From assembly GCA_033762295.1 (NCBI GenBank), contig JANRLW010000057.1, positions 1 to 64,000 of the forward strand: a stretch of DNA of 64,000 bases, written 5' to 3'. The translations under genes were made by a program, and so were the position numbers. This DNA is from Capsulimonadales bacterium (lineage in GTDB: Bacteria; Armatimonadota; Armatimonadia; Armatimonadales; Armatimonadaceae). This document shows positions 1-64,000 of this stretch, piece by piece (position 1 is the stretch's first letter; each line of letters starts with the position of its first letter). Below the pieces are notes generated by a model. It did not search any database and was not told where the DNA came from. It worked only from the letters and a program-made list of their open reading frames with translations.

Positions 1-70
1 GGCGCGCGGCCCGGACCCCCGCCCCGACCGCCCCCGCCCCAACTCCGACGCACCGGAAGTAAGGCGCGCA

Positions 71-110
71 AACGATCGGCAACGATCGGAAACGATCAGA
101 AACGATAGCC
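71..110. repeat. 4 x 10-bp imperfect tandem repeat (AACGAT-core)
   Basis: AACGATCGGC AACGATCGGA AACGATCAGA AACGATAGCC; overlaps the last codons and stop of OMP paralog 1. Confidence 0.8.
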
Positions 111-710
111 GACGGAGAGCGTCAGGCCGTTGCCGGTGCTATCGCCGGGCAACGTATAGTCGATCTCCCCGAAGTAGCCCTGCGGCAATTCCACACCCGA
201 GAAGAACTTCCCGCCGAATCGGGTATTCGTGGCGCCGCGCGATTCGTACCGGCCGTTTCGCAGTTCCGGCGACTTCCGACTGAACTGATACAGACCGATA
301 CCGCCGCCGACATAAAAGTTCTGCGGCGAGCCTTCCGGCACCAGATAGTTCCGCAACGCCACGCCGATACCCGTATACCCTCGCCGCGTTCCCACTTCGA
401 CCGGCGGGGTGCTCGGAACGGTCGTGCTACCGGATTTATTCGCCGAGTCCAGAAAAACGGAGTAGAACACCGGCACCGGGCCGGGATTCCTGCCGAAATC
501 CCAGGTCGCGCCGAAGGAGAAGAAGTTTCTCCCGACTTCCGATTTCGTCTCCCGGTTGGTCGGGAAAAAGCCGCCGATCTTAACCCGGAACGGTCGTTCG
601 ACCCGAATCATCGCTCCGGAACCGGCCTGGGCCTGCGCGGGCGCCGTGCCGAACACCAACATCATTCCGCCGCAAACGGCGAGCGTCGTCATCTGCAGAT
701 AGTTCCGCAT
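96..710 (-). CDS. Outer-membrane beta-barrel protein (OmpA/OmpW-like, ~8-stranded), paralog 1
   Basis: Signal peptide (AQA), RPFRVKIGGFFP motif, alternating amphipathic strands, C-terminal VGYRF. Confidence 0.8.
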   Translation of the reverse strand: MRNYLQMTTLAVCGGMMLVFGTAPAQAQAGSGAMIRVERPFRVKIGGFFPTNRETKSEVGRNFFSFGATWDFGRNPGPVPVFYSVFLDSANKSGSTTVPSTPPVEVGTRRGYTGIGVALRNYLVPEGSPQNFYVGGGIGLYQFSRKSPELRNGRYESRGATNTRFGGKFFSGVELPQGYFGEIDYTLPGDSTGNGLTLSVGYRF

Positions 711-782
711 AATTTCTCCCGTTTTCGGTGATCCTGCCGACGCATACGGCGAATCGCCGGATCACCCAGTGTCAACCGGTCT

Positions 783-807
783 GACAACGGGGCGAGGCGG
801 GAGTTTC
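783..807 (-). promoter_or_regulatory. Putative ECF-sigma promoter GAAAC-N17-GTC
   Basis: Minus strand GAAACTcccgcctcgccccgttGTCAGA upstream of paralog 1; same motif recurs before paralogs 3, 5 and 6. Confidence 0.5.
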
Positions 808-874
808 GGGAAGACGAAAAAGCCGGACGCAGACGGCGTCCGGCTCCGGAAATCGGGAGCAAATCGGTGGCGAA

Positions 875-1447
875 TCAGAGGCGAAAGCCGATATTCGCGC
901 TCAGACCACCGGCATTGAGATCGTTCGTGGAGGTAAGGGAGGTGTAGCTGAGTTCGCCGAAGAAGCCGTTTCGCAGTTCGATCCCTCCCAGCAGTTTCGC
1001 CCCGATCTTTTGAAAGTCGTCCTTCTTGGTAAAAAGACGGAAGTTTCGCAGGGTACCGCTCTGGGCATTGATGAAGTAGATTCCGATACCGCTCCCCATG
1101 TAAAAGCGCAGCGGTCCTCCGTTGACATAGAAACGATATTCCGGCCCCACACCGATCGTAAAAATCTGCGCGGCGAGTTCCGTATCCCCGTTGCTGTCGC
1201 CGTTCACATCCAGAAACGCGCTGAGGACCGGACCATCCGGGGCCGTTTTCGCCAGATCATACGTCAGGCCCCCCCCCAGATAGAGGCTTTTGATCGCCTG
1301 ACGGGTCGCGCTCGTTCCCGGAACAAACCCACCGAACTTGATTCGGATCGGCGACTTACCGGCTCCCGTCTGCGCATTCGCCGTAACGCCCGGAACGACG
1401 GCCAGTCCGAACGTCAGACAGATAACGGCCAGGAATTTTCTCTGCAT
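875..1447 (-). CDS. Outer-membrane beta-barrel protein, paralog 2
   Basis: GAGGAG RBS before ATG 1447; signal peptide, SPIRIKFGGFVP, GAKLLGGIE, ends IGFRL. Confidence 0.8.
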   Translation of the reverse strand: MQRKFLAVICLTFGLAVVPGVTANAQTGAGKSPIRIKFGGFVPGTSATRQAIKSLYLGGGLTYDLAKTAPDGPVLSAFLDVNGDSNGDTELAAQIFTIGVGPEYRFYVNGGPLRFYMGSGIGIYFINAQSGTLRNFRLFTKKDDFQKIGAKLLGGIELRNGFFGELSYTSLTSTNDLNAGGLSANIGFRL

Positions 1448-1468
1448 TACGTTACTCCTCATTTCCGG

Positions 1469-2095
1469 TTAAAAGCGCGTGCCGATGGAAACGTTCAGAC
1501 CGCTCAGATCAAAGGTTTTGCCGCCTGCGCTGACAATTCCGGGAAACGTATACTCCAGTTCTCCGAAGAACCGTTTTTTCCATTCCACTCCGGCCATCAC
1601 CTTGCCGCCCAAACGGGTGCTGTCCTGGCTCTCTTCCGTGAAGCTTGCTCCCTGTTGGCGTCCGGTTCGTACGGTGATCGAATAGATTCCGAAACCGCCG
1701 CCCGCAAAAAAGTTCAGGTTCTCCGTCTGCGGAAGAAAATAAGTGCGCACCTGCAATCCCAGTCCGGAAATGCTCGCCTCCGTCTCAATAACATCGTTTC
1801 CGAACGTCTTATCCCGCCGCCCGCTGGCATCGTTGATATAGACGCTCCCGATCAGAGGGGTCAGGGCCGGCAGAGTAAAGAAGTCGTAGGCGATGCCGAT
1901 GGACGTGAAGCGATTCCCCGTATCCCGACGGATGGTTCCATCCGCCGGAAAGTAACCGCCGATCTTGACCCGGAAGGGACGCCGGATTTTCCCGCCGGGG
2001 GTCAGACTATCCTGTGCGAATGCCCCCGGGCTGAACCAGACCATCGTCAGACCGCAGCCCACGAGAAAAAGAGCGCCTCGTAACGTCTTTTGCAT
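1469..2095 (-). CDS. Outer-membrane beta-barrel protein, paralog 3
   Basis: GGAGGAG RBS before ATG 2095; RPFRVKIGGYFP, GGKVMAGVE, ends IGTRF. Confidence 0.8.
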   Translation of the reverse strand: MQKTLRGALFLVGCGLTMVWFSPGAFAQDSLTPGGKIRRPFRVKIGGYFPADGTIRRDTGNRFTSIGIAYDFFTLPALTPLIGSVYINDASGRRDKTFGNDVIETEASISGLGLQVRTYFLPQTENLNFFAGGGFGIYSITVRTGRQQGASFTEESQDSTRLGGKVMAGVEWKKRFFGELEYTFPGIVSAGGKTFDLSGLNVSIGTRF

Positions 2096-2334
2096 AGCTC
2101 CTCCGTTTTTTCGGTTCCGATCGTCGCGTCCTTTTTCGTTCCATTCACCGGGCGATCCGGACAAACCTGCACGATCCGGTTTCTACGGTTTTCAAGACGT
2201 AGGATACCCACAATAGCCTCGATGTAACCTTGCTGCGTCGATTCCGACAGAAATTTCCGGAGGTGCTTGCCTATACCAAACGAAAAGGGCGGAAAACCGG
2301 AGTCTTCCGCCCTTTCCTTATCGGTTCGTCGTCG

Positions 2335-2937
2335 TCAGAACCGCACTCCGATCGATGCGCCGAAACCGCTCGGTTTGTAATCGCCCCCGTCCGTGGAGAC
2401 CTTGCCGAGATAGGTATAGTCCAGCGTTCCGAAAACGGTCCCGGCGAGTTCCGCCCCGATGAAAACCTTCCCGCCGAAGACCGACCGGTTCTCGCTCCGG
2501 CCGGCGGTCTCCGCCCGCGTGAAGTAGGGACCGACGCCCAGTCCGTAAAAGAAACTGGCCGGCAGCAACGGCGCATTGATAAACTTTTTCGCCTGAATGC
2601 CGACGCCGATGAAGCGGAAGGAGTTCTCCGAGGAGCCGGTGTCCTTATCCTTCGGGAAAACGCCATCCACATACGCCCCGACGACGACCGGGATCAAAAC
2701 CGGGTTTTTCCAGATGTCGTAGCTGAGCCCGTAGCGGACGAAATTCTTGCTCACTCCGTTTCTCAGGGAACTATCCGTGGGAAAATAGCCGCCAATCGAC
2801 AGACGGATCGGCTTTTTGACGCCCAGTCCGATCGCCGAGGCCGCCGTGCCGACCGGATTCTGCGCCTGCGCCGCCCCGCCTACCACCGTCAAACCGACAA
2901 CCGCCAGGGCGGCCCGACCGATGCTCGCGTTTCTCAT
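2335..2937 (-). CDS. Outer-membrane beta-barrel protein, paralog 4
   Basis: Signal peptide, KPIRLSIGGYFP, GGKVFIGAE, ends IGVRF. Confidence 0.8.
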   Translation of the reverse strand: MRNASIGRAALAVVGLTVVGGAAQAQNPVGTAASAIGLGVKKPIRLSIGGYFPTDSSLRNGVSKNFVRYGLSYDIWKNPVLIPVVVGAYVDGVFPKDKDTGSSENSFRFIGVGIQAKKFINAPLLPASFFYGLGVGPYFTRAETAGRSENRSVFGGKVFIGAELAGTVFGTLDYTYLGKVSTDGGDYKPSGFGASIGVRF

Positions 2938-3038
2938 TATTATCTCCTGACCAGGGGCATGGAAAGTTTCGGAGTCGGGAAGCGCAAACGGCTCCGCTCA
3001 AAGGGCGGAGCCGTCGTTTCCCGTCCGTATGGGCAGCC

Positions 3039-3641
3039 TTAGAAACGATAGCCAACCGCTACGTTGAAGCCGCCCGGATTGCGCTCGTTGATTTCGCTGA
3101 TAAAGGTATAGTCCAGTTCGCCGAACAGCCCCTGACCGGACTCGACGCCCGCCAGCAGTTTGCCGCCGAACTTGGTTTCGTCGTCCGACAGCGACAGCGT
3201 CGCGCCGCCCACCCGGGTGGAAGCCTTCGAGTTCACGAAGTAGACGCCCAGGCCCACACCACCGTACACGCGGGTTGCCGAAGTGACCGGCGTAAAGTAA
3301 TAACGCGCCGTCGGACCGAGGCCGACGTAGGAGAGACGCAGGGTTACTCCGTCACGCTTCTTCGAACCCGTCGCGCCATCCAGATACGCGCCGACAATGA
3401 TCGGATTGGCCAGATTGGTCTTCAGGAAATCGTAGGACACTCCGTAGCTGAAGAGGGTGCTCCCGATCTCGTCCTTCACATCCCCGTCGCCCGGGAAAAA
3501 CGCGCCCAGCTTGACCCGCCAGGGCTTTTCCGGCTTGGCCGTCGGCACCGAACTATCCGCCTGCGCGTTCGCCGCCGTCGCCATTCCCGCACCAAGACCG
3601 GCCACGAGAAGGGCGGCCAGCCAGAACTTTGCACGTACCAT
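3039..3641 (-). CDS. Outer-membrane beta-barrel protein, paralog 5
   Basis: Signal peptide, KPWRVKLGAFFP, GGKLLAGVE, ends VGYRF. Confidence 0.85.
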   Translation of the reverse strand: MVRAKFWLAALLVAGLGAGMATAANAQADSSVPTAKPEKPWRVKLGAFFPGDGDVKDEIGSTLFSYGVSYDFLKTNLANPIIVGAYLDGATGSKKRDGVTLRLSYVGLGPTARYYFTPVTSATRVYGGVGLGVYFVNSKASTRVGGATLSLSDDETKFGGKLLAGVESGQGLFGELDYTFISEINERNPGGFNVAVGYRF

Positions 3642-3717
3642 GATAAAGTTGCTCCTGCACTGAGAGATTCATTCCCCCCTGCGGCATCTTTCATCCTCTC
3701 AGGGGGCCGCCTTCTAT

Positions 3718-3742
3718 GACAGTGATTACCAGGAAAAGTTTC
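3718..3742 (-). promoter_or_regulatory. Putative ECF-sigma promoter GAAAC-N17-GTC
   Basis: Minus strand GAAACTtttcctggtaatcactGTCATA upstream of paralog 5. Confidence 0.5.
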
Positions 3743-3785
3743 CGTCGGCCTGTCGTTTCCGAAACATCACGGCCAAAATTGCGGA

Positions 3786-3820
3786 AAACCGGCGGAAGAG
3801 TGGATCTTTTCCGCCGGTTT
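3786..3820 (-). terminator. Rho-independent terminator after paralog 6
   Basis: AAACCGGCGGAAGAG-loop-TCTTTTCCGCCGGTTT hairpin. Confidence 0.65.
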
Positions 3821-3843
3821 CGTACAGGTGAACGCAGATTACG

Positions 3844-4401
3844 TCAGAATCGATACCCGAGCGCCACGTTGAAACCGTTCGGAGTGGTCCCGCGAACCGA
3901 CCCGATCAGGGTGTAGTCCGCTTCGGCGAAAAACCCGTTGTTAAATTCGAGACCCCCGAGGAGTTTTCCCCCGAGACGGAAGTCGTTATCCGTGTCTCCG
4001 CTTCCCGTGCTATTCAGGAGATAGATTCCGAGACCTCCGCCCGCGTAGGTTCGCACCGGATCGACGACCGGGTTGAAGTAGTACCGTCCCTGCGCGCCGA
4101 GCGAGTAGTAGGTAATACGCGCACCGCTCCGCGAACGGGTCGTTCCGTCAAAATACCCGCTATAGACGATCGGGTTGACGGCGGTTGTTTTACCAAAGTC
4201 GTAGGATGCGCCGTAGCTGAAGAACGTTTTTCCGAATACATCGGTCAGGTCACCGTTTGTCGGGAAAAACGCACCCAGTTTTACGCGCCAGGGACGATCC
4301 ACCGGCAATGCGGGCCGCACCGGATCCTGCGCGCGCGCCTGTTCGGAAGCGACGACGACAAGTCCCGCTACTGCGGCGGCGACAAGGAATTTCATTTTCA
4401 T
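3844..4401 (-). CDS. Outer-membrane beta-barrel protein, paralog 6
   Basis: Signal peptide, RPWRVKLGAFFP, GGKLLGGLE, ends LGYRF. Confidence 0.85.
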   Translation of the reverse strand: MKMKFLVAAAVAGLVVVASEQARAQDPVRPALPVDRPWRVKLGAFFPTNGDLTDVFGKTFFSYGASYDFGKTTAVNPIVYSGYFDGTTRSRSGARITYYSLGAQGRYYFNPVVDPVRTYAGGGLGIYLLNSTGSGDTDNDFRLGGKLLGGLEFNNGFFAEADYTLIGSVRGTTPNGFNVALGYRF

Positions 4402-4458
4402 TCGAACTCTCCCCGGATTCGTTTGCCGTGCGTTCGAGCACGAGTTTGACGATCACAA

Positions 4459-4483
4459 GACGAGAGTTCGAAACGCGTGTTCC
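4459..4483 (-). promoter_or_regulatory. Putative ECF-sigma promoter GGAAC-N17-GTC
   Basis: Minus strand GGAACacgcgtttcgaactctcGTCTTG upstream of paralog 6. Confidence 0.5.
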
Positions 4484-4534
4484 GCGCTATGGACCGATTC
4501 GTTGACGGGAAATAGCCAGATTACCGGGAAACGC

Positions 4535-5296
4535 TCAGAAACGACCGCCCAGATGAGCGGACACTCCCTGATAACGGACACCTTCCAGCGTACCTGCATT
4601 GAGATAACGCATCTCAAAGAAAATACCGTGATTCTCTTCGATCCCCAGCAGAAACTTATACCCGGGACGCAAGGCGTATCGCCCTTCCGTCACGGAGCGA
4701 TCATCGAAGAAAAGGAACGGAGAGGAGCCGGAATCGTCGCGTACCGCCCGGCGCAGATAGTAGCCGCCAAAACCGACTCCCGAATAGAACGCCAGCGGAC
4801 CGGGCGGACGGAAATACGCCCTGGCCTCCAGCCCCGCCCCGTAGAGTTCCCGGACCTCGTTCACGCGGTCGTCGAACGCGTTGAAGAAGGTACGGCTGTT
4901 GGCGGCGGCCTCGGCAAAGGCCGTCAGGGTGATCGGATGGCGTGCGGACGGTCGACGGAACTCGTAGGAGAGAGCGAAGGTGGCCCAGGGGCTGCCCGAT
5001 GTCCGATCCGACAGCGCGCCCACCGGGAAAAAGCCCCCTCCGTTCAGGCCGACTCGCCAGGGACGCCAGCCCAGCCACTGTTCCTCCGGGGTCGGCCAGG
5101 AGCCACCGCGGGACCGGGGCGGGGCGGAGGGGGGCGGCGACGGACGTGGAGAGGACGGCGGCGTGGGTCCGTCCGGAGGCGTCTCCGGAACCGGCGGCAG
5201 TTCCTCGCCGTCCGGCCCGTAAATCTGCGTCCATCCGGGCGCCGTCATGCAAAGAAGAAGCGCCCCCGCCGCCGCTATCCGTATGACCGCTCGCAT
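4535..5296 (-). CDS. Outer-membrane beta-barrel protein with Pro-rich N-terminal linker, paralog 7
   Basis: Signal peptide, Pro-rich segment, RPWRVGLNGGGFFP, GYKFLLGIE, ends LGGRF. Confidence 0.75.
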   Translation of the reverse strand: MRAVIRIAAAGALLLCMTAPGWTQIYGPDGEELPPVPETPPDGPTPPSSPRPSPPPSAPPRSRGGSWPTPEEQWLGWRPWRVGLNGGGFFPVGALSDRTSGSPWATFALSYEFRRPSARHPITLTAFAEAAANSRTFFNAFDDRVNEVRELYGAGLEARAYFRPPGPLAFYSGVGFGGYYLRRAVRDDSGSSPFLFFDDRSVTEGRYALRPGYKFLLGIEENHGIFFEMRYLNAGTLEGVRYQGVSAHLGGRF

Positions 5297-5326
5297 CCGT
5301 TCATGCTCCTTTCCGGTTCCGACCTG

Positions 5327-6628
5327 TCAGCGCCCTCCCAATCCGGTCAGGGAGACGCCCTCGATGAAGTATCGCTGCGTAAAGAAGAAGAGGACGATGA
5401 TCGGCAGCACGACCATCGTACTGGCGGCCATCAACAGGCCGGGTTCTCCGCCATGCTGCTGCTGGTATAGCTGAAGCGCATAGGCCAGCGGCATCTTTTC
5501 CGGCGAGGAGAGATAGATCAACGGCCCCTGGAAGTTGTTCCAGGCGCCGAGCGTCGCCATGATCGCAATCGCCGCCAGGGCCGGCTTGACCAGCGGCAGC
5601 ATGATCCGCCAGTAGATGCCGAACGGCCCGCACCCGTCGATCTTCGCGGCGTCCTCCAGCTCGTTCGGAATGCTCATGAAAAACTGGCGCAGCAGGAAGA
5701 TATTGAACGCCGATCCGAAAAATGCCGGCACCCAGAGCGGCAGAAGCGTATCGATCCAGCCCAATCCGCGAAAGATCAGGAACTGCGGCATCATGGTCAC
5801 CGCTCCGGGAACCATCATGGTGGCCAGCAGCACGACAAACCAGGCGTCCCGACCCGGCCAGCGCAGGCGGGCAAAGGCAAAGGCGACCAGCGAAGAGGAG
5901 ATCAGGGTGCCAACGACACTCATGACGGTCAGGTACAGCGTATTGCGCAGAAAGATCGCGCCATAACCGGTCTCCTTCGGCAGATAGAGAAGCGCCTCCG
6001 GATAGTTTTCCCATCGGGGCGCCACCTGCCGCACCTTCTTCAGGTCCTTGCGGGCGACCGTCCACTGGACGCCTCCCGGATCGTCCTCCTTGACGACCCG
6101 TACCTCACCCGACAGCAGGTCGGTCAACTCCAGCACACGCACCGTCTGACCGGTCTTCGGGTCCGTCGTCCGGGAGATTCGGGCGGGCAATCCCTCCTGA
6201 TTTCGCACCGTCGCCGACGTCCGCTGCTGCGTCGGAATCCAGACCGGCGGGAAAACGGCCATCTCGTCGTCGGCTTTCAGCGACGTGGAGATCAGCCAGG
6301 CGAACGGCACCATGAAGACGAACGTTCCGAGAAGCAGCGCGATATGGGTTCCGGCCAGACGGGCGGTCTGCGTGGCGTGGTGGATGTTTCGGGTCGTCTG
6401 CCGCAAAACCACGACACCGGCGCCGCCGGTCAGCAGGGAAACGACGATGGCCGCCAGCGGCCCGCCCATCCGTGAGGAGAAGACGGCGAGCAGTCCGGCA
6501 AGCATCGCGCCGCAGAGCGCGGCCAGGGCGACGTTCCGCGCGCGAAACACGGCGACGGTCGCCCCGACCAGAAAGATCAGGGCGGCGATTCCGACAAGGA
6601 TGGCAAGAAGCCAGAGAAATGCGGTCAT
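5327..6628 (-). CDS. Carbohydrate ABC transporter permease (MalG-like) with extra N-terminal TM helices
   Basis: EAA loop LEDAAKIDG, FFFTQRYFIEGV C-terminus; start placed at MTAFLW. Confidence 0.9.
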   Translation of the reverse strand: MTAFLWLLAILVGIAALIFLVGATVAVFRARNVALAALCGAMLAGLLAVFSSRMGGPLAAIVVSLLTGGAGVVVLRQTTRNIHHATQTARLAGTHIALLLGTFVFMVPFAWLISTSLKADDEMAVFPPVWIPTQQRTSATVRNQEGLPARISRTTDPKTGQTVRVLELTDLLSGEVRVVKEDDPGGVQWTVARKDLKKVRQVAPRWENYPEALLYLPKETGYGAIFLRNTLYLTVMSVVGTLISSSLVAFAFARLRWPGRDAWFVVLLATMMVPGAVTMMPQFLIFRGLGWIDTLLPLWVPAFFGSAFNIFLLRQFFMSIPNELEDAAKIDGCGPFGIYWRIMLPLVKPALAAIAIMATLGAWNNFQGPLIYLSSPEKMPLAYALQLYQQQHGGEPGLLMAASTMVVLPIIVLFFFTQRYFIEGVSLTGLGGR

Positions 6629-6633
6629 AGGTT

Positions 6634-7176
6634 CTATAGGTTCTGTTTTTCCGGACGTGGCGCGGCATTTCGAAGTCGGACCCCGCTCCAATGCAGCGTC
6701 GTTTGCATCACGGCATCCCAGAGCGGCCAGAGGGAGGGCGTGATTCGCAGTTCACTGCCGGCGGCGGCATGGGCGGCCAGCAGGTCGGGAATGGGTTCGA
6801 CCGAAAGCGGGCGAACCGTCGTCCGCGACAGATAGGCGCCGTAGAAGCCGGGGGCGGTATCGGGTTCGAACTCCCCGGTCGGCATCCGGTATCGGTAAAG
6901 CGTCGTCGTTCGCATCCGGTCCAGCCAGCCGCTCTCGATTGCCACCACCATCCGGGCCGCCGTATGGCCCAGAAATCGTTCGATATCCTCCGCCGTGCTC
7001 TCCGGCAGCGACCAGTACGCGACCCGTGGACAGTCCCGTGGACACAGGTACATCGGCGCGTTCTCGGCGTCCAGCGCCCAGACGACCGGTCCGTCCTCCG
7101 AACGCGACGCATAAACCCGCGGCTCGAAGATTCGGATATCCGGCTCCTCGCTGTAGTGGTACAGGATCGGCGTCAT
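6634..7176 (-). CDS. Conserved hypothetical protein (DUF6886-like)
   Basis: LYHYSEEPDIRIFEPR...VWALD...YLCPRDCPR motifs; 4-nt overlap with upstream gene. Confidence 0.65.
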   Translation of the reverse strand: MTPILYHYSEEPDIRIFEPRVYASRSEDGPVVWALDAENAPMYLCPRDCPRVAYWSLPESTAEDIERFLGHTAARMVVAIESGWLDRMRTTTLYRYRMPTGEFEPDTAPGFYGAYLSRTTVRPLSVEPIPDLLAAHAAAGSELRITPSLWPLWDAVMQTTLHWSGVRLRNAAPRPEKQNL

Positions 7177-9641
7177 CGCTTGTCCGTTTCATAATGTACC
7201 CAATACTTCTGCAGGGTCCACTGGGTCAGCGTCAACGCCAGAATGATGATGAAAATCACCCAGGCGATCGCCGACGCATACCCCATTTTGAAGTACCGGA
7301 AGGCGTTGTTGAACAGATACAGCACGGGAACCAGCATCGAATCCAGCGGCCCCGCTCCCCCGTTTCCGTCACCGAGAACATAAACCCGGTCGAACTCCTG
7401 CAACGCGCCGATCGTTCCCATAATCAGGTTGAAGAAGATATAGGGGGACAGCATCGGCAGGGTGACGTGCCGGAATCGGGCGAAGACGCTCGCCCCGTCG
7501 ATCTCCGCCGCTTCATACAGATTTTGCGGGATTCCCTGCAATCCGGCCAGCCAGAGAATCATGCCGCCGCCCGCGCCCCAGAGTCCCTGCACGATCAGTC
7601 CGGGCTTGGCCCAGTCCGGGGAACCGAACCATCCGGGGGGGTCCAGGTGGAACCAGGCGGTGAGGGTCGTTTTCCAGAGCGCGTTGAGCAGTCCCTTGTT
7701 CGGATCGCCCGCCAGCACCCAGGCCCAGAGCGCGGCGGAGGCGATGGCAGGGACGATCGACGGGAGGTAGAACGCCGTCCGGTAGGCGTTCATCCCCTTC
7801 ACTTTGGTGTTCAGCAGCATCGCGATCGCCAGACCGGTGGACATACCGAGCGGAATGCCGACCAGCGACAGATACGCGGCGTTCCCGAGCGCTTTGGAAA
7901 TCAGTTCCCGGTCGTCGGTGAACAGCGTTCGGAAGTTATAGAGGCCGACATAGCGCGGTGCGTGAAGGACGTCGTAATCGCAGAAGGCGAAAAGTATCGA
8001 GGCGAGGATCGGGCCGGCGGTCAGCAGCAGGAATCCGAAGATCCAGGGCATGGCCATGAGATAACCGGCGATCGCCTCGCTGCGGGCCATTCGGGACCGC
8101 CCGACGGATCGGGAAGCCCGGAAAACGCCGTAAATCAACCCGCCCAGTCCCAGCACGGCCAGAACCGCCACCGGCACGGTGTAGTTGAACAGCGGCAGCT
8201 TTTCCCGGGCGTATGCCTTGTCCAGTTCCTCCTGCACCAGTTTCTGCTGCTCCTCCAGGGCGGCCTTCGGCGTCTGTGCGTGCGCGACGGCCCGGTCGAA
8301 CGCCCGCACATGCGCGTCCCAGAGTTTCTGGCCGACGAACGTAACCGGGCGATACTTGGCATACGGCAGCATGTCGATGAAGGCGCGCTGCGCCTCCTTC
8401 AGTCGGGGCGACACCGGCGGAACCTGTTCGAGCAGGGCGGCATTGACCCGCAAATTTGCCGACAGGTTGAAAACGAACGGACGTCCCTTCTTTTCGCTGT
8501 ACGCCTTCTGCGCTTTCGCTCCGATCAGCGCGCATTCGACCGAGGACATCCAGCGAATGAACTTCCAGGCCGCTTCCGGATTCCGCGCTCCGGACGGGAT
8601 GGCAAAGGAGTAGCCGCCGATCCAGGTGATGAACCGGTCCTGCCCGGCGAACCGCCCCTTGCCTTCGAGTCGTTCCTTCGGTACCGGGGCGGGAGCGACC
8701 GCGAAATCCAGGTCCGGAGCGTAGCGGGCGATATTGTTCAGCACCCAGGAGCCGTTGGTCACCATCGCGACTTTCCCGAGGAAGAAGGGGTCCTGCTCCC
8801 CGCCCTGAAACCCGGACTGGAAGATATTGACCTTATCGAATCCTCCGAGGGCATCGTACATCCGGACCATGTAGTCCAGGGCGCCGACATTCTCCGGCGC
8901 GGCCAGGGTGCATTGGGTCCGGTCGGGCGACATGAACTCCCCGCCGTTCTGCCACGAATAGATATAAAGCCAGGAGTTGCCGTAGTTGGGAATGAAGCCG
9001 ATACGGGCGAACGTTCCGTCCGAATTGTACTGCGTCAGCTTCCGGGCGTACTCCTCCAGTTCCTCCCAGGTCTGCGGCGGACGATCGGGGTTCAGTCCGG
9101 CCTCTTTGAAGATGGTCCGGTTGTAGAACAGGAGTCGGTCGTCGATGCCGGTCGGAATGGCGTAGACTTTTTCCTTATAGACGGCTTCGTTCCAGGCGGC
9201 GGGATAGAAGTCGGCGGCGCGCACGGCATCGTCACCGGATTCGCGGGCGAGGAAATCGTCGAGTGGCATGAACGTGTCCCGGCTCGCCCAGTCGCCGATG
9301 GTGAAACGGTCCTGATGAATGACATCCGGCGGGACACGCCCGACGATGGAGGTCATCAGCTTCTGCGGATTCATGTTCCCCGCCCCCATCGAGAGCAGGG
9401 AAACTTCGATATCCGGGTTCCGCTTCATAAACTCGGCGACCTGCGCGTCCAGGCCGGCGGACTCCTTGCCGGACTGCAGTCCCCAGACGACCAGTTTGAC
9501 CCTGCCCGGGGGGTCCGCGTAAGCGGGGCGGAACGGGGCCAGGAGTGTCAGGAGTGTCAGAAGCGTCAGAAGCAACGGAACCGGGATGGAAAAACGGCGG
9601 ATACCACAGGTACGGAGGGTCATCGTCGGTGAAACTTTCAC
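7173..9641 (-). CDS. Fused extracellular solute-binding protein + ABC sugar permease (MalF-like)
   Basis: Signal peptide, SBP family-1 motifs (LLFYNRTIFKEAGL..PPQTWEEL), C-terminal permease with YEAAEIDGA. Confidence 0.9.
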   Translation of the reverse strand: MKVSPTMTLRTCGIRRFSIPVPLLLTLLTLLTLLAPFRPAYADPPGRVKLVVWGLQSGKESAGLDAQVAEFMKRNPDIEVSLLSMGAGNMNPQKLMTSIVGRVPPDVIHQDRFTIGDWASRDTFMPLDDFLARESGDDAVRAADFYPAAWNEAVYKEKVYAIPTGIDDRLLFYNRTIFKEAGLNPDRPPQTWEELEEYARKLTQYNSDGTFARIGFIPNYGNSWLYIYSWQNGGEFMSPDRTQCTLAAPENVGALDYMVRMYDALGGFDKVNIFQSGFQGGEQDPFFLGKVAMVTNGSWVLNNIARYAPDLDFAVAPAPVPKERLEGKGRFAGQDRFITWIGGYSFAIPSGARNPEAAWKFIRWMSSVECALIGAKAQKAYSEKKGRPFVFNLSANLRVNAALLEQVPPVSPRLKEAQRAFIDMLPYAKYRPVTFVGQKLWDAHVRAFDRAVAHAQTPKAALEEQQKLVQEELDKAYAREKLPLFNYTVPVAVLAVLGLGGLIYGVFRASRSVGRSRMARSEAIAGYLMAMPWIFGFLLLTAGPILASILFAFCDYDVLHAPRYVGLYNFRTLFTDDRELISKALGNAAYLSLVGIPLGMSTGLAIAMLLNTKVKGMNAYRTAFYLPSIVPAIASAALWAWVLAGDPNKGLLNALWKTTLTAWFHLDPPGWFGSPDWAKPGLIVQGLWGAGGGMILWLAGLQGIPQNLYEAAEIDGASVFARFRHVTLPMLSPYIFFNLIMGTIGALQEFDRVYVLGDGNGGAGPLDSMLVPVLYLFNNAFRYFKMGYASAIAWVIFIIILALTLTQWTLQKYWVHYETDKR

Positions 9642-9646
9642 GCTAC

Positions 9647-9675
9647 AGTGTAGGACACGGTCGCATTGGCGTCAA
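9647..9675 (-). promoter_or_regulatory. Sigma70-type promoter, probably leaderless
   Basis: TTGACG-N17-TACACT, 5 nt before GTG 9641. Confidence 0.6.
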
Positions 9676-9702
9676 GCGGGATTCTGCCATGCGCCGCCCG
9701 CC

Positions 9703-9957
9703 TCAAAGGCGATCCAGGAGATCGTCGAACGCGCCGTTCTCGATCTCGCGGCTGATCTCGAACCAGAAGACATACACATGCCCGTTCGGACCGCGCCGTT
9801 CGTTCAGACGGTAGCCGTCGATCAGTTGATGGAGGCGATGGATAACGGCGGTCAGTGCGTCGTCGTCACGCGCGCCGGATTCGCGGGGGTTCGCGCCCGG
9901 TCGGGATTTCAGGGCATCGTAGGCACGACGGGCGGCCACGGAAAGAAGAAGCGACAC
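9703..9957 (-). CDS. Hypothetical protein (84 aa), probably leaderless
   Basis: In-frame GTG 7 nt after TGTATAAT; protein-like C-terminus YVFWFEISREIENGAFDDLLDRL. Confidence 0.55.
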   Translation of the reverse strand: MSLLLSVAARRAYDALKSRPGANPRESGARDDDALTAVIHRLHQLIDGYRLNERRGPNGHVYVFWFEISREIENGAFDDLLDRL

Positions 9958-10100
9958 GCTTCGGATTATACAATGAGGGAGCCTTTTCCGCATTGAACCG
10001 GCGTGACGGCCGGGGGCGGAAAAGGCCCTTTTTCCTCTCAGGACGGTCCCGACTGTCCCACGTTAGCGTGCATTGTAACGCCCTTGCTGATACGGTTCGG

Positions 10101-10193
10101 TTACTGCTCCTCCGCTATGACGAGGCGTGTACCGAGGTAGGTCGCGACAATCGTCAGCCCGAGGGCCACAATCGCGCCTGCCAGCAGTTCCAT
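10101..10193 (-). CDS. Small single-TM membrane protein (30 aa), not in ORF track
   Basis: AAAGGAG RBS 6 nt before ATG; MELLAGAIVALGLTIVATYLGTRLVIAEEQ*. Confidence 0.6.
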   Translation of the reverse strand: MELLAGAIVALGLTIVATYLGTRLVIAEEQ

Positions 10194-10412
10194 CGCCATC
10201 TCCTTTCGCGAGGGACACCGCTCTGTATCCGTATTTTCCGTTGTGTTGTCGTCGCTTCCCTAAGGAAGCCCGGTTTCGCAACCCTATGGACACAGGAAAA
10301 CGATTGAAAGTTTCCGATCGCTCCGTCCCAGACCCATTCTTTTTCGGAATTCGCCGGTCCGGGCCGGCGAGACGGTAAGGATTCCGGCGATTATTCCTCG
10401 AACAAGACCCTT

Positions 10413-10982
10413 ATGAGTGACCGCCCGACGAAAACGCGCGAGGATGCCTGGAACCTGATGACCGAGTGGACGGCGTCCGACTCCCTGCGAAAACATATGC
10501 GCGCGGTGGAAATCGCGATGCGCAGCGCGGCCCGTCGTCTGGGAGAGGACGAGGCGTTGTGGGGAATGACCGGTCTGCTCCACGACTTCGATTACGAACG
10601 TTATCCCACCGTTCCGGACCACCCCCTCAGGGGATCGGAGGTTCTGACCGCCGAGGGCTACCCGGCGGAGGTGATCCGGGCGATTCTCGGTCATGCCCCG
10701 GAAACCGGTGTTCCGCGCGATACGCTGATGGCACGCTACCTGTTCGCGGTCGATGAACTGTCCGGCTTCATTACCGCCGTCGCCTATGTTCGCCCTTCAA
10801 AAAAGCTGGCGGATGTCGATGTTTCCTCGGTGAAAAAGAAACTGAAGGACAAGGCGTTCGCGCGAGCGGTGTCACGCGAGGACATCACGAACGGCGCGGC
10901 GGAAATCGGCCTCGACCTCGATACGCATATCGGCAACGTCCTCGCCGACCTCAAAGCCGACGCCGTCGAACTCGGCATCTGA
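10413..10982 (+). CDS. HD/HDIG-domain metal-dependent phosphohydrolase
   Basis: KHMRAVE...GLLHDFDYE...AVDELSG motifs. Confidence 0.85.
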   Translation: MSDRPTKTREDAWNLMTEWTASDSLRKHMRAVEIAMRSAARRLGEDEALWGMTGLLHDFDYERYPTVPDHPLRGSEVLTAEGYPAEVIRAILGHAPETGVPRDTLMARYLFAVDELSGFITAVAYVRPSKKLADVDVSSVKKKLKDKAFARAVSREDITNGAAEIGLDLDTHIGNVLADLKADAVELGI

Positions 10983-11096
10983 CCCACCCTCGCCGGTCGC
11001 ACTTCCCGAACGGGTACAATCCCTGCGAATCCCGGATGCCCGCTCGGCGGTTTCATGCCCGCAAGGCGTCCGACACCACAGGAACCATTCGAAAAA

Positions 11097-12068
11097 ATGA
11101 AGTACCGCAAACTGGGAAAAAGCGATGTCGAGGTGTCCGAAATCAGCTTCGGCTGCTGGACGATGGGCGGCCTGAACTGGGTCAACGGTAGCCCGAACGG
11201 CTGGGCGAACGTCGATGAGGACGAAATCACCCGAGGAATCAAAATCGCCCTCGACGCCGGCGTCAATCATTTCGACAACGCCGACGTATATGGCAACGGA
11301 CGCGCCGAACGGATGCTCGCCCGCGTCCTGGACAAACTGGGAGTCCGGAGCGAGAGTGTGGTCATCGCCACGAAGATCGGACACTTCCCCGGCACGGCGG
11401 ACCACGCCTACGAACCGGCGCATATCCGACACCAGTGCGAACAGAGCCTGATCAACCTGAAGCGCGACCATATAGACCTCTACTATTTTCATCACGGCAG
11501 CTTCGGGCCGCATCTGGAAGAAGCGGCGGCGACGATGGACGCTCTGGTCGCCGAGGGCAAGGTGCGCCTGAAAGGGCAGAGCGCCTACTCCTATGAGGAC
11601 TTCGCGAAAGCGGTTCCGGTGGTCAAGCCGGCGGCTTTGCAGAGCTGGGCGCACGCGTTGGACGACCGGTTCGTTCGCCCGGATGCCCCTCTCCAAACGC
11701 TGATGGAGGAGCATGGCTGTACGTTCGTCGCCTTCTCCCCGCTGGCCCAGGGCCGTCTGCTCGACAAGTTCGATCCGAACAACCCGCCGACCTTCGAGCC
11801 GGGCGACCATCGTCAGGGCAACGGCGGATTCAAGGCCGAAGCCATCCTGGCGCTGAAGCCGAAACTGGAGAAACTCAAGGAGCGGTTCGGCGGCACGACC
11901 GAGAACCTGGCGCGGGTCGCGTTGCAGTACATTCTCGCGATGCCGAACGTCGCCTGTGTCATCCCCGGGTTCCGCAACGAACGTCAGGCCGCCTGCAACG
12001 TCGCCGGCGCGGACCAACCGCTCAGTGCCGAGGACGTCGCCTTCATCCGGGAAGCGCTGTCAGCATAA
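11097..12068 (+). CDS. Aldo/keto reductase
   Basis: MKYRKLGKS, FDNADVYGNG, IATK, DLYYFH, SPLAQG, VIPG. Confidence 0.92.
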   Translation: MKYRKLGKSDVEVSEISFGCWTMGGLNWVNGSPNGWANVDEDEITRGIKIALDAGVNHFDNADVYGNGRAERMLARVLDKLGVRSESVVIATKIGHFPGTADHAYEPAHIRHQCEQSLINLKRDHIDLYYFHHGSFGPHLEEAAATMDALVAEGKVRLKGQSAYSYEDFAKAVPVVKPAALQSWAHALDDRFVRPDAPLQTLMEEHGCTFVAFSPLAQGRLLDKFDPNNPPTFEPGDHRQGNGGFKAEAILALKPKLEKLKERFGGTTENLARVALQYILAMPNVACVIPGFRNERQAACNVAGADQPLSAEDVAFIREALSA

Positions 12069-12219
12069 CCGTCCACCCTCCGTCCCCTTCGGTAACCTTC
12101 CGCCCGCTCCCGTCGATCCCCGGCCACGTGTCGTCGAGGGATCGATAAGGGCGGGAGGCTCCTCCCCCCTCCGCTTCATAAACCCCACCGACCGGGCCGC
12201 AGTTTTTTCGTCTCTTTAT

Positions 12220-12248
12220 TTGACAACATAACACTCATGTGTTATAAA
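12220..12248 (+). promoter_or_regulatory. Sigma70 promoter of dnaK operon with overlapping palindromic operator
   Basis: TTGACA-N17-TATAAA with TG extension; inverted repeat ATAACAC-TCAT-GTGTTAT at 12228-12245. Confidence 0.75.
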
Positions 12249-12327
12249 TGAAGCGTCGCAATTTTCCTGCTAAGTTTCCGGCGATCGACAGGAACCCTTC
12301 GCTGTGGACGGCATTATATAGGAATAG

Positions 12328-14244
<1,917 letters not shown>

Positions 14245-14304
14245 TCTTTTCCCCTCTCCGAGACGGAGAGGGGACTGAAAATCGACCAATACGGAGGAAA
14301 CACG

Positions 14305-14808
14305 ATGGGAATCGTACGATTTGACCCGTTCCGTGAAATGGAACGGCTTCAGAACGAAATGAACCGTATCTTCGATGGCATCAACAGCGTTCCGGAAGGA
14401 CGAAGCGGCAATATTGCGCAGAATATGCGCCTCTGGAGCCCGTCCGTCGACGTCGCCGAGAACGAGAGCGAAATCGTGATTCACGCCGAACTGCCCGGCA
14501 TGAAGCAGGAAGATATCGACATCGAACTGACCGGCGATACCCTGACGCTGCGAGGCGAGCGCAAGTTCGAAAACGAGGAGCGAAAGCAGAATTTCGTGCG
14601 CGTGGAGCGTTCCTACGGTCGCTTCCAGCGATCCTTCACGGTCGCGACGCCGATCCGGAGCGACCAGGTGACCGCGACTTACCGGGACGGCGTTCTGGAG
14701 ATCCGCCTGCCGAAGTCCGAGGAGCAGCGGCCGCGCAAGGTGCAGGTCGTCCGGTCCGCCCCTCAGCATATCGAGCCGAAAGTCGAGACGACGGACGGAA
14801 ACGCGTAG
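14305..14808 (+). CDS. Hsp20/alpha-crystallin small heat-shock protein
   Basis: FDPFREM N-terminus, AELPGM, ERSYGRFQRSF, YRDGVLEIRLPK. Confidence 0.95.
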   Translation: MGIVRFDPFREMERLQNEMNRIFDGINSVPEGRSGNIAQNMRLWSPSVDVAENESEIVIHAELPGMKQEDIDIELTGDTLTLRGERKFENEERKQNFVRVERSYGRFQRSFTVATPIRSDQVTATYRDGVLEIRLPKSEEQRPRKVQVVRSAPQHIEPKVETTDGNA

Positions 14809-14814
14809 TCCGTT

Positions 14815-14848
14815 CGGAAAAAGGGCCTCCCCGGAGGCCCTTTTTCCG
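14815..14848 (+). terminator. Strong (bidirectional-type) terminator between hsp20 and dnaJ
   Basis: CGGAAAAAGGGCCTCC-CC-GGAGGCCCTTTTTCCG perfect inverted repeat. Confidence 0.8.
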
Positions 14849-14908
14849 AACCTTTACCTTACATCAATAGACTAAATCGTTGTGCGTCCGACGCACGAGG
14901 CATCATTC

Positions 14909-15895
14909 ATGGGACCGCAATACAAAGATTACTATTCCGTCCTCGGCGTGGAGAAGACCGCCAGCGAAAAGGATATCAAGGCCGCCTACCGGAAACTCGC
15001 CCGCAAATACCACCCGGACGTCAACAAAGGCAGTTCCGCCGCCGAGGAGAAGTTCAAGGAGATCAGCGAGGCGTACGAAGTGCTTTCCGATGACGAAAAA
15101 CGTCGAAAGTACGATCAGTTCGGCGACCAGTGGAAGGCCTACTCCCAGCATGGCGGTCCGGGCGGGTTTCCGGGCGGGTACGGCGGTTTTTCGGGCGGAC
15201 AACGGGTCGAGTTCAATGAAAGCGATTTCGGCAATCTGAACGACCTTTTCGCTTCGCTCTTCGGCGATATGAACAATGTGGGCGGCGGGGCGCGTATGGG
15301 CGAACGGTTCGGCGCACAGGCGCCGCCCCGGCGCGGACGCGATATCGAGGCCACGCTGACGATCACACTGGAGGAGGCTTTTCACGGCGGAACGCGCAGT
15401 ATCAGCCTCGATATTCCCGGCGGTCGTTACGATATGCGCACCGGCGCACAGGAGGTGACCAGTCGGCGGGTGGAGGTCAAAATCCCGGCCGGGGTCGCCG
15501 AAGGCCAGAAGATACGGCTCGCCGGACAGGGCGCGCCCGGCGCCTCCGGGAGCGGTGATGTCTACCTGACAGTGCAGATCGCACCGCATACTCAGTTCGA
15601 GCGTAAAGGCGACGACCTGTATACGGACGTTCCCGTCCCCTACACGACGGCCATTCTCGGCGGAGAAATCAAGGTGCCGACGGTCAAGGGCACCCGTCTG
15701 ACCATGACCGTGCCGCCCGGCACCCAGTCCGGACAGGCGTTCCGGCTCGGCGGACAGGGCATGCCCCGACTCAAGACCGGTGGGAGCGGCGATCTCTATG
15801 CGCGTATCAAAATCACCGTGCCGAAACAGGTCAGCGAACGCGAGAAGGAACTGATTCGTGAGCTGGCGCAGTTCCGGGGAGACGGCAGCACATGA
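14909..15895 (+). CDS. Class B J-domain chaperone (CbpA/DnaJ2-like, no Zn finger)
   Basis: J domain with HPD, G/F region, DnaJ C-terminal domain, no CxxCxGxG repeats. Confidence 0.93.
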
Positions 15896-16212
15896 ACAGA
15901 CCGAGTGGAGACGAACCCCTCTACACCATCTCGATTGCCGCGCGTCTTGTCCGACGCGATAAACCGGATGAAACGCCGATTCATCCGCAAACCCTGAGGA
16001 TGTATGAACGTGAAGGGCTGGTGAACCCGCAACGGGTGGGGAAAAACCGGCTGTACTCGGACCGGGATATCGAACGGGTGCGGCAGATCCAACGGCTGAC
16101 GGCGATCGGCGTCAACCTGCAGGGGGTCGCCATGATCCTCGATCTGCTGGAACGGTTGGAGGCACTCGAACAGGAACTGCTCGAACTGCGCGGGCAGCGA
16201 CGGACCGAATAA
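15892..16212 (+). CDS. hspR: MerR-family heat-shock repressor HspR-like
   Basis: PLYTISIAA...[16 protein letters not shown]...RLYS; directly after the dnaJ-type gene. Confidence 0.8.
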
Positions 16213-16264
16213 TACGAAGAAGATCGACGGGCTTACCGTCGAACGACGGACGGAGGGAAATACG

Positions 16265-18709
16265 ATGTTTGAGAATTACACGGAACGGGCGAGGGACGTG
16301 CTTTCCGGAAGCCAGGAGGTCCTCCGCCGTTACAAACAGAACCAGCTGGACGCCGAGCATATCCTGCTCGCCTTGCTGGAACAGGAGGACGGACTGGTTC
16401 CGCAGGTCCTCGGACGGATCGGCGTCGACACGCGCGATGTCACCCGGCGTGTCGAGGAGGAACTGGCCCGCCTTCCGAAAGTGTACGCTACGGAACGCTC
16501 GGCGGAGTCCCAGATTTACATCACACCGCGCGGCAAGCGGGTCCTCGACATGGCCGAACAGGAGGCGAAACGCCTGAAGGACGAGTATGTCGGGGTCGAA
16601 CACCTGCTTCTCGGCATCATCAAGGAAAACGAATCCCCGGCGGCGCGCGTTCTGGCCCAGTTTCGCATCGACGAGGAGCGCGTCTACCGGGCGCTGCAGC
16701 AGATTCGCGGCACTCAGCGGGTCGACAGCGAGAACGCGGAAGGTCGCTACCAGATGCTGCAGAAATATGCCCGTGACCTGACGGCGCTGGCGCGGGAGGG
16801 GAAGCTGGACCCGGTGATCGGTCGCGACGAGGAGATCACCCGTGTCGTCCAGGTGCTGTCCCGGCGTACCAAGAACAATCCGGTGCTGATCGGCGATCCG
16901 GGCGTCGGCAAGACCGCCATCGCCGAGGGACTGGCGCAGAAGATTCTCAATGGCGATGTGCCGGAGACGCTGCGCGGTCGGACCCTGCTGTCGCTCGATC
17001 TGGGCGCACTGGTCGCCGGTTCCAAGTTCCGGGGCGAGTTCGAGGAGCGTCTGAAGGGCGTCATGGACGAGATCCGCAAGGCCGCCGGGCAGATCGTGCT
17101 CTTCATCGACGAACTGCATACGGTCGTCGGCGCGGGCGCGGCGGAAGGCGCAATGGACGCCTCCAACATGCTGAAACCGGCTCTGGCACGGGGCGAACTT
17201 CAGTGCATCGGCGCGACGACCCTCGATGAGTATCGCAAGAACATCGAGAAGGATGCCGCGCTCGAACGGCGGTTCCAGCCGATCTTCGTCGGAGAACCGA
17301 GCATCGACGATACGATCGCCATCCTGAAGGGACTGCGGCCGAAGTATGAGGCGCACCATAAGGTCAAGATCACCGATGAGGCGCTCAAGGCCGCCGTGCA
17401 ACTTTCCGCGCGTTATCTGACCGAGCGGTTCCTGCCGGACAAGGCCATCGACCTGATGGACGAGGCGGCGTCGAAGGTCCGCATCGCGCTGTCGGCCATG
17501 CCGAACGAACTGAAGGACAAGGAAGCGACGCTCGCACAACTCGTCGCCGACGGCACGACCGCCGCCTCGGCGCGCGATTACGAAAAAGCCGCCCGACTTC
17601 AGCGGGAGGAGGAAGGGCTTCGCAAGGAGTACAACGCCGCCCGGCAACAATGGGAGCGGGAGACCGGCATCCGTTCGGTGGTCGACGAGCAGGATATCGC
17701 CCAGATCATCTCCAAAGCGACCGGCATTCCGCTCTCCCGCATGTTCGCGGGCGAGGCGGAAAAGCTGCTCGAGCTGGAAGCGCACCTGCATCAGCGGGTG
17801 ATCGGTCAGGAGGCGGCCATCCGCGCGGTTTCCGAGGCGGTGCGCCGCTCGCGCGCCGGTCTGTCCGACCCGCGTCGCCCGATCGGTTCGTTCCTGTTCC
17901 TGGGGCCGACCGGTGTCGGCAAGACGGAGCTGGCGAAGGCGCTCGCGCAGTTCCTGTTCGACGACGAGGGCGCACTGGTGCGTATCGACATGTCCGAGTA
18001 CATGGAGAAACATACCGTCGCCCGCCTGATCGGCGCGCCGCCGGGATATGTCGGGTACGAAGAGGGCGGCCAATTGACCGAGGCGGTACGCCGTCGACCG
18101 TACCGGGTAATCCTGCTCGACGAGATCGAGAAGGCGCATCCCGATGTTTGGAACGTTCTTCTTCAGGTGCTGGACGACGGACGATTGACCGACGGTCAGG
18201 GCCGGGTCGTGAACTTTAAGAACACGGTCATCATCATGACGTCGAACATCGGGTCGCACCTGATCGAGGCGATTCCGGCGGACGCGACGCCGGAGGAGGC
18301 GGAGGCGCAATACGACAAGATGCAGAACCGTGTCACCGCCGAACTGCGCGGGCATCTGCGGCCGGAGTTGCTGAATCGTATCGATGAGGTGATCGTCTTC
18401 CATGCGCTGAACCGGCAGGAGATCGGTCGGATCGTGGACCTGCTGCTGGCGCAGACCGAGAGGAAACTGCGCGACCGGGAACTGCATCTGGACGTCACCG
18501 ACGCGGCGAAGAGCCTGATCGGTGAGCAGGGTTGGGACCCGATGTTCGGTGCGCGTCCGCTACGACGCACGATTCAGCGGCTGGTCGAGAACCCGATTTC
18601 GTCGGGCATCCTGCGCGGCGAGTTTCGCGACGGCGACACGATCGTTCTGGATGTCGACGCCAGCGGGAAACTGGTTCCGCGCCTGCTCATCCCCGGCGCG
18701 GTGAAATAA
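16265..18709 (+). CDS. Hsp100 AAA+ chaperone (ClpB/ClpC family)
   Basis: Double Clp-N domain, Walker A GDPGVGKT and GPTGVGKT, short middle domain. Confidence 0.95.
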
Positions 18710-18715
18710 CCGTTC

Positions 18716-18747
18716 AGGCTGCCTGCTTTTAGGCAGGCAGCCTTTTC
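18716..18747 (+). terminator. Rho-independent terminator
   Basis: AGGCTGCCTGC-TTTTAG-GCAGGCAGCCT followed by T-tract. Confidence 0.75.
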
Positions 18748-18785
18748 CATTTGGCCGTATAGATCACCTTCAGGTCGGCCCTGAG

Positions 18786-19139
18786 TCATCGCGCCGACCA
18801 CCCATTCACCTCGACAGCCATCTTGCTCCCGTCGGACTCCGTCCATTGTTCCTTCGTTTTTAACTTGTTCCCCGTTTGGGTCACCTCTACTTCGACCACC
18901 GTACCGTCGGCCTTCTTTCCGGTACCCGTGAACCGACCGCCACCTTGTTCGGTGAGTGTGACGTCCTTCAGTTTGAGGTTCCGCGCAACGGCGGCCTCGA
19001 TCTTTAGCTTGCTGAGCGGAGTCGGGGACACCGTTGGCTCAGGCGTCTGACAGCCGCCTAGCCAGAAAATTGTAAACAACGTCGCCAGAGGCGCCTGTCG
19101 GCGCATCAAAATCGCAAACCGCTCCTTCCGCTGGTTCAT
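18786..19139 (-). CDS. Putative lipoprotein
   Basis: GGAGG RBS; hydrophobic stretch ending in lipobox-like LGGC. Confidence 0.6.
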   Translation of the reverse strand: MNQRKERFAILMRRQAPLATLFTIFWLGGCQTPEPTVSPTPLSKLKIEAAVARNLKLKDVTLTEQGGGRFTGTGKKADGTVVEVEVTQTGNKLKTKEQWTESDGSKMAVEVNGWSAR

Positions 19140-19464
19140 TTCGTTCGCCTCCCATGATCGCTTCGATCATTCGCGCATACTGCCGCCATTCGGCTTCCCG
19201 ACGGGCCAGTTCCTTGCGGCCGGCTTCGGTCAGCGAGTAGACCTTCTTCGCCGGACCGGACGGTTGTATCTCCCACTTTCCCGTAATCCTCCCGTCCAGT
19301 TCCAGGGCGCGCAGGGCAGGATAGAGCGTCCCCTCCCGCAGTTTCAGCGTCTCCGCGCTCCGTCGCTCCACTTCGCGGGCGATGGCATATCCGTGAAAGG
19401 AGCCAGTCGCCAGCACCGAGAGAATGAGGAGCGGAACATCGTTCTTCGGAAGATCACGTTTCAC
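19039..19464 (-). CDS. PadR-family transcriptional regulator (probably leaderless GTG start)
   Basis: LLILSVL...HGYAI...EGTLYPALRALE..G...KKVYSLTEAG; promoter ends 6 nt before GTG. Confidence 0.9.
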   Translation of the reverse strand: MKRDLPKNDVPLLILSVLATGSFHGYAIAREVERRSAETLKLREGTLYPALRALELDGRITGKWEIQPSGPAKKVYSLTEAGRKELARREAEWRQYARMIEAIMGGERNEPAEGAVCDFDAPTGASGDVVYNFLARRLSDA

Positions 19465-19470
19465 AAACCG

Positions 19471-19499
19471 AATATACATAGATTCAGGAGGTATGTCAA
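19471..19499 (-). promoter_or_regulatory. Sigma70 promoter of padR with candidate autoregulatory palindrome
   Basis: TTGACA-N17-TATATT; ATAC-N13-GTAT in spacer/-10. Confidence 0.65.
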
Positions 19500-19554
19500 A
19501 CAAAAAGTAAAGCCGGATCGGCTTCGTGGGAAGGTCAAAGCGGGTCGGAGAGGG

Positions 19555-20451
19555 TCAGACCAGAATGGCGGCGGCGACGGCCCCGATCCAGAGCAGGAGA
19601 TTGAACTGCAGGGGACGATCCTTGCCGAGAGCGATTTCCGGGGCCTCCCCCATTCCCTTCTGGTGGATCAAATAGAGATACCGGAACAGACCGTAGAGGA
19701 CGAAAAAGGCGGTCGCCATCAGGTAGGGGTGCTGCTTACCGGTCGTTGAGAGGACGGTATAGAGCAGGTAGGTGACGAGGCAGGTGGTCGCCACCAGGGT
19801 GATCATCGGGTCGAGAAAAGCGACCGAATACTCCGCCAGGATTTTCCGTGTGGGCGTATTGCCGCCGAGGGCGACCAGTTCGGCCCGTCGTTTGTTCAGT
19901 CCGATGAACAGAGCCAGCAGGAACGCCAGCACCAGGAGCCACGGAGACGGCTCGACCGGCACGGCGCAGGCGCCGGCGACCGCTCGCAGAACAAACCCCG
20001 CCGCCACCGTCATGACATCGATCAGCACCACATGTTTCAGGGCCAGCGAGTAGGCGAGCGTCATCACGAAGTAAGCGAACGCGGTCAGAAAAAACGGGAT
20101 ACCGAGGAAGAGGTAGGCCAATGTGAGGGTCAGTGGCACCAGGACGATGACCGCGCCGATGGCCATCGGGAGGGGAAGCGCCCCGGACGCGATCGGCCGC
20201 ATTCGTTTCTTCGGGTGTTGCCGGTCCGCCTCGACGTCCTTCAGATCGTTGATCAGGTAGGTCGTTCCGGACAGCAGGCAGAACAGGACGAAGCCCAGGA
20301 CGACGCGCAGATAGGCGTCGACCGGATGGGCTTCGTTGAGCGTAAACAGGAGACCGGCAAAAAGCAGGCCGTTTTTCACCCATTGCCGCGGACGCATCGC
20401 GGCAATCAGTGAAAGCGGGGAGACGGCAACCGGAGGCTTTTCACTTACCAT
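19555..20451 (-). CDS. UbiA-family prenyltransferase (decaprenyl-phosphate phosphoribosyltransferase-like)
   Basis: MRPRQWVKN, YLINDLKDVEADRQHPKKRMRPIASG, KRRAEL; multi-TM. Confidence 0.9.
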   Translation of the reverse strand: MVSEKPPVAVSPLSLIAAMRPRQWVKNGLLFAGLLFTLNEAHPVDAYLRVVLGFVLFCLLSGTTYLINDLKDVEADRQHPKKRMRPIASGALPLPMAIGAVIVLVPLTLTLAYLFLGIPFFLTAFAYFVMTLAYSLALKHVVLIDVMTVAAGFVLRAVAGACAVPVEPSPWLLVLAFLLALFIGLNKRRAELVALGGNTPTRKILAEYSVAFLDPMITLVATTCLVTYLLYTVLSTTGKQHPYLMATAFFVLYGLFRYLYLIHQKGMGEAPEIALGKDRPLQFNLLLWIGAVAAAILV

Positions 20452-20473
20452 ACACCGTCTCTCCTTTGGACTG

Positions 20474-21481
20474 TCAGTCGGTTACGTCGGCTTCCAGAGT
20501 CGTCGAAGCGGACTTCTTCAGGCCGTCGAAATCCGAGACCGTGAGGGTGATGACATACCGCTTGATGCCGTCGTTCTCTTTATCGAGCGACTGGGGAAAG
20601 GTATGCGTGACCGCTCGGCCGGTCGCGTCCTCCTGGATACCATCGCTCGCATCAAAATCCCAGGAGTAGACCAGAGTCGTCGCTCCCCCCTCGGCGGTCG
20701 CGGAAAAAACCACCGGTTGCTGGGCGAAGATGATCTGCTCTTCCAGAGAACTGACGGAGATTTCGGTTTCGTCGGTGATGACGCGGATATCGCCGACATA
20801 GAACTGCTGGTATTTGTCGCCGAAGATAGCCAGTTCCTTCACCCGGGCGCCGTCCCCGGTCGGCACATTGCCACCGGCTTCCTTGACGATGGCAGCCAGC
20901 GGGAAGGCAAGCGGCACCCAGCGATCGGGATCGTCCGAGTCGGGCAGTTCGACCGGGCGGATCAGTTCGTACCGGGTCCCGTCCGCCATGATCAACAGGT
21001 ATCGCATCTTCTTGAACGGCGAAACCAGTTGACGGGAGTTCTGGAAGGAACTCTGGCTGAACCGATTCTGAAACGCGTCACCGCCGGAAAACTTGACCTG
21101 GAAGCGCATATAGGTCTTGTTGCTGGTGAACGCCAGTCCGAGATCGATCGGTTCCTTGAATTCCAGGCGGGCGCCCTGATACAGTCCGTGGGTCGTGACC
21201 CGGATCGAGGTGCTCCCGCCGGTGAAAACCGCGTCCCGGGTGCTCTGGGCTTCTCCGCTACCCCATCCGCCCAGCGCGACGTTGGACGTCGCGCCGGTAT
21301 CGCCACGAAACAGGGGAATGATCAGACGGCTGACATCCTGATCCTGGCGGGCGGCGTTTCCGGCCTTGCCGGCGGCGCGGGCGACCGTGCCCGTCGCAAA
21401 AAGGGCACACACCGTCCCGCCGGTCAGGAGAAGAGCGGTCAGTGCGACAATGTGTCGGATCGGATACATTCGTGGTATCAA
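20474..21481 (-). CDS. Secreted hypothetical protein with C-terminal PKD-like domain
   Basis: Signal peptide; YSWDFD...VTHTF...ITLTVSD. Confidence 0.7.
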   Translation of the reverse strand: MIPRMYPIRHIVALTALLLTGGTVCALFATGTVARAAGKAGNAARQDQDVSRLIIPLFRGDTGATSNVALGGWGSGEAQSTRDAVFTGGSTSIRVTTHGLYQGARLEFKEPIDLGLAFTSNKTYMRFQVKFSGGDAFQNRFSQSSFQNSRQLVSPFKKMRYLLIMADGTRYELIRPVELPDSDDPDRWVPLAFPLAAIVKEAGGNVPTGDGARVKELAIFGDKYQQFYVGDIRVITDETEISVSSLEEQIIFAQQPVVFSATAEGGATTLVYSWDFDASDGIQEDATGRAVTHTFPQSLDKENDGIKRYVITLTVSDFDGLKKSASTTLEADVTD

Positions 21482-21591
21482 TTCCTTTCGGCAATAGACT
21501 GCCAGGGCAGGTTGCTCCCTTTCAGTCGGCGCATTTCCTCAGCGCTCAGTATAACAGATTTGCTTCCCGCCTGTAAACTTCGAAATCGCGT

Positions 21592-22371
21592 TCAGTTCCG
21601 TCGGGTCACACGGACGATTCCCCGGGCCTCGCCCGTCGCCTCCTCCACTTCAATAACGACCCCGTTCAGAATGGCGGATCCCTCGGCGACGCGGTGTCGG
21701 TACGGCAGCTGCGTCCGAAAACGCCGCAGGCAGGTTTCCACATCCATTCCGATGACGGAGTTTTCGGGGCCGCACATTCCCACATCGGTGACGAACGCCG
21801 TTCCCCCCGGCAAAATACGCTCGTCCGCCGTCGGCACATGGGTATGCGTCCCGACCACCGCCGAGACCCGACCGGCGCAATGCCAGCCAAAAGCCTGTTT
21901 CTCCGAGGTAGTTTCGGCATGAAAGTCGAAAAACAATACCTGTGCCTGAGGTTTCAGCTGTGCGATGATCTCATCCGCCGCGCGAAACGGGTCATCGAGC
22001 GGTTCCATAAAAACGCGTCCGTTAAGATTCGCGACTCCGACCGTGATGCCGGAGGCGGTTCGAAAAAGGCCGCAGCCCCGTCCGGGGGCGCCCGGCGGAT
22101 AGTTGGCGGGCCGCAGTAACCGCGGATCGTCCGCAATCACTTCCAGACCGTCCTCCTTCGCCCAGGTATGGTTGCCCATGGTCAGCACATCCAACCCGCC
22201 GCAAAGCAGCGCCCGCGCCAGAGGCGGCGTGATCCCCCAACCGCCCGCGACATTTTCGGCATTGGCGATCGCAAGGTCGATCCCGAACTCCCGGCGTAAC
22301 TCCGGAACCAGAGCCAGGGCGGCGTCCCGCCCCGGCTTTCCCACAATATCGCCGATAAACAGAATTTTCAT
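21592..22371 (-). CDS. ymdB: YmdB/TIGR00282 metallophosphoesterase
   Basis: GDIVGKPG, NAEN, TMGNH, DFHAETTSEK, GTHTHV, TDVGMCG; follows rny. Confidence 0.93.
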   Translation of the reverse strand: MKILFIGDIVGKPGRDAALALVPELRREFGIDLAIANAENVAGGWGITPPLARALLCGGLDVLTMGNHTWAKEDGLEVIADDPRLLRPANYPPGAPGRGCGLFRTASGITVGVANLNGRVFMEPLDDPFRAADEIIAQLKPQAQVLFFDFHAETTSEKQAFGWHCAGRVSAVVGTHTHVPTADERILPGGTAFVTDVGMCGPENSVIGMDVETCLRRFRTQLPYRHRVAEGSAILNGVVIEVEEATGEARGIVRVTRRN

Positions 22372-22421
22372 CCCACCAGAACCCGGTGATTTCAGGTACG
22401 GAATTTCAGAGCACCCCGTAC

Positions 22422-23963
22422 CTATTTCGCATAATCGACCGCGCGCGTCTCCCGAATAACCGTCACCTTGATCTGGCTGGGATACTGCGAGGCCATCTCC
22501 TCCTCGATCCGCTTGGCGGCGGCGCGCGCGAGTTCCATCGCCGCCAGATCGTCGACCTCGCCCGGACGCACCATCAGGCGGATTTCCCGGCCCGCCTGTA
22601 CGGCATAGGTCTTCTCGACGCCGGGGAACGCATCTCCGATCGTCTCCAGTTTTTGCAGCCGACGGACGTAGTTCTCCAGCATTTCGCGACGCGCCCCCGG
22701 TCGGGAGGCGGAAATGGCGTCGGCAATCATGACGATGACCGCCTCCACCGTCTCCGGTTCGATATCGTTATGATGGGCGCCCGCGGCCAGAGCCGCCTCC
22801 TCCGGTTCGCCGTAACGCAGCATCAGGTCCCGACTGATCAGGGCGTGCGGTTGGTCGGAGTCATAGTACACTTTGCCCAGATCGTGCAGCAGTCCCGCGC
22901 GGCGCGCGATTTCGGCGTTGGCCCCGAGTTCCGCCGCGATCGATGCGCACAGCAACGCGACCTCGATGGAATGGGTCAGAATATTCTGACCGAAGCTCAT
23001 CCGGTAACGCATCCGTCCGAGCAGGCCGATCAGTTCCGGATGCAGTCCGGTTACCCCCGTTTCCAGCACGGCGCGCTCCCCGGCCTCGCGCATCTTCTCC
23101 TCGACCTCGTTCTGCGCCTTCTCGACCATCTCCTCGATGCGTCCGGGGTGGATGCGTCCGTCGGCTACCAGATTGCTGAGCGCCAGCCGAGCGATCTCGC
23201 GACGCACCGGATCGAACGACGAAACGACGACCGCTTCCGGAGTATCGTCAATCACGACATCCACACCGGTGAGCGTCTCGAAGGCGCGTATATTGCGGCC
23301 CTCGCGCCCGATGATCCTTCCCTTCAAATCATCGGACGGCAGGGGCACCACCGAGACGGTCGTTTCCGACGCCTGTTCGACCGCGCACCGCTGAATCGCC
23401 ATCAGCACGATGCTTCGGGCACGCCGATCCCCCTCACGCCGGGCCTCCTCCTCGATATCCCGGATCAGACGGGCGGCGTCCATCCGCGTCTCATCCTCGA
23501 CAATCCGGAGCACCTGCGTGCGGGCGTCCTCGGACGAAAGGTTGGCAATCCGTTCGAGTTCGCTGCGCTGACGCTGCAGCAGATTATTCAATTCTCCCCG
23601 CAAGCGGTCGGCTTCCACCTCCCGTACCGCCAGTATCTCCTCGCGCCGCTCCAGCAAATCGGCGCGCCGATCCAGATTCTCTTCTTTTTGCGCCAGTCTG
23701 CGCTCCTGCCGCCCGATTTCCGCGCGTTTCTCACGGATTTCCAGTTCGGCGTCGCTGAGAATGCGAAGGGATTCCTCCTTCGCGGTCAGCAACGCCTCTT
23801 TCCGACGGGCCTCCAGCTCTTTCTCGATATCCTGTCGCTTCCGCTCGAACTCCTCGTCCCGGCGACGACCATCCTCCTGTCGCTCCGAGATCATTCGGCG
23901 GTTATACAAAAAACCGGCAACGCCCAGACCGAGAAAGACGACGATGCCAGCGATTTCCACCAA
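22422..23963 (-). CDS. rny: Ribonuclease Y
   Basis: N-terminal TM, coiled coil, KH (KGRIIGREGRNIR), HD (GLLHDLGK). Confidence 0.97.
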   Translation of the reverse strand: MVEIAGIVVFLGLGVAGFLYNRRMISERQEDGRRRDEEFERKRQDIEKELEARRKEALLTAKEESLRILSDAELEIREKRAEIGRQERRLAQKEENLDRRADLLERREEILAVREVEADRLRGELNNLLQRQRSELERIANLSSEDARTQVLRIVEDETRMDAARLIRDIEEEARREGDRRARSIVLMAIQRCAVEQASETTVSVVPLPSDDLKGRIIGREGRNIRAFETLTGVDVVIDDTPEAVVVSSFDPVRREIARLALSNLVADGRIHPGRIEEMVEKAQNEVEEKMREAGERAVLETGVTGLHPELIGLLGRMRYRMSFGQNILTHSIEVALLCASIAAELGANAEIARRAGLLHDLGKVYYDSDQPHALISRDLMLRYGEPEEAALAAGAHHNDIEPETVEAVIVMIADAISASRPGARREMLENYVRRLQKLETIGDAFPGVEKTYAVQAGREIRLMVRPGEVDDLAAMELARAAAKRIEEEMASQYPSQIKVTVIRETRAVDYAK

Positions 23964-24136
23964 TAATAAAATCTGCGTATTATCCAGCTTCCCCTCACCT
24001 CCAGACTATTGTTGAAACGTCTGTTTGGCAGGCGGAGCGTTCACTTCCGGACTGGCCTGACCGCACTCGACCGGCAAATGCACGAAGAGAGAATACATTA
24101 ATGATATCGAGGCGGTAACGGTGTATTATACATGAC

Positions 24137-24844
24137 TCAATCGCCTCTTTCCTCCGCTATTTCGGAAAGGTCGTTCGCCTCGTCCTCTCCCTCCTCGTCC
24201 GCCGCGGACGATCGGTACAGGCGGCGCAAAACCGGCCGGATCGCGTCCCATCCGAACCCGCGTCGCTGCAGAAAGGCCGCCAGTTTCGCCTGTGCCTCCC
24301 GCGTCCGATCGTTCGGCCGCTCCCCGACACGACGGATCGCCACCGAGAGCGCCGTCGCCGCCTCCGTCTCCTCGTCACGGGCCTCCCGGATCGTCTCCGC
24401 CGCCGTCTCCCGGTCCACGCCCTTCAGCCGGAGTTCCTGACTCAGCAGTCGCGAGCCGCGCGTCGTCCCGCGCGAGGAGACCCAGGAGGAGGCGAACGCC
24501 GCGTCGTCCAGATAGCCGAGTTCGCTCAGACGGGCGATCACCTCGTCGATTACCGCCCCCTCGTAGCCTTTCTGCCGCAGACGGTCGGAAAGCTCCTTGC
24601 CCGACCGCGCCCGGAACGACAGCAGGCGATAGGCGGCCTCGGTCGCCTGGTGCCGTTCCTCCGCCGCGGACGCCTCCCGCAGTCGTTCCGTCGTGACCGC
24701 CTGACCCACCTTCAAATGCAATCCGGCGACCACCGCCTCTGCCAACCCGATGGCGAACTCGCCGTCGATAAAGATATTCATTCGGCCTTTATGCCGGGCC
24801 TGAGGTTCGATCGCCGTGATTCGTGAGTGTTCCGACAGGTTCAT
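24137..24844 (-). CDS. recX: Regulatory protein RecX
   Basis: LLSFRARS..EL..RL..KG, GYLDDAAFA, QELRLKGV, FLQRRGF. Confidence 0.9.
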   Translation of the reverse strand: MNLSEHSRITAIEPQARHKGRMNIFIDGEFAIGLAEAVVAGLHLKVGQAVTTERLREASAAEERHQATEAAYRLLSFRARSGKELSDRLRQKGYEGAVIDEVIARLSELGYLDDAAFASSWVSSRGTTRGSRLLSQELRLKGVDRETAAETIREARDEETEAATALSVAIRRVGERPNDRTREAQAKLAAFLQRRGFGWDAIRPVLRRLYRSSAADEEGEDEANDLSEIAEERGD

Positions 24845-25788
24845 CGTTTCGTCTCCCTCGAAACAATGTCACTCAGCGCCGCCTCCCATTCCGGAAAATC
24901 GAACCGAAAACCGGCATCCCGAAGTTTTCCCGGCACGACCCGACGGCTTTTCAACAGGAGTTCCGTCTCCGTTTGCAAAAGAAGCGCGCCGATCTCCAGC
25001 ATCCACCGGGTTGCCGGAAGGCCGATCGGCCGGCGGCAGACCCGCCGGAAAATACGCATGAACTCGGCGTTGGGGAGCGGGTTCGGGGAGGCAAGGTTCA
25101 CCGGACCGGAGAGATCGTCCCGCTCCAGCAGGAAATGTACGGCCCGGACGAAATCCCGGTCATGAATCCAGCTGACATACTGCCGACCGTTGCCGAGCGT
25201 CCCGCCCAGACCGATACGGACAATCCGCCGGAACGCCGCATGGACCCCCTCCTCGCCGGGACCGAAAACCATCGCCGAACGAAGGGCCACTTTGCGCGTG
25301 CGCGGGGTCTCCGCCGCGAACAGAGCCGCCTCCCATTTCCGGCAGACATCGACGGAGAACCCGGACCCGATTTCGCCGGTTGCCTCATCCATCGGGCGGT
25401 CCTCCGCATGTCGGTAGATAGTCGCGGAGGAGGAGTTGATCCAGACCGGAGGCGGATCGGCGCAGCGGGAGATCGCGTCGCCGAGGGCCTTCGTCGTCTT
25501 CAACCGGGATTCGTAGATCTCCTCACGGTTCTTTTCGTTGTAACGGCAGTTCACGGTTCGGCCGGCCAGATTGATGACCGCCGCCGCGCCCCGGAGCGTC
25601 GCTTCCCAGTCGCCCGGGTTCTCACCGTCCCAGCGCACGACGTCGCTGCCCGACGCACCACGCGACAGAACGATCACCCGATAGCCCAAACCGGAAAAGT
25701 ATTCGCGCAACACCCGTCCGAGAAAACCTGCGCCGCCCGGCACGACGATCGTCCCCTTCGTGCCCTTCATCCCCTTCGTCCCGTCCAT
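24841..25788 (-). CDS. TIGR01777-family NAD-dependent epimerase
   Basis: GGAGFLG, VINLAG, GRQYVSWIH, GPVNLASPNP. Confidence 0.9.
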   Translation of the reverse strand: MDGTKGMKGTKGTIVVPGGAGFLGRVLREYFSGLGYRVIVLSRGASGSDVVRWDGENPGDWEATLRGAAAVINLAGRTVNCRYNEKNREEIYESRLKTTKALGDAISRCADPPPVWINSSSATIYRHAEDRPMDEATGEIGSGFSVDVCRKWEAALFAAETPRTRKVALRSAMVFGPGEEGVHAAFRRIVRIGLGGTLGNGRQYVSWIHDRDFVRAVHFLLERDDLSGPVNLASPNPLPNAEFMRIFRRVCRRPIGLPATRWMLEIGALLLQTETELLLKSRRVVPGKLRDAGFRFDFPEWEAALSDIVSRETKR

Positions 25789-25935
25789 CCCGCCGTTTCC
25801 TTTCCGCAGGAACGTCCCCGCTCCGCAACCGGGGGCGGTAAGGAGAAAGCGGCTGTCGCTCGTGCGACCTTCGACCGGGCGACCCGGAATGACCGGGGCG
25901 AGGAAACTCCTCGCCGCGATCCCGCCCCCGTGAGG

Positions 25936-27528
25936 TTACAGTTCCACTTGACGCACGACTTCCATGCCGTCGAGAGCCGCGATCCGCGCCAGTACCTCGG
26001 CCGGGGCCGGTTCGTCCACCGACAGCGCCATGACCGCATGACCGTATTTCCCGGCGCGGCCCAGATACATTCCGGCGATGTTCACCTGCGCGTCGCCGAG
26101 GATCGTCCCGACCTTGCCGACGATTCCCGGTTTGTCGGTGTGCTGCGTGACGATATGGCAGCCTTCCGGCTTGAAGTCCACCGCGTACCCGTCGATGCCG
26201 ACGATCCGCGTGTCCGTCGTACCGAAGACCGTTCCCTCGATCACGCACGATTTGCCGCTCTGGGCGCGGGCGCGGACCGTGATCCGGTTCCGATACTCAG
26301 CGGACGCCGACTCCTCACGACGGGACTCGGTCAGGCGAATGCCGCGCTGCTGTGCCAGAGCGGGCGCGTTGACATAGTTCACCGCCGAGGCGAGGAAGGG
26401 CGAGAGTAGCCCCTTCATCAGGGCGCGGGTCAGATGCACCGTCTGGTTCTGGGCAAAATCCCCCTCGTACAGAACATCGACCGAGATCACGCCGCTGGTC
26501 GATAGCTGGCTCTGCATGGAACCGATCCGCTCCGCCAGCCGCAGATACGGCGCGGTCTGGTGCAACAGGTCGGCGGGCAGCGAGGGCATGTTGACCGCCG
26601 CGCGAGCCGGTCGTCCGGCCAACACCTCCACGATCTGCTCGGCGATATCGACTGCGACACCGACCTGCGCCTCCTCGGTGGACGCCCCGAGATGCGGGGT
26701 GGCGACGACCTTCGGATGCAGCGCCAGGGGGTTATCCGGCGCGGTCGGCTCCTGCTCCCAGACGTCGATCGCCGCACCGGCGACTTTCCCCGTTTCCAGA
26801 CCTTCGAGCAGCGCGGCTTCCTGAATGATCCCGCCGCGCGCGACGTTGATCAGTCGGACGCCGTCCCGCATCCGGGCGATCTGGACCGGCCCGATCATCC
26901 CGGTCGTCTCCTTCGTCTTCGGCACATGCACGGTGATGAAATCCGCCTGCCGATAGAGACTGTCCAGATCGACCGATTCGACTCCGAGTTGTTCGGCCTG
27001 CTCTCGGGACGCGAACGGGTCGTAGGCCAGCACTCGCATCTCCAGGCCGAGCAGACGTTTGGCGACTTCCCGACCGATCTTGCCCAGTCCGATGACTCCC
27101 GCCGTTTTGCCGTACACCTCGACCCCGACATACTTGTTGCGCTTCCACTCGCCCGCCTTCATGGAGGCCGCCGCCGCCGGAACGTTACGGGAAAGCGCGA
27201 GCAGTAGAGTGACCGTCAGTTCCGCCGCCGCAATGGTGTTGCCTTCCGGGGAGTTGACGACCAGGATACCCTTCTGTGTCGCCTTTTCGACATCGATGTT
27301 ATCGACACCGACACCCGCCCGCCCGATGATCTTCAGGTTGGAGGCCGCCTCCAGCACGTCGGCCGTCACCTTTGTCTCGGAGCGTACGGCCAGAGCGTCA
27401 TACTCGCCGATGATCGCAATCAGTTCGTCCGCGGAAAGTCCGGTACGAACATCCACCGTCAGACCCGCCCGCCGGAGGATACCGACGCCCTCCGTCGCGA
27501 CCGGATCGGAAACCAGAACCTTTGTCAT
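25936..27528 (-). CDS. serA: D-3-phosphoglycerate dehydrogenase (ASB+ACT type)
   Basis: [30 protein letters not shown]-terminal ACT (DKPGIVG). Confidence 0.97.
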
Positions 27529-27622
27529 CCCAATCGTCCCCTTCGGCTGTCCGCCGACAAAAAGGCCGCTAACATAACGTCAGCGGCCCCCCTATTATAC
27601 CCTGCGAACGGGGCCTGACCAG

Positions 27623-29212
27623 TTACACGCGACTCGGATCGCTACGGGATAGAGCGCGTTTGATCTCATCGGCGGAGCGAAGGGCGAGCGCAATCGCCGT
27701 CAGGGTCGGATTCGAGAAGCCGCCGGTCGGGAAGACCGAGCTTCCGGCGACATAGAGATTGTCGTAGCCGTGGACACGGCACCGGGCATCGACGACGCTG
27801 GTGCGCGGGTCCGTTCCCATACGCGTCGTTCCGATGTGGTGGTAGGAGTCCTTCAACGTCCCTTCCGATCCGGAGAAATCCATCTTCGACAGGTCGAGAT
27901 CCGCAATCCCCAGACGCTGCCACTCGCCCGAAAGCGCCTGAGCGAACACCTCGATCGCCCGGTACTCCGCCCCGGTCACCTGCCAGTCGAGAACGGTACG
28001 GCGAACGCCCAGCCGATCCCGCACGTCGGACAATCGGACCCGGCTGTTCGGATTGGGTTCCTGCTCGCAACCGAAGACCAGTTGCGGCCGGACCGCCCCC
28101 TGAGAGACCGCCTGATTCAGGACGGTTCGCCGGAACACCTCCGAAACGATCCGTCCCGGCTGCCGGGCCACTCGCCCCAGGGACGGCAGGAGGCCCGCCG
28201 ACTGCGCCTGCCCCCGCAACACCGCCATGATCTGCCGCGCGGCGGCGAGCGGGTCGTTCGGGTCGGACGGATAATGGATCTCACAGACGATCCCCGTAAT
28301 CCGCTTCTCCCGCTGTAACCGTTCGCTGGCTGCCGCCTTCAGCGCGAAACGGACCCGTCCCCGCACGAAGGCGTTGAACCATCGGTCGAACTGATGCGGG
28401 TTCCGGGGATGGACGCTCTCCACGACATAGTGCGGGTGATCCTGAAAGTACCGTCCGACGACATCGTGCCGGTTGCCGATCCCGGTCTTCTCGACCGAAT
28501 CGGAAACCAGCAGCAGACGCGCCGATTCGATACCGCCACATGCGACGACGACATACCGCGCCCGGACCGTCAGGTCCCGCCCGTCCAGCGACCGCGCCCG
28601 AACCTCCCGGACCGCCGTCGCTCCCTCGTTCGCCTCCAGCGACAGGACGTTGGCGTGGGTGATGACCTCGACATTGGCCGAGGCCGCCAGTGGTTCGCGG
28701 TACTTATCTCGGAAATCCGGCGTCAGCGTGAACTGTGAGAAGAGCGGGTAAGCGATGTCCGGATCGTAGGCGGGCGGCGCATCGTCGGCGTGCGGCCAGG
28801 ACTCCCGGTCGTAGCCCAGATGCTCGACCTCCATCACGTCCTCGGCCCGACGGTAATAGTCGGTCAGGTCCTCTTTCGTGATCGGCCAGCCGCTTTCGGC
28901 CACCCAGTCCCGCTTCTCGAAATCGATCTCGGCGAGGGGGAGAGCCTGCCCGGCCCAGAGAGTCGTCGTGCCGCCCAGCACCCGCGTACGCCCGATATGG
29001 ATGCCTTCGTGCGGAATGCCGATGACCTCGCTGCGGTAAGGGTCCTGAGACTCGTCCTCATGAGCGGGACCGCCGCCCTCCAGAACGATCACCCGCGCGG
29101 ATTCGGAGAGAAACTCACGGGCGACCGCCAGTCCGAGCGCACCGCTACCAACGATGCAGACCTCGGCGTCCAGCGAAATGCCAGCCTCAAAATCGCGTAT
29201 GTCCCGAATCAT
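27623..29212 (-). CDS. GMC-family FAD-dependent oxidoreductase
   Basis: IVGSGALG, GGTTTLWAG, HHIGTTRMG, GSSVFPTGGFSNPTLT. Confidence 0.92.
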   Translation of the reverse strand: MIRDIRDFEAGISLDAEVCIVGSGALGLAVAREFLSESARVIVLEGGGPAHEDESQDPYRSEVIGIPHEGIHIGRTRVLGGTTTLWAGQALPLAEIDFEKRDWVAESGWPITKEDLTDYYRRAEDVMEVEHLGYDRESWPHADDAPPAYDPDIAYPLFSQFTLTPDFRDKYREPLAASANVEVITHANVLSLEANEGATAVREVRARSLDGRDLTVRARYVVVACGGIESARLLLVSDSVEKTGIGNRHDVVGRYFQDHPHYVVESVHPRNPHQFDRWFNAFVRGRVRFALKAAASERLQREKRITGIVCEIHYPSDPNDPLAAARQIMAVLRGQAQSAGLLPSLGRVARQPGRIVSEVFRRTVLNQAVSQGAVRPQLVFGCEQEPNPNSRVRLSDVRDRLGVRRTVLDWQVTGAEYRAIEVFAQALSGEWQRLGIADLDLSKMDFSGSEGTLKDSYHHIGTTRMGTDPRTSVVDARCRVHGYDNLYVAGSSVFPTGGFSNPTLTAIALALRSADEIKRALSRSDPSRV

Positions 29213-29222
29213 GTTGTACGAC

Positions 29223-30209
29223 CTATCTCGACTCCGACGCCCACCGCCAGTTCAGGTAGGCGTTGTACAGCGGGGTCAGTCCGCGGCGCGCCTCCATGTA
29301 TTTCAAACCGAACGCCCCCTCACGGAAACGAACGGCATCGACCACCCCTTCCTCCAGGCACTCCTCCCACGCCTTACGGGCCTCCTCCCGGTTTCCGAGA
29401 CGGTAGATCCACTCGCGGGCGAGCGCCAGAAAGGCGAAGGTCAGCAGGTGCCGTGTATGCCGGTCGTATCGTCCGCGCGCCCGGAGTTCGTTCGTTATCT
29501 TTCGCAGCAGACGCAGACGTGTTTTCAAATGGGCCGGAGTGCTATTTTGCAGGTGTATATTGTCGCTCACATTCGGGCTGCGGCGAATCAGATAATCGGC
29601 GGATTCGACTTTTTCATAACGCATCCCGAGGATGACGCTGCGTATGTGGAAGTCGTAGTCCTGCCAGCAGATCAACGACTCATCCCATTCGCCAAGTTTT
29701 TCCAGCCCGGCTCGTGTCCAGATCGGTCCCGACGTCTGCCAGGGAACATCCCGCTTCAGGAAGCGATCCAGGTCCGGTTCGTCGGTGAATCGGTTCCAGG
29801 GCTTGCCCAGGTCTCCCGGTCGTTCGGCGAACAATTCGCCCTGAAAAACCGCGTAGTCGACGTCCGGACGCGTCTCCAGCAAGGCGACCCGTCGCTCCAG
29901 GCAATGCGGCATCAGCAGGTCGTCGGAATCGAGGAAGATCACATAGCGGCCCCGCCCCTCGCGCATTCCCTGGTTGCGGCAGGCGGGCGCGCCCGCGGTC
30001 TCTCCCTGCCGGATCAGAAAGCGCACCCGGGAATCGTTCCCGTACCGGGTGCGCACCGCCTCCGCCGTATGGTCGGTCGAGCGGTCGTCCACCACCACCG
30101 CCTCCCAATCGGTCCGTGTCTGCGCCCGGAGCGATTCCAGAGTTTCCAGCAGGAGATCGGCCCGGTTGCGGGTCGGAATGGCGACCGTTACGATAGGAGC
30201 CGTACTCAT
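29223..30209 (-). CDS. Glycosyltransferase family 2
   Basis: VAIPTRNR, VDDRSTD, RNQG, FLDSDD, QDYD. Confidence 0.92.
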   Translation of the reverse strand: MSTAPIVTVAIPTRNRADLLLETLESLRAQTRTDWEAVVVDDRSTDHTAEAVRTRYGNDSRVRFLIRQGETAGAPACRNQGMREGRGRYVIFLDSDDLLMPHCLERRVALLETRPDVDYAVFQGELFAERPGDLGKPWNRFTDEPDLDRFLKRDVPWQTSGPIWTRAGLEKLGEWDESLICWQDYDFHIRSVILGMRYEKVESADYLIRRSPNVSDNIHLQNSTPAHLKTRLRLLRKITNELRARGRYDRHTRHLLTFAFLALAREWIYRLGNREEARKAWEECLEEGVVDAVRFREGAFGLKYMEARRGLTPLYNAYLNWRWASESR

Positions 30210-31345
30210 GCGGGACGTCTCCCTTCCCCGGCAAACCGCCGGACAACCTCCGTCACCGCCTGATAGGTGACCTCGATCCCGAACCGTCGCAGCGCGATTT
30301 CCCGGGCGAGCCGGCTCATCTGCCGTCGTGTTTCCGGCTGTTCCAGGCAGGTATCGAGCGCGGCGCGAAACCCGTCAAAATCCCTCGGGTCGAAAAGGTA
30401 CCCCGTTTTCCCCTCCTGCACCACCTCCGGAATGGCGGCCACGCGCGAGGCGACGATCGGCAGACCCGAGGCCATCGCTTCCAGCGTCACCAGCGGCAGG
30501 CAGTCCGCGAAGGTCGGCAGGACGAAGAGGTCGCTGCTCCGGAAAAGGTCGACGAGAAAATCGCTGTTGTTCTGAATATTGTTGTGGATGATCACCCCGG
30601 CGGGCGGGTCCGGTACGTTTTCGCGGGTGACGATATGCAGTTCCCAGGGGACGCTCGTTCGCGTCTCGCGCGCCCAGCGCAACAGGGTCTCCCCGCCTTT
30701 GCGCACGAAATCGCCTCCGACAAAAAGCAGGCGCACCGGTCCCGCATCGGGGTTATCGGCACGATTTCCCGGTGCGAACCGCTGCGTACTGACACCGGGC
30801 GGGATCACGGTCACCTTTTCCGGTCGAATGCCGTACTCCTCACAGACCGCGCTTTTCGCCCATTCGGACCAGGAGACAATGTGCACGGCATTCTGCAGGG
30901 CGCGATGCAGCAGACGCCGTTTCAACTGGCTCTTTTCCATGAGAGCCATTTTCACCCGTTGCGCGACGCCCGGATTCTCCGGCACCTTGAAAAACGGTTG
31001 ATTCAGCTCGAACCACTGGCGGGGGGTCGCATCCAGCGAAACGATCGTCGGCACCTGCCGCATCAGCGAGCCGCTGAACAGCGCCGCCGCAAGCGTGTGG
31101 ACGAACGCAACATCCAGTTCGCGCGTCAACCGGGACAGTTCGCTTCGCCCGTCCAGCCCTACCTGCATCATGACATCGCCCCGGAAATAGGGCACCCGCT
31201 TCCAGAAGGATTCGGGCAGCGGAACGAACGCGTAAACGGGATCGATACCGGTCGTGGAGGCAAGAAACTCCTTCAGGTTCATAGCATGCGTCTTATGCCC
31301 GAGTACCTGCTCCATAATAAACCCGGCACGGATCGTTTCTGTCAT
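30206..31345 (-). CDS. Glycosyltransferase family 4
   Basis: FVGGDFVRKG, DLFVLPT..D....TLEAMASGLPIV. Confidence 0.92.
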   Translation of the reverse strand: MTETIRAGFIMEQVLGHKTHAMNLKEFLASTTGIDPVYAFVPLPESFWKRVPYFRGDVMMQVGLDGRSELSRLTRELDVAFVHTLAAALFSGSLMRQVPTIVSLDATPRQWFELNQPFFKVPENPGVAQRVKMALMEKSQLKRRLLHRALQNAVHIVSWSEWAKSAVCEEYGIRPEKVTVIPPGVSTQRFAPGNRADNPDAGPVRLLFVGGDFVRKGGETLLRWARETRTSVPWELHIVTRENVPDPPAGVIIHNNIQNNSDFLVDLFRSSDLFVLPTFADCLPLVTLEAMASGLPIVASRVAAIPEVVQEGKTGYLFDPRDFDGFRAALDTCLEQPETRRQMSRLAREIALRRFGIEVTYQAVTEVVRRFAGEGRRPA

Positions 31346-31378
31346 TTCCTTCCCCTTCACCGCATCCGACACGCTCCC

Positions 31379-32341
31379 CTACTTTCGGATCATCTGCTGC
31401 GCCCGGGACGATACCTTTTCGGAGAAGTAGGCGGGCAACGACGACAGGTTGAACATCATCCGCTCCCGCTGGTACTGTGCCGCCGACGCCCGGACGTCCT
31501 CCGGCAGAAACCGGCGGGCATAATGGGCATAGGTCGTGTCGGCATACAGCACATAGGCGGGGGTGATCAACCCGGCGCTCAGAAAAGCCGGGGTCAGAAC
31601 CTCCCGATTCCACCAGAGCCGGTTATGCCAGAGGTGGCTCCAGAGATGGAGGCTGTAGACGCCTTCCATGTCGGTATGGTTCTCGAAAAAGATCCGTTTC
31701 AGGTCCGTCGTGGTATAGGAGAGGTGAAAAAAAGATCGCTGCGGTTCGACATGTACCTGGTCGGGATACTGTCGGCTCAGGCGAAACGGCAACAGGGTGG
31801 AGTGGGCGTTCCACGTACCGTCGAACCCGGTTTCCATCTGATCCAGCCATGTTTTCAGGAACGGCGCGTCCGGTTCGCCCATCATCCAGGCATTACAGAG
31901 CGACCCTTCCGACTTTCGCTGCCCGTCCGCGGTGTACTCCGGCGCCTCCTCGCCCATCACAAACGATTTCTCGAAGAGCGATGCCGGAAGCGGGGCGATA
32001 AACAGGGTATCCATATCGGCGTAGACTCCGCCGTAACGGAGCAACATCTCCATCCGGGTGAAGTCCGAAAGGTGGGCGTAACGCCATCCCGCCAGTTCCT
32101 TATTCTGATACTTGTACTCCGCCATGAAACTGTTCGGAGTGATCGGGTTCAGAGTCAGATGCGGTTTGATCCGCTCCCACCACTCCCCCCAGGGTTCGTT
32201 CTGATAGTGGAAATAGATCTTCTCCGGCCGGTTGACATCCAGACACGATTTCAGGCAGAGATAAAAGAGAAGATGGAACGGTTCCGTTTGCGGCCGCAGA
32301 CCGAACACAAAGTGGAAGACATTCGGAACTCGATTTGCCAT
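31379..32341 (-). CDS. DXD-motif glycosyltransferase (GT32-like)
   Basis: VPNVFHFV, AHLSDFTR...YGGVYADMD, LCNA, HLW. Confidence 0.85.
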   Translation of the reverse strand: MANRVPNVFHFVFGLRPQTEPFHLLFYLCLKSCLDVNRPEKIYFHYQNEPWGEWWERIKPHLTLNPITPNSFMAEYKYQNKELAGWRYAHLSDFTRMEMLLRYGGVYADMDTLFIAPLPASLFEKSFVMGEEAPEYTADGQRKSEGSLCNAWMMGEPDAPFLKTWLDQMETGFDGTWNAHSTLLPFRLSRQYPDQVHVEPQRSFFHLSYTTTDLKRIFFENHTDMEGVYSLHLWSHLWHNRLWWNREVLTPAFLSAGLITPAYVLYADTTYAHYARRFLPEDVRASAAQYQRERMMFNLSSLPAYFSEKVSSRAQQMIRK

Positions 32342-32398
32342 TTTTCCTTCCTTCGCGGGGCCGTCGTATTACCTTATGTTACCCGGATCGACGCCACG

Positions 32399-33193
32399 CT
32401 ACACCGTCGCCGGTCCGTCGATCCGGCAGAACACGTACTCCCCCGACCGCACGAGCCGGGTACGATAGGGTTTGAGCGCCTCGAAAAAGACCCGTTCGCA
32501 ATCGGCATCGTGCAGTTCGATGATGATATTCCGTGTCCGCCGAAGCCAATCCTCATACCCCCGGCGAAACAGCACCCTCTCCGAATACTCGATATCGATC
32601 TTCAGCAGATCGATCCGGGGAAATCCGAAATCCGCCATCAGGGTGTCGATATCGACCGCCTCGACATCGGCTTCCTCGCCCGGACGGAGTTCTCGCACCA
32701 TAACCCCCCAGTCGGCCACGCCATCCCGGTCCCGGTCGGATAACTTCAACCCGGTCGCGGTCGGCCAGATTCCCTTTCGCACACAGGCGATCCGGTCCCG
32801 ATAGGGCGCGGTATTCCGCTCCAATGCCCTGCAGTTCCGCGCATCCGGTTCGACCGCAACAATCCGCGCCTCGGGAAAGAGATGGGAAAACAGTACGGAG
32901 GCATAGCCGACGTTCGCACCGCAATCGATCACATAGCGAACGTCGGGGAGGGTGCCGACGATATCGTACTCGCCGAAAAGAAAAATCTGTCCGAACACGC
33001 GGCGATCGCTACTGTTTTCACGGGCAAAGACGGGATGACGCAGGCCCCGCGAATGCAGCGCGTACCACTCCTCCTCCCCGGATTTCCCCCGACCGCCCGG
33101 CCACCGGTTGATCCGGCCTTCCGTTCGAAACTCCAGCGCTCCCAGAATGCCCAGACGCGCGACCATCTTCCGCCAGAAGACCGTATCCATCAC
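32399..33193 (-). CDS. FkbM-family methyltransferase
   Basis: IDCGANVG, VAVEPD, IDLLKIDIE, IIIELH. Confidence 0.92.
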   Translation of the reverse strand: MMDTVFWRKMVARLGILGALEFRTEGRINRWPGGRGKSGEEEWYALHSRGLRHPVFARENSSDRRVFGQIFLFGEYDIVGTLPDVRYVIDCGANVGYASVLFSHLFPEARIVAVEPDARNCRALERNTAPYRDRIACVRKGIWPTATGLKLSDRDRDGVADWGVMVRELRPGEEADVEAVDIDTLMADFGFPRIDLLKIDIEYSERVLFRRGYEDWLRRTRNIIIELHDADCERVFFEALKPYRTRLVRSGEYVFCRIDGPATV

Positions 33194-33203
33194 GCTGCAA
33201 CGA

Positions 33204-34475
33204 TCAGCGGTCGATATCGCCGAGAACGATATCGATCGAACCGATCATCGCGACGACGTCGGCGACCATCCGACCCTCGACCATCTTCGGCAACGCCTGC
33301 AGGTTAAAAAACGACGGTCCCTTGATCTTGACCCGGTACGGCCGGTTCGAGCCGTCGGAAACCACATAATAGGCCTTTTCGCCGCGCGGCCCTTCCACCG
33401 CTCCGATGGCCTCGCCGACCGGGGGATGGTAGCCTTCGGTGAAAAGCTTGAAGTGGTGGATCAGCGCCTCCATCGACGTGTCGAGTTCCTCACGGGGCGG
33501 GGGAGCGATTTTGCGGTCGGAGGTGCGAACCGGCGCCGCCGCGCCCAGGGCATTCACCCGGTCCCAGGCCTGAAGGCAAATCCGGTGCGACTGCCGTAAC
33601 TCCTCCATCCGGACGCGGTAACGGTCGTAGACGTCCCCGTAAGTGCCGACGGCGATATCGAAATCGAACTCCTCGTAGCGGCTATACGGGTTGGCCTTGC
33701 GCAGGTCGAGGGCCACGCCGGAGGCCCGCAGGCTCGGTCCCGCCATGCCGAACGAGATCGCCTCCTCCGGTGTCAGAATACCGATGCCGCGCGTTCGCTC
33801 GATCCAGATCGGATTGTTCGTCAGCAGCGTCTCGTACATTTCGATCCGGGGCGGGAAGTACCCGAGGAACTCCTTGCAACGTTCCATCCATCCGGTCGGC
33901 GGTTGACCGCGCAGACCGCCCGGACAGATCCAGGAGGTTTTGGTGCGGACGCCCGAAAGATGCTCCTTCAGTTCCAGAATGCGATCGCGATCCTGCCACG
34001 TATAGAAGAAGACGCTCATCGCGCCGATATCGAGCGCATGGGTGCCGAGCCAGAGCATATGCGAGGCGATCCGCTCCAGTTCGTTCAGAAGAACGCGCAG
34101 GTACTGGGCCTTCGGCGGGATACTGACATTCATCAGCTTCTCCACCGCCAGCGAGTAGGCCAGATTATTGCAGAGGTTGGAGAGATAGTCCTCGCGGTCG
34201 GTGAGAACCAGCGCCTTGTAATAGGACAGGTTCTCCATCGTCTTCTCGATCCCGGTATGCAGATAGCCGATATGGGGTGTACACTTGACGACCGTCTCGC
34301 CGTCCAGTTCCAGCACCAGGCGGAGAACGCCGTGGGTGGAGGGGTGGGACGGCCCCATGTTGATCGTCATCAGCTCCTGGTCGGCCTCGGCGTCGTAGTA
34401 CCGTTCCAGTTCGATGCCCGCCGGCATTCCCTGCCCGCTCTTGAATTCCGTCGGTTTGGCCAGACTGAGTGTCAT
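33204..34475 (-). CDS. nuoD: NADH-quinone oxidoreductase subunit D
   Basis: NMGPSHPSTHGVLRL, GYLHTGIEK, DIVLGDIDR. Confidence 0.97.
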   Translation of the reverse strand: MTLSLAKPTEFKSGQGMPAGIELERYYDAEADQELMTINMGPSHPSTHGVLRLVLELDGETVVKCTPHIGYLHTGIEKTMENLSYYKALVLTDREDYLSNLCNNLAYSLAVEKLMNVSIPPKAQYLRVLLNELERIASHMLWLGTHALDIGAMSVFFYTWQDRDRILELKEHLSGVRTKTSWICPGGLRGQPPTGWMERCKEFLGYFPPRIEMYETLLTNNPIWIERTRGIGILTPEEAISFGMAGPSLRASGVALDLRKANPYSRYEEFDFDIAVGTYGDVYDRYRVRMEELRQSHRICLQAWDRVNALGAAAPVRTSDRKIAPPPREELDTSMEALIHHFKLFTEGYHPPVGEAIGAVEGPRGEKAYYVVSDGSNRPYRVKIKGPSFFNLQALPKMVEGRMVADVVAMIGSIDIVLGDIDR

Positions 34476-34495
34476 TGGTTTCTCGTTCGTTCGGT

Positions 34496-35161
34496 TTAGT
34501 GCTTGACGCCGATATCGACGCGGGGCGCGCCCGCTCCCTGCGTTTCGGGCTTCTTTTCCTGCTCACGGACGTTGTGCGAGAACTCCACCTCCTCGCCGCC
34601 GAGCGGGAAATCCTTCCGTAACGGATGCCCGACCCAGTCATCCGGCATCAGCAGACGGCGCAGGTCCGGATGGTCGTTGAAGGTGATCCCGAACAGGTCA
34701 TAGATTTCCCGTTCGGGCCAGTTGGCGGCGGGCCAGACACCGGTCACCGTGTCGATCGTCGGGTCGTCCTCGTCCACCTGCGCCTTGATGACGATCCGGC
34801 GGTAGGTGGCGATGGAGTACAGTGAGTAGACCACCTCGAAGCGCGGTTCCCGGTCGAAGCCGTAGAGGTCGATGCCGAGGATGTCGGAGACGAGTTTGTA
34901 AGCGGTCGTCGGATCGTCCCGGAGCAGGGTCAGCATCTCGACGATACGCTCCTTCCGGACCGTGATGAAGTCCTGATCACGATACCGTTTGGCGGCGACG
35001 ATCTCGTCCCCGAAACCGTTGTCGACCAGCAGTTTGAACTCCGGCGAGATATCGGGGTTCAGATTGAACTCCTCCAGCTTCGCCAGATCGCTCTTGAAGG
35101 TCCGGTTGCGAATCGCCAGGTCGGAGCCGGAAAGGCCCAGTCGAACGTCCGTATCTACCAT
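34496..35161 (-). CDS. nuoC: NADH-quinone oxidoreductase subunit C
   Basis: ANWPEREIYDLFGI.F..HPDLRR...GHPLRKDFPL. Confidence 0.96.
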   Translation of the reverse strand: MVDTDVRLGLSGSDLAIRNRTFKSDLAKLEEFNLNPDISPEFKLLVDNGFGDEIVAAKRYRDQDFITVRKERIVEMLTLLRDDPTTAYKLVSDILGIDLYGFDREPRFEVVYSLYSIATYRRIVIKAQVDEDDPTIDTVTGVWPAANWPEREIYDLFGITFNDHPDLRRLLMPDDWVGHPLRKDFPLGGEEVEFSHNVREQEKKPETQGAGAPRVDIGVKH

Positions 35162-35174
35162 AATAGGTTTTCGC

Positions 35175-35663
35175 TTATCTTCGGTAAGAGAACTGCTCGT
35201 TATCGATCTTCTTCTGTAGCTGCATGATCGCGTAGATCAGGGCGTCGGGTGACGGCGGGCAGCCGGGAACGTAAATATCCACCGGGACGATCTGATCGAC
35301 GCCCTGCACCACCGCGTAATTGTTGAAAACGCCGCCGTTGGAGGCGCAGTCTCCCATGGCGATCACCCATTTGGGATCGGGCATCTGGTCGTACACCTGC
35401 CGTAGCACCGGAGCCATCTTCTTGCAGACGCGCCCGGAGACGATCATGACGTCGGCCTGACGCGGGGAGGCGCGAAACGCCTCGGACCCGAAGCGGGCCA
35501 GGTCGAACCGGCTGTCGGTCGAGGCCATCATCTCGATCGCGCAACATGCCAGACCGAACGTCGCCGGCCACAGCGAGTTGCGCCGCGCCCAGTTCACCAG
35601 CTTATTGGCGGAGGCCAGCAGGAATGGCTGCTGTGTCTCCGTTCCCAGGGATGCACCCGCCAT
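35175..35663 (-). CDS. nuoB: NADH-quinone oxidoreductase subunit B
   Basis: [24 protein letters not shown]. Confidence 0.97.
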
Positions 35664-35688
35664 TACACCAAACCTCCTTCGAGATCGT

Positions 35689-36081
35689 CTACTCCCACTC
35701 GAACGCGCCCCGCTTCCAAACGTAAAAGTAACCGATGAACAGAATGATGATGAACACCAGCATTTCGAACAGGTTGAACACCATCATCGAACCGCTCGAC
35801 TGATACATCACCGCCCACGGGTACAGAAAGACCGACTCGATATCGAACACGATAAAGAGCATGGCGGTCAGATAGAATTTGATCGGGAATCGTTCGCGGG
35901 CCGAACCGATCGGAGTGACCCCGCATTCATAGGGAGCGTTCTTCTGGGGCGTCGGCCGGCGCGGGCCGAGCACGAAGGACAGCCCGATCAGGGCTCCGAC
36001 CAGAATGATCGCGACAACTCCCATGACGAGAACGGGTATGTAGCTATTGAGCAGCGAGTGGGCCGCAGGCAGCGTTTCCAT
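35689..36081 (-). CDS. nuoA: NADH-quinone oxidoreductase subunit A
   Basis: [19 protein letters not shown], three TM helices. Confidence 0.96.
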
Positions 36082-36156
36082 AAGTTTCCCGGAACCTGTT
36101 CACCGAGGTGTCCCCGGTCTCCTGCCGCCTCGGCGGCTCCGACCGTGACTCCGACT

Positions 36157-36192
36157 TTGAGAAGTTTATCACAAACCGGGAAAAGCCGTCAA
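36157..36192 (-). promoter_or_regulatory. nuoA promoter with Rex-like operator
   Basis: TTGACG-N18-TAAACT; TTGTGATAAACTTCTCAA (36157-36174) differs from TTGTGAAnnnnTTCACAA at 2 positions. Confidence 0.55.
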
Positions 36193-36401
36193 ACCAGGTC
36201 GTTCTTTCGCTCCTCGCGGGCGAACTCGACCTCCGTTCCCACCCGGAGTTCCGCCCGTGACTCCGGCGCGATCGCCGAAAAGTGCACGAAAACATCCCTG
36301 CGCCGGCCGGTCTCGATGAAGCCGTATCCCTTTTCGGGGTTGAACCACTTCACCTTTCCCCGATACGTCCTGACGGACGTCATTTCCTCTTCCTCAGTCA
36401 T
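36189..36401 (-). CDS. Cold-shock domain protein (C-terminally short)
   Basis: [15 protein letters not shown] (RNP1), DVFVHFSAI (RNP2). Confidence 0.85.
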
Positions 36402-36475
36402 TTGCACACGTCCCCCACGCGTTTCGCGGGACTTATCCCGGCCCATTGTACCGCCAATCCGCATTTTCACGGAAC

Positions 36476-37552
36476 CTACGACGAGACGGTTTCGCGATAC
36501 GTTTCGGTCAGCGTCCGTGCGGCGCGGGGACCACCGTCGGTCCGCTCCGGAGGGATCGCGCCGCGCGGGGAAACGGCGTCCAGCGCGGCGCGCCACATCA
36601 CGGTCGAAAACGCTTCCGGCGTCAAAAGGATGCCCCCCGGCCAGACGGAAAGCGTCGCGTGCAGAGCCCGGTACTCGGCAAAGGCGGGACGGGGCGGATA
36701 AAGGAGCGGCGTTCCCGCCCGCAGGCACTCTCCGCAAATGCCGTAGCCCGGCTTGCTGATTACGGCGTCGACCGACGCCACCAGATCGGGATGCGCCATT
36801 CGTTCCCGGCTCAACACCGTCCAGTTCCCCGGAACGATCGGGGGCGGGTCCAGCGAGAGAAAATGCCAGTCGGGAAACGCGGTCACCCGCTCATACTCGA
36901 TCGGCAGTCCCCACCCGCCCACATACACCAGGGCGATCCGACGCTCCCGCGCCTCCGGGGGCAGGAAGGCGAGGAGTTCGTCACGGCGATCAACGCCCGG
37001 ACGGGCGACGACCCCGACCGATAGGGTACACGGGAAGAAGGGCATCGAGAGCGAGAACCCGGGTTCCAGGTGCAGGGTCGCCTTCGCATACTCCTCGGTC
37101 AGTTCGTCGGCGATGGCGGCGAAGCCCGGTTCCTCGGCGGCGAACGCCCGGTAGATGTCGGCCCAGGTGAAGTTGGCGACGCACACGGACGGAATGTCGA
37201 GCGCCGCCGCGACCGTGAGCGGAAACGACGGCACATCGGTCAGGATCAGGCGGGCGTTCCGTTCGCGCAGGTCGGCGACTTCGGTGGCGATCCGTTCGCG
37301 ATTCCGCGCGGCGACGGCATTCCAGGCGGCCAGCGTCGCCGATACGTCGATATCGATCCCGTTTCGCTGAACGCAGCCGACGTCGAACGCCTCGGCGACC
37401 AGATCGAAGGACCGGGCCAGTTCCGTCCGCCAGAAACGTTCCGGCGCGACGGTTTTGACGGTGAGCGGGATTTCCGGCGGAAGGTGCCGCAGAATCTCGA
37501 TTTCGCGAGTGGAATGTCCGAGTCCATGCCCGGAAACATAGGCGATCAGCAT
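36476..37552 (-). CDS. GT-B fold glycosyltransferase-like protein (resembles the L-arabinokinase N-terminal domain)
   Basis: [41 protein letters not shown]. Confidence 0.75.
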
Positions 37553-37795
37553 CCCATCCTCCCATAACAAAGGCCGCCCGATCCCCCGGGCGGCCTGTTT
37601 TCCTGACGTCCCCTTACCAGCCGCGCGTGGCCAGCGTCTCGTTCTCGTCGAGCATCCGGATATCGATTCCGACCATCGGTTCGCCGAGGCCGGTGCTGAT
37701 CTCGACCAGCTTATCGAAATCGTTGTAGTAGGTCACCGCATCGACGATACGCTTCGCCCGCTCAGCCGGGTCGCCGGACTTGAAGATCCCGGAGC
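37509..37795. repeat. Direct repeat, left copy (GT gene start + terminator + pdxS 3' end)
   Basis: Aligns with 43181-43467 at offset 5672: 2 mismatches over 37567-37795, 9 over 37509-37566. Confidence 0.95.
37614..37795 (-). pseudogene. pdxS: Duplicated 3' fragment of pdxS (~59 codons)
   Basis: [15 protein letters not shown]...[10 protein letters not shown]; identical to the pdxS C-terminus except K->T. Confidence 0.9.
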
Positions 37796-37912
37796 AATGT
37801 TGGGAACCCGATGCTAACTGCCGAGGCACTGGAGGCCTATGTGGAACTGCATTTATCCCTTGGGCGCGGGGAAAGGGGGACAGTCTTATTGCGGCACAAA
37901 ACGAACACGATA

Positions 37913-37937
37913 GGGAGGGCGAAATGCTCGCCCTCCC
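37913..37937 (-). terminator. Hairpin ending the islet operon
   Basis: GGGAGGGCGA-AATGC-TCGCCCTCCC. Confidence 0.6.
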
Positions 37938-37956
37938 AAACCTTGGTGTGTTATCT

Positions 37957-38778
37957 CTATTTCTGTAAGGTGAGCGTCCCGCTTCCTGTCGCGCCCATTG
38001 CCGAGGCGGTGATCGTCCATGGACCGTCCGCTACCAGTAGCCATGTTACGTTTTGTAAACTAATTCGAGCGTAACCGTCCGCTTCCGTCGTCACTCGCAC
38101 TGTATACTCTTTACCTTGCCTGTTTGGAATGCGAAACGTGACCGTCTTGCCGTTCACTCCCTTGTCTCCGTAAGTCAGGCGGGCTTCCAGACCGACATTG
38201 CCGTAATATTTCACGACGGTGTTGGCGTCGTAAAACACGGCATCCGACACTTCGAGTTTATACTGTTGGTTAGGGATGGACGGGCCGCCGCCTAAGTAAG
38301 TTTGGCGGGAACGGACGGTCATGCGGCTTGTTAAAGTCTTCTTTTTTGTCTGGGGATCGCCGTCATAGATTGCCTGAAGAGGAACCTGCCGCGCGTTGGG
38401 CTTCGCGTTGGGCGTGGTGGCGGGGACAGTGTCTTCCGGGATTTTATAGCGATAACGAATCTGTCCTGTCCCGTCCGTCGGTTCCCGGTTGATTTCCTGC
38501 CCGTCAAAGAGGAGGCGGACGACTTTGTTCGGGATGCCCGAATGCGTTCTGGTATTGGTCAGTAGAATAGTGAACTCGACTTCCTGACCCACTGTTGCCT
38601 TCGTGGGACTCCGCTTCAACTTCAAATGGGTAGTGTCGGGTTTCGACGGGGTCTGAGCGCGACATAGGCCCGCCGTAAGGAACAGGCTCAGGACACACCC
38701 AAGAAACAGCATCGCCCACAGGGCGGTAGGACGCCGACAAGACCAAAGACCAAGGCGGGCGATGACGGAATAGTGCAT
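37957..38778 (-). CDS. Secreted protein with two Ig-like (Big_1-like) beta-sandwich domains
   Basis: Signal peptide; two repeats of the pattern G..V.F...TD/E..G.A ([19 protein letters not shown]). Confidence 0.6.
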
Positions 38779-38792
38779 CTATTTGTCTCCGT

Positions 38793-39653
38793 TCACTTCT
38801 TTTTTTCTTGTTGGGGCAGCGGCATCGTTGGCCAGAGGACAATAGTACCACTCTTTACCTGAAAGCCCTTTGCAGGACGAACAGTGATTGTCTTGTCGCT
38901 ATGTCCGGTCACTTCCAGCCACAAATCCCTACTGTCGGGAGGCGTTATCGGTGTCGCGGAAGGTTCAACAATCCGGGCGGCGTCCGAACCTTCCCCGGCG
39001 GCGGATGGCGGGAGCAGGGTCAATTTTGTGCCCACCGGTGGCAGGTTTCCCTCGCCGCCCGCCAGAAGGATTTCATCGGTGTCAACGGTCAGGACGACGG
39101 TGGACCAGGGAGTTTCACCGAGAGCCGTCATCGCCTGACGCAAGGCGTTGTCCAGTGCGTCACTGACAGTCTTCCCCGACCCGGAACCGAATGGCCCACC
39201 GATAGTCGAGTTCCACTGCTTCTTTTTCTTTCCGGGATACTCACGTTTCCTATTGAGGTAAGCATCGGCGACGATGATACGAATCGTCGCCTCCGTCTCC
39301 TCGCCATCAAGGAATAGTTTTTTCTTCTTTTTGCTGGTAAATTCGACGAACTCCGCCTCCAGATAGAAGCGCGGGAGGGCACTGGAGAAACCGTGATGCT
39401 TGACGGCGACCGCTTGTGTAGAGACGCCGATTTTCTCCGCTGTCTTCGGGGGAATCACCGCGCTCAGAGCGTTCACGGAAAGGCGGTCACGCAACAGGAC
39501 GGGCAGGTTGAAATCAGCCTGGGTCGCCGGGTCGTCGCGCCGCGCTCGCCGGTGCGAGGGCATCGCGTTCCCAACGCAGAAGCCCATGAACGCCACCAGC
39601 AACGCGACAGCAATGCGATTCCGCAACAACAGGATTTCGTGCGTTCTCATCAT
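38793..39653 (-). CDS. Secreted protein, CsgG/FlgT-like C-terminal domain, paralog of 39650-41173
   Basis: Signal peptide; AVAVK...PRFYLEAEFVEF and WSTVVLTVDTDEILLAGGEG correspond to segments of the neighbour. Confidence 0.55.
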   Translation of the reverse strand: MMRTHEILLLRNRIAVALLVAFMGFCVGNAMPSHRRARRDDPATQADFNLPVLLRDRLSVNALSAVIPPKTAEKIGVSTQAVAVKHHGFSSALPRFYLEAEFVEFTSKKKKKLFLDGEETEATIRIIVADAYLNRKREYPGKKKKQWNSTIGGPFGSGSGKTVSDALDNALRQAMTALGETPWSTVVLTVDTDEILLAGGEGNLPPVGTKLTLLPPSAAGEGSDAARIVEPSATPITPPDSRDLWLEVTGHSDKTITVRPAKGFQVKSGTIVLWPTMPLPQQEKKK

Positions 39654-41173
39654 AAGGCTCCCGGCTTTGGCGTGTCCGTTGTCTGGCGAAAGGCCAGCAA
39701 GCCGGGGACGATAGTGCCTTTGATCGGTTTGGCAGTGATAAAGTTTGCCTTGACCTCAGTCACTTCCGCCTCGCCGATATCTTTGCACTGAACGTCAATA
39801 ATGATTTCCGGATTGCCGGGGTCTACGATGATGCGACTTTTCTTGATTATCAGCCTGTCGCCCGCCTTCAGCGACGTGCCCTCGCCGCTGGAAAGGATGA
39901 TTTCATCGTCGTTGGCCTGAAGCACTTTGAGCATCCAGTCCGCGCTCTGGATTTCTGGGAAGACTTCCTTTTCCAGCATTTTGCCCAATGCTTTACGAAC
40001 CGCTCCGCCCTGCTCGGAGCGGAAGAGCATTTTCAGCACCGCTTTCTCCGTCGCACTATCCGCCTTCTGACCGCTGATTCCCCCCGTTGTCAGGTCTTGA
40101 ATCACTTTATTCGCGCCTTCCAGCCCAGGTATTTTTATCCCTGAAGGGTTGAATGTCTGGGACTTCTCTTTGGTCTGAAAGATGCGGTCATGACGAACGC
40201 CCGTGTAGGCGTCCACGAAGGTTGACATCAATTGAATCGTGACCTTTGTTTCCGCTTGGCCGGGGATAGTAGACGTCGTGTCCGGCTTGAACTGGAGCAG
40301 GCGAGCCGAGACCCAGAAACGCGCTGGCTTTGGGGCGAAGTTGTCCTTCTTGACGGCCACGGCATCAGCAGATAAGCCAAGTTTTGCAAACGCTGGATCA
40401 AGCGGATTCTCACCCGTTGCTCTCTCCTTGAGGATTGTCCGCAGTTCGATTCCCATCTGGCTCGGCGCGGAGGATTGCGAAGGAGGCAATACTCCCGGCG
40501 GGGTCACCCCGACGGGAGTATCCACTTTCGTCTCTTCCTCATCCACTTTCGTCTCTTCCTCATCCGTTTTCGTCTTTTCCTCATCCGTAACAGGGGCGTC
40601 TTTCTGGGATGCGACGGGTTGGGTTGCGTCAGGATTAGTCGCAGCGGCGTTTGTCGCAGTCGGCACTGCGCTCGCCCCATCGGACGGCTCCTTTTCCTCT
40701 TCTTCAGGTTCTTGCTTGGGAACCGTGACCACAATGGTGAAACTGCGCCATTTGCGAATATGCAGATACCCGTCTTGCGGCTCTGTATCGCCGGAAAATG
40801 CCACCCGCCCGGTAATGTAAACCGTACTGGAGCGGACGCCTTCAACCGTCTCTGACGGGATTGTCGCCTCGATTTCGGCCTGACCTTTCGCATCGGTTTC
40901 TGCCGAACCGATCTCTGTGTATTGTTTCCGGTTCCAGCGTGCCGAGAAGGTCAACTCCCGCTTCGCCATCGGCTTGCCCGCCTTCGACTTGAGCGAGGCC
41001 TTAATCTTGACGGTTTTACCCGCTGCCCCCGACGGACTGCTGACCGTCAACGTCGGATAACCTGACCGCGCTTTCTGGGTTTGCGCGGTCGCTGGCAGAT
41101 AATAGGTGGCGGTAATTGCTATTCCCAATAGAAAATAGCAGCATACGTAAGCCGTTGATGGTATTCTCTTCAT
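39650..41173 (-). CDS. Secreted protein: Ig-like domain, acidic linker, CsgG/FlgT-like C-terminal region
   Basis: Signal peptide; IGSAETDAKGQAEI; C-terminus LKAGDRL...IVDP...IGEAEVTEVKANFITAK. Confidence 0.6.
   Translation of the reverse strand: MKRIPSTAYVCCYFLLGIAITATYYLPATAQTQKARSGYPTLTVSSPSGAAGKTVKIKASLKSKAGKPMAKRELTFSARWNRKQYTEIGSAETDAKGQAEIEATIPSETVEGVRSSTVYITGRVAFSGDTEPQDGYLHIRKWRSFTIVVTVPKQEPEEEEKEPSDGASAVPTATNAAATNPDATQPVASQKDAPVTDEEKTKTDEEETKVDEEETKVDTPVGVTPPGVLPPSQSSAPSQMGIELRTILKERATGENPLDPAFAKLGLSADAVAVKKDNFAPKPARFWVSARLLQFKPDTTSTIPGQAETKVTIQLMSTFVDAYTGVRHDRIFQTKEKSQTFNPSGIKIPGLEGANKVIQDLTTGGISGQKADSATEKAVLKMLFRSEQGGAVRKALGKMLEKEVFPEIQSADWMLKVLQANDDEIILSSGEGTSLKAGDRLIIKKSRIIVDPGNPEIIIDVQCKDIGEAEVTEVKANFITAKPIKGTIVPGLLAFRQTTDTPKPGAL
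40521..40588. repeat. 3 x 21-bp in-frame tandem repeat (DEEETKV)
   Basis: TCCACTTTCGTCTCTTCCTCA x2 plus one degenerate copy. Confidence 0.85.
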
Positions 41174-41218
41174 CAGTATCCCTCTCCCTTCGTCAGATCG
41201 GTTGACTGCGGCCCTGCG

Positions 41219-41731
41219 CTACGGAGCCACGACACGGATTTTGCTAATGCGGTAACGCCCCTGGTATGTCTCCTCATTCACGGGGAGGGCATCGCCCGCG
41301 AACTCGATACGCAACTTTCGGTCGCCACGGGCCGCTTTTCGTGGGACATGGATATTGAACGTCGCAACGCCCTGAATGTCGGTATTGCCCGTGTAGCGGA
41401 CATCATACTTATTGCCGGGGTAGGACTTCTTGTACCATCGCACCAGAAAGACAATCTCACGCCCCGGCAACGGAACTGCCTCAAGTTTGCCGTTGATTCG
41501 TTTCTTTGTGTAGAGGGTAGCGGACACCTTGACTTTTTGCCCCCGTGTCCCCTCATAGGCACTTTGGGCACTGATGTACGAGGGTAATCCTGTCTTCAGG
41601 GACTGTGTGGTAGTGACTGCGCCAAAAGGTGGCTCATCCTCATCGCTGGCAGACTGACTGCCAACGGCAACAGGCGTCAGCACTAAGAGCCAACCAATCA
41701 CGAGGGTCGCGAGCCAATATAGTCTTAACAT
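41219..41731 (-). CDS. Secreted single Ig-like domain protein
   Basis: GAGGAAAGG RBS before ATG 41731; signal peptide; GQKVKVSATL...LPGREIVF...TDIQGVATF...FAGD. Confidence 0.6.
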   Translation of the reverse strand: MLRLYWLATLVIGWLLVLTPVAVGSQSASDEDEPPFGAVTTTQSLKTGLPSYISAQSAYEGTRGQKVKVSATLYTKKRINGKLEAVPLPGREIVFLVRWYKKSYPGNKYDVRYTGNTDIQGVATFNIHVPRKAARGDRKLRIEFAGDALPVNEETYQGRYRISKIRVVAP

Positions 41732-42190
41732 ATTGTTTCCTTTCCTCGTGCCAAAAGAAAACACTGCAAGCTTCGCGGAGGCGACTGACTTGCGTAAAAC
41801 GTTCGGTAAAGTAAAGAGAGAGTGCATGATAGCTGATTTCTTTCAAGAGTTTGGCGATGTGAAATTCGGTCGGTTCGTAAATGCTGCAGGTTTACCGGTA
41901 TAGTAAATGCCCCGTTACTACAAGACTGCCTCCTCTGTCTCGGCATCGGTCAGATCCGGACGGTACGTGACGATAATGTATACACGTTTATCCTCCCGTT
42001 GCCGTTGAAGGTGGACATCCCGACGCACGTGGCGGTCATAACAGCATGAAGGCGGTTCCTGCCCCGGCTTGTGTCTGTTGTGAAGGCCGTTGTCTCCTTC
42101 CTACCGCCCCATCTTGCCTCAACGCGCAACTTTGACACAAGTCGCGGTTTTCCGGGACAAAACTAACAAGACGAGGGAACGGGATGACAC

Positions 42191-43000
42191 CTAATAGGAT
42201 GGAAGATCCGTCAGAATGGGGGGAGCAGGCACGACGATTCGGGTAACTTCCGGCTGAATCGCACCGGCGGCGACGAGGTCGTTCACTTCAATTACCATAC
42301 CAAGAACGCCCGTTCGCACCCCGTTTGCATCGTAGATTGCCTGATGGATATCCATTACCCATCGCGGTTCGGGCATGAGGAGACGATAGAGGTAGATGTA
42401 TCGCTCATTCGGCGGATACGTCGCTCCAAGGGATTTCTCATAAACCAGAGGCAAATCTTCGGGAGATATGACATCGTAAAATGTCGAGGTAGCCTCTTTC
42501 ATCGCCTGTGGGTCGTGGTTGAAGACTACTGCAGAGGAACTGACATAGGTATGGACAACCGGACTGAAAGACTTGAGTTCGTATACTATGGCACCCGCCA
42601 TATGGCTCGCTCGCTCAAAATAACTCAAGTGATAGCTCTTTTTTTGCTCACAAACCTGTACTTCGGTCAGTTTTCTTTCGGTTTCTGAAAGTAAAGCAAC
42701 CATACTCTCACGGTTACGGGCATACAATCGGTTAAGTGCATCCTGTGCCTCCTGCAACTCCCGATTTCGCAGTTCCAACTTTTCACGTAGCGATGCAATC
42801 GTGGCCGCCGTCCGATTCTTGACGCCGAGTCTCTCGCGCAAACGCTGCCAGTGCGTTTCCACAGTATGTTTGCTAATGTGGAGTATTTTGGAGATTTCCT
42901 TATCGGTATATCCCTCTGCGGCAAGTTCGACAATCTGGTCGATCCGCCGTTGAACGTTCGTTTGCTGGTCGATTTCCTCCATCAAAACGTTGCCATCCAT
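42191..43000 (-). CDS. Transcriptional regulator: N-terminal LuxR-type HTH + coiled coil + PAS-like domain
   Basis: AEGYTDKEISKILHISKHTVETHWQRLRERLGVKNR; PAS-like YVSS...VISPED...YRL....RWVMD. Confidence 0.8.
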   Translation of the reverse strand: MDGNVLMEEIDQQTNVQRRIDQIVELAAEGYTDKEISKILHISKHTVETHWQRLRERLGVKNRTAATIASLREKLELRNRELQEAQDALNRLYARNRESMVALLSETERKLTEVQVCEQKKSYHLSYFERASHMAGAIVYELKSFSPVVHTYVSSSAVVFNHDPQAMKEATSTFYDVISPEDLPLVYEKSLGATYPPNERYIYLYRLLMPEPRWVMDIHQAIYDANGVRTGVLGMVIEVNDLVAAGAIQPEVTRIVVPAPPILTDLPSY

Positions 43001-43180
43001 CTGTCGCTGTTTTTAGGGACATAAAGTAAATGGGTCCGATGAAAAATAGATATGGAAGAACCAATAAATTTCCACATACCCGACAAAATCAGACAAAATT
43101 TCCACTTTATATCGGTACATAGTAGCCAGCCTAAAATACCCTATATCAATGTACCCGTATCTCACTTCACCGATACTCGT

Positions 43181-43467
43181 GTCGAATATCCCAGTCCGTG
43201 CCCGGACCCATAGGCGATCCGCATCCCATCCTGCCATGACAAAGGCCGCCCGATCCCCCGGGCGGCCTGTTTTCCTGACGTCCCCTTACCAGCCGCGCGT
43301 GGCCAGCTTCTCGTTCTCGTCGAGCATCCGGATATCGATTCCGACCATCGGTTCGCCGAGGCCGGTGCTGATCTCGACCAGCTTGTCGAAATCGTTGTAG
43401 TAGGTCACCGCATCGACGATACGCTTCGCCCGCTCAGCCGGGTCGCCGGACTTGAAGATCCCGGAGC
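43181..43467. repeat. Direct repeat, right copy (degenerate GT gene start + terminator + intact pdxS 3' end)
   Basis: Encodes the remnant MRIAYGSGHGLGYST versus [15 protein letters not shown] of the gene at 37552. Confidence 0.95.
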
Positions 43468-44260
43468 CGACGAAGACCGCTTCCGCACCCAGGTGCATCA
43501 TCAGGGCCGCATCCGCCGGGGTCGCCACGCCGCCCGCCGAGAAGTTCGGCACCGGCAGTTTGCCCTGTTCGGCGATGAAGCGCACCAGTTCGTACGGAGC
43601 CTGCAGGTTCTTCGCCTCGGTCATCAGTTCGGCCTCGTCCATCATGCGGATCTTTCGGATGCCGCCCATGACGGCGCGCATATGGCGCACGGCTTCGACC
43701 ACGTTCCCCGTTCCGGCCTCGCCCTTGGTGCGGATCATAGCCGCGCCCTCGCCGATCCGGCGCAACGCCTCGCCAAGATCGCGGCAGCCGCAGACGAACG
43801 GCACCCGAAAGTCGAGTTTGTTGATGTGGAACTGCTCGTCGGCAGGCGTCAGCACCTCGGACTCATCGATAAAGTCCACGCCCTTTTTGCCCGCGCTGTC
43901 GCGAATGGCTTCCAGAATCCGCGCCTCGGCGATATGCCCGATCCGGCACTTGGCCATCACCGGGATGGTCACCGCGTCCATGATGTCGCGGATCAGGGCG
44001 GGATCGCTCATACGCGCCACACCGCCGTGCTTCCGAATATCGGCCGGAACCCGCTCCAGCGCCATGACCGCGACCGCGCCCGCATCCTCCGCGATCCGGG
44101 CCTGTTCGGCGGTGACGACGTCCATGATCACGCCGCCTTTCAGCATCTCGGCCAGCCCGACTTTGTTCCGCCAGGTGGATTTCTCCGGCGTTCCGTTTCC
44201 GTCGACGTGCCCGTTGAAACCGTTGGCTCCGGTCGCTGTCGTATTTTCCGCCAATTCCAT
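43286..44260 (-). CDS. pdxS: Pyridoxal 5'-phosphate synthase lyase subunit PdxS
   Basis: [46 protein letters not shown], ends RGW. Confidence 0.98.
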
Positions 44261-44427
44261 AATCGTAGTACCTTCTAAAGTGTTTGTTATCGGACGATTT
44301 ATGCAGCATGTATTCTATCGAACGGAAATTGGCCCTGCCAACTCCCGACCGTTTCTCACGTTCTCGGATGCATCTCCGGACGGTCCGTTGTATGATTTCC
44401 ACAAGCCCGTTTGAAAAGGAACCGGAC

Positions 44428-45480
44428 ATGTCCCTGCCGATTGTGCGTACCGATCTTCCCCGCCTCACCGAAGAGGAAATACGACCGATTTACGAGTTCC
44501 AGCGTCGGATGGACCGGGAGCGCTCCCCGGACGACCCGAAACTGCCGTTCGAACAGATGGTCGCCTCGATCCGCAACATCCCCGCGTTCGTTGAGGTGTT
44601 CGCCTTTCTGGTGCGCGAGGGCGATGGCACCGTGGTCGCGAGCGCCGACTTCGCTTTTCTGAAAACGCCGGAGAATCAGCACATGGGGCAGTTCGGGATC
44701 AGCGTGCTTCCGCCGTATCGCCGCCGGGGAATCGGTCGCCGTCTCCTGAACGAGATCGTCACCACCGCCGAGCGGCACGAGCGCCGCCTGATGATCACGA
44801 ATGCGACCGACCGGATTCCCGCAGGCGCGCGATTCCTCGAGCGGATCGGCGCGCGAATCGGTCTCGAAACACACGTCAATCAATTGAAGTTCGAGGACCT
44901 GAATCGCGGCCTGCTGCGCCGCTGGCTTGAAGAGCATGTTTCGGAAGGCTTCACCCTCGGTTTCTGGTCCGGCCCGTATCCGGAAGAGAACCTGGAGGAG
45001 ATGGTCGCTCTGAACGAACTTTTCAATCACGTGCCCCGGGGCGACCTGGATATGGAGGATTTCCGATTCACCGCCGAGCAGATCCGTCAGCAAGAGGCGT
45101 CGATGACCGCGCGCGGGGTGGAACGATGGACCTGCTTCGTCCGTGATAACGCCAACGGCAAGATCGCGGGCATCACCGAAATGCTCTGGAATCCGCACCG
45201 TCCGACGCATATCCACCAGGGGATTACCGCCGTCTGGCCGGAGTACCGCGGCAAAGGACTGGGACGGTGGCTGAAAGCCGAAATGCTGGAAAAGGTGTTG
45301 CGCGAACGACCGGCGGTGACGCTGGTCCGAACGGAGAACGCCGACGTGAACGCGCCGATGCTGAAGATCAATACCGAACTGGGGTTCCGTCCCTACCGGG
45401 CCGAATACGTCTGGCAGATCGAAACCGCCCGCGCCCGGGCCTACCTCAACGGAACCGAAGGCGGCGAAGCCGCCTCCTGA
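44428..45480 (+). CDS. Tandem GNAT-family N-acetyltransferase
   Basis: Two motif-A copies (VLPPYRRRGIG; VWPEYRGKGLG), NADVNAPMLKINTELGF. Confidence 0.9.
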   Translation: MSLPIVRTDLPRLTEEEIRPIYEFQRRMDRERSPDDPKLPFEQMVASIRNIPAFVEVFAFLVREGDGTVVASADFAFLKTPENQHMGQFGISVLPPYRRRGIGRRLLNEIVTTAERHERRLMITNATDRIPAGARFLERIGARIGLETHVNQLKFEDLNRGLLRRWLEEHVSEGFTLGFWSGPYPEENLEEMVALNELFNHVPRGDLDMEDFRFTAEQIRQQEASMTARGVERWTCFVRDNANGKIAGITEMLWNPHRPTHIHQGITAVWPEYRGKGLGRWLKAEMLEKVLRERPAVTLVRTENADVNAPMLKINTELGFRPYRAEYVWQIETARARAYLNGTEGGEAAS

Positions 45481-45498
45481 CGGAAGATCGATCAAAAA

Positions 45499-45747
45499 TC
45501 AATAGCGGTTGGGGCCGGTCGGCAAAATCTCGACATAGCGGACCAGCGCCGAATTAATGACGACCAGACCGCCGTCCTGCGCCGGACCGAAACTGGGGGA
45601 AACCGTAAAAACATCCCGGGACAGTCGTGCTTCCACTTCCTTGGCGACGGCAACCGGAGACTCGGCCTCGATGGTTTCGGTCACGATCTCTCCCGACGCA
45701 TCGCGCATATCGCTTTCAAACCAGTACTTGACGTGATAGGACGCCAT
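45499..45747 (-). CDS. Hypothetical protein (82 aa)
   Basis: GAGGA RBS; compact beta-rich sequence ending VINSALVRYVEI. Confidence 0.65.
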   Translation of the reverse strand: MASYHVKYWFESDMRDASGEIVTETIEAESPVAVAKEVEARLSRDVFTVSPSFGPAQDGGLVVINSALVRYVEILPTGPNRY

Positions 45748-45897
45748 TTGATTCCTCGCTTAGGGTATTTCCGCTTACTCTCTATTAACGCCTCGACGGG
45801 CGGTCGGCGTTCCCGAACGATTTTCTGTCGTCGCCCGGAAACGCCGTCACCCTAACATGAAATCGGCAGTTCTGTCAAGGAACGCCCTGACCGATTC

Positions 45898-46896
45898 CTA
45901 TTTCACCTCGACCCAGCGGCCCTCTCGCGCCCCGGTATAGAGGGCTTCCATGACGACGCTGCGGTAGGCCGCTTCCCGTGCTCCGACCAGTTCGCCGTCC
46001 TTGCCCTCGACGGCGGCGAAGAACGAGTCCAGCCCCGCCGGTTTTCCGGCCGGTAGCGCGTCGAAAGGCGTCGAACCGTCCGCGCCCTCCACGTGCTTGC
46101 TCTGCAGATAGAGCTGTCCGTTCAGAATCGTCGCATGCCCTTCGGTCCCGGACACGAGCATTCCGACCGGGTTGGCGACATCGTCCCAGGCCGCCGCCAG
46201 GGTGCCGATCGTCCCGCTCTTGAATCGCATCAGCCCCTCCCCGGTTTCGTCGCAGCCCTCGTAGGCGGCGGTCCCCTGGTCCAGCTGCGCCGTCACCGCC
46301 GACACGTCGCCGAAGATCCACAGGAGAATATCCAGCGAATGCGTTCCCAGGTCGCCGAACGCCCCCACACCGGCGATGGTCGGGTCCGCCATCCAGCGCC
46401 ACTCGGTATCGAACCACCGGCCCAGCGCGCCGCTATGGCAGTTGCTGCCGCGCACCCGGGTGATCTTGCCGAACGCCCCGCGCTCGACGAGTTCCTTCAG
46501 GAAGATCAGTTTGGCGTCGCCCCGCATGAAGTAGCCGGTCTGAAACAGGACGCCCGCCTGCTCGATCGCCTCGGCCATTCGAACGGCGTCCGCGCCGCCG
46601 AAACCCAGCGGCTTCTCGACAAAGAGATGCTTCTTCGCCGCCGCCAGGGGCAGGACCAGTTCCTCGTGACGGTTGGTTTCGGAGCAGACGATGACCGCGT
46701 CGATCTCCGGGTCGCCGACGATCGCTTCGAGTTCGGTGGTTGCCGTCGCCCCCTTCAACTCGGCGGCGCGCTTCTCCGCTCGCGCCCGGTCATGATCCCA
46801 GACATACTTACAGGAAACGTTCTCCCGCTTGTTGACATTGTTGATAAAGCCGGGGGTGTGGATATGGGCCGCACCGACAAAGGCAATCACGCTCAT
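45898..46896 (-). CDS. Gfo/Idh/MocA-family oxidoreductase
   Basis: HLFVEKPL, GAFGDLGTHSLD. Confidence 0.92.
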   Translation of the reverse strand: MSVIAFVGAAHIHTPGFINNVNKRENVSCKYVWDHDRARAEKRAAELKGATATTELEAIVGDPEIDAVIVCSETNRHEELVLPLAAAKKHLFVEKPLGFGGADAVRMAEAIEQAGVLFQTGYFMRGDAKLIFLKELVERGAFGKITRVRGSNCHSGALGRWFDTEWRWMADPTIAGVGAFGDLGTHSLDILLWIFGDVSAVTAQLDQGTAAYEGCDETGEGLMRFKSGTIGTLAAAWDDVANPVGMLVSGTEGHATILNGQLYLQSKHVEGADGSTPFDALPAGKPAGLDSFFAAVEGKDGELVGAREAAYRSVVMEALYTGAREGRWVEVK

Positions 46897-46960
46897 GACA
46901 GTATCCTTCGTGAAAATGGAAATTCTCCACGAAAGATTCGTCGACGCCGTCGCCGTTTCC

Positions 46961-47404
46961 TCAATCCAGAATGCGACGGACGAATTGCAGCAGTTCGGTC
47001 GGATTGAAGGGCTTGGTAAGATACAGGTCGGTCCCGCTGTTGTACGCCTGTGCGACGGTGATATCCTCGGCTCGCGCCGTCAGCATGATGACCGGCACCT
47101 CCGCCAGAATCTCATCCCGCCGAACCATCGCCACCAGTTCGAATCCGTCCATCTCCGGCATCATGATGTCGGTGATCAGCAGACGCGGCGGGCGATGCAT
47201 CATGTTCCTTAATGCGTCCGTACCGTTGATCGCCGTCGCGACGGCGTAACCGTTCGTCCGTAAAGCGAACTCGATCTGTCGCAGAATATGCGGATCGTCC
47301 TCCACCACCTGAATATAGCCGCCCTCGGGTTCCTCCGACAGGGAGGGCATGTCCGCACTGTCCGTCGGTATCATCTCTGACCTAATCTCTCTTTCCGTCC
47401 TCAT
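46961..47404 (-). CDS. Single-domain response regulator (receiver only)
   Basis: VVEDD, ITDIMMPEMDG, MLTA, YLTKPF; start uncertain. Confidence 0.9.
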   Translation of the reverse strand: MRTEREIRSEMIPTDSADMPSLSEEPEGGYIQVVEDDPHILRQIEFALRTNGYAVATAINGTDALRNMMHRPPRLLITDIMMPEMDGFELVAMVRRDEILAEVPVIMLTARAEDITVAQAYNSGTDLYLTKPFNPTELLQFVRRILD

Positions 47405-47595
47405 GCGGCACGACCGTCCCCGAAACCCGTCTTGCGAAACGCCGAGATGACACCATCATCAGGAAAAAGAAGGAAAAAGGGCAGGGCGAATGGGTCAGGG
47501 ATCGATATCTCATGAGTCTAGTAATTAATCTACGGATTCATCCGAACGAGCGATCTCTTTATGTTAGTGGACCTACCTCGCTCCGTTGTTTCCGA

Positions 47596-47642
47596 TGTGA
47601 AAAAATCCACACCCCGAAGGAATGTTTCATGCATATGAAACA
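47596..47642. promoter_or_regulatory. CRP/Rex-like box and second palindrome upstream of the response regulator
   Basis: TGTGA-AAAAAT-CCACA (47596-47611); TGTTTCAT-GCAT-ATGAAACA (47623-47642). Confidence 0.4.
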
Positions 47643-47676
47643 ACGTCCCTCATTGTAACAAAGAAATGTCGTTCCA

Positions 47677-49071
47677 TCAACCGTCGGCGATACTCCGGAA
47701 GGTTTCGATCAGCGCCGCCTCCTCGAACTCATCGACCGCCCGAAGATCCAGCAGATAACGCCCTTTTTCCATCCGGCCGTAGACGGGACGGTCCGCGCGG
47801 CGTAATCGTCGCGCCAGGTCGTCCGATCCTTCGCCCTCGATCGCTACCGCCCAGGACGGGAGCGACGCGCCCGGAAGGGACCCGCCGCCCACCTCGGAAA
47901 GGGTCGCGGACAGGTCGATCCGGAAGCCCGGCAGCGCCTCTCGTAACGCCCGCGCGACGCGGCCGCAGGCCGCCAGTATCTCCTCCGGCGACCGGGCAAT
48001 GCGCCGCAGAACGGGGATTTCCTGCCACGGATCGCCGCTGCGGTAGATTCTCAGGGTCGCCTCCAGTCCCGCCAGAGTCAGTTTGTCCGGACGGAGCGCA
48101 CGCGCCAGAGGATGCCGCTTCAAGGGTGCCAGAACGGACGTCGTTCCGATCAGGATTCCCGCCTGCGGCCCTCCCAGCAGTTTGTCCCCGGAAAACCAGA
48201 TCAGGTCGGCTCCGGCGGCGACACTGTCCCGGATCAACGGTTCGTCGCGCAGTCCGAACGGGGAAAGGTCGATCAACGCCCCGGAGCCGATATCGTCGCC
48301 CACGGTCACGCCACGCGCCCGTCCGAGGGCGATCAGTTCCTCCAGCGACGCTTCCTCGGTGAATCCGACGATCCGGTAGTTCGACGGATGCACGCGGAGC
48401 AGCATCGCCGTGCGGTCCGTCATCGCCCGTTCATAGTCGCCGATCCGGGTCCGGTTCGTGGTGCCGACCTCGACCAGACGCGCTCCCGCGCTCTCGATCA
48501 CCTCCGGCAGGCGGAACTGTCCGCCGATCTCGACCATCTGACCGCGTGACAGCACCACCTCGCGGCCACCCGCGACCCCGGCGACAGCCAGGAAAGTGGC
48601 GGCCGCATTGTTATTGACGACGTAGGCGTCCTCCGCGCCGGTAAGTTCGCAGAGGAGTCGGGCGATTCCGGCCTGCCGGGAGCCGCGCGCGCCCGTCTCC
48701 TCGTCGACTTCCAGCGACGCATGTCCGCCCGCGACGGTTTCGACGGCGGCGGCGGCGGCGGGAGCCAGTGTGGCCCGGCCGAGATTGGTATGGAGAAGCA
48801 CTCCGGTCGCGTTGATGGCCGGTCGGATCGCGGGGCGGGTATCCGCCGCCGCGACCTCGCGCGCCTGTCGGACCAGCGTTTCGAAATCGATTTCGGTCCG
48901 GGGGGTCCCGGTCCCGTGCTGCCGTACCGCCCGGCGAGCGTCGGAAATCACCTGACGGGCGGCGCGGACCGCCGTCGCATGGGGAAAGGATTTCAGCGCG
49001 TCGCTCGCCGCCAGTTTTTCCACCGAGGGCAGGCCGCGCAGGGCGGCCATCACCGTTTTTTCACCAGTCAC
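47677..49071 (-). CDS. selA: L-seryl-tRNA(Sec) selenium transferase
   Basis: INATGVLLHTNLGRA, VVNNNAAA, EIGGQFRLP, EVGTTNRT, SGDKLLGGPQAG. Confidence 0.95.
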   Translation of the reverse strand: MTGEKTVMAALRGLPSVEKLAASDALKSFPHATAVRAARQVISDARRAVRQHGTGTPRTEIDFETLVRQAREVAAADTRPAIRPAINATGVLLHTNLGRATLAPAAAAAVETVAGGHASLEVDEETGARGSRQAGIARLLCELTGAEDAYVVNNNAAATFLAVAGVAGGREVVLSRGQMVEIGGQFRLPEVIESAGARLVEVGTTNRTRIGDYERAMTDRTAMLLRVHPSNYRIVGFTEEASLEELIALGRARGVTVGDDIGSGALIDLSPFGLRDEPLIRDSVAAGADLIWFSGDKLLGGPQAGILIGTTSVLAPLKRHPLARALRPDKLTLAGLEATLRIYRSGDPWQEIPVLRRIARSPEEILAACGRVARALREALPGFRIDLSATLSEVGGGSLPGASLPSWAVAIEGEGSDDLARRLRRADRPVYGRMEKGRYLLDLRAVDEFEEAALIETFRSIADG

Positions 49072-49117
49072 GGATTCAGGATACCCAACCGCCTGCCCTT
49101 TCCGCCGTACGGTCTCC

Positions 49118-49141
49118 CCGTCCGACCGTCCGACCGTCCGA
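49118..49141. repeat. 3 x 8-bp tandem repeat CCGTCCGA
   Basis: Intergenic, between the rhamnosidase gene end and the selA promoter. Confidence 0.7.
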
Positions 49142-49161
49142 CTATCTACCGGTCGACCCGA

Positions 49162-51846
49162 CTACCCGTCGCTCGGGCGGACGAGAAAGCGGAACCGACC
49201 GGGCGTCAGGGAATAGATCACGGTCCCGGCCTCACGACCGCTTTCCGACGCCCCCTCCGCCGTCACCGTCGCGGCGTCGTCCGGCAGCGGAACATACGCG
49301 GTCGCTTGCGTGTTCGGCGGCACCGTGACGTCCCATATCCATTGGTCGCCTTCCTCTTTCCAGCGGCTTTCGATCCGCCCGTAGACCGAGTCCAGAGCGG
49401 CGGAAACCTCCGTCAGTGGTTTGTCGGTGGTATCGCGGTGCGGGCGGAGGACGAACCGCTTATATCCGGCGACCTCCGGGTCCAGATCGATTCCGGCCAC
49501 CACCTGGTACAGCCATGAGCCGATCGCTCCGTAGGCATAGTGGTTGAACGAGTTCATGCCGATATCCTGGAACCCCTTGTCATGGGTCCAGCCGTCCCAC
49601 CGCTCCCAGATCGTGGTCGCGCCCTGGGTCACCGCATACAGGAACGAGGGCCACTGGGTCTGGTGCAGCAGGCGGAACGCGATATCGGAACGCCCGGCCT
49701 CCGACAGAACGAACGGCAGGTACGAGGAGCCGACGAACCCGGTCGTCATCTTCATTCCTCGCTGTCGAATATCGCGCACCAGTTCCTCGACGGCGGCGGT
49801 TCGGAGTGCGTCGGGGATCAGGTGAAAGCGCAGAGCCAGCACATACGCGGTCTGCGTCCCCGGATAGACCTTCCCGGCAGGTGTCACATACTGCCGTTGA
49901 AAGGCCGACCGTATCTCCTCGAACCGTTTTTCGTACCGCTCCGCATCCTCGACCCGTCCGAGGACCGATGCCGCCCGGGACAGCAGGTGCGCCGAATAGG
50001 CGGCAAACGCGGTGGCGAGCAGGTCCTTCGGTGTCCCGCCCTCGGTCTTTCCAGAGCCGTCGAGCGCCAGCCAGTCGCCGAATCCCATCCAGCCCTGGTA
50101 GCCGTCGTAACAGCGGATATGATCCTTTTCGGTCGCCGCCTGGAATTCGACGAACCGCTTCATCGCCTCGTAATTCTCCTCCAGAATGCCGACATCGCCG
50201 TAGCAGCGATAGATCGTCCACGGACAGATCACTCCGGCATCCGCCCACGCCGCGCCGCCATCGGAATGGACCAGATGGATATTCGGCGCGAACGGCGGAA
50301 ACTCGCCGGCCTCCGACTGAGCATCGCGCATATCCCGCATCCATTTCCGGAAGAACCCGTCGACGTCGCGATTGAAAGCGGCGGTGCGGACGAACACCTG
50401 GGCGTCGCCGGTCCACCCGAGTCGTTCGTCCCGCTGCGGGCAGTCGGTCGGGATGTCGAGATAGTTCCCGCGCAATCCCCAGTCGATATTGCTCTGCAAC
50501 CGGGTGATCAGCGGGTCGGAACAGCCGAAATCGCCGGTTTGCGGGATCTCCGAGTGCAGAACGATACCGGTCAGGTCCTCCGGAACCGGTTTCTCGGTCA
50601 GACCGTAGACCTCGACGAAACGGAAGCCATGGAACGTGAACCGGGGTTCGAACACCTCGCCGTCCGGATCGCCCTTCAGCGTGTAGTAATCGGTCTGCTT
50701 CGCCGAGCGGAGGTTATCGGTGTAGATCGGGCCGGTCGTCGCCGCCGGTCCGCCTTTCAGGGTTTCCGCAAAGCGGAACCGGACCGTGTCCCCGGCCTTC
50801 CCCTTCAGCTTGAAGCGGATGGTTCCGACCATGTTCTGGCCCATATCGAAGATATAAGTGCCTGCGGGCCAGCCCCCCATAAACTGCGGCGGACCGATCG
50901 GCGTCAGTTCCTGGGTCGCCCGGACGGCGGGTCCGGTCATCGCCGAGAGTTCGATCCCCGGATCGTCGAACCGTCGGACGGCCTGCCATGCCGAATCGTC
51001 ATACCCCGGAGCGGCCCAGTCGCCCAGTTCCCGACGGGCATCGTAGGTCTCGCCCATCAGCAGGTCGGCTTCCAGGATCGGCCCGAAGGTGAACTTCCAG
51101 TCCTCGCCGGTCGTCACGACCTGCATCGAACCGTCGGCCAGGGTCAGAACCAGTTGCCCCAGCAGCTTCGGACGGTCGCCATACCATTGCCGTTCGCGCC
51201 AGCCGATATGGCCACAGTACCAGCCATCGCCGAGGACCGCGCCGATCACGTTATCGCCCTCGTTCAGCAGGTCGGTGACATCATGGACCTGGTACTGCAC
51301 CCGTTTTCCGTAGTCGGTCCATCCGGGAGCCAGGTAGTTCTCCCCGACCCGCTTTCCGTTGATGTACGCCTCGTAAACGCCCAGGGCGGTGATATACAGA
51401 CGCGCGGCGGTCACTCTGCCGGTCGCGAACGCCCGCCGCAGGAACGGCGCGGGCGCGGTCGTGCGGGGGCCGCCCGCCAGGGTCGCGCCGACCCATTGCG
51501 CCGTCCACTCCGACCGGGTCAAAAGACCGATCTCAAAGAACGCCGTCTCCGAGACCGTCTCCTCGCCTGTCTCATCGGTCACGGTCACATTCCAGTACGC
51601 CCGCTGACCGGAAACGAGGGGATCGCCGCAGAACGGCACGAAGACCGACTGATCGGTCATCACGGTTCCCGAATCCCACAGGTCCGCCGTCTCCGGACGA
51701 TCCGGGGTCGTCGCCACCCGGATTCGAAACGCGCTCTGCTTCGCTCCGGTTCGATCCGTTTCCATCCTCCAGGAGAGCAGCGGGGTGGTGTCGCCGATCC
51801 CGAGGGGGTTTGTCAGCGCATTGCAGCGCAGATCCGTAATCTTCAT
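49162..51846 (-). CDS. GH78 alpha-L-rhamnosidase
   Basis: DMGQNMVG, FTFHGFRFVE, PTDCPQRDERLGWTGD, GATTIWERW, NSFNHY. Confidence 0.95.
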   Translation of the reverse strand: MKITDLRCNALTNPLGIGDTTPLLSWRMETDRTGAKQSAFRIRVATTPDRPETADLWDSGTVMTDQSVFVPFCGDPLVSGQRAYWNVTVTDETGEETVSETAFFEIGLLTRSEWTAQWVGATLAGGPRTTAPAPFLRRAFATGRVTAARLYITALGVYEAYINGKRVGENYLAPGWTDYGKRVQYQVHDVTDLLNEGDNVIGAVLGDGWYCGHIGWRERQWYGDRPKLLGQLVLTLADGSMQVVTTGEDWKFTFGPILEADLLMGETYDARRELGDWAAPGYDDSAWQAVRRFDDPGIELSAMTGPAVRATQELTPIGPPQFMGGWPAGTYIFDMGQNMVGTIRFKLKGKAGDTVRFRFAETLKGGPAATTGPIYTDNLRSAKQTDYYTLKGDPDGEVFEPRFTFHGFRFVEVYGLTEKPVPEDLTGIVLHSEIPQTGDFGCSDPLITRLQSNIDWGLRGNYLDIPTDCPQRDERLGWTGDAQVFVRTAAFNRDVDGFFRKWMRDMRDAQSEAGEFPPFAPNIHLVHSDGGAAWADAGVICPWTIYRCYGDVGILEENYEAMKRFVEFQAATEKDHIRCYDGYQGWMGFGDWLALDGSGKTEGGTPKDLLATAFAAYSAHLLSRAASVLGRVEDAERYEKRFEEIRSAFQRQYVTPAGKVYPGTQTAYVLALRFHLIPDALRTAAVEELVRDIRQRGMKMTTGFVGSSYLPFVLSEAGRSDIAFRLLHQTQWPSFLYAVTQGATTIWERWDGWTHDKGFQDIGMNSFNHYAYGAIGSWLYQVVAGIDLDPEVAGYKRFVLRPHRDTTDKPLTEVSAALDSVYGRIESRWKEEGDQWIWDVTVPPNTQATAYVPLPDDAATVTAEGASESGREAGTVIYSLTPGRFRFLVRPSDG

Positions 51847-51967
51847 CGTCTTTCCGCTCCCCGGCTTCGCCGCCGGGCCTTCCGCTCTTTTCCTCAGGTT
51901 CGCTCTCGTGTCGGAGGAACCCTGCGCCTCCTTCCCGGGGTTTTTCGCCGTCTATTTCATCGACCGC

Positions 51968-53074
51968 CTATTCCATCGAACGGTGGAGAACGACACCGGC
52001 GACGGCGAAAAGGACGATCGGAAGCCAGGCGGCGACGATGGGCGGGATGCCTCCGGCGATGGCGACGATCCGCAGGGTGAGCAGGACAATCAGGGTGAAG
52101 ACCACAAGGATCAGGGAGAGCAGGATGCCGGTGAAAGCGCCCGTACGCGCGAACCGAAGCGACAGCAGCGGCGCGACAAAGGCGAAAAGAATGCCCTGTA
52201 GCGGGAACGATAACTTCAGATGGGCATCCGTCTCGAACTCCCGCGCCAGTTTCGCATTTCCGTACCCGACCTGTCTTTTCGCCTCCCGGTACAGTTCGTC
52301 CAGCGAGTAGGTGAAGGAAGCCGTCAGGGGTTGCCCGACACCGACCGCCGTGATCAGGTCCAGGTTCAGGACCAGGGTGCCGTCCTGCGCCCGCCCGTCC
52401 AGTTCGGATTCCCCCCGGCCTCCGAACCGGTGGTAGACGACATTTTTCAGTCGCCAGATACCGCCGACATACTCCGCGGATTCGGCGGTCAGGATCGTCG
52501 GATAGGCTTTCGCGGCGGTCCCGTCGACCGGGGTCCGCACGAGAACGACCTGCCGGATGACGCGCTTTCCGTCGGGCCGCCGGTCGGCGGCGGCGAACGT
52601 GACCACGAAATCGTCGGTCCGGATCCGGCGCGACGCGTCCGCAGGGTTGGTGGGCAGCGCATCCAGAACGGCGAGGGTGTTCTGCTGTTCGCGCCAGGCC
52701 CAGGGAGTCACCTTTTCGAAAACAAGCAGATTGAGCAGGCTGACGGCGGCGCCGAACAGGTAGACCGGAAGAAAAATCCGCCGCAGGGGCATTCCGACCG
52801 ATCGCAGGACGGTGATTTCGTTATCCCGCGCGAGCCGACTGACCCCGAGACTGATCGCCAGGGTCAGCGCGACCGGCAACGCCATGACCAGAACCGTCGG
52901 AATGTTCAGCAGCAGGAAACGGCTCACCAGAGCCACCGGCCACTTTTCCCGGAGGATGGTTTCCAGATACTTGTAGAGCGTGTTGCCGACCAGCATCATC
53001 AGGAAGGCGATGACGCCGATAAAAAAAGGGATCAGCAGTTCGCCGAAGACCAGGCGATCGCTCCGTTTCCACAT
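51968..53074 (-). CDS. LptF/LptG-family LPS export permease
   Basis: SRLARDNEITVLRSVG, 3+3 TM with periplasmic beta-jellyroll, AAWLP. Confidence 0.88.
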   Translation of the reverse strand: MWKRSDRLVFGELLIPFFIGVIAFLMMLVGNTLYKYLETILREKWPVALVSRFLLLNIPTVLVMALPVALTLAISLGVSRLARDNEITVLRSVGMPLRRIFLPVYLFGAAVSLLNLLVFEKVTPWAWREQQNTLAVLDALPTNPADASRRIRTDDFVVTFAAADRRPDGKRVIRQVVLVRTPVDGTAAKAYPTILTAESAEYVGGIWRLKNVVYHRFGGRGESELDGRAQDGTLVLNLDLITAVGVGQPLTASFTYSLDELYREAKRQVGYGNAKLAREFETDAHLKLSFPLQGILFAFVAPLLSLRFARTGAFTGILLSLILVVFTLIVLLTLRIVAIAGGIPPIVAAWLPIVLFAVAGVVLHRSME

Positions 53075-53123
53075 CCGTTCTTCAGCATACCATCCGGTTT
53101 CGATTCCGACGCGGTTTTCGAGT

Positions 53124-53903
53124 TTACGTCGCGCAGGTCTGCGACACGCGGATATCGCGAACGCGCAGCAGTCCGCCGCCGCGCCGGATCAGTTCCGAAA
53201 CCGTCACCGGAATCAGTCCTCGGGCGCGGACCTGTGTGACGATCCGGGGCAACGCGGCATAGGTCGCCGGAATTCCGTCATGGAGCAGCACGATGCCGCC
53301 GGGGGTGATGTCGCGCAGGACCAGCTGCTCGATCCGGGCCGCCGTCCGCCCGATCTTGTAATCCGCCGGGTCCGCGCTCCAGAGAATGTTCGCGTAGTTA
53401 TTGGCTTCGATCACCCGCTGAACCGCCGTGTTGTACTCTCCTCCCGGGGGACGGACCAGTCGGGTGCGCACTCCGAACATCGATTCCAGCAGGTCGCGCG
53501 TCGAATTGAGTTCCGGCGCGACTTCGTCCAGCGGGATTTGCGGGAGGCGATAGTGGTGGTAGGTATGGTTGCCGATCTCGTGGCCCTCGAGCGCCATCCG
53601 CTCGACAATCGCCGGGTACCGGCGAATCTGTTGCCCGACGAGGAAGAAGGTGGCCGGCAAACTCAGACGGCGCAGTATTTGGAGCAGTTCGAGCGATTTG
53701 GCGCCATGCGGACCGTCATCGAACGTAAAGGCGACGTACGGGAGGGCCGGGTCCCCGACGATGACCTTCAGGGATCGGATGCCGCGCTGTCGTTCCACAT
53801 CATCCTGGAAGGCGAGTTCGACCAGGCGGCGATACTCGGTTTCCACCGCCTCCGGGTGCGGCGGTTGAGTCCATCGACCGTTAGGAGCAGGTGAGGTACG
53901 CAT
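53124..53903 (-). CDS. Polysaccharide deacetylase (CE4/NodB)
   Basis: TFDDGP, HEIGNHTYHH, RPPGG, IVLLHD. Confidence 0.93.
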   Translation of the reverse strand: MRTSPAPNGRWTQPPHPEAVETEYRRLVELAFQDDVERQRGIRSLKVIVGDPALPYVAFTFDDGPHGAKSLELLQILRRLSLPATFFLVGQQIRRYPAIVERMALEGHEIGNHTYHHYRLPQIPLDEVAPELNSTRDLLESMFGVRTRLVRPPGGEYNTAVQRVIEANNYANILWSADPADYKIGRTAARIEQLVLRDITPGGIVLLHDGIPATYAALPRIVTQVRARGLIPVTVSELIRRGGGLLRVRDIRVSQTCAT

Positions 53904-54092
53904 AGTTACCGAAAGGTTTTAACCTCCGTCTCCCGAAATTGCCTCGAAATAGCGGTAAAATGGAGTACCGGCGGTCCTGCGCAGCAGGCGACCGCCGTCA
54001 GTGTTTTCCCCGATGACGCATGGGAAAAACCGCTTCGGTTCCTCCGTGTGAGACCGGTCGCTTCTTTCCTGACGTCTCAATATATCAACAGC

Positions 54093-55328
54093 ATGGGTAC
54101 TTCGACAAGGTTTTTCGCGGCTTTTATACGTTGGGCCGGAATCCGGGACCGTTCGGTTTCGGAACGCTCCCTGCCGCCGCGAGAACCCGGAACGGTGGCG
54201 GACGTCATCCGCACTCGCGTCTCCCTCTACCCCGGCACGCCGCTGGCCGATGCGGCGGAGATTTTCCGCACCGGAACCGATCGTACGGTCGCGGTCGTCG
54301 CCCCGACCGGCCAACTCCTCGGACTCCTTCGGGAAGCCGAGATCGCCCGACATCTGAGCGAACGTCCCCCCCATGAACGCCCCGCGCTTCTGCGAACGCC
54401 GGTCGGGGAACGGATGAGCGCCCCAACGGCGACGCTTCGTCCCGATATGTCTCCAGACGAGGCATTGAGGATACTGCAGGAGTCGTGCCGGGAGGTCCTT
54501 CCGGTAGTGACTCCGCACGGTATTTTTCTTGGCATGGTTTCGGGCGGCGATTTTTTGTCGGAGATGGCGCGACCGCTTCGCCCGCCGATGATCGGCGGCC
54601 TCGCCACGCCGCTCGGCGTTTACCTGACGACCGGAAACGTCACCGGCGGCGTCGGCCACGTCGCGCTGGCGCTGACCGGTCTGGTGTTTTTCTGCCTGCA
54701 CCTGGCCGCGTTCGGTCTGGCAGCGCCCGCGAACGCGGTCGTCGCCGCTCTGCCCGCCTTTGCCCGCCCGGCGGCGGACACCCTGATTTTCCTGCTCGTC
54801 CGTATCGGTCTTCTGCTGGCCGTCCTCCGCCTGACGCCGATGGCCGGCTACCATGCGGCCGAACATCAGGTGGTCCATGCGATCGAACGCGGTGAGCCGC
54901 TGACCGTGGAGGTCGTCCGTTCCATGCCGCGCGTTCATCCCCGGTGCGGAACGAACCTGGTGGCCGGTGCGCTCGTCGTTTCCGTGACCGGCGCGATCTG
55001 TCAGCCGCTTATGGGCAGTCTGGGGTACGTGCTGGGCGGAATCGCCGCCCTGGCCGTCTGGCGCGATGTCGGGGCCTGGCTCCAGCTAAAGTTCACGACC
55101 CGTCCGGCAAGCCCTCGTGAACTGGAAAGCGGCCTCCGGGCCGCCCGGGAGGTGCTGGATCGACACACCGCCGATCCGCGCCCGGTCGCACCGATCCGAC
55201 GTTTCGGAAATATGGGATTTCTTCCCCTGTTCGGCGGTTTTCTTCTCGGCGGCGCTCTGACGTTCGGTCTCTCCTTCCGAATTCCCGCGTTGCGCGAGCC
55301 GCTACTCTTCTTTTTTTCGGGATGGTAA
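54093..55328 (+). CDS. CBS-pair + DUF1385 membrane metallo-protein
   Basis: N-terminal CBS pair; IGGLA.P.GV, YHAAEHQVVHAIE, RVHPRCGTN. Confidence 0.8.
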   Translation: MGTSTRFFAAFIRWAGIRDRSVSERSLPPREPGTVADVIRTRVSLYPGTPLADAAEIFRTGTDRTVAVVAPTGQLLGLLREAEIARHLSERPPHERPALLRTPVGERMSAPTATLRPDMSPDEALRILQESCREVLPVVTPHGIFLGMVSGGDFLSEMARPLRPPMIGGLATPLGVYLTTGNVTGGVGHVALALTGLVFFCLHLAAFGLAAPANAVVAALPAFARPAADTLIFLLVRIGLLLAVLRLTPMAGYHAAEHQVVHAIERGEPLTVEVVRSMPRVHPRCGTNLVAGALVVSVTGAICQPLMGSLGYVLGGIAALAVWRDVGAWLQLKFTTRPASPRELESGLRAAREVLDRHTADPRPVAPIRRFGNMGFLPLFGGFLLGGALTFGLSFRIPALREPLLFFFSGW

Positions 55329-55396
55329 CGCGCGGGACCGGGGACAGGTTCCGCTCTGGTGAAAAGGAATCGCGTCAAACGCGAGAACGAGTATTC

Positions 55397-56776
55397 ATGG
55401 TTTCGACAACATCGACCGAATCTGTGGCAGGCGTCGTCGGACGCACCGCACGGACGCTCACCACGGCGACCGTGGAGATACTGCACGGCATCACCCGGCG
55501 ACCGCCGCCGTCCGGCGCGAAGGTGCTCCTGGAATATGTGTCCGCGAATCCGAACGGACCGATCACCGCGATTCACGGACGGGGCGGAGTCCTCGGCGAT
55601 ACCCTGGCCGCCCTCCTGGCCGCGACCGGCAGCGACCCGACCCGCGAATTTTATGTCAATGACGCCAACTCCTTCCGTCAGATGCGCCAGTTCGCCCGCG
55701 CCGTTCTGCACCGGTACCGCCAGATGTTCGGGCAGGAGTCCTGGAACGGCAGCGCTCTCCCGGTCGATGCCGAGGGTTACCCGGAAGAGTATGTCACCCA
55801 TACCACGCAAAAACTGATCGAGGCGGTCGGCGACCGCTTTCTCGGACGGAACGACGACGAGACGCTTCTTCCGCTTCAGGAGACGACGGCCCGGATCATC
55901 CGCCAGGAACAGGAGGAGGACCTGACCGCCCTCGGCATCCGGTTCGATCGGTGGTTCTCCGAAAGTCGGCTCCACGCCGACGGGGCGATCGAGCGGATTC
56001 TGGAAAGTCTGCGCGCTTCCGGGCACACCTTCGAACAGGGAAGCGCCCTCTGGCTCCGGTCCACCGATTTCGGCGATGAAGCGGACCGCGTTCTGCTGCG
56101 CGCCGACGGCTCGCCCACCTACCTTGCCGGCGATCTCGCCTACCATGCCGACAAATTCGATCGGGGCTTCGATTACCTGATCGATCTCTGGGCCAGCGAT
56201 CACGCCGGTTACATCGAGCGGACCCGCGCCGGTCTGGCGGCGCTCGGCTACGATCCGAAAAAACTGACCGTCCTGCTGGTCGGACCGGTGCGTCTCCTGC
56301 GCGATGGGACGGAAGTGAAGGCAATGCGCACGGACGGGCTCCTTGAGGTGATTACCCTGACGGAACTGCTGACCGAACTCTCGCCGGAGGTGGTCCGCTG
56401 GACCCTGTGCGACGCCTCGTCGGAGGAACCGCTCGATCTGGATGCCGACCGTCTGCGCCGTCCCGACATGCCCGCCTCGCTGGAAAAGGTTCGCTATGCC
56501 CGCTCCAGTTGCCGCTGGGCGGCGGAGAACGCCGGGGACGCCGTCGATCCGGAGGTGTTCTCCGAACTGACGAAGTATCCGGAGGTTCTGCGGGAAGCCG
56601 CCGACCGGCTCACGCCGAACCGGCTGACCGCCTATCTGGCGGAACTGTCCGATCGGTGGGTCGACTCGGTCCGGTCCGGGAACCGACCGGCGGAACCCGT
56701 GACACAGGCGGTGACGGCCGTTCTCGATCAGGGTTCGAAATTGCTGGGAATCGACATAAAGGATGACAATGCGTAG
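55397..56776 (+). CDS. Degenerate arginyl-tRNA synthetase paralog (catalytic core, no N-terminal domain)
   Basis: EYVSANPNGP, REFYVND, FDRWFSE, LRSTDFGD..DRVLLRADGSPTYLAGDLAYH..KF.RGF; HIGH and KMSK motifs altered. Confidence 0.85.
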   Translation: MVSTTSTESVAGVVGRTARTLTTATVEILHGITRRPPPSGAKVLLEYVSANPNGPITAIHGRGGVLGDTLAALLAATGSDPTREFYVNDANSFRQMRQFARAVLHRYRQMFGQESWNGSALPVDAEGYPEEYVTHTTQKLIEAVGDRFLGRNDDETLLPLQETTARIIRQEQEEDLTALGIRFDRWFSESRLHADGAIERILESLRASGHTFEQGSALWLRSTDFGDEADRVLLRADGSPTYLAGDLAYHADKFDRGFDYLIDLWASDHAGYIERTRAGLAALGYDPKKLTVLLVGPVRLLRDGTEVKAMRTDGLLEVITLTELLTELSPEVVRWTLCDASSEEPLDLDADRLRRPDMPASLEKVRYARSSCRWAAENAGDAVDPEVFSELTKYPEVLREAADRLTPNRLTAYLAELSDRWVDSVRSGNRPAEPVTQAVTAVLDQGSKLLGIDIKDDNA

Positions 56777-59297
56777 TCTTTGCCGGTTATTGATCGTCAC
56801 CGTTCTTGCCTGTGGTCTGCTTCTGCCCGTCAACGCGAAACCGATCGTCACACGCGGCATCTATACCGATGGCAGGGGAGGCGCGCACCCCTGGTATATC
56901 AATGAAGCGCATCAACTGATTTGGGAAGACCGGCCCTTCGTCCCGGTCGGCGGGCGTTTTCAGGCCCGCTCCTGGGTTTCCAATCCGACCGGGAGCGACT
57001 TCGAAGCGGATGCCGCCGCTCTGAAAACCCTGAAGCGGTGCGGGGTCACCGATATCTATCTTCAGCCGGCGCGGGGCGGACTGCTCTCCGTGCCGCCGAC
57101 CGCCCTTCAGCGGCTGATCGATCTTCTGGATGCCGAAGGATTCACCTACGGCATCTCCATCAACGATGCCCCGGCGGAGCTTCTCACCGGTTACGAGATC
57201 CGTCCGGGCAAGTACCGCCACCCCGTTCCGGAAGGCGGCGGACTGCTCCGTTTCCCGATACGGAACGCCGTCTCCGCCCTCTATTTCCAGGTCAGTGAAA
57301 GCGGTGATGTGATTACGACCGGCAAGGCGACGCCGGTGGATGAGGGGATGCGGGTCGTCCCTTCGAACGTCCCGGGGCGCAATATCGTCTTTCTCCTCCC
57401 GCAGCATGTCCATTTCAACGCCCGGTCGATCGGAGTGCCGAATGTCTGGGAGGGATTCGACCAGTACCGGGACGATCTGATCGCTCTTTTCCGCAAGGTA
57501 AAACTCGGGCCGGGCTTCCGGTTCTTTGCCGACCCGCTCTCCTCCGATCTGCGGTTGACCGATGACATCGACGTTTTCGTTCCGACCAATGTCTCGTTCC
57601 GGATCGAATGGAGCGAATGGCTGGGTCGACGCCACCGAAATATCGACAACCTGTTAAACGCCTGGGGAGTGAGCGATCGGGAGTGCCGGGATTTCCGTGA
57701 CGCGGCGGACCTGCTGCCGCTCTGGTGGGGAGGCAAAGGCGTCGCCCTTCTCTACAACCCCGACACGGAAAAGACGTATCGTGTCAACACCGCGCTGTCC
57801 TCCTACTGGAAGGATCTGACCGCGTTCAAAATCGAATCGATCCGCCGTTATATGAACGATCTGGCGACCGTTCTGAAAAAGGCGGTCGCCGATGTGCCGG
57901 TCGTCTATCGCACCACCGGTTACTCGGCTCTCCATACCGCGCTTCCGGCCAACCGAGGATTCGACGGTATCGGCATCGAGGCGTTCGGGCGCGGCAGCGA
58001 GCTGGTGACGCAGAGCGCAGGGTATGCTTACGCGCATACGGCGGAAGCGCCCAAGACGATGTGGCTTCCGGTGCTGGCGACCGGGGATGCCGACCCGGCG
58101 CGTAAGGTGGCGCGCGGTTACGCGTCCCGCGCGGCGTTGCATGCCGATCTGGACTGGCTGCGGGAGATCGGCGCACGCGGATTCTTCGTCGACGGCGTCC
58201 GTATCCTCGATACCGACCGAAAAATGTACGATCTCTCGGAAGCGGAGGATCAGCTTACCTGGCTGTCGGACTACGCGCGCGTCCTGGCCATCACCGGCGT
58301 GAGCGGCGCGACGGCCCTGCCGCGCGCGGTTTTCTACCCGCGCGGACTGGCGCTGGCGTCGGTACGCCCGCTGGCCGAGGGCGGATGGTGGCTCCCGACC
58401 GAACGGCCCCATGTTCCGTATGATTTCGGCGCCGCCGGAAAAGCCTATGCGCTGGCCGAGCCGGAACGCGGGACGGTCTACTATCTCTGGAACCCTTCCG
58501 GCAAACGCCGTATCCGCCTCCGGATTCCGAAGGCCGCCCGCGCGCCCGGTGCGCCGGCGCTCGCCTGGAGTCCCTCGGCGGAAGGCAACGTCAAGGGCGA
58601 TATTCTGACCATGACCATCGGGCCGGACCCGGTCCGCCTGATCAATTATCCGAGTGTTCCCGTGCCGCTGGACGCCTTCAAGGAGTATCTTGACGAAGGG
58701 GCGCGCATGGTCGCCGCAATGAAGAAGGCGGAGATTCCCGAAGGAGCGCGCTACCAGCTGTCGCTGGTCGGCACGGAACGACGCTTCAATGTCGATAATC
58801 CCCTGCAAAGCCTGATGGAGATTCAGCGGGTTGTCCAGGAGATGCGCGAAAAACTCCGTCCCTATGCCTGGATCGAGGCCGAACGCGCCGCCGCGCAGAA
58901 CTTTGACGGCGTCATGGAACGGCTCGGGGCCAGCGGAAACCTGGTCCTTTCCACCGAGGAGCGTCCGGCCGGAGCGGCCCCGGCCAACGCCGCCTACACG
59001 ATCCAGATCACGACGCCCGGCAACTACACGGTCTGGGTCGCCGCCTCGCCGGCGTCCCTCTTCTCCCTGCGTCTGAACGGCCGTCCGCTGCTCGACGAGG
59101 CCGTCCTCGCGACGCCGATCGGGAGTCGCTACGCCGACGGCCAGCTGGTCTGGCAGCGGTTGGGCAATGCCACCCTTCCGCGCGGCGTCCATACCCTGGA
59201 AGTTCGCGCCGAGACTGCGGCCAAGCTGGATGTGATCCTTCTGACCCGTGAACCGTTCGAACCGGACGGCCCCAATCCCCCCGCCCTGAAACTTTGA
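56763..59297 (+). CDS. Large secreted protein, possible TIM-barrel glycoside-hydrolase-like domain plus C-terminal beta-sandwich
   Basis: Signal peptide; GH42-like spacing motif (WL..RH.NID.L..AWG); C-terminal GNYTVWV...GVHTLEV...LDVILLT. Confidence 0.6.
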   Translation: MTMRSLCRLLIVTVLACGLLLPVNAKPIVTRGIYTDGRGGAHPWYINEAHQLIWEDRPFVPVGGRFQARSWVSNPTGSDFEADAAALKTLKRCGVTDIYLQPARGGLLSVPPTALQRLIDLLDAEGFTYGISINDAPAELLTGYEIRPGKYRHPVPEGGGLLRFPIRNAVSALYFQVSESGDVITTGKATPVDEGMRVVPSNVPGRNIVFLLPQHVHFNARSIGVPNVWEGFDQYRDDLIALFRKVKLGPGFRFFADPLSSDLRLTDDIDVFVPTNVSFRIEWSEWLGRRHRNIDNLLNAWGVSDRECRDFRDAADLLPLWWGGKGVALLYNPDTEKTYRVNTALSSYWKDLTAFKIESIRRYMNDLATVLKKAVADVPVVYRTTGYSALHTALPANRGFDGIGIEAFGRGSELVTQSAGYAYAHTAEAPKTMWLPVLATGDADPARKVARGYASRAALHADLDWLREIGARGFFVDGVRILDTDRKMYDLSEAEDQLTWLSDYARVLAITGVSGATALPRAVFYPRGLALASVRPLAEGGWWLPTERPHVPYDFGAAGKAYALAEPERGTVYYLWNPSGKRRIRLRIPKAARAPGAPALAWSPSAEGNVKGDILTMTIGPDPVRLINYPSVPVPLDAFKEYLDEGARMVAAMKKAEIPEGARYQLSLVGTERRFNVDNPLQSLMEIQRVVQEMREKLRPYAWIEAERAAAQNFDGVMERLGASGNLVLSTEERPAGAAPANAAYTIQITTPGNYTVWVAASPASLFSLRLNGRPLLDEAVLATPIGSRYADGQLVWQRLGNATLPRGVHTLEVRAETAAKLDVILLTREPFEPDGPNPPALKL

Positions 59298-59401
59298 TCG
59301 CCGGGTTCCGCCGCCCCCTCACCGCTCCGTCCGCCCGAGGAGCGGGGGCGGTTCGGGTATAATCGCTTTCGATCCCTTGAAAGATTCGGAGACAAAGCAT
59401 C

Positions 59402-61228
59402 ATGTCCCAGCAACTCTGGCAACCGCTTGCCGCCCAGCTACGGGCCGATTCGATACGCTGCACCACCGCCGCCGGAAGCGGCCATCCGACCTCCGGCATG
59501 AGCGCCGCCGACCTGATGGCGGTCCTGCTGACCTCCTACCTGAAATACGACTTCTCCCATCCTCAGCATCCCAACAACGACCACCTCATCTTCAGCAAAG
59601 GCCATGCCTGCCCGGTGCTCTATGCGATGTACAAGGCGGCCGGCGCGATGACGGATGACGAGCTGCTGTCTCTCCGACAGTTCGGCTCGATCTGGGAAGG
59701 GCATCCGACGCCGCTGATCCCGTTTGTCGATGCCGCCACCGGGTCCCTGGGTCAGGGTCTGCCGATCGGCGTCGGGGTCGCTCTGGCCGGTAAGTATATC
59801 GACAAACTGCCCTACAAAGTCTGGGTCGTTTGCGGAGACTCCGAAATGGCGGAGGGGTCGATCTACGAGGCGCTGGAAATCGCGGCCCATTACGAACTGG
59901 ACAACCTGATCGCGATTGTCGATGTCAACAAACTCGGTCAGCGAGGCGAAACGGCTCTGGGTCACGATATGGACCGCTACCGCGCCCGGGCCGAGGCGTT
60001 CGGCTGGCAGGCGATCGTCATCGACGGGCATGACCTGGCGGCGATCGATGATGCGTACACCCGGGCCCTGTCGGCGAAACAGCCGGTCGCGATCCTGGCG
60101 AAGACCGACAAGGGACATGGCGTCTCCTTCCTCTCCGGGGTTCCCGGCTGGCACGGCAAGTCGCTGAAACCGGAGGAGGCCGAGAAAGCCCTGGCCGAAC
60201 TGGGCAATCCGTCCGGTGATCTGCGGATCGACGTGCAAAAGCCGGAGGATCTGCAGCCCGCCCCGCTGCCGTCGGCGACCGAAGTGACCTTCCCCGACTA
60301 CGGGCCGGGCGACAGCGTCGCCACCCGTCAGGCATACGGCGAAGCCCTGAAGGCGCTGGGCGCGGCACGGGCCGATCTCTTCGCCGTCGACGCCGAGGTT
60401 TCCAACTCCACCTTCGCCGAAACGTTCAAGAAAGCCTACCCGGATCGCTTCTTCGAGATGTACATCGCGGAGCAGATCATGGTCTCGGTCGCGCAGGGTC
60501 TGGACGTTCGCCACAAGGTCGCTTTCGCCTCGACGTTCGCCGCCTTCTTCTCGCGCGCCTACGATCAGATCCGTATGGCGGCCGTCTCCCGCGCCAATCT
60601 TCGCCTGGTCGGATCTCATGCCGGTGTCAGTATCGGCGAGGACGGGCCGTCCCAGATGGCGCTGGAAGACCTGGCGATGTTCCGGTCCGTCTTCGGAAGC
60701 GCGGTGCTCTACCCGTCCGATGCCGTCTCGACGGTCCATCTGATCCGGGCCATGGCCGAGCGCAAGGGCATCTCCTATCTCCGCTCCACCCGCGAGAAAA
60801 CCCCGGTGCTGTACGGGCCTGAGGAGCGGTTCCCGATCGGCGGTTCCAAAACGCTCCGCACCTCGGACAGCGACAAAGCGACGATTATCGCGGCGGGCAT
60901 CACGCTGCATGAGAGCCTGAAGGCGGCGGATGAACTGGCCGCTTCCGGGACCCGCGTTCGCGTCATCGACCTGTACTCCGTGAAGCCGATCGATGCGGAG
61001 ACGATCCGCCAGGCGGCGCGGGAAACCGGCCATCTGATCGTCGCCGAGGATCACTGGGCGGAGGGAGGTATCGGGGATGCCGTCCTGGCCGCGCTGGCGG
61101 AGACGCCCGACCTGAAACCGAAGTTTACCCATCTGTGCATCCGCGAAATGCCCCGATCGGGCAAGCCGAACGAACTGATGGACGCTTACGGCATCTCGGC
61201 GAAGCACATCGCCGAAGCCGTGCGCTAA
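59402..61228 (+). CDS. tkt: Transketolase
   Basis: SGHPTS, FSKGHA, TGSLGQG, GDSEMAEG, HAGVSIGEDGPSQ. Confidence 0.95.
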   Translation: MSQQLWQPLAAQLRADSIRCTTAAGSGHPTSGMSAADLMAVLLTSYLKYDFSHPQHPNNDHLIFSKGHACPVLYAMYKAAGAMTDDELLSLRQFGSIWEGHPTPLIPFVDAATGSLGQGLPIGVGVALAGKYIDKLPYKVWVVCGDSEMAEGSIYEALEIAAHYELDNLIAIVDVNKLGQRGETALGHDMDRYRARAEAFGWQAIVIDGHDLAAIDDAYTRALSAKQPVAILAKTDKGHGVSFLSGVPGWHGKSLKPEEAEKALAELGNPSGDLRIDVQKPEDLQPAPLPSATEVTFPDYGPGDSVATRQAYGEALKALGAARADLFAVDAEVSNSTFAETFKKAYPDRFFEMYIAEQIMVSVAQGLDVRHKVAFASTFAAFFSRAYDQIRMAAVSRANLRLVGSHAGVSIGEDGPSQMALEDLAMFRSVFGSAVLYPSDAVSTVHLIRAMAERKGISYLRSTREKTPVLYGPEERFPIGGSKTLRTSDSDKATIIAAGITLHESLKAADELAASGTRVRVIDLYSVKPIDAETIRQAARETGHLIVAEDHWAEGGIGDAVLAALAETPDLKPKFTHLCIREMPRSGKPNELMDAYGISAKHIAEAVR

Positions 61229-61306
61229 TTTCCCTTCCCTCCTCTTTCGCTCCCTTTCCGTCGTGTCTGCCCGGAAAGGGAGTCCCCTTCCTTTCCGCTT
61301 TCCTTC

Positions 61307-61336
61307 GCGGGCGATGCGTTCGCTCGCTTTTTTTTT
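61307..61336 (+). terminator. Rho-independent terminator after tkt
   Basis: GCGGGCGA-loop-TCGCTCGC followed by T9. Confidence 0.7.
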
Positions 61337-61447
61337 CACGGACGACTTTCGGGTATGATTTTTGCCTTGATAAAAGCCGATATATTTCTGTGCTTATTAT
61401 CACACTATTTCATCCTGATATTTGAGCAATAAAGCCGTTTCTATATG

Positions 61448-61476
61448 TTGACAAAAATAGGCAAAACATCGATAAT
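61448..61476 (+). promoter_or_regulatory. Sigma70 promoter in AT-rich region upstream of the adhesin gene
   Basis: TTGACA-N17-GATAAT. Confidence 0.65.
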
Positions 61477-61560
61477 TCGGAGAACCCGCAATGGGTGTGA
61501 CGACGACTATCGAATGAGTTGGTTATTATCGGATACCGATATAAGGGGAAGAGCGCGAAC

Positions 61561-64000
61561 ATGGATATGCGAAATACCGCTGTGAACCGCTGTCAAGTGT
61601 CTTCGAACCGCCGGACGCCTTCCGGTCATCCCTGGCGCAGGGCCGCCCGCCTCGGCGTCGCTGCCGCCATGGCCGCTCTCATGGTTCGCCCCGCTCACGC
61701 CCAGACCTACACCTGGACCGGCGGCGGCAGTGACCTCTTCTGGTTTACGGCGCTGAACTGGGACCTCGGCGCACCGGTCGCCGGAGCGGACATCCGGTTC
61801 ACCAACGCCCTGTCCGCCAACACCACCCTCAACAGCGGCAGCGGCTTCTCGATCTCCTCCCTTCTGTTCGGCCCGAGCGCTCTGGCCACCACCATCAACG
61901 CCACCACCGGGTCCTTCCTGTCCCTCGGTTCGGGCGGCATTACTCACCAGGGGACCGCCACCCACACCCTCGCCGTCCCCATCGCACTGACCGCCGACCA
62001 GACCTGGAGCGTCGCCAGCGGAGGCAACCTGGCCTTCGTCGGCAACGGATCGGACTCCAACGGGGGAATCTCCGGCGCCTTCAACCTGACCAAAACCGGA
62101 GACGGCACCCTCACCTTGAACCTGAGCGCCGGTACCAATACGTTCGGCAATCTGACGATTGCCGGAGGATCGGTCGTCCTGGGGACTCGGACCAACGCCC
62201 ATATCGCCGATACCGCCCGCGTCGATCTGACCAACGCCGGAACCTCCTTCACCATCAACGGGGATGAGACGATCGGGTCGCTGGCCGGAGTCGCCGGATC
62301 GACCGTGAACCTCAACTCCTTCCGCCGCCTGACGGTCGGCGGCGACAACACGAGCAGCACCTTCGCCGGAACGCTGGCCGGAACGGGCGTTCTGATCAAG
62401 ACCGGCACCGGGACGCTGACTCTTTCCGGCATCAACACCGTCGACGGTTTGCAGATCGAAAACGGCACCGTGCAGTTGACCGCCGGCAATACCATCGACC
62501 CCACGACCCTCCTGGTCATGAACGGCGGTGTGCTGAATCTGGCGGCCGATCAGACGATCGGGACACTGACAGGCACGGGGGGCACGCTCAATAACAACGG
62601 CTTCACGCTCACCATTGGCGGAACGGCTTCGCTAAATCCGTTCGCCGGGAACATCACCGGTAGCGGTAATCTCGTCAAGTCCGGGTCCGGCACGCTGATC
62701 CTGACGGGAACCAACACCATGACCGGCACGGTCAGTGTGGTGTCCGGCGGTCTGACCATCGGCGACGGCGGCACGTCGGGAGCCATCTTCACCAACTTAA
62801 TCAACATTTCTGCGGGGGCGACCCTGACCTTCAATCGATCCGACGATCTCGTTTCTCCCGGGCTGAGTACGGGCACCGGCACGACGGTCAAGGACGGGGG
62901 CGGAACGGTCGCCCTGACCGGAAACAGCCCCTTCTCCGGAACGACCGTCATCAACGCGGGAACGCTGGCCCTCGGCAACGGCGGCACCACCGGTTCGATC
63001 AATAGCGGGGTCGTCACCGTCAACAGCGGAGGTAATTTCGCTTTCAACCGGTCCGACGCGCTGAACTTCGGCGGAAACATCGGCGGAGCGGGCACGGTCA
63101 CGAAAAACGGGGCGGGAACGACCACTCTGTCCGGCACCAGCACCTTCACCGGCGGACTCACCATTAACGCCGGGGGCATTCAGCTCGGCGGTAACGGAGC
63201 GAACCTGGCGGACACCGTCCCGGTTATCCTGAACGCCGGCACCTTCACGCTGGGCTCCGCCGATGAAACGATCGGTTCTCTCGCCGGTGCGGCTGGTACG
63301 AACGTCAATGTCGGCTTCCGGAACCTGATTACCGGCGGGAACAATGGCAACACGACGTACGCCGGGGTCGTTTCCGGCTCCGGAGGACTGGTCAAGGAGG
63401 GCACGGGGACCTTCACCCTCACCGGCACCAATACCTTCACCGGCGCGCTGACGGTCAACGCCGGAACGCTCCAACTCGGCGACAGCGGTACCAATATCGC
63501 CAATACCGCGTCGGTCGTGGTCAATGGCGGCACGTTCGCGCTGGGCGCGGCCGGCGAAACGATCGGATCGCTGGCCGGTACCGGCGGCACCGTCAATACG
63601 AACGGCCAGACGATCTCTCTGAACAACTCGACCAGTACCACCTACGCCGGAAGCATCGTCGGCGGGGGAGGTATCGCCAAAGGCGGCACCGGTATCCTGA
63701 CCCTGACCGGCGCGAACACCTTTACCGGCACCGTCGTCGTGACCAACGGGGGTATTTCGGTCGGCAACGGCGGCGCCTCCGGTTCGCTGGTCGGGAACGT
63801 CAACCTTCTCGGCACGGTAACCAGCCTGACCTTTGACCGATCGGATGACTCCACATACGCAGGGACCGTCAGCGGTAACGGTTCGATCACCAAAAATGGC
63901 GCAGGTACGCTGTTCCTGACCGGGAACAACACCAATAACGGCTCGCTGACCGTCAACGCCGGATCGATTTCGGTCGGCAACGGCGGCACGACCGGTTCGC
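61561..64000 (+). CDS. Large secreted autotransporter-associated beta-strand repeat (PATR) protein, 3'-partial; absent from ORF track
   Basis: Open frame from ATG 61561 to the window end; signal peptide ending AHA-QTYTWTGG; ~8 repeats of K.G.GTL.L.G.NT. Confidence 0.9.
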   Translation, partial: MDMRNTAVNRCQVSSNRRTPSGHPWRRAARLGVAAAMAALMVRPAHAQTYTWTGGGSDLFWFTALNWDLGAPVAGADIRFTNALSANTTLNSGSGFSISSLLFGPSALATTINATTGSFLSLGSGGITHQGTATHTLAVPIALTADQTWSVASGGNLAFVGNGSDSNGGISGAFNLTKTGDGTLTLNLSAGTNTFGNLTIAGGSVVLGTRTNAHIADTARVDLTNAGTSFTINGDETIGSLAGVAGSTVNLNSFRRLTVGGDNTSSTFAGTLAGTGVLIKTGTGTLTLSGINTVDGLQIENGTVQLTAGNTIDPTTLLVMNGGVLNLAADQTIGTLTGTGGTLNNNGFTLTIGGTASLNPFAGNITGSGNLVKSGSGTLILTGTNTMTGTVSVVSGGLTIGDGGTSGAIFTNLINISAGATLTFNRSDDLVSPGLSTGTGTTVKDGGGTVALTGNSPFSGTTVINAGTLALGNGGTTGSINSGVVTVNSGGNFAFNRSDALNFGGNIGGAGTVTKNGAGTTTLSGTSTFTGGLTINAGGIQLGGNGANLADTVPVILNAGTFTLGSADETIGSLAGAAGTNVNVGFRNLITGGNNGNTTYAGVVSGSGGLVKEGTGTFTLTGTNTFTGALTVNAGTLQLGDSGTNIANTASVVVNGGTFALGAAGETIGSLAGTGGTVNTNGQTISLNNSTSTTYAGSIVGGGGIAKGGTGILTLTGANTFTGTVVVTNGGISVGNGGASGSLVGNVNLLGTVTSLTFDRSDDSTYAGTVSGNGSITKNGAGTLFLTGNNTNNGSLTVNAGSISVGNGGTTGS

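Follow-up and report, generated by a model that had tools for sequence, protein, structure and literature searches.

Why should a bacterium that encodes a canonical arginyl-tRNA synthetase (ArgRS) also maintain an ArgRS-like gene that has shed much of what is needed to handle tRNA? The question is raised by an open reading frame on the forward strand at positions 55397–56776 of the window, the 64,000-nucleotide stretch of Capsulimonadales bacterium contig JANRLW010000057.1 analysed here. The frame runs uninterrupted for 459 codons to a TAG stop, as an earlier note made from the letters of this stretch had reported, and encodes an ArgRS-like protein, P0001. An alternative upstream ATG at 55322 would give a product of 484 amino acids. 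The 459-residue form is preferred, because its N-terminus, MVS(T/S)..T, is common to P0001 and the homologues P0002, P0003, P0004 and P0009, and because the 25 additional residues of the longer version are not conserved in P0002. Upstream lies a gene for a membrane protein with CBS and DUF1385 domains (54048–55328, +), which neighbours type A argS, the form native to this phylum, phylum-wide in conserved synteny. Downstream is a second conserved neighbour, encoding an 844-residue protein of no Pfam family (56763–59297, +); from its ATG to the end of the ArgRS-like stop codon the two frames share 14 nt. Matches in a promoter and terminator scan of 53800–59500 were no more numerous than in shuffled sequence.

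Pfam searches of P0001 detected tRNA-synt_1d (PF00750; 36.1 bits, residues 41–327) and part of DALR_1 (27.1 bits, residues 386–419), with only positions 36–69 of the 117 in the profile covered. No Pfam match to the Arg_tRNA_synt_N or Add1 domain (PF03485) was found. Against the argS model TIGR00456 the protein scored 178.3 bits, and 162.4 bits in the genome search, in both cases below the cut-off of 261.65. Identity with NrtL was ruled out by a score of 25.5 bits against model NF045898, which has a cut-off of 340. A phmmer comparison with canonical ArgRS gave an E-value of 3.9e-48. The AlphaFold2 model of P0001 was confident (pLDDT 91.7, pTM 0.91), residues 310–314 of the KMSK loop being the sole stretch with pLDDT below 50, and it matched the Campylobacter jejuni ArgRS structure 3FNR with a TM score of 0.81–0.83. 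The likeness to ArgRS is therefore not a chance one. MshC structures appeared among the distant fold matches of the model, at ranks 34–43.

The earlier note had described the gene as an ArgRS paralog and raised the possibility of a canonical argS elsewhere in the genome. Such a gene is present on another contig (G000:C117:42795-44561) and scored 435.9 bits against TIGR00456; its product carries HVGH, a lysine before HIGH, YIQYTHAR and APERM. A second ArgRS above the cut-off was located on another contig in 28 of the 32 genomes of the window's family (f1). The twelve close orthologues of this second form, type B, that were extracted share 56–72% identity with the C117 protein; 11 genomes of f1 supplied them, together with one (G039) of the sister family f2. 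The type A gene fell below the cut-off in 19 genomes, 18 of which have another ArgRS above it, the exception being G026, an assembly that is 93% complete and in 660 contigs. In f2, by comparison, type A is the sole match above the cut-off in 25 of 29 genomes. The order polysaccharide deacetylase, CBS-DUF1385, type A ArgRS and 844-residue protein recurs in both families, and the CBS-DUF1385 gene is immediately upstream on the same strand in f1, f2, f5 and f7, with type A either working or degenerate. By position the window gene is the orthologue of the type A argS native to the phylum, and not a fresh duplicate. Because it occupies this conserved locus, it is the original, and the canonical copy the newcomer or alternative. 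The description as a paralog was thus half right: the gene derives from ArgRS and, given the C117 argS, is not the housekeeping copy, but it is no side-copy.

To characterise what has been lost and kept, homologues were divided into a degenerate clade that shares the losses of P0001 (36 rows) and working type A enzymes (48 rows), both sets being taken from a rapidly built LG+G4 tree in which branches are long, and nine intermediate rows being assigned to neither. Profile alignment with hhalign placed the arginine-binding residues D118, N123, Y313, D317 and R324 of Escherichia coli ArgRS at E46, N51, Y242, D246 and K253 of P0001. E46 (55532–55534) corresponds to D118, which contacts the guanidinium group, and Y242, D246 and K253 lie in the helix that recognises the arginine side chain (YLAGDLAYHADK; 56120–56155). 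E46, S49, R62, Y242, D246, K253 and H269 were identical in all 36 degenerate and all 48 working rows, in keeping with the earlier statement that the amino-acid pocket is kept. E. coli Q341 was placed on the variable A266 (glycine in working type A), a mapping of low confidence. The core motifs EYVSANP, TYLAGDLAYH and SDHAGY are also retained, again as first described. H60 and D268 were found in 34 and 32 of the 36 degenerate rows respectively, and since these residues are conserved together with R62 and H269, ATP chemistry may persist in P0001. According to PMC3956977, the D118A and D317A substitutions abolish arginine binding by E. coli ArgRS, arginine is bound without need for tRNA, and its activation requires bound tRNA.

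The KMSK position in P0001 reads K308-A-M-R-T312 (56318–56332), so that R311 stands in place of the loop lysine. This reading, too, agrees with the earlier note, and the loss extends to the whole clade: the lysine was present in none of the 36 degenerate rows, 20 of which have arginine at position 311 (the K-A-M-R of the window included), and in all 48 working rows. The same 0/36 and 48/48 split was obtained for the loop pattern [SGMA]KRxG. Position 308 was lysine or arginine in 33 of 36 degenerate rows, and P0001 and P0002 both keep K-x-x-R, but neither the length nor the sequence of the loop is constant among the degenerate copies. No lysine was found at G54, the HIGH-loop lysine position, in either the 36 degenerate or the 48 working rows. 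The HIGH position itself reads T57-A-I-H60 (55565–55576), as reported, but divergence here was ruled out as a sign of lost function. Working type A enzymes, sole copies among them, read TVAH or TVAG, and TAIH is therefore uninformative; the earlier caveat that HIGH might diverge lineage-wide was correct, and counting TAIH as a loss was not.

The remaining losses fall in the parts that handle tRNA. Residues 1–40 (55397–55516) form a short N-terminal linker with a predicted helix at 10–31, compared with a median of 121 residues before the catalytic core in working relatives; this fits the absence of PF03485 and the claim that the N-terminal tRNA-binding domain, here the Add1 domain for the tRNA D-loop, is missing. 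The anticodon-binding (DALR) domain, residues 359–459 (56471–56773), is shortened and relaxed, with 100 residues against a median of 133, about 33 fewer. The QYAHAR motif in it is degenerate, MPASLEKVRYARS being read at the position of NPVYYVQYAHAR, and P0001 ends ...IKDDNA, without APERM. All three features of this domain had been noticed at the outset, and the C-terminal pattern P-x-[RKA]-M was absent from the entire degenerate clade (0/36, compared with 44/48 in working type A). Conservation in degenerate relative to working rows followed the same division. The ratio was 0.86–0.98 over the Rossmann-fold catalytic core (residues 41–306, 55517–56314; PF00750), reaching 0.98 in the arginine-pocket helix and 0.97 in the second half of the Rossmann fold, and fell to 0.71 in the stem-contact part, 0.64 in the KMSK loop and 0.57 in the anticodon-binding domain. 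The strongest constraint was on buried pocket residues, and gained or shifted constraint was detected at nine positions only.

The degenerate clade spans at least eight genera. For five pairs within it, NG86 dN/dS was 0.08, 0.16, 0.21, 0.18 and 0.14, compared with 0.04–0.20 for pairs of full-length type A genes; these values refer to relatives in the clade rather than to the window gene's own branch, and dS of about 1–1.7 is partly saturated. With this spread and these ratios in its relatives, the gene is not a strain-specific neutral duplicate, an outcome that the earlier note had allowed for. The nearest relative of P0001 is P0002, with 58% identity. A metagenome scan, from which 80 loci were kept, yielded no closer full-length relative, the best matches showing 48% identity across 261 residues and, in a fragment of 73 residues, 67%. 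Across 53 genomes every match but one was free of internal stops; the copy in G029 has an in-frame TAG. An alignment of 58 rows, 26 of them from outside the degenerate clade, contained 28 invariant columns.

The same reduction has occurred more than once. Type A proteins that lack the KMSK motif and keep the pocket were also found in G045 and G048 and in families f3, f5, f7, f18 and f28, and a second ArgRS was present in every examined genome of this set. The tree requires at least five changes of loop state, and a single origin was rejected by the AU test (lnL difference 386, p 1.5e-5). The pocket has thus been kept in at least four to five independent lineages. Lasting selection combined with an intact pocket points to a non-translational job for these proteins.

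On balance, and with modest confidence, we take P0001 to be a selected, non-charging, arginine-binding pseudo-synthetase left from the ancestral type A ArgRS, with a probable role as sensor or regulator. The type B enzyme, encoded on C117 in this genome, carries out tRNA charging in this Armatimonadota family. The type A copy then lost what charging requires: Add1, which recognises the D-loop of tRNA; the KMSK-loop lysine, with no HIGH-loop lysine to compensate; and the conserved motifs, some 33 residues and C-terminal APERM of the anticodon-binding domain. Purifying selection has meanwhile held the Rossmann core, all mapped arginine-contacting residues, H60, R62 and D268-H269. Judging from the identity of these residues, P0001 probably still binds L-arginine, for which ArgRS does not need tRNA, and it may bind an adenine nucleotide as well; it would make no Arg-tRNA. 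Such a pseudo-enzyme could act as an arginine sensor or, like HisZ, as a regulatory subunit.

The earlier note had offered an arginyl ligase alongside an arginine sensor. P0001 would then remain an enzyme that activates arginine, or uses Arg-AMP or Arg-tRNA, and passes the arginine on, either to some other acceptor or, under relaxed recognition, to tRNA-Arg, much as GluQRS, EpmA and MshC act as ligases. The conservation of the entire active-site shell (H60, R62, D268, H269), the basic residue at position 308 in most copies and the arginine at 311 in 20 of them are as such an enzyme would have them, and dN/dS matches the low values of working enzymes. Known ligases derived from synthetases keep a KMSK-type loop, however, while the degenerate clade has a variable one. 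We regard the ligase as unlikely, and as the weaker half of the original suggestion, because the loop lysine is gone in 36 of 36 rows and no HIGH-loop lysine replaces it. Activation by ArgRS also depends on bound tRNA (PMC3956977), and P0001 has lost Add1 and belongs to a clade in which constraint on the stem-contact and anticodon-binding parts is relaxed. A purely structural role, in which arginine binding would be irrelevant and P0001 would serve as subunit or chaperone of the CBS-DUF1385 protein, of canonical ArgRS or of another complex to which the ancestral enzyme already belonged, seems to us somewhat more unlikely again. Gene order speaks for it, in that the CBS-DUF1385 gene directly precedes type A in four families and the degenerate copy in f28 adjoins the canonical ArgRS gene. 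Yet the neighbourhood is identical where type A is an ordinary enzyme, so that the adjacency may be inherited gene order, and the CBS-DUF1385 gene is not adjacent in G006, G010, G020 and G138. Constraint that is strongest on buried pocket residues, with gained or shifted constraint at nine positions only, also speaks against it.

The least probable of the alternatives, in our estimation, is that a redundant gene is decaying slowly towards eventual loss, with selection acting only against a harmful misfolded product. Within the family a graded series runs from full length through truncated copies and copies without the insertion domain to no match, and with the query used no type A copy was matched in eight of ten genomes of genus g6; families f11 and f22 are also counted among those that have lost the relic. 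These observations and the TAG in the G029 copy suggest that the protein is dispensable in some lineages, and slow decay fits them too. Branches of degenerate copies are about three to five times as long as those of the sister family, and type A is 38–47% identical between genera; for the type B proteins of those genome pairs the figure is 62–72%. Against decay stand the low dN/dS in all five degenerate pairs, the intact frame in all matches but one, the 28 columns invariant over 58 rows, and the pocket retained in at least four to five independent lineages.

A more specific proposal, which we offer tentatively and consider rather doubtful, is that in Armatimonadota the type A ArgRS does a second job besides charging tRNA, one that depends on arginine, as a candidate arginine sensor or as an arginine-gated subunit acting with the co-transcribed CBS-DUF1385 protein. 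Each time another ArgRS took over charging, the gene would have been pared down rather than deleted, with the arginine-binding core left in place, which would explain the independent arrival at the same outcome at least four to five times. Its candidacy as a sensor derives from the lack of a detectable ArgR in these lineages: TIGR01529 had no match in any of the 61 genomes of f1 and f2, and ArgR was equally absent in f2, where type A is a working enzyme. P0001 is a concrete candidate arginine sensor for a phylum of which 61 genomes were searched without a match to ArgR. If the second-job proposal is true, P0001 would be the founding example of an "ArgZ-like" family of pseudo-synthetases.

The non-charging synthetase relatives HisZ, GluQRS, EpmA and MshC each exposed unexpected biology. 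To our knowledge, no family has been described in which the ArgRS catalytic core and its arginine pocket are retained and the parts that bind tRNA shed, and none was found in the full text of open-access papers and preprints. In one review (PMC9437257) the term "ArgRS" does not occur and "arginyl" occurs once, within a reference; the AARS Online paper has ArgRS in tables only. The present case is a clean one, with an ancestral locus identified by synteny, intermediates in related genera and independent recurrence beside a second ArgRS, and it therefore provides a natural experiment on why a synthetase is kept once charging is removed. Such relic genes carry the label "arginyl-tRNA synthetase" in public records, which would mislead in genomes where the relic alone is assembled.

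P0001 shares with canonical bacterial ArgRS (C. jejuni 3FNR, E. coli ArgS) the fold, the arginine contacts and the combination of Rossmann core and helical C-terminal domain. It differs in lacking Add1, the loop lysine and APERM, in its short anticodon-binding domain, in falling below the TIGR00456 cut-off and in not being the only ArgRS of its genome. The non-canonical duplicated LeuRS of archaea, for which a role outside protein synthesis has been proposed (PMC9437257), is a parallel in another enzyme and another domain of life. DALRD3 and NrtL (NF045898) are described as ArgRS-derived and non-catalytic, as P0001 probably is, but they have dropped the catalytic core and kept the anticodon-binding domain, the opposite of what is seen here. 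GluQRS/YadB, EpmA and MshC are truncated synthetase relatives with non-translational roles beside a canonical enzyme. They are active, and keep the motifs for ATP activation including a KMSK-type loop, whereas the clade of P0001 has lost the loop lysine throughout. HisZ, the HisRS-like regulatory subunit of ATP phosphoribosyltransferase and partner of HisG, has a synthetase core, does not charge tRNA, coexists with the real synthetase and regulates through its amino-acid site. P0001 resembles it as a derivative of a synthetase core that has lost charging motifs, belongs to a clade under purifying selection and is accompanied by a canonical synthetase for the same amino acid. The two differ in synthetase class and amino acid, and in origin, the gene for P0001 being the displaced original rather than a duplicate.

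The ORF at 55397-56776 (+) consists of 459 codons followed by TAG, with no interruption, as the earlier note had reported. An alternative ATG at 55322, overlapping the stop codon of the upstream gene as ATGGTAA (55322-55328), would add 25 residues. The closest homologue, P0002, shows no conservation of these residues, and the N-terminus MVS(T/S)..T of the window protein (P0001, used for residue numbering) is common to the homologues P0002, P0003, P0004 and P0009; the start at 55397 was therefore preferred. The annotation of P0002 carries a similar MVT... extension; the upstream gene has a conserved ...GW* end, and the extension is probably an artefact of it. In Pfam searches, residues 41-327 of the window protein matched the class I ArgRS catalytic domain (36.1 bits) and residues 386-419 a fragment of the DALR anticodon-binding domain (27.1 bits); there was no match to the N-terminal ArgRS domain. 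The core is preceded by 40 residues and the C-terminal domain has 100 (medians in working relatives, 121 and 133, respectively), in agreement with the missing N-terminal domain and shortened anticodon domain described previously. The motif readings made at that stage also held: the HIGH position is T57-A-I-H60, the KMSK position is K308-A-M-R-T312, MPASLEKVRYARS stands where NPVYYVQYAHAR is usual, the terminal APERM is absent, and EYVSANP, TYLAGDLAYH and SDHAGY are retained. Structure prediction, a proposed check, gave a confident AlphaFold2 model (58-row alignment; pLDDT 91.7, pTM 0.91), in which the sole stretch with pLDDT below 50 is residues 310-314, in the KMSK loop. The top structural match was C. 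jejuni ArgRS (3FNR, TM 0.81-0.83), and other ArgRS structures came next.

The window protein scored 178.3 bits against the NCBIfam argS equivalog (TIGR00456), below the cut-off of 261.65. When a canonical argS was sought elsewhere in the same genome (5.16 Mb, 132 contigs, 94.5% complete), as had been suggested, a second match was found on contig C117 with 435.9 bits, above the cut-off; its translation contains HVGH with a lysine just ahead of it, FSMRKG, YIQYTHAR and a terminal APERM. We refer to the window gene's kind of ArgRS as type A and to the canonical kind on C117 as type B. The search of related genomes covered 32 of the window's family (f1) and 29 of its sister family (f2), 61 in all. 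Type A was present in 29/29 f2 genomes and was the sole match over the cut-off in 25 of them. Of the 32 f1 genomes, 28 carry a second ArgRS that scores above the cut-off and lies on a different contig; the others (G004, G019, G022 and G026) are 78-93% complete. Twelve extracted close type B orthologues, from 11 f1 genomes and G039 of f2, share 56-72% identity with the C117 protein, and in a phylum-wide sample such orthologues (58-74% identity) occurred in 6/6 f1 and 0/7 f2 genomes. In 19 related genomes type A scores below the cut-off; 18 of these contain another ArgRS that exceeds it, and the remaining one (G026) is a fragmented assembly. A third ArgRS kind (515-536 bits to TIGR00456, approximately 34% identical to type B) was observed in the f2 genomes G042, G045 and G048 (loci L034-L036); the type A beside it is degenerate in G045 and G048 and intact in G042.

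Homologues of the window protein were of two sorts, short proteins of 428-486 aa, of which P0002 is the closest (58% identity), and full-length ArgRS of 551-590 aa, several of them publicly labelled Armatimonadota, with 36-47% identity. In f1 and f2 genomes alike, genes for a polysaccharide deacetylase (-) and a CBS+DUF1385 protein (+) precede the type A ArgRS gene (+), and that for an 844-aa protein (+) follows it; this order holds for both full-length and reduced type A. It places the window gene at the native argS locus. The description of it as an ArgRS paralog stands in that it is derived from ArgRS and a second argS is present, but it is a displaced native argS and not a side copy. Directly upstream lies a gene for a 426-aa membrane protein with CBS and DUF1385 domains and a weak DUF6391 match (54048-55328, +), which in families f1, f2, f5 and f7 lies next to type A argS in the same orientation. 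This adjacency may reflect a functional link, or gene order that was simply inherited. In f5, serS lies upstream of the CBS+DUF1385 gene. The gene for the 844-aa protein (56763-59297, +) shares 14 nt with the end of the ArgRS-like ORF, from its own ATG to the ArgRS-like stop. The protein has a hydrophobic N-terminus, matched no Pfam family, and has conserved counterparts (25-53% identity) downstream of type A argS in f1, f2 and f7. The LptF/LptG permease (51968-53074, -), polysaccharide deacetylase (53124-53903, -) and transketolase (59402-61228, +) are ordinary neighbours.

A quick maximum-likelihood analysis (99 rows) grouped the window protein with P0002 (SH-aLRT 100) within a 36-row degenerate clade (99), which nests in the f1 type A clade (99), where the basal members (G003 and G014) are full-length. 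This clade was compared with 48 working type A rows, leaving out nine intermediate rows (G002, G013, G048, P0016, P0021, P0024, P0028, P0031 and P0032). Residue equivalences were taken from a profile alignment to E. coli ArgS (D118 = E46, A121 = S49, N123 = N51, K126 = G54, H129 = T57, H132 = H60, R134 = R62, Y313 = Y242, D317 = D246, R324 = K253). PMC3956977 reports that in E. coli ArgRS the guanidinium is held by D118, Y313 and D317, with D118 braced by R324, that arginine binding is abolished by D118A and by D317A, and that arginine is bound without tRNA. E46, S49, R62, Y242, D246, K253 and H269 are present in 36/36 degenerate and 48/48 working rows, and H60 in 34/36 compared with 31/48. 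Thus the arginine pocket is kept, as had been claimed. Position 51 is N in 22 and D in 12 degenerate rows, and N in all 48 working rows.

The window gene has lost the modules and the lysine on which canonical charging depends. The loop lysine is present in 0/36 degenerate rows (R in 20) and 48/48 working rows, the [SGMA]KRxG loop likewise in 0/36 and 48/48, and the C-terminal P-x-[RKA]-M in 0/36 and 44/48; the Q-Y-x-H-A-R motif, essentially invariant in working type A, is itself degenerate in the clade. Lysine never occurs at position 54 in either set, which matters because some ArgRS reportedly carry a compensating HIGH-loop lysine at the equivalent position. Of 23 type A proteins scanned with Pfam, 9 matched the N-terminal domain; it is missing from the 13 reduced f1 proteins and from that of G048 (f2). 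Mean conservation in degenerate relative to working rows was 0.98 for the Arg-pocket helix, 0.97 and 0.86 for the second and first Rossmann halves, 0.71 for the stem-contact region, 0.64 for the KMSK loop, 0.57 for the anticodon-binding domain and 0.48 for the N-terminal linker. The HIGH position reads T-V-A-H in working type A enzymes. In those of the f2 genus g14 (loci L017-L028 and L030-L031, e.g. L021 in G034 and L018 in G036) it reads T-V-A-G, without any histidine and with the SKRKGN loop kept; nearly all of the 18 g14 genomes have type A as their sole ArgRS (G039 also has type B). Divergence at HIGH is therefore uninformative on function, and the caveat that it may be lineage-wide was right.

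Across the phylum, searches detected type A in 128 of the 151 genomes sampled. Loss of the loop lysine with the pocket kept has evolved repeatedly: type A proteins lacking this lysine and keeping E46, Y242, D246, K253 and H269 also occur in G045 and G048 (f2) and in families f3, f5, f7, f18 and f28, and every such genome has a second ArgRS. On a tree of 114 rows, with the N-terminal part and loop columns removed, the loop state requires at least five changes. That the 55 loop-less rows had a single origin was rejected by an AU test (lnL difference 386, p 1.5e-5), with the caveats that the trait itself served to delimit this group once the tree had been seen and that long branches are involved. 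In f28, the KMSK-less type A gene (approximately 412-434 aa) lies about 1.4 kb from a canonical ArgRS gene on the same strand (L104, G131:C149, 228-1958 and about 3311-4528, both -; likewise in G107:C150).

The reduced type A is under purifying selection across genera. As proposed alongside the tree, dN/dS was estimated (NG86), using pairs from degenerate-clade genomes, the nearest relative found for the window protein being 58% identical. Ratios were 0.08 (G021/G012), 0.16 (G001/G021), 0.21 (G001/G018), 0.18 (G009/G017) and 0.14 (G006/G020, the most reduced form, approximately 385 aa and without the insertion domain). Comparison pairs gave 0.04 (G036/G040) and 0.13 (G041/G053) where type A is the sole ArgRS, 0.20 for full-length type A beside type B (G003/G014), and 0.23 for G042/G048, of which G048 is N-truncated and without the loop lysine. 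Because dS was approximately 0.8-1.8 these ratios are approximate, yet far from 1. Type A evolves more quickly than the average of its neighbours. In comparisons between genera its identity is 38-47%, and identical genome pairings give 62-72% for type B, 40-52% for the 844-aa protein and 58-68% for the deacetylase. Matches to type A were stop-free in all but one, a reduced g6 gene (L087, G029:C374) with an in-frame TAG in its N-terminal part, which may be a true pseudogene; its C-terminal two-thirds are open and keep the pocket motifs. Slow decay of a redundant gene might account for the reduction series, which together with the lack of a match in 8 of 10 g6 genomes indicates that the protein is dispensable in places, but both the dN/dS values and the recurrence speak against decay, and we disfavour it.

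From its sequence, the window protein is predicted still to bind arginine and no longer to charge tRNA, and we infer a non-translational role. H60, R62 and D268/H269 are also kept, as residual ligase activity would lead one to expect, but ArgRS requires tRNA for arginine activation, according to PMC3956977, and the catalytic lysine is gone; such activity is therefore less likely. ArgR (TIGR01529) was not detected in any of the 61 f1 and f2 genomes (G000-G060) by a search that was positive in 9 of 14 control reference genomes, which is circumstantial support for an arginine sensor. No ArgRS-core paralog was found described in open-access papers and preprints. By analogy with HisZ, our preferred reading is a pseudo-enzyme with an arginine-sensing or regulatory role.
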